A stretch of DNA of 64,000 bases, taken from Ostrea edulis (lineage: Eukaryota). The position numbers and the translations under genes were made by a program. The DNA is taken from contig NC_079164.1 of the NCBI RefSeq assembly GCF_947568905.1, forward strand, positions 6,510,001 to 6,574,000, written 5' to 3'. Below are positions 1-64,000 of the stretch, piece by piece. The notes below the pieces were generated by a model. The model saw only the letters and a list, made by a program, of their open reading frames with translations, ran no database searches and was not told the origin of the DNA. Position 1 is the first letter of the stretch, and the number at the start of each line of letters is the position of its first letter.

Positions 1-1370
1 TTGTATGTACATGCACTACAACTTACATATCAATACTAGTGTCCATCAAAATCTGTCGCTTAGATGTAGTTCTCGTTTCTGAACTTGATCCTCTTTTGGT
101 GGGTGATTTTCGAGCTGGTGTCAATGCATCATAACTGACTGCAGACACTGGATCAGGATGCTTCTCAGATGGCTGGCCATTGACAAAATGCTGATAATTT
201 TAAAAAGGAACACATAAAAAAAATCCAATTTATCTTTTAAATATTGTAACAATTAAAACATCCAATTTTATAATAATGCAAGGTGAAGATAACGAACAGT
301 GATCAATCTCATAACTCCTACAAGCAATACAAAATAGATAGTTGGGCAAACACGGACCCCTGGACACACCAGAGGTGGGATCATGTGCATAGGGGAGTAA
401 GCATCCCCAGTCGACATGTTTCAGTATCCGTTTTACATGATTATAGAATACCTGAATCTACTGTCACAGTGATTGAGTACATGTACAGTACTTTAAGTCT
501 TAAATGGACTGATTCAAGATTTTCCTCATGATTTTATTTTTCACTAAGTTTTAGTGATCAAATTTTACTGTCTAATATGTTAAAAAGGTTTCACAAAAAA
601 ATAAGGTTATACATGACAGAAGCTTAAAATAAAAACAAAATGAATACCAATAGAATGGTTATTTTGCCAAAATTTTGATGCCCCTGTTAAAATCCTGGAT
701 CCTTCGATGCTATATTTAGTCGTCAGGTCGTATTTAACTGCATGGGTTTGCATAAAGGAGTTTTGATTATATAACATAATCACTAATATTTTGATATACC
801 TACCTATTCATTTGCATTTCATATTACCGAGCACTTTACATGTAACTGTGCACGACAAAAAACTTGTATTTACACGAGTCATCAGTCGACCTGCACGGGC
901 ACCAGATCTGCAGCTATGTCCCCTTTGTACTTTCTATTTACGAGTTTAATGCTATTTTAATGAGCGTTACAAGTATCGGTGAGCATATTACCTTTGAACA
1001 CACGTATAAATGTTTCGCTTTCCCTCTTTCTTTGAGTATATCTTCATTAAAAATATATAATGGGGACGACCACACAAGCGTATCCACCTCTTAGCTTTTT
1101 CCAAGTTTCTTCCAGGTTTTGGAAAAGGAATGAACACTATCCCTCCTTGAAGCCGATCTGGGTATCTGCTATCAGTGTTACAAGTGCCCCAACAGCAACG
1201 TTTCACCATAATTGCGTTGTCATAAACCAATGTAAACAATCCGATAAAATGTCGAATTTTCGCTTGTTGTCGGGAAAATGGCGGTGCGTCCTTAGCTTCA
1301 CAAAGCGCGTGTAAATGGAGCTCTCTGATTGGCTAATGCTCCCGTCACTAAAAGATTCGGCGATCCGTCA
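1..1370. mobile_element. Right end of an ISL2EU-type DNA transposon (partial copy)
   Basis: Right TIR TCGGCGATCCGTCA at 1357-1370 followed by AT. Contains THAP exons 1209-992 and 190-27 on the minus strand. Confidence 0.82.
27..1209 (-). pseudogene. THAP-domain 5' exons of the transposase (partial copy)
   Basis: MVKRCCWGTCNTDSRYPDRLQGGIVFIPFPKP at 1209 downward; HFVNGQPSEKHPDP exon at 190-27. Confidence 0.75.
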
Positions 1371-1619
1371 ATTTCAGCATGTCGATCTTTATCTTTACTT
1401 ATTCTATTTGAAACTTCCTGTTAATACTTTACAGAAGGGTGTCAACCTTTCTTATATATATGTAAAATTAATGTGGTACGGTACATCCAAAAGTTTCTTT
1501 TTAATGACGTCATACAGTGATGTTTACACTTTATATGATGTTGTAGGTCTTAAAAATGGTAACCAAGCAAAATACATTTACGCTAAGCATATTTTTGCTT
1601 CGCATCTGTGTATATTCCG

Positions 1620-2550
1620 ATCTACACAACATGTTCATTCGATATATCACAGTGAACTCGAAATAAAAGATATCACAGAGCCATCCACATCTGTTTCGAA
1701 CTTAGATATCGTATTGAAGATAAATGTTAGCGGCAAATTAACAACTCAACTTTATGAAAAACGGGATGATTTCAGCTTCTTCATCTTCAACTTCCCATAC
1801 TTATAATATTGCATTATCACTTGCATATGGTGTTCATGTCTCTCAATCGATTCAATACGCAAGGGTGACAAATTGATGTCACTAATTTTCATTCATATGT
1901 CGATTCGATATATACCTTTGAACTCGAAATTTAAAACACCACACGGTCGTCCACTTCTGCTTCATATTTATGTACTTTATTGAAAATAGATATTAACAGC
2001 AAACTAACAACTCAACTTTATGACAATCGGGATTATATCAGCTTTTCCATCGTCAACTTCCCATAGTTATGTAGCAATATTCCATTATCACCTGCATATG
2101 GTGTTTATATCTCTCAACTGATTTGATACGCAAAAGCTTGTTCTGCGTATGATCAGTTTTTAAATCGAGGCAGGTTACTGACAAACAAGTTGATGGTACA
2201 GGGTTTTTAACGGTCTGGTTTAAAATCAGCATTTCGCAATTTTTATGGTCGTTATAATAATCTAGTTTGCCAATAGAACCTATTTTTTGTTTGAAACGCC
2301 GTCTGACGTATTTCATAACGATTGTTAAGCCGTTCTTTGCACACTGATTTTAACTACGGATTACTCCATTTACCTGATCAAGATATGAAGCTGACGGTGG
2401 AGGTGACCGGTTGATAGGAAAGCTTAATTATCCTAGGTAACTGATGCCACCTCTGGTATATCCAGGGGTCCGTGTTTGCCCACCTCTCTATTTTGTATTG
2501 TCTATAGGAGTTATGGGATTGATCACTGTTCGTTATCTTTACCTTTCATG
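1620..2550 (+). mobile_element. Two adjacent decayed Penelope-like RT fragments of the same family
   Basis: ELEIKDITEPSTSVSNLDIVLKINVSGKLTTQLYEKRDDFSF plus the family 3' tail (...gattgatcactgttcgttatct). Copies at ~30007-30937 and ~58420-59348. Confidence 0.65.
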
Positions 2551-2571
2551 TGTCACTTATACATCTGATAA

Positions 2572-2880
2572 GATGTTATTTAAAACCCCTACCTCTGGGA
2601 TCGCATGCTCCTTCTGAATATCTAATTAGTATCAAGAGCGTTAAAGATGTTATTTAAAACCCCTGCCTCTGGGACCGCATGCTCCTTCTAAATATCTAAT
2701 TAGTATCAAGAGCGTTAAAGATGTTATTTAAAACCCCTACCTCTGGGATCGCAGGCTCCTTCTAAATATCTAATTAGTATCAAGAGCGTTAAAGATGTTA
2801 TTTTAAACCCCTACCTCTGGGATCGCAGGCTCCTTCTAAATATCTGATTAGTATCAAGAGCGTTAAAGATGTTATTTAAA
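2572..2880. repeat. 74-bp minisatellite, about 4.2 copies
   Basis: Unit starts at 2572, 2646, 2720, 2794 and 2868 (GATGTTATTTAAAACCCCTACCTCTGGGATCGC...). Unit B copy at 30959-31267. Confidence 0.95.
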
Positions 2881-4244
2881 TGTTGCTCATTAACACTATA
2901 TACCACGTTTGATCCTAGCTAAAGTTGGAACCTCTTCACAATTTTGGTGGAGGTCTTCTTGCTCTTCAATGCTATGCTTTAGTTTCTCTTACAGATGTGC
3001 GGTTGTAGAGAGGATTTTTGTAAATTTTGGCACGTTTTGCTCACCTTTAAGGCTCCGGGGTGCAGAAGTCCTGAAATTTAAGTTTATGCCCCCTAATCCC
3101 AAAGATGCTGAACCAAATTTAAAAAGAATTGGAAAGGGAGTTGTGTTCAATTGTTGACGAACGGTGTAGGAGGAAGGATGCAGACCAATAACTGAAATCT
3201 TGACTCTGTAGTCTCAAACAACCAAGCCAAATACATAGTGATAATGAAATGAGAAGACTATAAAAATTGTGACCTGCGCAGTACCCTGGTAATCGGTGAT
3301 TAAAACAGACTTACCGGCCCTGCGTTTAGTCTAAGACTAAGACGTTTAATCAACATAGGTAATGACTATTCCTTAATCAAGCGCCCATCACTACAAGTGA
3401 AAGTAACGCGTTTTTCAGATATGACCTTTAAAATGGAAACTCCACTTGACGATAGGGGGTGGTACATTAAAGAACTCTCTCACTATAACGGTCACCATTC
3501 GTGCAACTTCATCTGTAGCTGATGAAGTCGCTACGTTAGTTTAAAATTCTCGAATTGGACATAAAAAAACCCACCCACAACAAAAATACCCTTACTAAAT
3601 ATTTCTCTTGACCAAACAGTGTATTATGACTTTGAACCACGGTTCCTTGGTCAAGGTCACATTTCTATGGACATAACTGTAATATGGAGGGTAATAAATA
3701 TCCATATTAGACACAGAGATTACATATGACCAGATTGTGTTTTACAATCGCGGATTAGTCTGTGTCAGTTTGCCACGGTAGCAGATAAATATTTGATGAA
3801 CGTTTGTTCAGGCCATATCTTCATAATGGAAATTTGGCCAAAGCTCAGAATACTGGCACATACTAGATTTTTACTGACCAGATAGCCTGTTGTGACTCTG
3901 AACCACAATCGTTCGGGCAAGGTCCAGCTCAACAAATAAAAAAATAATAGAAAACATTAGAAATTCACATCACTTTATCGCAAAAGGTGAAGCCCTTTTG
4001 TGCTCAATGTTTAAGATTCCCTTGTTATACTCGTAACTTTTAAAACATGGAACTCGGTAGAAATTGCAAGTAAAACGCTCCTTTCATGATTTTAAATACT
4101 AGAAGATTTATATCTCAAGAAATCTACAGGATATCATTGAGAATATGATCTTGTTTACTGAACACTTGATGAAGTTTGCCGTTCCAGCACCTCCGGGCTA
4201 TAGTTCTGTCGGTGGGTTCTATACATTGGTGAATTCTTTACATA

Positions 4245-22646
<18,402 letters not shown>

Positions 22647-22780
22647 TTCTATTTGTCTCGATGTTACATGTACCTGTACATCAAGATAGTGGTCATGATT
22701 AATAGCGAGATAAACTGTAACTTCCTTGTTCTTCTGACTGGCGTAAAAAGGATTGGCGGATCGCCGATTTTCGTGTACGC

Positions 22781-22840
22781 CCCGCCCACCATGACGACGG
22801 TAACTAGCCCGACATTAGACACATAAACAACATGGCGCGG
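22781..22840 (+). promoter_or_regulatory. GC box (CCGCCC, 22781-22786) and YY1-like AACATGGCG overlapping the ORF2 ATG
   Basis: Motif matches inside the left transposon end, about 135 bp from the host-gene ATG; function is inferred only. Confidence 0.3.
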
Positions 22841-24090
22841 ATCATGTCGTTAAAGGACATACCAGACGATTTTTCTGCATCATACATGTTACATACACCG
22901 TCTCTTCGGCAAAAACAATGGCTGTCGCGTTTATGAAAGATTCTTATGTTAAATCAGTCAAATTGTATGCACAAGAACGCGAAAATATGCTAATAAAAGC
23001 CGAAGTATATCGGAGTCAGAGGAAAACAGAGGACCCACACAAGATCAACATTGATGTCAATTTTGAAGGGAAGAAGTTAGACGATGCACATTGCAGTTGC
23101 AAAGCTGGGTGTGTATACGGTTATTTTGGAGTTATTGAAATAGTTTTTACTTGTTTACAATTTCAATTTTACGTTTTTGTTTATTTAATTTATTGTTCTT
23201 GAAGCGTATAGATCTACGTACATGCGTGCATCAGCCTCAGGTATAAATAGAGAGCGTTTGTAAACAACCTCACTCGGAAAAGTTTTATCATATTTCATAA
23301 ACGTTGCTCAGTGTTGTTCTTATTCTTTTTTTTTCAAATTTCATTTGTTGTATTTTTGTTCCTTTTAGTAACTCGGTGCATTTTACCAATGTTTGTGTTT
23401 CCAGTTACTTGCTAACTAAAGGGTGCACATTCCAGGTCAGTGTAACTATGATTCAGTATCTTTACCAAATACAGGTACACACCTTTCCCAAAAGCCTGTT
23501 TAGATAATTATACTAAACATATATGTGTAAAATAATTTTGTATTGTGGTACATGTAGTGTTATAATGCTATTGTTAATTTGATAAATGTATATTATGCAA
23601 ATTTGGTGTGGGGATTGGTTTCTATTTCTTCATGTTGTGTACATATTACAGGGAAGCAGGTCAATGTGCACATGTCTTAGCTGTTATCATGATTCTGGAG
23701 CAGTGGAAGATTTCTGGTTTTGTTGAAATTCCCTCAATGCTGTCATCAACTTCCCTCCCCAACAGTCGGATAAGCCAAGAGGTGACAAGATTCAACCAGA
23801 ACCAGTGTCCCAGATGATCATTTCCAACCCATCAAACCTAAACAGAAAAAGAAAGCCAATTACCACAATTCTTTTGTTGACACACGGTAAAAAAAATAGT
23901 GTACATCTTTCAATCAATTTTTTCTCTTCATTTTTTTTGGTAATTGTTTTGCATGACTGATTGTCATTCTATATTGCACTCACATGGAGACATTCTTTAA
24001 ATTATATATATACACGTGCCCAATGTTTTGACCAAATTAAGGCTTTTCAGCAGAAAAGACTCACTTAGTTGTAAAGCACCTACAAGGACA

Positions 24091-24298
24091 CCAGGGGTGT
24101 GTTTTACAAAAAAACTTCAGACTAACGACAAACTTTTCAACTTTATTGTAAGTCATTCACTCCGAATGCAAAATATTTTTTAAAGAAAATATTGAAAATT
24201 TAGCCTTCGAAAAGTTTTAATTCATTCATTTTTAAAGTAATAACTGTAAAATACAATTTAAGACTTACCGCAAGTTGTTTTGTAAAACGGGCCCCTGG
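24091..24298. mobile_element. 208-bp MITE in intron 2 of the YqaJ pseudogene
   Basis: Inverted ends CCAGGGGTGTGTTTTACAAAAAAACTT / CCAGGGGCCCGTTTTACAAAACAACTT; no clear TSD. Unit B copy at 52478-52685. Confidence 0.6.
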
Positions 24299-24650
24299 CC
24301 TCTAACAAGTTTTTACAGGTGTAGTTATTAGGTCTCAGCCAAAAGACTCCAAACCACAGAGCTGCCAAGTCACGCCCAAGTGTTTGGCACTGAACACTTG
24401 TTACAACATAAAGTTCTTTTAAATGGTCATTCAAAATTATTTTCAACAATTTTCAGGAAAACTGAAATCGGTGAAATGGATATGGAAATCCTGAAAAAGT
24501 TTAAACAAGCCCCGATTTCCTATCTGGTATCCACAGCAGCAGGACCAACTGTTGACACTCCATTCCGTGCTCATGACATAGGATCTCCTCTCAGCTAGCA
24601 TGTAAGTTACAAACATTATTCAGACAAAATATATGAATTAAACTTTTTAA

Positions 24651-24966
24651 GGAGGTACTCTACAGTATCATAATGACTGACTTCCTTTTAAAACATGGAA
24701 TGAAATATAAATATCAGCAATATTTGTCTTTTCATTTCAAAAATCATCGTCTAGCTGAGTAGCTTAGCATATCGACTGCTGAACTGTAAATCAAGGGTTC
24801 GAGTCCAGCAGAGGTTTAAACATTTTTTTTTGGTCAGATTGCTTTCTACTAAAACTGCATATTGTGTCTAAATGAAGTAAATTTGAAAGTTTTCAATTTC
24901 AAAATATTGTTGCAAGTATACTCCAATTTTCATCCATATCAAATTTCTTTGCTGTAGCATTATACA
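24651..24966. mobile_element. Second member of the TTAA/tRNA-like MITE family, inverted, nested in the ISL2EU element
   Basis: TTAA-GGAGGTACTCTACAG start; GGTTCGAGTCCAGCAG B-box on the plus strand; right end decayed. Unit B copy at 53038 to ~53353. Confidence 0.6.
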
Positions 24967-25085
24967 CTAAATATCAATGATTATTATATTTTCACATGCA
25001 ATCGATTCATTTAAAAAAATCCGTTTGTAGGAAAACCTCGTTGACATTATCAAATTTACACCAAAACACATTTACTGAATGGAGT

Positions 25086-28000
25086 TTAGCAGTTTTCTTT
25101 ATCTTGAATTATATATGGCATAAAATTGGTCAATACAGAACAGGTTAACCATATCTGATCAACAATACTAAAAAAAGAAAGACTAATTTTGCCTGACAAT
25201 ATTTTAAACTGTTTTATACGAGCAATAGCCCGTTTAACATGCACACGATGTTTGGCTATTTTGACAGTTTCTGTTACCTCTGAAGCTTTCATCTGTGTTG
25301 CACATGACGCAAAAAGGTGGAATGTTTAGTCGAAGACCAATAGCTTCGATTTCCTTTTCAATATTAAACCCTTTGTCCACCATAACTCCATCACCATTTT
25401 GTAATTTCCCACATTGTTTAAGGTTTGACAATACTTTAACGAAGCCACTCCCCTTTGTAATAACTTTATCAGATACTGATCCAGAGAATAACATGGAAGA
25501 AAATATTACAGAGTCCCTTGGATCTATGCCCACAAGTCCTTTCAAAGTTGTGCATGACTTATAGTCAGAATAACATTGACTCTGTCGATTGAGAGAACTG
25601 GGCTTTTGTACTTTTAACTCCGTACAGTCAATAATGACGAAAGTTTCTGGAAAATCTTTCTTATAATTTTCAGGCATGTTTTCGATTATTACTTCACGAT
25701 GAGGCCATATATCTACACTACCTAGTCTGAAAAACATGAAATTAATCTAGTGGGTGAATATTGCACTGTAGTCTTGCACAGGTATATCAAACAAATATGA
25801 AATATGTCTAAAGTCAAAGTTTTGTCTCAGTTTTATCAAAACAAGCAAGAGCTGATCCTTTGTTGACAACGATTTTGCACCTCTAAGAGTTTTACTCCAT
25901 ATAATAGGATATTCTTCTGTTGGTACTAAAAATGAGTATAAAACATTGAACCGGTCTTTAGAAAACCCGGTATAATACTGATAATCAGTGTCCTTCAGTT
26001 TTTTATATCCAAATCGTCCTGAATTTTGTTGTTGCAGCTCAAAATAAATTCGGAGCAGTTTTTCCTTCTCTTCAGTTAATGCAGTATTGTCAGCAATAAT
26101 GGCCAGTATTTCAAGTGGATTACAACCTGCAATATATTTAGAAAATTTAATATTATTTCTTTTTGTAGTATTCATGGGTAGTACAATAATGTAAAACATA
26201 TATGATAAAAAGAATCTTGAATGGTTTTTCATTAGACATGATTTATATACAACTCAACATGGATCCCGATAGAAAACACACTTTTTTCCATGAAAGTCAA
26301 ATCCGATCAACTCATTGGAGATCCTAAACATAACCCTCAACATTATATGTCATGTCTATCATTACAATGTATTTATTATTGCATAATTTCAGGCACCATT
26401 GATTTTACCTATTACAAAACCCCGTGCAGCAGAAAACTGTGGAAGTACTGTGTTCCCAAAAGCCCTTCACACCTGCGTTGACCTTGAATGCATTCAAAAT
26501 CTTACACATGAATGGACTGAGCTTAATTTGACACAGAGTGATGCAATTAATTTGGAAAAATCAACAAGATCTCAAAGTCTGAACCAAATATGGCATACAG
26601 AACGAAGTAAGAGAATAACGGCATCCAATTTCGGACTAATCATAAGAAGAAAAAAAGACGTAAACCAGAAATTTTTAAAGAACACATTTCAAAAGAATGA
26701 TTTCACATCTTCTGCTACATCATATGGTAAAGCGAATGAACACATTGCCAAGCAAATATACATTAAGAAAACGGGACACCATTTTCATGATATAGGTTTG
26801 ATTGTAAACACAGAACTACCATTTCTAGGCGCTACTCCTGATGCCATAGTGTGTGATAAGTCTAAAAGTGACTTGATTGAAATTAAATGTCCTTACTCTG
26901 TCAGAGACAAGACCATCAGTGAAGGATGTGAAACAAGAAATGATTTCTTCCTCCAAAGAAATGGCGACACTTTCAGCTTACAACATGAGCATTCCCACTG
27001 GTATCAAGTCCAAGGACAGCTTCTAGTCACCGGAGCTCCATTTTGTGACTTCATTACATATACCACACAAGACGTATATGTAGAAAGAGTTTATCCAAAC
27101 AAGTCTACAATGGATGTGCTAGTTCAAAAACTAGCTAAGTTTTATATCCAAAATTGAAGCCATTTATCCACAAATGTGATTCTGATCTACATGTATGATG
27201 TTGATTTACCACACCAACTATGAAAACAAGAATGTATTTGTACCTGGCATAATATGCCCCCTCCCCTCATGACAACAAGAACACAATAAACACTGACTCA
27301 GTGTGACAGAAAGATTTGTTTACTGGTCATTAATATCTTTGTATGGTAGATGTATTTAGAGAATCTTGGAGATAAAATTCTGTTTGCTGTCATACACTTA
27401 AATTTGTATATAAATGTACTAGATAATTCAAATTCAGTTGAGTAAAGTTCTCTTTACACTTTCAGTGGCGTATTTACATTTTTTTTTATTTTGGTGCATA
27501 GATATCATGTCATTTGCAAATACTGCTCCTTGATACTAATATTCAATCATAGAACATAATTACCAGGAATAATTGGGTTAACATTTTCTGTTGCTGATGC
27601 TTGAGAACTTGTAGTTGCAGTCGTTGAAACATGTTGAATTTCAGATGATGCCTTTAACACATCACTGCCAGCTTCATTGTGCTGATTTCTTTGATATGGA
27701 TTACAAAGAAACATTTTTCTTACAAATATTTTCTTAAAGATGAAATTTTGTCAGACTGGGTAAAGGTTTTGCTTAAATATAGTACACTGTACATGCATTG
27801 TCATTTTTTTAAATGTGAGAATATTTACTTCAAAATGCTTTATCTTGCAGATGTATCATACAATACTATATATATATATATATATATATATAGTTATAAC
27901 ATAGGGTGTCAAGTCCCTATTTATTCCTATAAACTCAAAGGTTCTTATATATACCCTACAAGTCATTATAAAAATTCCTATAAAACCCTATATATCCACA

Positions 28001-29595
28001 AAAAAAAGAGAGAAGAAAGAAATGGCAGTCCTATTTTCAAAAATGATAAAAAAAAAAGAAAAAAAAAGAGAGCTGATTCTAGATTGATATTTAATTAGAT
28101 TGTTACATGTATGAAGAGAATAACTATGATCATTGTATAAGAACTTTTTGTTGGATGGAAAACTGTCCACATCTGAAAGGATTTTGTCTTTGTTTATGTT
28201 TAATATTATTTCTTCTCCAGAAACATACTATGCAGAAACAATAAACTTTGTTACAAATTCTTTAATAAAAACCCTATTTATTCCTATAAATCTGCTGTAA
28301 AATCCCTATATTTGCCCTATAAACTGCAAATTGTTTTCCTTATAATCCCATATTTTTTAGACCCAAAGTGGCTTAAATTGACACCCTGTTGTATGTACAT
28401 GCACTACAACTTACATATCAGTACTAGTGTCCATCAAAATCTGTTGCTTAGATGTAGTTCTCGTTTCTGAACTTGACCCTCTTTTGGTGGGTGGTTTTCG
28501 AGCTGGTGTCAATGCATCATAACTGACTGCAGACACTGGATCAGGATGCATCTCAGATGGCTGGCCATTGACAAAATGCTGATAATTTTAAAAAGGAACA
28601 CATAAAAAAATCCAATTTATCTTTTAAATATTGTAACAATTAAAACACCCAATTTTATAATAATGCAAGGTGAAGATAACGAACAGTGATCAATCTCATA
28701 ACTCCTACAAGCAATACAAAATAGATAGTTGGGCAAACACGAACCCCTGGACACACCAGAGGTGGGATCAGGTGCATAGGGAAGTAAGCATCCTCAGTCG
28801 ACATGTTTCAGTATCCGTTTTACATGATTATAGAATACCTGAATCTACTGTCACAGTGATTGAGTACATGTACAGTACTTTAAGTCTTAAATGGACTGAT
28901 TCAAGATTTTCCTCATAATTTTATTTTTCACTAAGTTTTAGTGATCAAATTCTACTGTCTAATATGTTAAAATGGTTTCACAAAAAATAAGGTTATACAT
29001 GACAGAAGCTTAAAATAAAAACAAAATGAATACCAATAGAATGGTTATTTTGCCAAACTTTTGATCCCCCTGTTAAAATCCTGAATCCTTCGATGCTATA
29101 TTTAGTCGTCAGGTCGTATTTAACTGCATGGGTTTGCATAAAGGAGTTTTGATTATATAACATAATCACTAATATTTTGATATACCTACCTATTCATTTG
29201 CATTTCATATTACCGAGCACTTTACATGTAACTGTGCACGACAAAAAACTTGTATTTACACGAGTCATCAGTCGACCTGCACGGGCACCAGATCTGCAGC
29301 TATGTCCCCTTTGTACTTTCTATTTACGAGTTTAATGCTATTTTAATGAGCGTTACAAGTATCGGTGAGCATATTACCTTTGAACACACGTATAAATGTT
29401 TCGCTTTCCCTCTTTCTTTGAGTATATCTTCATTAAAAATATATAATGGGGACGACCACACAAGCGTATCCACCTCTTAGCTTTTTCCAAGTTTCTTCCA
29501 GGTTTTGGAAAAGGAATGAACACTATCTCTCCTTGAAGCCGATCTGGGTATCTGCTATCAGTGTTACAAGTGCCCCAACAGCAACGTTTCACCAT
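25086..29595 (-). pseudogene. THAP-HTH-DDE transposase (ISL2EU/Harbinger-like), disrupted
   Basis: Exons 29595-29378 (MVKRCCWGTCNTDSRY...FPKP...RW...CGRP, frameshift, then YVCSK), 28578-28415 (HFVNGQP), ~28172-28107 (DHSY), ~27681-27564, and 26126-25086 (YYTGF, KLRQNF, IDCTE, YSDYK, VMVDKGF, IPPF, RVHVKRAI). TAG at 25747-25749, frameshift near 25290, and the presumed catalytic E (consensus HVERAI) is replaced by K. Phases of the middle exons are uncertain. Confidence 0.85.
27866..27891. repeat. (TA)n microsatellite inside the transposon; expanded by about 24 bp in unit B (~56253-56302)
   Basis: Direct reading; accounts for most of the length difference between units A and B. Confidence 0.9.
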
Positions 29596-29661
29596 AATTG
29601 CGTTGTCATAAACCAATGTAAACAATCCGATAAAATGTCGAATTTTCGCTTGTTGTCGGGA

Positions 29662-29720
29662 AAAATGGCGGTGCGTCCTTAGCTTCAGAAAGCGCGTGTA
29701 AATGGAGCTCTCTGATTGGC
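29662..29720 (-). promoter_or_regulatory. Putative transposase promoter elements: YY1-like AAAATGGCGG (29662-29671) and CCAAT box (CTGATTGGCT, 29712-29721)
   Basis: Motif matches between the right TIR and the THAP ATG (29595); function is inferred only. Confidence 0.35.
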
Positions 29721-32631
29721 TGATGCTCCCGTCACTAAAAGATTCGGCGATCCGTCAATTTCAGCATGTCGATCTTTATCTTTACTTATTCTATTTGAAA
29801 CTTCCTGTTAATACTTTACAGAAGGGTGTCAACCTTTCTTATATATATGTAAAATTAATGTGGTACGGTACATCCAAAAGTTTCTTTTTAATGACGTCAT
29901 ACAGTGATGTTTACACTTTATATGATGTTGTAGGTCTTAAAAATGGTAACCAAGCAAAATACATTTACGCTAAGCATATTTTTGCTTCGCATCTGTGTAT
30001 ATTCCGATCTACACAACATGTTCATTCGATATATCACAGTGAACTCGAAATAAAAGATATCACAGAGCCATCCACATCTGTTTCGAACTTAGATATCGTA
30101 TTGAAGATAAATGTTAGCGGCAAATTAACAACTCAACTTTATGAAAAACGGGATGATTTCAGCTTCTTCATCTTCAACTTCCCATACTTATAATATTGCA
30201 TTATCACTTGCATATGGTGTTCATGTCTCTCAATCGATTCGATACGCAAGGGTGACAAATTGATGTCACTAATTTTCATTCATATGTCGATTCGATATAT
30301 ACCTTTGAACTCGAAATTTAAAACACCACACGGTCGTCCACTTCTGCTTCATATTTATGTACTTTATTGAAAATAGATATTAACAGCAAACTAACAACTC
30401 AACTTTATGACAATCGGGATTATATCAGCTTTTCCATCGTCAACTTCCCATAGTTATGTAGCAATATTCCATTATCACCTGCATATGGTGTTTATATCTC
30501 TCAACTGATTTGATACGCAAAAGCTTGTTCTGCGTATGATTAGTTTTTAAATCGAGGCAGGTTACTGACAAACAAGTTGATGGTACAGGGTTTTTAACAG
30601 TCTGGTTTAAAATCAGCATTTCGCAATTTTTATGGTCGTTATAATAATCTAGTTTGCCAATAGAACCTATTTTTTGTTTGAAACGCCGTCTGACGTATTT
30701 CATAACGATTGTTAAGCCGTTCTTTGCACACTGATTTTAACTACGGATTACTCCATTTACCTGATCAAGATATGAAGCTGACGGTGGAGGTGACCGGTCG
30801 ATAGGAAAGCTTAATTATCCTAGGTAACTGATGCCACCTCTGGTATATCCAGGGGTCCGTGTTTGCCCACCTCTCTATTTTGTATTGTCTATAGGAGTTA
30901 TGGGATTGATCACTGTTCGTTATCTTTACCTTTCATGTGTCACTTATACATCTGATAAGATGTTATTTAAAACCCCTACCTCTGGGATCGCATGCTCCTT
31001 CTGAATATCTAATTAGTATCAAGAGCGTTAAAGATGTTATTTAAAACCCCTGCCTCTGGGACGGCATGCTCCTTCTAAATATCTAATTAGTATCAAGAGC
31101 GTTAAAGATGTTATTTAAAACCCCTACCTCTGGGATCGCAGGCTCCTTCTAAATATCTAATTAGTATCAAGAGCGTTAAAGATGTTATTTTAAACCCCTA
31201 CCTCTGGGATCGCAGGCTCCTTCTAAATATCTGATTAGTATCAAGAGCGTTAAAGATGTTATTTAAATGTTGCTCATTAACACTATATACCACGTTTGAT
31301 CCTAGCTAAAGTTGGAACCTCTTCACAATTTTGGTGGAGGTCTTCTTGCTCTTCAATGCTATGCTTTAGTTTCTCTTACAGATGTGCGGTTGTAGAGAGG
31401 ATTTTTGTAAATTTTGGCACGTTTTGCTCACCTTTAAGGCTCCGGGGTGCAGAAGTCCTGAAATTTAAGTTTATGCCCCCTAATCCCAAAGATGCTGAAC
31501 CAAATTTAAAAAGAATTGGAAAGGGAGTTGTGTTCAATTGTTGACGAACGGTGTAGGAGGAAGGATGCAGACCAATAACTGAAATCTTGACTCTGTAGTC
31601 TCAAACAACCAAGCCAAATACATAGTGATAATGAAATGAGAAGACTATAAAAATTGTGACCTACGCAGTACCCTGGTAATCGGTGATTAAAACAGACTTA
31701 CCGGCCCTGCGTTTAGTCTAAGACTAAGACGTTTAATCAACATAGGTAATGACTATTCCTTAATCAAGCGCCCATCACTACAAGTGAAAGTAACGCGTTT
31801 TTCAGATATGACCTTTAAAATGGAAACTCCACTTGACGATAGGGGGTGGTACATTAAAGAACTCTCTCACTATAACGGTCACCATTCGTGCAACTTCATC
31901 TGTAGCTGATGAAGTCGCTACGTTAGTTTAAAATTCTCGAATTGGACATAAAAAAACCCACCCACAACAAAAATACCCTTACTAAATATTTCTCTTGACC
32001 AAACAGTGTATTATGACTTTGAACCACGGTTCCTTGGTCAAGGTCACATTTCTATGGACATAACTGTAATATGGAGGGTAATAAATATCCATATTAGACA
32101 CAGAGATTACATATGACCAGATTGTGTTTTACAATCGCGGATTAGTCTGTGTCAGTTTGCCACGGTAGCAGATAAATATTTGATGAACGTTTGTTCAGGC
32201 CATATCTTCATAATGGAAATTTGGCCAAAGCTCAGAATACTGGCACATACTAGATTTTTACTGACCAGATAGTCTGTTGTGACTCTGAACCACAATCGTT
32301 CGGGCAAGGTCCAGCTCAACAAATAAAAAAATAATAGAAAACATTAGAAATTCACATCACTTTATCGCAAAAGGTGAAGCCCTTTTGTGCTCAATGTTTA
32401 AGATTCCCTTGTTATACTCGTAACTTTTAAAACATGGAACTCGGTAGAAATTGCAAGTAAAACGCTCCTTTCATGATTTTAAATACTAGAAGATTTATAT
32501 CTCAAGAAATCTACAGGATATCATTGAGAATATGATCTTGTTTACTGAACACTTGATGAAGTTTGCCGTTCCAGCACCTCCGGGCTATAGTTCTGTCGGT
32601 GAGTTCTATACATTGGTGAATTCTTTACATA

Positions 32632-51033
<18,402 letters not shown>

Positions 51034-51218
51034 TTCTATTTGTCTCGATGTTACATGTACCTGTACATCAAGATAGTGGTCATGATTAATAGCGAGATAA
51101 ACTGTAACTTCCTTGTTCTTCTGACTGGCGTAAAAAGGATTGGCGGATCGCCGATTTTCGTGTACGCCCCGCCCACCATGACGACGGTAACTAGCCCGAC
51201 ATTAGACACATAAACAAC

Positions 51219-54200
51219 ATGGCGCGGATCATGTCGTTAAAGGACATACCAGACGATTTTTCTGCATCATACATGTTACATACACCGTCTCTTCGGCAAA
51301 AACAATGGCTGTCGCGTTTATGAAAGATTCTTATGTTAAATCAGTCAAATTGTATGCACAAGAACGCGAAAATATGCTAATAAAAGCCGAAGTATATCGG
51401 AGTCAGAGGAAAACAGAGGACCCACACAAGATCAACATTGATGTCAATTTTGAAGGGAAGAAGTTAGACGATGCACATTGCAGTTGCAAAGCTGGGTGTG
51501 TATACGGTTATTTTGGAGTTATTGAAATAGTTTTTACTTGTTTACAATTTCAATTTTACGTTTTTGTTTATTTAATTTATTGTTCTTGAAGCGTATAGAT
51601 CTACGTACATGCGTGCATCAGCCTCAGGTATAAATAGAGAGCGTTTGTAAACAACCTCACTCGGAAAAGTTTTATCATATTTCATAAACGTTGCTCAGTG
51701 TTGTTCTTATTCTTTTTTTTTCAAATTTCATTTGTTGTATTTTTGTTCCTTTTAGTAACTCGGTGCATTTTACCAATGTTTGTGTTTCCAGTTACTTGCT
51801 AACTAAAGGGTGCACATTCCAGGTCAGTGTAACTATGATTCAGTATCTTTACCAAATACAGGTACACACCTTTCCCAAAAGCCTGTTTAGATAATTATAC
51901 TAAACATATATGTGTAAAATAATTTTGTATTGTGGTACATGTAGTGTTATAATGCTATTGTTAATTTGATAAATGTATATTATGCAAATTTGGTGTGGGG
52001 ATTGGTTTCTATTTCTTCATGTTGTGTACATATTACAGGGAAGCAGGTCAATGTGCACATGTCTTAGCTGTTATCATGATTCTGGAGCAGTGGAAGATTT
52101 CTGGTTTTGTTGAAATTCCCTCAATGCTGTCATCAACTTCCCTCCCCAACAGTCGGATAAGCCAAGAGGTGACAAGATTCAACCAGAACCAGTGTCCCAG
52201 ATGATCATTTCCAACCCATCAAACCTAAACAGAAAAAGAAAGCCAATTACCACAATTCTTTTGTTGACACACGGTAAAAAAAATAGTGTACATCTTTCAA
52301 TCAATTTTTTCTCTTCATTTTTTTTGGTAATTGTTTTGCATGACTGATTGTCATTCTATATTGCACTCACATGGAGACATTCTTTAAATTATATATATAC
52401 ACGTGCCCAATGTTTTGACCAAATTAAGGCTTTTCAGCAGAAAAGACTCACTTAGTTGTAAAGCACCTACAAGGACACCAGGGGTGTGTTTTACAAAAAA
52501 ACTTCAGACTAACGACAAACTTTTCAACTTTATTGTAAGTCATTCACTCCGAATGCAAAATATTTTTTAAAGAAAATATTGAAAATTTAGCCTTCGAAAA
52601 GTTTTAATTCATTCATTTTTAAAGTAATAACTGTAAAATACAATTTAAGACTTACCGCAAGTTGTTTTGTAAAACGGGCCCCTGGCCTCTAACAAGTTTT
52701 TACAGGTGTAGTTATTAGGTCTCAGCCAAAAGACTCCAAACCACAGAGCTGCCAAGTCACGCCCAAGTGTTTGGCACTGAACACTTGTTACAACATAAAG
52801 TTCTTTTAAATGGTCATTCAAAATTATTTTCAACAATTTTCAGGAAAACTGAAATCGGTGAAATGGATATGGAAATCCTGAAAAAGTTTAAACAAGCCCC
52901 GATTTCCTATCTGGTATCCACAGCAGCAGGACCAACTGTTGACACTCCATTCCGTGCTCATGACATAGGATCTCCTCTCAGCTAGCATGTAAGTTACAAA
53001 CATTATTCAGACAAAATATATGAATTAAACTTTTTAAGGAGGTACTCTACAGTATCATAATGACTGACTTCCTTTTAAAACATGGAATGAAATATAAATA
53101 TCAGCAATATTTGTCTTTTCATTTCAAAAATCATCGTCTAGCTGAGTAGCTTAGCATATCGACTGCTGAACTGTAAATCAAGGGTTCGAGTCCAGCAGAG
53201 GTTTAAACATTTTTTTTTGGTCAGATTGCTTTCTACTAAAACTGCATATTGTGTCTAAATGAAGTAAATTTGAAAGTTTTCAATTTCAAAATATTGTTGC
53301 AAGTATACTCCAATTTTCATCCATATCAAATTTCTTTGCTGTAGCATTATACACTAAATATCAATGATTATTATATTTTCACATGCAATCGATTCATTTA
53401 AAAAAATCCGTTTGTAGGAAAACCTCGTTGACATTATCAAATTTACACCAAAACACATTTACTGAATGGAGTTTAGCAGTTTTCTTTATCTTGAATTATA
53501 TATGGCATAAAATTGGTCAATACAGAACAGGTTAACCATATCTGATCAACAATACTAAAAAAAGAAAGACTAATTTTGCCTGACAATATTTTAAACTGTT
53601 TTATACGAGCAATAGCCCGTTTAACATGCACACGATGTTTGGCTATTTTGACAGTTTCTGTTACCTCTGAAGCTTTCATCTGTGTTGCACATGACGCAAA
53701 AAGGTGGAATGTTTAGTCGAAGACCAATAGCTTCGATTTCCTTTTCAATATTAAACCCTTTGTCCACCATAACTCCATCACCATTTTGTAATTTCCCACA
53801 TTGTTTAAGGTTTGACAATACTTTAACGAAGCCACTCCCCTTTGTAATAACTTTATCAGATACTGATCCAGAGAATAACATGGAAGAAAATATTACAGAG
53901 TCCCTTGGATCTATGCCCACAAGTCCTTTCAAAGTTGTGCATGACTTATAGTCAGAATAACATTGACTCTGTCGATTGAGAGAACTGGGCTTTTGTACTT
54001 TTAACTCCGTACAGTCAATAATGACGAAAGTTTCTGGAAAATCTTTCTTATAATTTTCAGGCATGTTTTCGATTATTACTTCACGATGAGGCCATATATC
54101 TACACTACCTAGTCTGAAAAACATGAAATTAATCTAGTGGGTGAATATTGCACTGCAGTCTTGCACAGGTATATCAAACAAATATGAAATATGTCTAAAG

Positions 54201-55544
54201 TCAAAGTTTTGTCTCAGTTTTATCAAAACAAGCAAGAGCTGATCCTTTGTTGACAACGATTTTGCACCTCTAAGAGTTTTACTCCATATAATAGGATATT
54301 CTTCTGTTGGTACTAAAAATGAGTATAAAACATTGAACCGGTCTTTAGAAAACCCGGTATAATACTGATAATCAGTGTCCTTCAGTTTTTTATATCCAAA
54401 TCGTCCTGAATTTTGTTGTTGCAGCTCAAAATAAATTCGGAGCAGTTTTTCCTTCTCTTCAGTTAATGCAGTATTGTCAGCAATAATGGCCAGTATTTCA
54501 AGTGGATTACAACCTGCAATATATTTAGAAAATTTAATATTATTTCTTTTTGTAGTATTCATGGGTAGTACAATAATGTAAAACATATATGATAAAAAGA
54601 ATCTTGAATGGTTTTTCATTAGACATGATTTATATACAACTCAACATGGATCCCGATAGAAAACACACTTTTTTCCATGAAAGTCAAATCCGATCAACTC
54701 ATTGGAGATCCTAAACATAACCCTCAACATTATATGTCATGTCTATCATTACAATGTATTTATTATTGCATAATTTCAGGCACCATTGATTTTACCTATT
54801 ACAAAACCCCGTGCAGCAGAAAACTGTGGAAGTACTGTGTTCCCAAAAGCCCTTCACACCTGCGTTGACCTTGAATGCATTCAAAATCTTACACATGAAT
54901 GGACTGAGCTTAATTTGACACAGAGTGATGCAATTAATTTGGAAAAATCAACAAGATCTCAAAGTCTGAACCAAATATGGCATACAGAACGAAGTAAGAG
55001 AATAACGGCATCCAATTTCGGACTAATCATAAGAAGAAAAAAAGACGTAAACCAGAAATTTTTAAAGAACACATTTCAAAAGAATGATTTCACATCTTCT
55101 GCTACATCATATGGTAAAGCGAATGAACACATTGCCAAGCAAATATACATTAAGAAAACGGGACACCATTTTCATGATATAGGTTTGATTGTAAACACAG
55201 AACTACCATTTCTAGGCGCTACTCCTGATGCCATAGTGTGTGATAAGTCTAAAAGTGACTTGATTGAAATTAAATGTCCTTACTCTGTCAGAGACAAGAC
55301 CATCAGTGAAGGATGTGAAACAAGAAATGATTTCTTCCTCCAAAGAAATGGCGACACTTTCAGCTTACAACATGAGCATTCCCACTGGTATCAAGTCCAA
55401 GGACAGCTTCTAGTCACCGGAGCTCCATTTTGTGACTTCATTACATATACCACACAAGACGTATATGTAGAAAGAGTTTATCCAAACAAGTCTACAATGG
55501 ATGTGCTAGTTCAAAAACTAGCTAAGTTTTATATCCAAAATTGA
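51219..55544 (+). pseudogene. SWIM + YqaJ exonuclease-like transposon ORF2, unit B copy, disrupted
   Basis: Same structure and lesions as 22832-27157; 252-aa ORF at 54786-55544. Confidence 0.85.
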
Positions 55545-56250
55545 AGCCATTTATCCACAAATGTGATTCTGATCTACATGTATGATGTTGATTTACCACA
55601 CCAACTATGAAAACAAGAATGTATTTGTACCTGGCATAATATGCCCCCTCCCCTCATGACAACAAGAACACAATAAACACTGACTCAGTGTGACAGAAAG
55701 ATTTGTTTACTGGTCATTAATATCTTTGTATGGTAGATGTATTTAGAGAATCTTGGAGATAAAATTCTGTTTGCTGTCATACACTTAAATTTGTATATAA
55801 ATGTACTAGATAATTCAAATTCAGTTGAGTAAAGTTCTCTTTACACTTTCAGTGGCGTATTTACATTTTTTTTTATTTTGGTGCATAGATATCATGTCAT
55901 TTGCAAATACTGCTCCTTGATACTAATATTCAATCATAGAACATAATTACCAGGAATAATTGGGTTAACATTTTCTGTTGCTGATGCTTGAGAACTTGTA
56001 GTTGCAGTCGTTGAAACATGTTGAATTTCAGATGATGCCTTTAACACATCACTGCCAGCTTCATTGTGCTGATTTCTTTGATATGGATTACAAAGAAACA
56101 TTTTTCTTACAAATATTTTCTTAAAGATGAAATTTTGTCAGACTGGGTAAAGGTTTTGCTTAAATATAGTACACTGTACATGCATTGTCATTTTTTTAAA
56201 TGTGAGAATATTTACTTCAAAATGCTTTATCTTGCAGATGTATCATACAA

Positions 56251-56307
<57 letters not shown>

Positions 56308-58007
56308 TAACATAGGGTGTCAAGTCCCTATTTATTCCTATAAACTCAAAGGTTCTTATATATACCCTACAAGTCATTATAAAAATTCCTATAAAACCCT
56401 ATATATCCACAAAAAAAAGAGAGAAGAAAGAAATGGCAGTCCTATTTTCAAAAATGATAAAAAAAAAAGAAAAAAAAAAGAGAGCTGATTCTAGATTGAT
56501 ATTTAATTAGATTGTTACATGTATGAAGAGAATAACTATGATCATTGTATAAGAACTTTTTGTTGGATGGAAAACTGTCCACATCTGAAAGGATTTTGTC
56601 TTTGTTTATGTTTAATATTATTTCTTCTCCAGAAACATACTATGCAGAAACAATAAACTTTGTTACAAATTCTTTAATAAAAACCCTATTTATTCCTATA
56701 AATCTGCTGTAAAATCCCTATATTTGCCCTATAAACTGCAAATTGTTTTCCTTATAATCCCATATTTTTTAGACCCAAAGTGGCTTAAATTGACACCCTG
56801 TTGTATGTACATGCACTACAACTTACATATCAGTACTAGTGTCCATCAAAATCTGTTGCTTAGATGTAGTTCTCGTTTCTGAACTTGACCCTCTTTTGGT
56901 GGGTGGTTTTCGAGCTGGTGTCAATGCATCATAACTGACTGCAGACACTGGATCAGGATGCATCTCAGATGGCTGGCCATTGACAAAATGCTGATAATTT
57001 TAAAAAGGAACACATAAAAAAATCCAATTTATCTTTTAAATATTGTAACAATTAAAACACCCAATTTTATAATAATGCAAGGTGAAGATAACGAACAGTG
57101 ATCAATCTCATAACTCCTACAAGCAATACAAAATAGATAGTTGGGCAAACACGAACCCCTGGACACACCAGAGGTGGGATCAGGTGCATAGGGAAGTAAG
57201 CATCCTCAGTCGACATGTTTCAGTATCCGTTTTACATGATTATAGAATACCTGAATCTACTGTCACAGTGATTGAGTACATGTACAGTACTTTAAGTCTT
57301 AAATGGACTGATTCAAGATTTTCCTCATAATTTTATTTTTCACTAAGTTTTAGTGATCAAATTCTACTGTCTAATATGTTAAAATGGTTTCACAAAAAAT
57401 AAGGTTATACATGACAGAAGCTTAAAATAAAAACAAAATGAATACCAATAGAATGGTTATTTTGCCAAACTTTTGATCCCCCTGTTAAAATCCTGAATCC
57501 TTCGATGCTATATTTAGTCGTCAGGTCGTATTTAACTGCATGGGTTTGCATAAAGGAGTTTTGATTATATAACATAATCACTAATATTTTGATATACCTA
57601 CCTATTCATTTGCATTTCATATTACCGAGCACTTTACATGTAACTGTGCACGACAAAAAACTTGTATTTACACGAGTCATCAGTCGACCTGCACGGGCAC
57701 CAGATCTGCAGCTATGTCCCCTTTGTACTTTCTATTTACGAGTTTAATGCTATTTTAATGAGCGTTACAAGTATCGGTGAGCATATTACCTTTGAACACA
57801 CGTATAAATGTTTCGCTTTCCCTCTTTCTTTGAGTATATCTTCATTAAAAATATATAATGGGGACGACCACACAAGCGTATCCACCTCTTAGCTTTTTCC
57901 AAGTTTCTTCCAGGTTTTGGAAAAGGAATGAACACTATCTCTCCTTGAAGCCGATCTGGGTATCTGCTATCAGTGTTACAAGTGCCCCAACAGCAACGTT
58001 TCACCAT
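53473..58007 (-). pseudogene. THAP-HTH-DDE transposase, unit B copy, disrupted
   Basis: Same exons and lesions as the unit A copy (ORFs 53473-53679, 53621-54124, 54134-54619, 57786-58037). Confidence 0.85.
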
Positions 58008-60181
58008 AATTGCGTTGTCATAAACCAATGTAAACAATCCGATAAAATGTCGAATTTTCGCTTGTTGTCGGGAAAAATGGCGGTGCGTCCTTAGCTTCAG
58101 AAAGCGCGTGTAAATGGAGCTCTCTGATTGGCTGATGCTCCCGTCACTAAAAGATTCGGCGATCCGTCAATTTCAGCATGTCGATCTTTATCTTTACTTA
58201 TTCTATTTGAAACTTCCTGTTAATACTTTACAGAAGGGTGTCAACCTTTCTTATATATATGTAAAATTAATGTGGTACGGTACATCCAAAAGTTTCTTTT
58301 TAATGACGTCATACAGTGATGTTTACACTTTATATGATGTTGTAGGTCTTAAAAATGGTAACCAAGCAAAATACATTTACGCTAAGCATATTTTTGCTTC
58401 GCATCTGTGTATATTCCGATCTACACAACATGTTCATTCGATATATCACAGTGAACTCGAAATAAAAGATATCACAGAGCCATCCACATCTGTTTCGAAC
58501 TTAGATATCGTATTGAAGATAAATGTTAGCGGCAAATTAACAACTCAACTTTATGAAAAACGGGATGATTTCAGCTTCTTCATCTTCAACTTCCCATACT
58601 TATAATATTGCATTATCACTTGCATATAGTGTTTATGTCTCTCAATCGATTCGATACGCAAGGGTGACAAATTGATGTCATTAATTTTCATTCATATGTC
58701 GATTCGATATATAACTTTGAACTCGAAATTTAAAACACCACACGGTCGTCCATTTCTGCTTCATATTTATGTACTTTATTGAAAATAGATATTAACGGCA
58801 AACCAACAACTCAACTTTATGACAATCGGGATGATATCAGCTTTTCCATTGTCAACTTCCCATAGTTATGTAGCAATATTCCATTATCACCTGCATATGG
58901 TGTTTATATCTCTCAACTGATTTGATAAGCAAAAGCTTGTTCTGCGTAGGATCAGTTTTTAAATCGAGGCAGGTTACTGACAAACAAGTTGATGGTACAG
59001 GGTTTTTAACAGTCTGGTTTAAAATCAGCATTTCGCAATTTTTATGGTCGTTATAATAATCTAGTTTGCCAATAGAACCTATTTTTTGTTTGAAACGCCG
59101 TCTGACGTATTTCATAACGATTGTTAAGCCGTTCTTTGCACACTGATGTTAACTACGGATTACTCAATTTACCTGATCAAGATATGAAGCTGACGGTGGA
59201 GGTGACCGGTCGATAGGAAAGCTTAATTATCCTAAGTAACTGATGCCACCTCTGGTATGTCCAGGGGTCGGTGTTTGCCCACCTCTCTATTTTGTATTGT
59301 CTATAGGAGTTATGGGATTGATCACTGTTCGTTATCTTCACCTTTCATATGTCACTTATATATCTAGGATGAAGGTGATGAAACTTTTACATCGTATGAT
59401 CCTTACAATTGTACGATCATCAAGTAAAGGGGAGCACATTGCCTTAACATTAAGAGACAGACAGGGAATAAATAGCATTGTTCTACTGTGTAAACCATGA
59501 TAGAATAATAAAATATAAGGGTATTATGACATTATCTTACAGAGTGTTGAATTTAGAATCCCGGAAACCAACTAGCTTTAACCGCACGGTTCTTGCATTG
59601 AATGGACTTCAATTTTTCACTGTGTACTGGTGACATGCTTTATTACATATGTTCCGAATTATTTAAAGAAACCTATGCAGACACTGATGTTACAGGAGTT
59701 TCGACAGTTTCGTTTAATGTAAGCAAGTGATAATATATATTGCTGCATAAATATGGAAAGTTGACGATGGAGAAGCTGAAATCGTTTGTCGCTGATATTC
59801 AATTTCAATTCATACATAATTAGTTGAAATGCTAAACGTATTCACACGTATGCGTTTCGCTGTCAAATGTCAAAGTGAATTGAAATTCCTTTTATGAAAA
59901 GCAAGTTCATTCTGATGTTTTCATTGGCGTTCGAGTTAAGTATGGCGGTTTTTAAAACTTACTACGTATCCATGTACAGTTAAATATGCATATACGTATC
60001 GGAAGAACTTTATTGATTTGGAATCACATATGCTATTTGAAATTCTGATAAGAACCGGGGAAAAGACACAGTGTAACGCGCTATATAGGCAAGGTAAACC
60101 ACATCGTTTTCTTGTCAAAGTTAAAACTGATGCACTACATTTTAATTTACTACTGATCATTTGTTGACAGAGACTTTTGCA

Positions 60182-63100
60182 ATGCTTCTCGCAATTTTTA
60201 TGTTATATGTATTGGGTTTCACTGAATCTGGCCGTGCACCAACATGGGATTCATGCGGCTGTCGTTGGTTGCCATGGGGAAGTTGGTCTCAGTGTTCTGC
60301 GCTTTGTGGAGGGGGGCACAGATACAGAAGTAGGAAGGTTTGGCTACATGACACACCTGAATGTAGCGAATTTACAAAATGTGCCAGCAAGGATATGGGA
60401 CAGGATTGGGACTATTCTTGTAATAGGATTTGTTACCATGGATCATACAGAAATGGTGGATGTCGTTGCTCAGTAGGATGGCGTGGAAGTTGCTGCAACT
60501 ACCGTATGTATTTTTGACCATATTTAGTTTTCTGTTACCTTTATAAAGTTAAGAAATATCATTTTAGTGGTATTATCCCTGTCCGCATATCTATCACACT
60601 TCCCTGGCATTGGATGTCCTGAGGTAGAAAAAATAGAACATGTCTTGTAGATGTACAACAGGGTTTTATGAATATTGAAAGGGCACGAAGCGTCGAGGCG
60701 TGTCACTGAAATTCCTTCTTCGGAATAGGATATACAGTATAATCTGTCTAAACCGGCTATGTGTGGTTCCAAAGAAATTGGTTGGTTTGCACAGAGTCCG
60801 GAGTGCAGAATGTTGACAAGAATGAGAGTTGCTTCCCTTGTATTCACTATTTATGCATACGTGTGTAATGATTGCTAACGTTTTAATATACATTTATCAC
60901 AAAAGAATTCAAAATGTAAAAATATAAATGTCAGTGTTTTATTGTCGTGCTCATTTGAAAAAGTTTCAATTTTTATTAAACAGTTTAAAATCTGGGAATT
61001 ATTCGCGCAATTTTCGGTTGGTAAATTGTCGATTTCGTCTACATCATCGCCGTTATCAAGTGCTACATTATGTACGTTCGTCAAGTTTGTGTTGTGTTCG
61101 TTTAAAATTTGTCTTTCCCATGTATCGCTTTCAACTGTCTCAACTTGTGAAACGGAAACTAATGTAATGCCGAGTGATCGACCGGACATGGTGAGTTGTG
61201 CTAACTAACTGCATATCATCACTGTCTGACCAGCCGTAAAGCTCCGAGAAGTCCACGAGGGGAAACCCTGCTTTTGGAAAACATAACGGGATTGTTGCCG
61301 ATTTTGTTTCATTCCAAGAATGTATCGAATTCATCGATTAATTGAACTTTGTCTTTTAATGTCAGTTCTCGTCTCTGTCGTTAGGGGGAGGGCGCCATTA
61401 CCTCGTGCGTGGTGCTGTCATAATTGAAAAGTGCACCCCCTAAACATAAGGTTTTATTTTAAACTGATCGCGACTCATCGCCAGTTGCACTCTTTTACTT
61501 ACCTGTGGCTTCCCTTGAGACACCCTTTGTGTACACCGCGTGTGATCGACCGAATACCGACAGGTTGGTCATCGTGGGGTGGCTGGTTTAAATGCGATAA
61601 TTAGAGCTAATTACGAGCAGTTGGGACCTTGTGTGCACCGAATACAATTGACCGCAACAATTAGGGTGGTGTATCATCGAGGGGCCGGTTTACACAGGAT
61701 AATTAAAGTTAATTAATAGCAGTTGGGACTGTGTACGCCGGCCGATATACAAAATACGCAGTATCCGGAGTACAGGGAATTATTAATAAAGGATTTGTTA
61801 AAGAAATGTTAGGGACTATATTTTGTGGCCGGAATTGACAGAGCGCCGGAGTACTCAGAGGCCGGTTTGGACAAATTATACTGTACATCTTTGATCCAAA
61901 TCGAATGCAATACAATGACAAAGATTGCATGTACAACGAATACCAAAATCAATCTTGCTTCTAATATAGCAACTGAGGAAGAGTGAATAACTTTAATGCT
62001 TTGGAAACATGCATGTCCATAAATCACAAAACATACAAAGGCAATATACGTATTAGGTATTACATCAAATTTGCCATAGAAACTGCGACTTACCTACTAA
62101 TATACGTTAAGCATGAGTGTAGGACGGGGTTGCTTCCTAGTACATCTCACTATACATGCATATTCTACAGCAATGGAACTTGTATGGATGATATAAAGAT
62201 GGACATTCAAGTTAAATGTTGGACAAACTTGATTCTAATTAGCTACATGTATTTGTTCTACAGTAATAAAGATTTTAGTTATGATATGGCAGCTTGTTCT
62301 GCGTACAGTCAGTTTTTAAATCAAGGCAAGCTACTGACAAACAAGTTGATGGTACAGGAGTTTCAACAGTCTCGGTTGAAGTAACCATTTTGCGAATTCT
62401 ATGGTCGTTATAACGATCTAGTTCGTCAATACAACGTATCATCGGGTCAAATGCTGTCTGACGTGTTTCATACTGATTGTTAGTCCGTTCTGGGAACACT
62501 GATTTTGACTACCGATGACTCCGTTTACCTGATCAGGATATAGGGCTCACGGCGGGATGCTTACTCCTCCTAGGCACCTGATCTCATCTCTGGTGTGTCC
62601 AGGGATCCGTGTTTGTCCAACTATCTATTTTGTAATGATTTTAGGAGTCATGAGATTGATAATTGTTCGTTATCTTCACTTTTCATTTGTATGGAGTCAT
62701 TTGATCACACTTTAAATGTTACAACTTACCAATATTTTCTGACAGAGTGACATAAGAATTATTGGGTCGAGACGAATCCGTAGTGACTTACTAGTAAAAC
62801 GATTTTTTTCCGTATAATGGCGGAATTTACAATGGTTACAGTTCAAATATGTCATTGAGAAATTTCGCAAGATTTCAGTTTCCCTATAGCAAACCTACGG
62901 TATTTCCTTTGGCGAGTAGGCTTGTTCTAGGGAAACTGGAACTCTGCTTCATCCCTCAATGATATATTGTAGCTACAATACCAATAGAGCAATAAAAACC
63001 AGAATAAAACATAAATCACTGCAATATTTAAACCCGGGATCCTCCGGACATGCTACCTTAATCCGGTTCTTATTGATTGTTGTTCGATATATACAGGGAC

Positions 63101-64000
63101 CAGTTATCTTGTATTTTCATGATTCCACAAAATAAGAACTTTCTTTGTGTTCCAAATAGTTTGCTCAGGTGTGTATCAGCATCAACCTGACACACTTTCT
63201 TTCAAAGAAATCACTCATTCTAAGATGATTTTCAGGGATTTAACAAGTTATATCGTGTACCTTGTACAGTGAAAAATCAGTAGAGGTGGGACCAACTGTT
63301 CTGTACGGTTATGACTTTGATATAGTATGCTACGTGTTTTTTATATATATATATTTTTCTATAGAAGTAGCATGTGGAAATCCGGGTTCTATCAGAAATG
63401 GTCATGTCACAGGATCTGTATATACATATGACAGTATTGTTGTTTATCATTGCAACCAGTACTATAACTTAACCAGTGGGACTAGAACCAGAAAATGTCA
63501 AGCTAATAGTGTGTGGAGCGGACGGAAGCCTAGATGTGCTTGTGAGTCGACCATAGATGCATTTATCTAAAGAGATTATTTAATTGTTAAGTCAATCAAT
63601 AACATGTTGTTTTAAAGAAATATATCATATGCAGAGATGAAGTTGTATTTTTACCTGTTAAACACCATATAATATTGAAAATATGATAAAGAATGTCATT
63701 TGTTACTATCCAGTTGTTAATTCCTGTGCCAGTAATCCATGCCAAAACAATGGGACGTGTATTAACGGTCTGGATCGATACACCTGTCTCTGCACAAAAA
63801 GTTTTACTGGGATGAACTGCGAAACAGGTTTTTTTTTTTAAATTTGAAAAACTGAATTTTGTTTACAAAAGAATCTTAATTGTTAACGTAAATTCATTGT
63901 AAAGTATGTTTAGAAGAGATAACTCGTTTTCAGTAATACTTAAATATGTATGAAATAGATATTCAACCTCCAGTGATGAGCGGTTGCCATGAAAACATGA
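60182..64000 (+). CDS. Secreted/extracellular TSP1-EGF-sushi-EGF-HYR protein (SVEP1-like), 5' part; runs off the window
   Basis: Exons 60182-60503 (signal peptide MLLAIFMLYVLGFTES; TSP1 WLPWGSWSQCSALCGGGHRYRSR; EGF-like CYHGSYRNGGCRCSVGWRGSCC), 63365-63541 (sushi CGNPGSIRNG...YHCNQYY...CQANSVWSGRKPRC), 63714-63827 (EGF CASNPCQNNGTCINGLDRYTCLCTKSFTGMNCE) and 63959 onward (DIQPPVMSGC, HYR-like start). All GT-AG, phase 1. Confidence 0.85.
60735..61883. mobile_element. Non-autonomous Tc1/mariner-type element (1,149 bp) in intron 1 of the SVEP1-like gene
   Basis: 23-bp TIRs CAGTATAATCTGTCTAAACCGGC / CAGTATAATTTGTCCAAACCGGC with TA on both flanks; no transposase motifs recognised inside. Confidence 0.75.
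62291..62685 (+). mobile_element. Penelope-like 3' fragment in intron 1 of the SVEP1-like gene
   Basis: ACSAYSQFLNQGKLLTNKLMVQEFQQSRLK plus the family 3' tail. Further short fragments occur at ~280-410, 11900-12020, 12440-12620, 14755-14920, 18270-18660, 19960-20500 and 59725-59785. Confidence 0.65.

What the first reader, a model, noticed from the sequence alone, without database searches (positions are those of the whole stretch)
22754..29757. Transposon whose two genes are mutually interleaved in antisense: each terminal exon sits in the other gene's last intron
Seen in sequence: the YqaJ gene (+) starts at the left TIR and its last intron (24602-26392) contains the entire DDE exon of the transposase (-, 26126-25086). 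The transposase starts at the right TIR and its last intron (27563-26127) contains the entire YqaJ nuclease exon (+, 26393-27157). Both junctions are GT-AG and join in frame (...NPIIP|GCNPLE... and ...H|APLILP...), and the coding exons do not overlap. Established: ISL2EU elements pair a THAP-DDE transposase with a YqaJ (lambda-exonuclease fold) protein. Inference: this zipper layout makes the primary transcripts complementary over about 2 kb. That could give transcriptional interference, mutually exclusive expression or dsRNA self-silencing, and any internal deletion would tend to remove both catalytic exons. I do not know this layout to be described, but I cannot check Repbase or Dfam here.
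Basis: partly seen in the sequence, partly recalled or inferred. Interest (0 to 1): 0.8.

Follow-up and report, generated by a model that had tools for sequence, protein, structure and literature searches.

The report
Interleaved two-gene ISL2EU transposon, dead copy
This oyster-like DNA holds a broken copy of a known jumping gene (ISL2EU) whose transposase gene and nuclease gene really are threaded through each other on opposite strands; the same layout occurs in relatives from mussels, scallops, snails, fish, a sea lily and an acorn worm, and no paper I could search describes it.

Summary
Window 22754-29757 is a 7.0-kb ISL2EU (PHIS superfamily) DNA transposon with 14-bp TIRs and an AT target-site duplication.

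It carries a THAP-HTH-DDE transposase gene on the minus strand (4 exons) and a SWIM-YqaJ nuclease gene on the plus strand (4 exons). Each gene's last coding exon lies inside the other gene's last intron. Spliced contigs from two RNA-like runs carry both key joints, 24601|26393 and 27564|26126. Two DNA-like runs carry neither.

The layout is inherited rather than a local accident. I found it in ten further loci: Ostrea (two families), Mytilus (two families), Argopecten, Batillaria, Fundulus, a crinoid, a hemichordate and, in fragmentary form, an amphioxus. The host introns sit at the same positions and phases wherever exact maps were available. A sea-anemone element has the plain tail-to-tail layout.

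Each gene has four lesions. The "three copies" in the window come from a 28.4-kb tandem duplication, not from transposition.

The functional ideas (transcriptional interference, dsRNA) remain untested. Both spliced mRNAs occur in the same two RNA runs.

The scan found this layout before on other DNA of this genome (s1-311816). No searchable paper describes it. Repbase and Dfam could not be checked.

The parts
22752..22753 (.). Left target-site duplication, AT
   Evidence: The same AT flanks occur at L001 and L002.
22754..22767 (+). Left terminal inverted repeat, TGGCGGATCGCCGA
   Evidence: 5 matches in the window against 0.02 expected.
22918..23108 (+). YqaJ-gene exon 1. It encodes the N-terminal half of the SWIM-like zinc finger and ends ...CSCKA|G in phase 2.
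   Evidence: The same split is seen in fish and gastropod proteins.
23652..23886 (+). YqaJ-gene exon 2 (..GQCAHVLAVIMILEQWK..). This copy has two frameshifts here.
   Evidence: The X1 and X2 contigs cover 23680-23892.
24457..24601 (+). YqaJ-gene exon 3. It has an in-frame TAG at 24596-24598 where Ostrea edulis P0001 has Y.
   Evidence: A 147-nt RNA unitig covers 24456-24602.
24602..26392 (+). Last intron of the YqaJ gene (GT..AG, phase 0). It contains the whole transposase HTH/DDE exon in antisense.
   Evidence: Joint skipping 1791 nt in X1 and X2. The position is homologous in five species.
26393..27157 (+). YqaJ-gene exon 4, holding the YqaJ/lambda-exonuclease-like domain. A frameshift near 27150 truncates the C-terminus. 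The 3' UTR reaches at least 27362.
   Evidence: Pfam PF09588, E 6.7e-16. RNA contigs cover 26389-27328 and 26890-27362..
25086..26126 (-). Transposase exon 4 (HTH_Tnp_4 plus DDE_Tnp_4). It has a TAG at 25749-25747, a frameshift near 25311, and the catalytic E replaced by K (HRVHVKRAI). The 3' UTR runs down to 24921 or below.
   Evidence: A 1447-nt RNA contig covers 24921-26124.
26127..27563 (-). Last intron of the transposase gene (GT..AG on the minus strand, phase 1). It contains the whole YqaJ exon 4 in antisense.
   Evidence: Joint skipping 1437 nt with CT..AC ends. The position and phase match the hemichordate P0173.
27564..27688 (-). Transposase exon 3 (linker, ...ENVNPIIP|G)
   Evidence: joints 26124->27562 and 27687->28414..
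28415..28578 (-). Transposase exon 2 (linker)
29378..29595 (-). Transposase exon 1 (THAP finger, MVKRCCWGTCN...VCSK|HF). It has a frameshift near 29440.
   Evidence: (joint 28578->29378).
29744..29757 (-). Right terminal inverted repeat, TGACGGATCGCCGA
29758..29759 (.). Right target-site duplication, AT
51141..58169 (+). Second copy of the same insertion, made by the 28.4-kb tandem duplication. It has the same flanks and differs from the first copy at 3 sites.
1..1370 (+). Right-hand 1.37 kb of a third copy of the same duplicated unit, cut by the window edge

Best explanation
Window 22754-29757 is a mutationally dead copy of an ISL2EU-group (PHIS superfamily) cut-and-paste DNA transposon.

In a working element, two promoters next to the two TIRs drive two spliced genes towards each other. 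From the left comes a SWIM-finger plus YqaJ (lambda-exonuclease-fold) nuclease. From the right comes a THAP-HTH-DDE transposase.

The two catalytic terminal exons sit back to back in the middle in swapped order. Each polymerase therefore has to read antisense through the partner's catalytic exon, and that stretch is then removed as part of the last intron. This is shown by spliced RNA contigs.

The primary transcripts are complementary over at least 2.4 kb. The mature mRNAs, as far as they are mapped, are not complementary.

The layout is an inherited architecture of a deep branch of ISL2EU. The same two introns, at the same protein positions and phases where exact maps were available, host the partner's exon in bivalves, a gastropod, a teleost and a hemichordate; a crinoid shows the same order of parts.

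Inference: it arose once from a plain convergent ancestor like the sea-anemone element. One possible path is duplication of the central segment followed by reciprocal loss. It persists mainly because it cannot be undone without destroying a gene. Convergent transcription and nascent dsRNA are likely side effects that may damp expression.

This particular copy does nothing. Each gene has four disabling lesions, and it was later copied passively by a 28.4-kb tandem duplication.
For: Element identity:
- TIRs and AT target-site duplication.
- Pfam domains.
- Published ISL2EU features match: a THAP/HTH/DDE transposase, a YqaJ ORF and an AT duplication (PMC4482050; PMC4122938; PMC9179366).

Splicing:
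- Joints skipping 1791, 1437, 726 and 799 nt are present only in the RNA-like runs X1 and X2. They are absent from X3 and X8.
- Ostrea edulis protein P0001 reads ...GSPLSYH|APLILP across the YqaJ junction.

Conservation of the layout:
- L001 Ostrea and L002 Mytilus. In L002, NCBI annotates overlapping genes at 6001-10031 (+) and 7906-13817 (-).
- L003 Fundulus and L004 Batillaria.
- L008 Argopecten and L009 crinoid.
- L010 hemichordate.
- L011 and L012, which are divergent families.

Intron position and phase are conserved.

The plain layout occurs in the cnidarian L006.

Lesions in this copy. Segmental duplication.
Against: - The RNA evidence comes from unstranded assembled contigs of copies about 96% identical to this one. 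The runs are labelled RNA only by a guess. Strand is inferred from the splice-site motifs.
- The YqaJ joint has only 22 nt on its shorter side.
- Neither transcript end is mapped, so exon overlap beyond 24921 or 27362 is not excluded.
- The origin scenario and any regulatory effect are inference.
- Only one plain-layout element was examined here, and no tree was built.
- Horizontal transfer means that host phylogeny does not date the layout.
- Repbase and Dfam could not be consulted.
Confidence: 0.88

Rival explanations
1. The interleaving is an adaptive self-limiting device. Convergent transcription across about 2.4 kb yields nuclear dsRNA and siRNA/piRNA, or polymerase collision. This couples and throttles transposase and nuclease expression, and selection keeps the layout for that reason.
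For: - The primary transcripts must be complementary, given the mapped exons.
- The layout is retained in families whose DDE exons are only 44-57% identical, and in four phyla.
- The two acceptor sites are kept close together, at most about 40-270 nt apart in most loci.
Against: - No small-RNA or stranded data were available.
- Both spliced mRNAs coexist in the same runs.
- Retention is equally well explained by a structural ratchet.
- A plain-layout element exists (L006), and the scan notes further plain families in this genome (untested). The device is therefore not required for ISL2EU.
Confidence: 0.25
2. The YqaJ exon is an independent single-exon gene, or a separate insertion, nested in a transposase intron. 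The upstream SWIM exons belong to something else, so there is simple nesting and no reciprocal interleaving.
For: Some annotated relatives are single-exon YqaJ proteins of 209-231 aa (P0067 and P0076).
Against: - RNA contigs join exon 3 to exon 4.
- Proteins read through the junction at a conserved phase-0 site in five species.
- The cnidarian protein P0119 carries both parts in one exon.
- The SWIM exon lies next to the TIR in all elements examined.
Confidence: 0.03
3. The locus is a host gene pair, either domesticated transposase and nuclease genes or an assembly or annotation artefact, and not a transposon.
For: The three copies in the window come from a segmental duplication and not from transposition. 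That could also reflect an assembly duplication.
Against: - TIRs with AT duplications occur at three unrelated loci.
- An independent 94%-identical copy lies elsewhere in Ostrea edulis.
- There are many related proteins and contigs.
- This copy is riddled with stops and frameshifts.
Confidence: 0.03

Closest known systems
ISL2EU group of the PHIS (PIF/Harbinger-ISL2EU-Spy) superfamily of DNA transposons (PMC4482050, PMC4122938, PMC9179366)
   Same: - THAP + HTH_Tnp_4 + DDE_Tnp_4 transposase.
- A second gene with a YqaJ exonuclease domain.
- AT target-site duplication and short TIRs.
- Animal hosts, including oysters and teleosts.
   Different: - The papers describe and draw 'two ORFs'. None that I could search mentions that their terminal exons are reciprocally nested in antisense.
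- The TIR here starts TGG/TGA, whereas the usual start is GG.
- At 7.0 kb the element is longer than the published mean of about 4.8 kb, because of nested repeats.
- This copy is dead.
Plain convergent ISL2EU element of the sea anemone Actinostola (L006)
   Same: - The same two genes, both reading inwards from the TIRs.
- The same SWIM-splitting intron (CSCKA|G).
   Different: - The YqaJ gene has no intron at the GS.LSYH position.
- The transposase DDE exon lies downstream of the YqaJ gene, so the two are tail to tail and not interleaved.
PIF/Harbinger two-gene transposons (transposase plus Myb/SANT protein)
   Same: - A related DDE_Tnp_4 transposase.
- A two-gene element in which, for Harbinger, both proteins are needed for transposition (stated in PMC9179366).
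   Different: - The partner is a DNA-binding Myb/SANT protein and not a nuclease.
- The duplication is 3 bp (TWA).
- The papers I read report no interleaving.
Interleaved or reciprocally nested host genes, such as the cases catalogued in Drosophila genome annotation (recalled from memory; not verified here)
   Same: Exons of two opposite-strand genes alternate along the DNA, so each gene has an exon in an intron of the other.
   Different: Those are scattered host-gene pairs. Here the arrangement belongs to a mobile element and is conserved over a deep branch of its family, with both catalytic exons involved.

Membership tests
ISL2EU (PHIS superfamily) | DDE_Tnp_4-type transposase with HTH_Tnp_4 and an N-terminal THAP finger | tested here: met
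   HTH_Tnp_4 at 3.9e-10, DDE_Tnp_4 at 2.1e-22 and 2.9e-12, THAP at 0.0037. The THAP match is weak because the exon is frameshifted. Full-length relatives carry PF05485.
ISL2EU (PHIS superfamily) | Second gene encoding a YqaJ exonuclease-domain protein | tested here: met
   PF09588 at 6.7e-16. The PD...ExK motif (ATPD...IEIKCP) is visible in the translation.
ISL2EU (PHIS superfamily) | 2-bp AT target-site duplication | tested here: met
   AT is present on both sides in the window, L001 and L002.
ISL2EU (PHIS superfamily) | Short TIRs, usually beginning GG | tested here: inconclusive
   The 14-bp TIR has 13 of 14 positions matching. With an AT duplication, the element begins TGG on the left and TGA on the right, so the GG follows an extra T.
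ISL2EU (PHIS superfamily) | Intact catalytic DDE triad (needed for autonomy, not for membership) | tested here: not met
   The third catalytic residue is K instead of E (HRVHVKRAI against HRVHVERAI in nine relatives). There is also a TAG and two frameshifts.
Reciprocally interleaved antisense gene pair | Each gene's terminal coding exon lies wholly inside the other gene's last intron, shown by splicing | tested here: met
   Joints 24601|26393 and 27564|26126 occur in RNA-like contigs only. The coordinates were read.
Reciprocally interleaved antisense gene pair | The layout is inherited, with homologous host introns in relatives | tested here: met
   Nine further complete or nearly complete loci are interleaved, and an amphioxus fragment has the same order. 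The YqaJ intron is phase 0 after GS.LS[YF][HQ] in five species. The transposase intron is phase 1 at the same place in oyster and hemichordate.
dsRNA/siRNA-generating convergent transcription unit | Small RNAs from both strands of the overlap, or reduced expression caused by the overlap | not testable with these tools
   Only assembled contigs of four runs could be laid. No small-RNA or stranded reads were available.

The most novel reading that the evidence does not exclude
Reciprocal interleaving of the transposase and nuclease genes is the defining architecture of a major, deep branch of ISL2EU. It arose once from a plain convergent ancestor. It is maintained because obligatory convergent transcription through both catalytic exons gives the element a built-in, copy-autonomous brake, through interference or dsRNA-derived small RNAs, and an unbreakable linkage of its two genes. 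That would be a transposon-encoded self-regulation mechanism not so far described for DNA transposons.
Probability: 0.2. Interest if true: 0.75.

Novelty: new variant of a known kind. Interest (0 to 1): 0.58.

Why it matters
ISL2EU is one of the least studied animal DNA transposon groups, and the role of its YqaJ nuclease is unknown. Its two genes prove to be physically threaded through each other, and the arrangement is kept across phyla. This has three consequences.

1. Annotation. Gene predictors and TE curators split or truncate these genes. The NCBI models seen here omit the SWIM exon or the THAP exons.

2. TE evolution. Any internal deletion between the outer exons removes both catalytic exons. 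The two genes also cannot be separated by recombination.

3. Regulation. The element is a natural, multi-copy test case for the effect of obligatory convergent transcription. The earlier scan notes report plain-layout ISL2EU families in the same genome, which would serve as internal controls.

The copy in this window is itself an ordinary dead transposon.

Tried and rejected
- Independent copies within the window. The extra TIR matches at 1357, 51141 and 58156 looked like further insertions. They belong to a 28.4-kb tandem duplication and differ at only 3 sites, so they say nothing about transposition.

- Rebuilding the 524-aa Mytilus transposase model by enumerating GT-AG exon chains. This gave 543 equally valid solutions and was dropped. 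I used homologous proteins instead.

- My first alignment piece 'win_HTH' was cut in the wrong frame and is ignored.

- TIRs of the fish (L003) and cnidarian (L006) elements. Inverted repeats were found, but an AT duplication could not be fixed at their ends. I make no claim about their ends.

- Literature. Eight searches found no description of the layout. The search was too loose to be informative. Supplementary Table S2 of PMC4482050 lists only ORF lengths.

- ARAGORN found no tRNA in the SINE-like insert.

- I did not run the large representative-protein search, structure prediction or fold search. The domains were unambiguous.

Full report
**1. What is at the coordinates**

TGGCGGATCGCCGA starts at 22754 on the plus strand, and TGACGGATCGCCGA ends at 29757 on the minus strand. 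The degenerate pattern has 5 matches in the window against 0.02 expected from shuffles. Both ends are flanked by AT. This is the target-site duplication published for ISL2EU (PMC4482050).

Pfam finds these domains:
- YqaJ on the plus strand at 26399-27154 (E 6.7e-16).
- On the minus strand, HTH_Tnp_4 (3.9e-10) and DDE_Tnp_4 in two pieces (2.1e-22 and 2.9e-12).
- A weak THAP match (0.0037).

This is the published coding content of ISL2EU.

**2. The splice pattern**

Reading the sequence and laying contigs of four public runs gives the two gene models below.

| Gene | Strand | Exon 1 | Exon 2 | Exon 3 | Exon 4 |
|---|---|---|---|---|---|
| Transposase | minus | 29595-29378 | 28578-28415 | 27688-27564 | 26126-25086 |
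| YqaJ | plus | 22918-23108 | 23652-23886 | 24457-24601 | 26393-27157 |

Runs X1 and X2 are labelled RNA only by a guess. They nevertheless contain spliced contigs with these joints:
- 26124->27562, skipping 1437 nt, with CT..AC ends and cut +2, which gives 27564|26126. It lies in a 1447-nt contig that also carries the next joint.
- 27687->28414, skipping 726 nt.
- 28578->29378, skipping 799 nt, with CT..AC ends.
- 24597->26389, skipping 1791 nt.

Its 4-nt displacement is what an aligner would do if the expressed copy reads TAT-CAT where this copy reads TAG-CAT. The 1-nt displacement of the 726-nt joint is explained the same way: the canonical GT at 28414-28413 and AG at 27690-27689 give the same skipped length.

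The DNA-like runs X3 and X8 cover the region and show none of these joints. The joints are therefore splicing and not genomic deletions.

An NCBI protein of Ostrea edulis (P0001, 95% identical) reads ...GSPLSYH|APLILPITK... straight across the YqaJ junction.

RNA contigs reach down to 24921 for the transposase 3' end and up to 27362 for the YqaJ 3' end. The primary transcripts are thus complementary over at least 2.4 kb. No overlap of mature exons is seen.

**3.

The spliced reading frames, comparison with relatives and the indels seen against the runs show four lesions in each gene.

Transposase:
- A frameshift near 29440 in the THAP exon.
- A TAG at 25749-25747, where relatives have W.
- A 1-nt insertion near 25311, absent from all four runs.
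- The third catalytic residue changed from E to K (HRVHVKRAI).

YqaJ gene:
- Two frameshifts in exon 2.
- A frameshift near 27150 that cuts off the last residues.

**4. The other 'copies' in the window**

The TIR pattern also occurs at 1357, 51141 and 58156. The window contains a 28.4-kb tandem duplication: 1-30953 matches 28389-59365 at 99.56%. The second transposon copy (51141-58169) has the same flanks. It differs from the first only by one SNP, a (TA)12 microsatellite expansion and one A. These are passive copies, or an assembly duplication, and not transposition events.

**5. Is the layout a local accident?**

It is not. I fetched the loci of related proteins and mapped both genes on them.

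| Locus | Organism | Finding |
|---|---|---|
| L001 | Ostrea edulis | Independent copy, 94% identical, at another locus; TIRs and AT duplication at 5064 and 12996; interleaved |
| L002 | Mytilus trossulus | 33-bp TIRs and AT duplication at 4180 and 13988. NCBI annotates a 380-aa YqaJ gene at 6001-10031 (+) overlapping a 524-aa THAP/HTH/DDE gene at 7906-13817 (-) |
| L003 | Fundulus heteroclitus | Interleaved |
| L004 | Batillaria attramentaria | Interleaved |
| L008 | Argopecten irradians | Interleaved |
| L009 | Anneissia japonica (crinoid) | Interleaved |
| L010 | Glandiceps talaboti (hemichordate) | Interleaved |
| L011 | O. edulis, divergent family | Interleaved |
| L012 | M. trossulus, divergent family | Interleaved |
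| L005 | Amphioxus | Fragment with the same order of parts |

The DDE exons of the two divergent families are only 44-57% identical to the others.

Exact exon mapping shows that the host introns are homologous. The YqaJ intron that houses the DDE exon is phase 0, right after the motif GS.LS[YF][HQ], in oyster, mussel, scallop, gastropod and fish. The transposase intron that houses the YqaJ exon is phase 1, two residues before the P of [DN]P[LI][DE]IL, in oyster and hemichordate.

The two terminal exons always lie back to back with their acceptor sites facing each other. The distance between them is at most about 40 to 270 nt in most loci.

The SWIM-finger exon sits next to the TIR in all elements where it was found (it was not detected in L011), and its CSCKA|G intron is shared. 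The NCBI YqaJ models that start at an internal Met are therefore truncated.

**6. A plain relative**

In the sea anemone Actinostola (L006), an element with TIRs of 41 nt or more (7042-7082 and 12731-12771) has the same two genes reading inwards. The YqaJ gene has no intron at the GS.LSYH position. The transposase (12755 down to about 10951) lies entirely downstream of it. The interleaved form therefore looks derived.

One path that keeps both genes working at each step is duplication of the central [YqaJ exon][DDE exon] segment followed by loss of one copy of each. This is inference.

**7. How it most likely works**

Shown:
- Both genes are spliced as described.
- Both spliced mRNAs occur in the same two RNA-like runs.
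- The layout is inherited.

Inferred:
- The promoters lie near the TIRs.
- Each polymerase must traverse the partner's catalytic exon in antisense. Convergent transcription, and possibly nascent dsRNA, are therefore unavoidable when both genes of one copy are active.

I judge a frozen architecture, one that cannot be reverted without losing a gene, to be the main reason for its persistence. I give about 0.25 to the idea that it is selected as a self-limiting device. Nothing here tests small RNAs or interference. 'Mutually exclusive expression' is not supported at the level of a sample.

**8. Comparison with what is known, and novelty**

The element is a member of ISL2EU by coding content and target-site duplication. 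The TIR start (TGG, not GG) is a minor deviation.

The papers that describe ISL2EU (PMC4482050, PMC4122938, PMC9179366) speak of two ORFs and draw them as boxes. None contains the words overlap, antisense, opposite or intron in this context. Supplementary Table S2 of PMC4482050 lists only ORF lengths. Further searches found nothing.

Repbase and Dfam, whose curators must have spliced these genes to derive the proteins, could not be consulted. The layout may be implicit there.

This scan had already reached the same reading on another piece of this genome. Note s1-311816 reports the layout in molluscs and bony fishes and says another branch is plain. I confirm it independently. I extend it to a crinoid and a hemichordate, and I add the conserved intron positions and the RNA joints. 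First-reader notes also report 'facing' ISL2EU families with a 7-exon SAP-SWIM-YqaJ partner in the same genome. I did not test those.

**9. Verdict**

The structural interpretation is supported. The functional speculation is untested. This copy is an ordinary dead transposon. The architecture it displays is real, deep, and apparently undescribed in the open literature.

Noticed in passing
window 1-30953 and 28389-59365 (also 56801-59365 against 1-2566): A 28.4-kb tandem segmental duplication at 99.56% identity, with the start of a third unit. It could be real or an assembly duplication. It carries the transposon along with it.
   Followed up: partly
window 28480-28880 (also 21724-21864, 50111-50251, 59209-59348, 14792-14923, 43178-43309): A very high-copy repeat of about 140 nt sits inside transposase intron 1. 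Summed contig depth reaches 10^4 to 10^6 in all four runs. Many 'goes back 34-43' joints point to a short internal tandem repeat. In the Ostrea edulis copy L001, this stretch is replaced by a different insert of about 1 kb.
   Followed up: partly
window 24680-25079: A second high-copy insert, with depth in the thousands, lies in the YqaJ last intron and the transposase 3' flank. It has a tRNA-like GGACTCGAACCC box on the minus strand, so it looks SINE-like. ARAGORN calls no tRNA there.
   Followed up: partly
window 22140-22246 and 30148-30500: Fragments of another repeat family flank the transposon in inverted orientation (86 nt at 92%, plus shorter arms). Their ORFs carry the motif ..[27 protein letters not shown].., which is common in bivalve repeats.
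   Followed up: no
L001 6001-9525 and L002 6001-10031: The NCBI gene models of the YqaJ partner (Ostrea edulis LOC125665758 and Mytilus trossulus LOC134693427) start at an internal Met. They omit the SWIM exon, which lies near the TIR at L001 5232-5417 and L002 4357-4545.
   Followed up: yes
L001 5058-5063 and 12997-13002: The insertion site of the second oyster copy is a perfect palindrome, AACA-AT-TGTT. This fits the published A|AT|T target preference.
   Followed up: no
L006 9295-10700: The spacer between the two convergent genes of the sea-anemone element is filled with several near-perfect short palindromes. They look like MITE-like inserts.
   Followed up: no
window 27610 (22 nt): The expressed transposase contig of run X1 lacks 22 nt of exon 3 that this copy and a DNA-like contig have. 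The abundantly represented transcript may therefore itself come from a defective copy.
   Followed up: no
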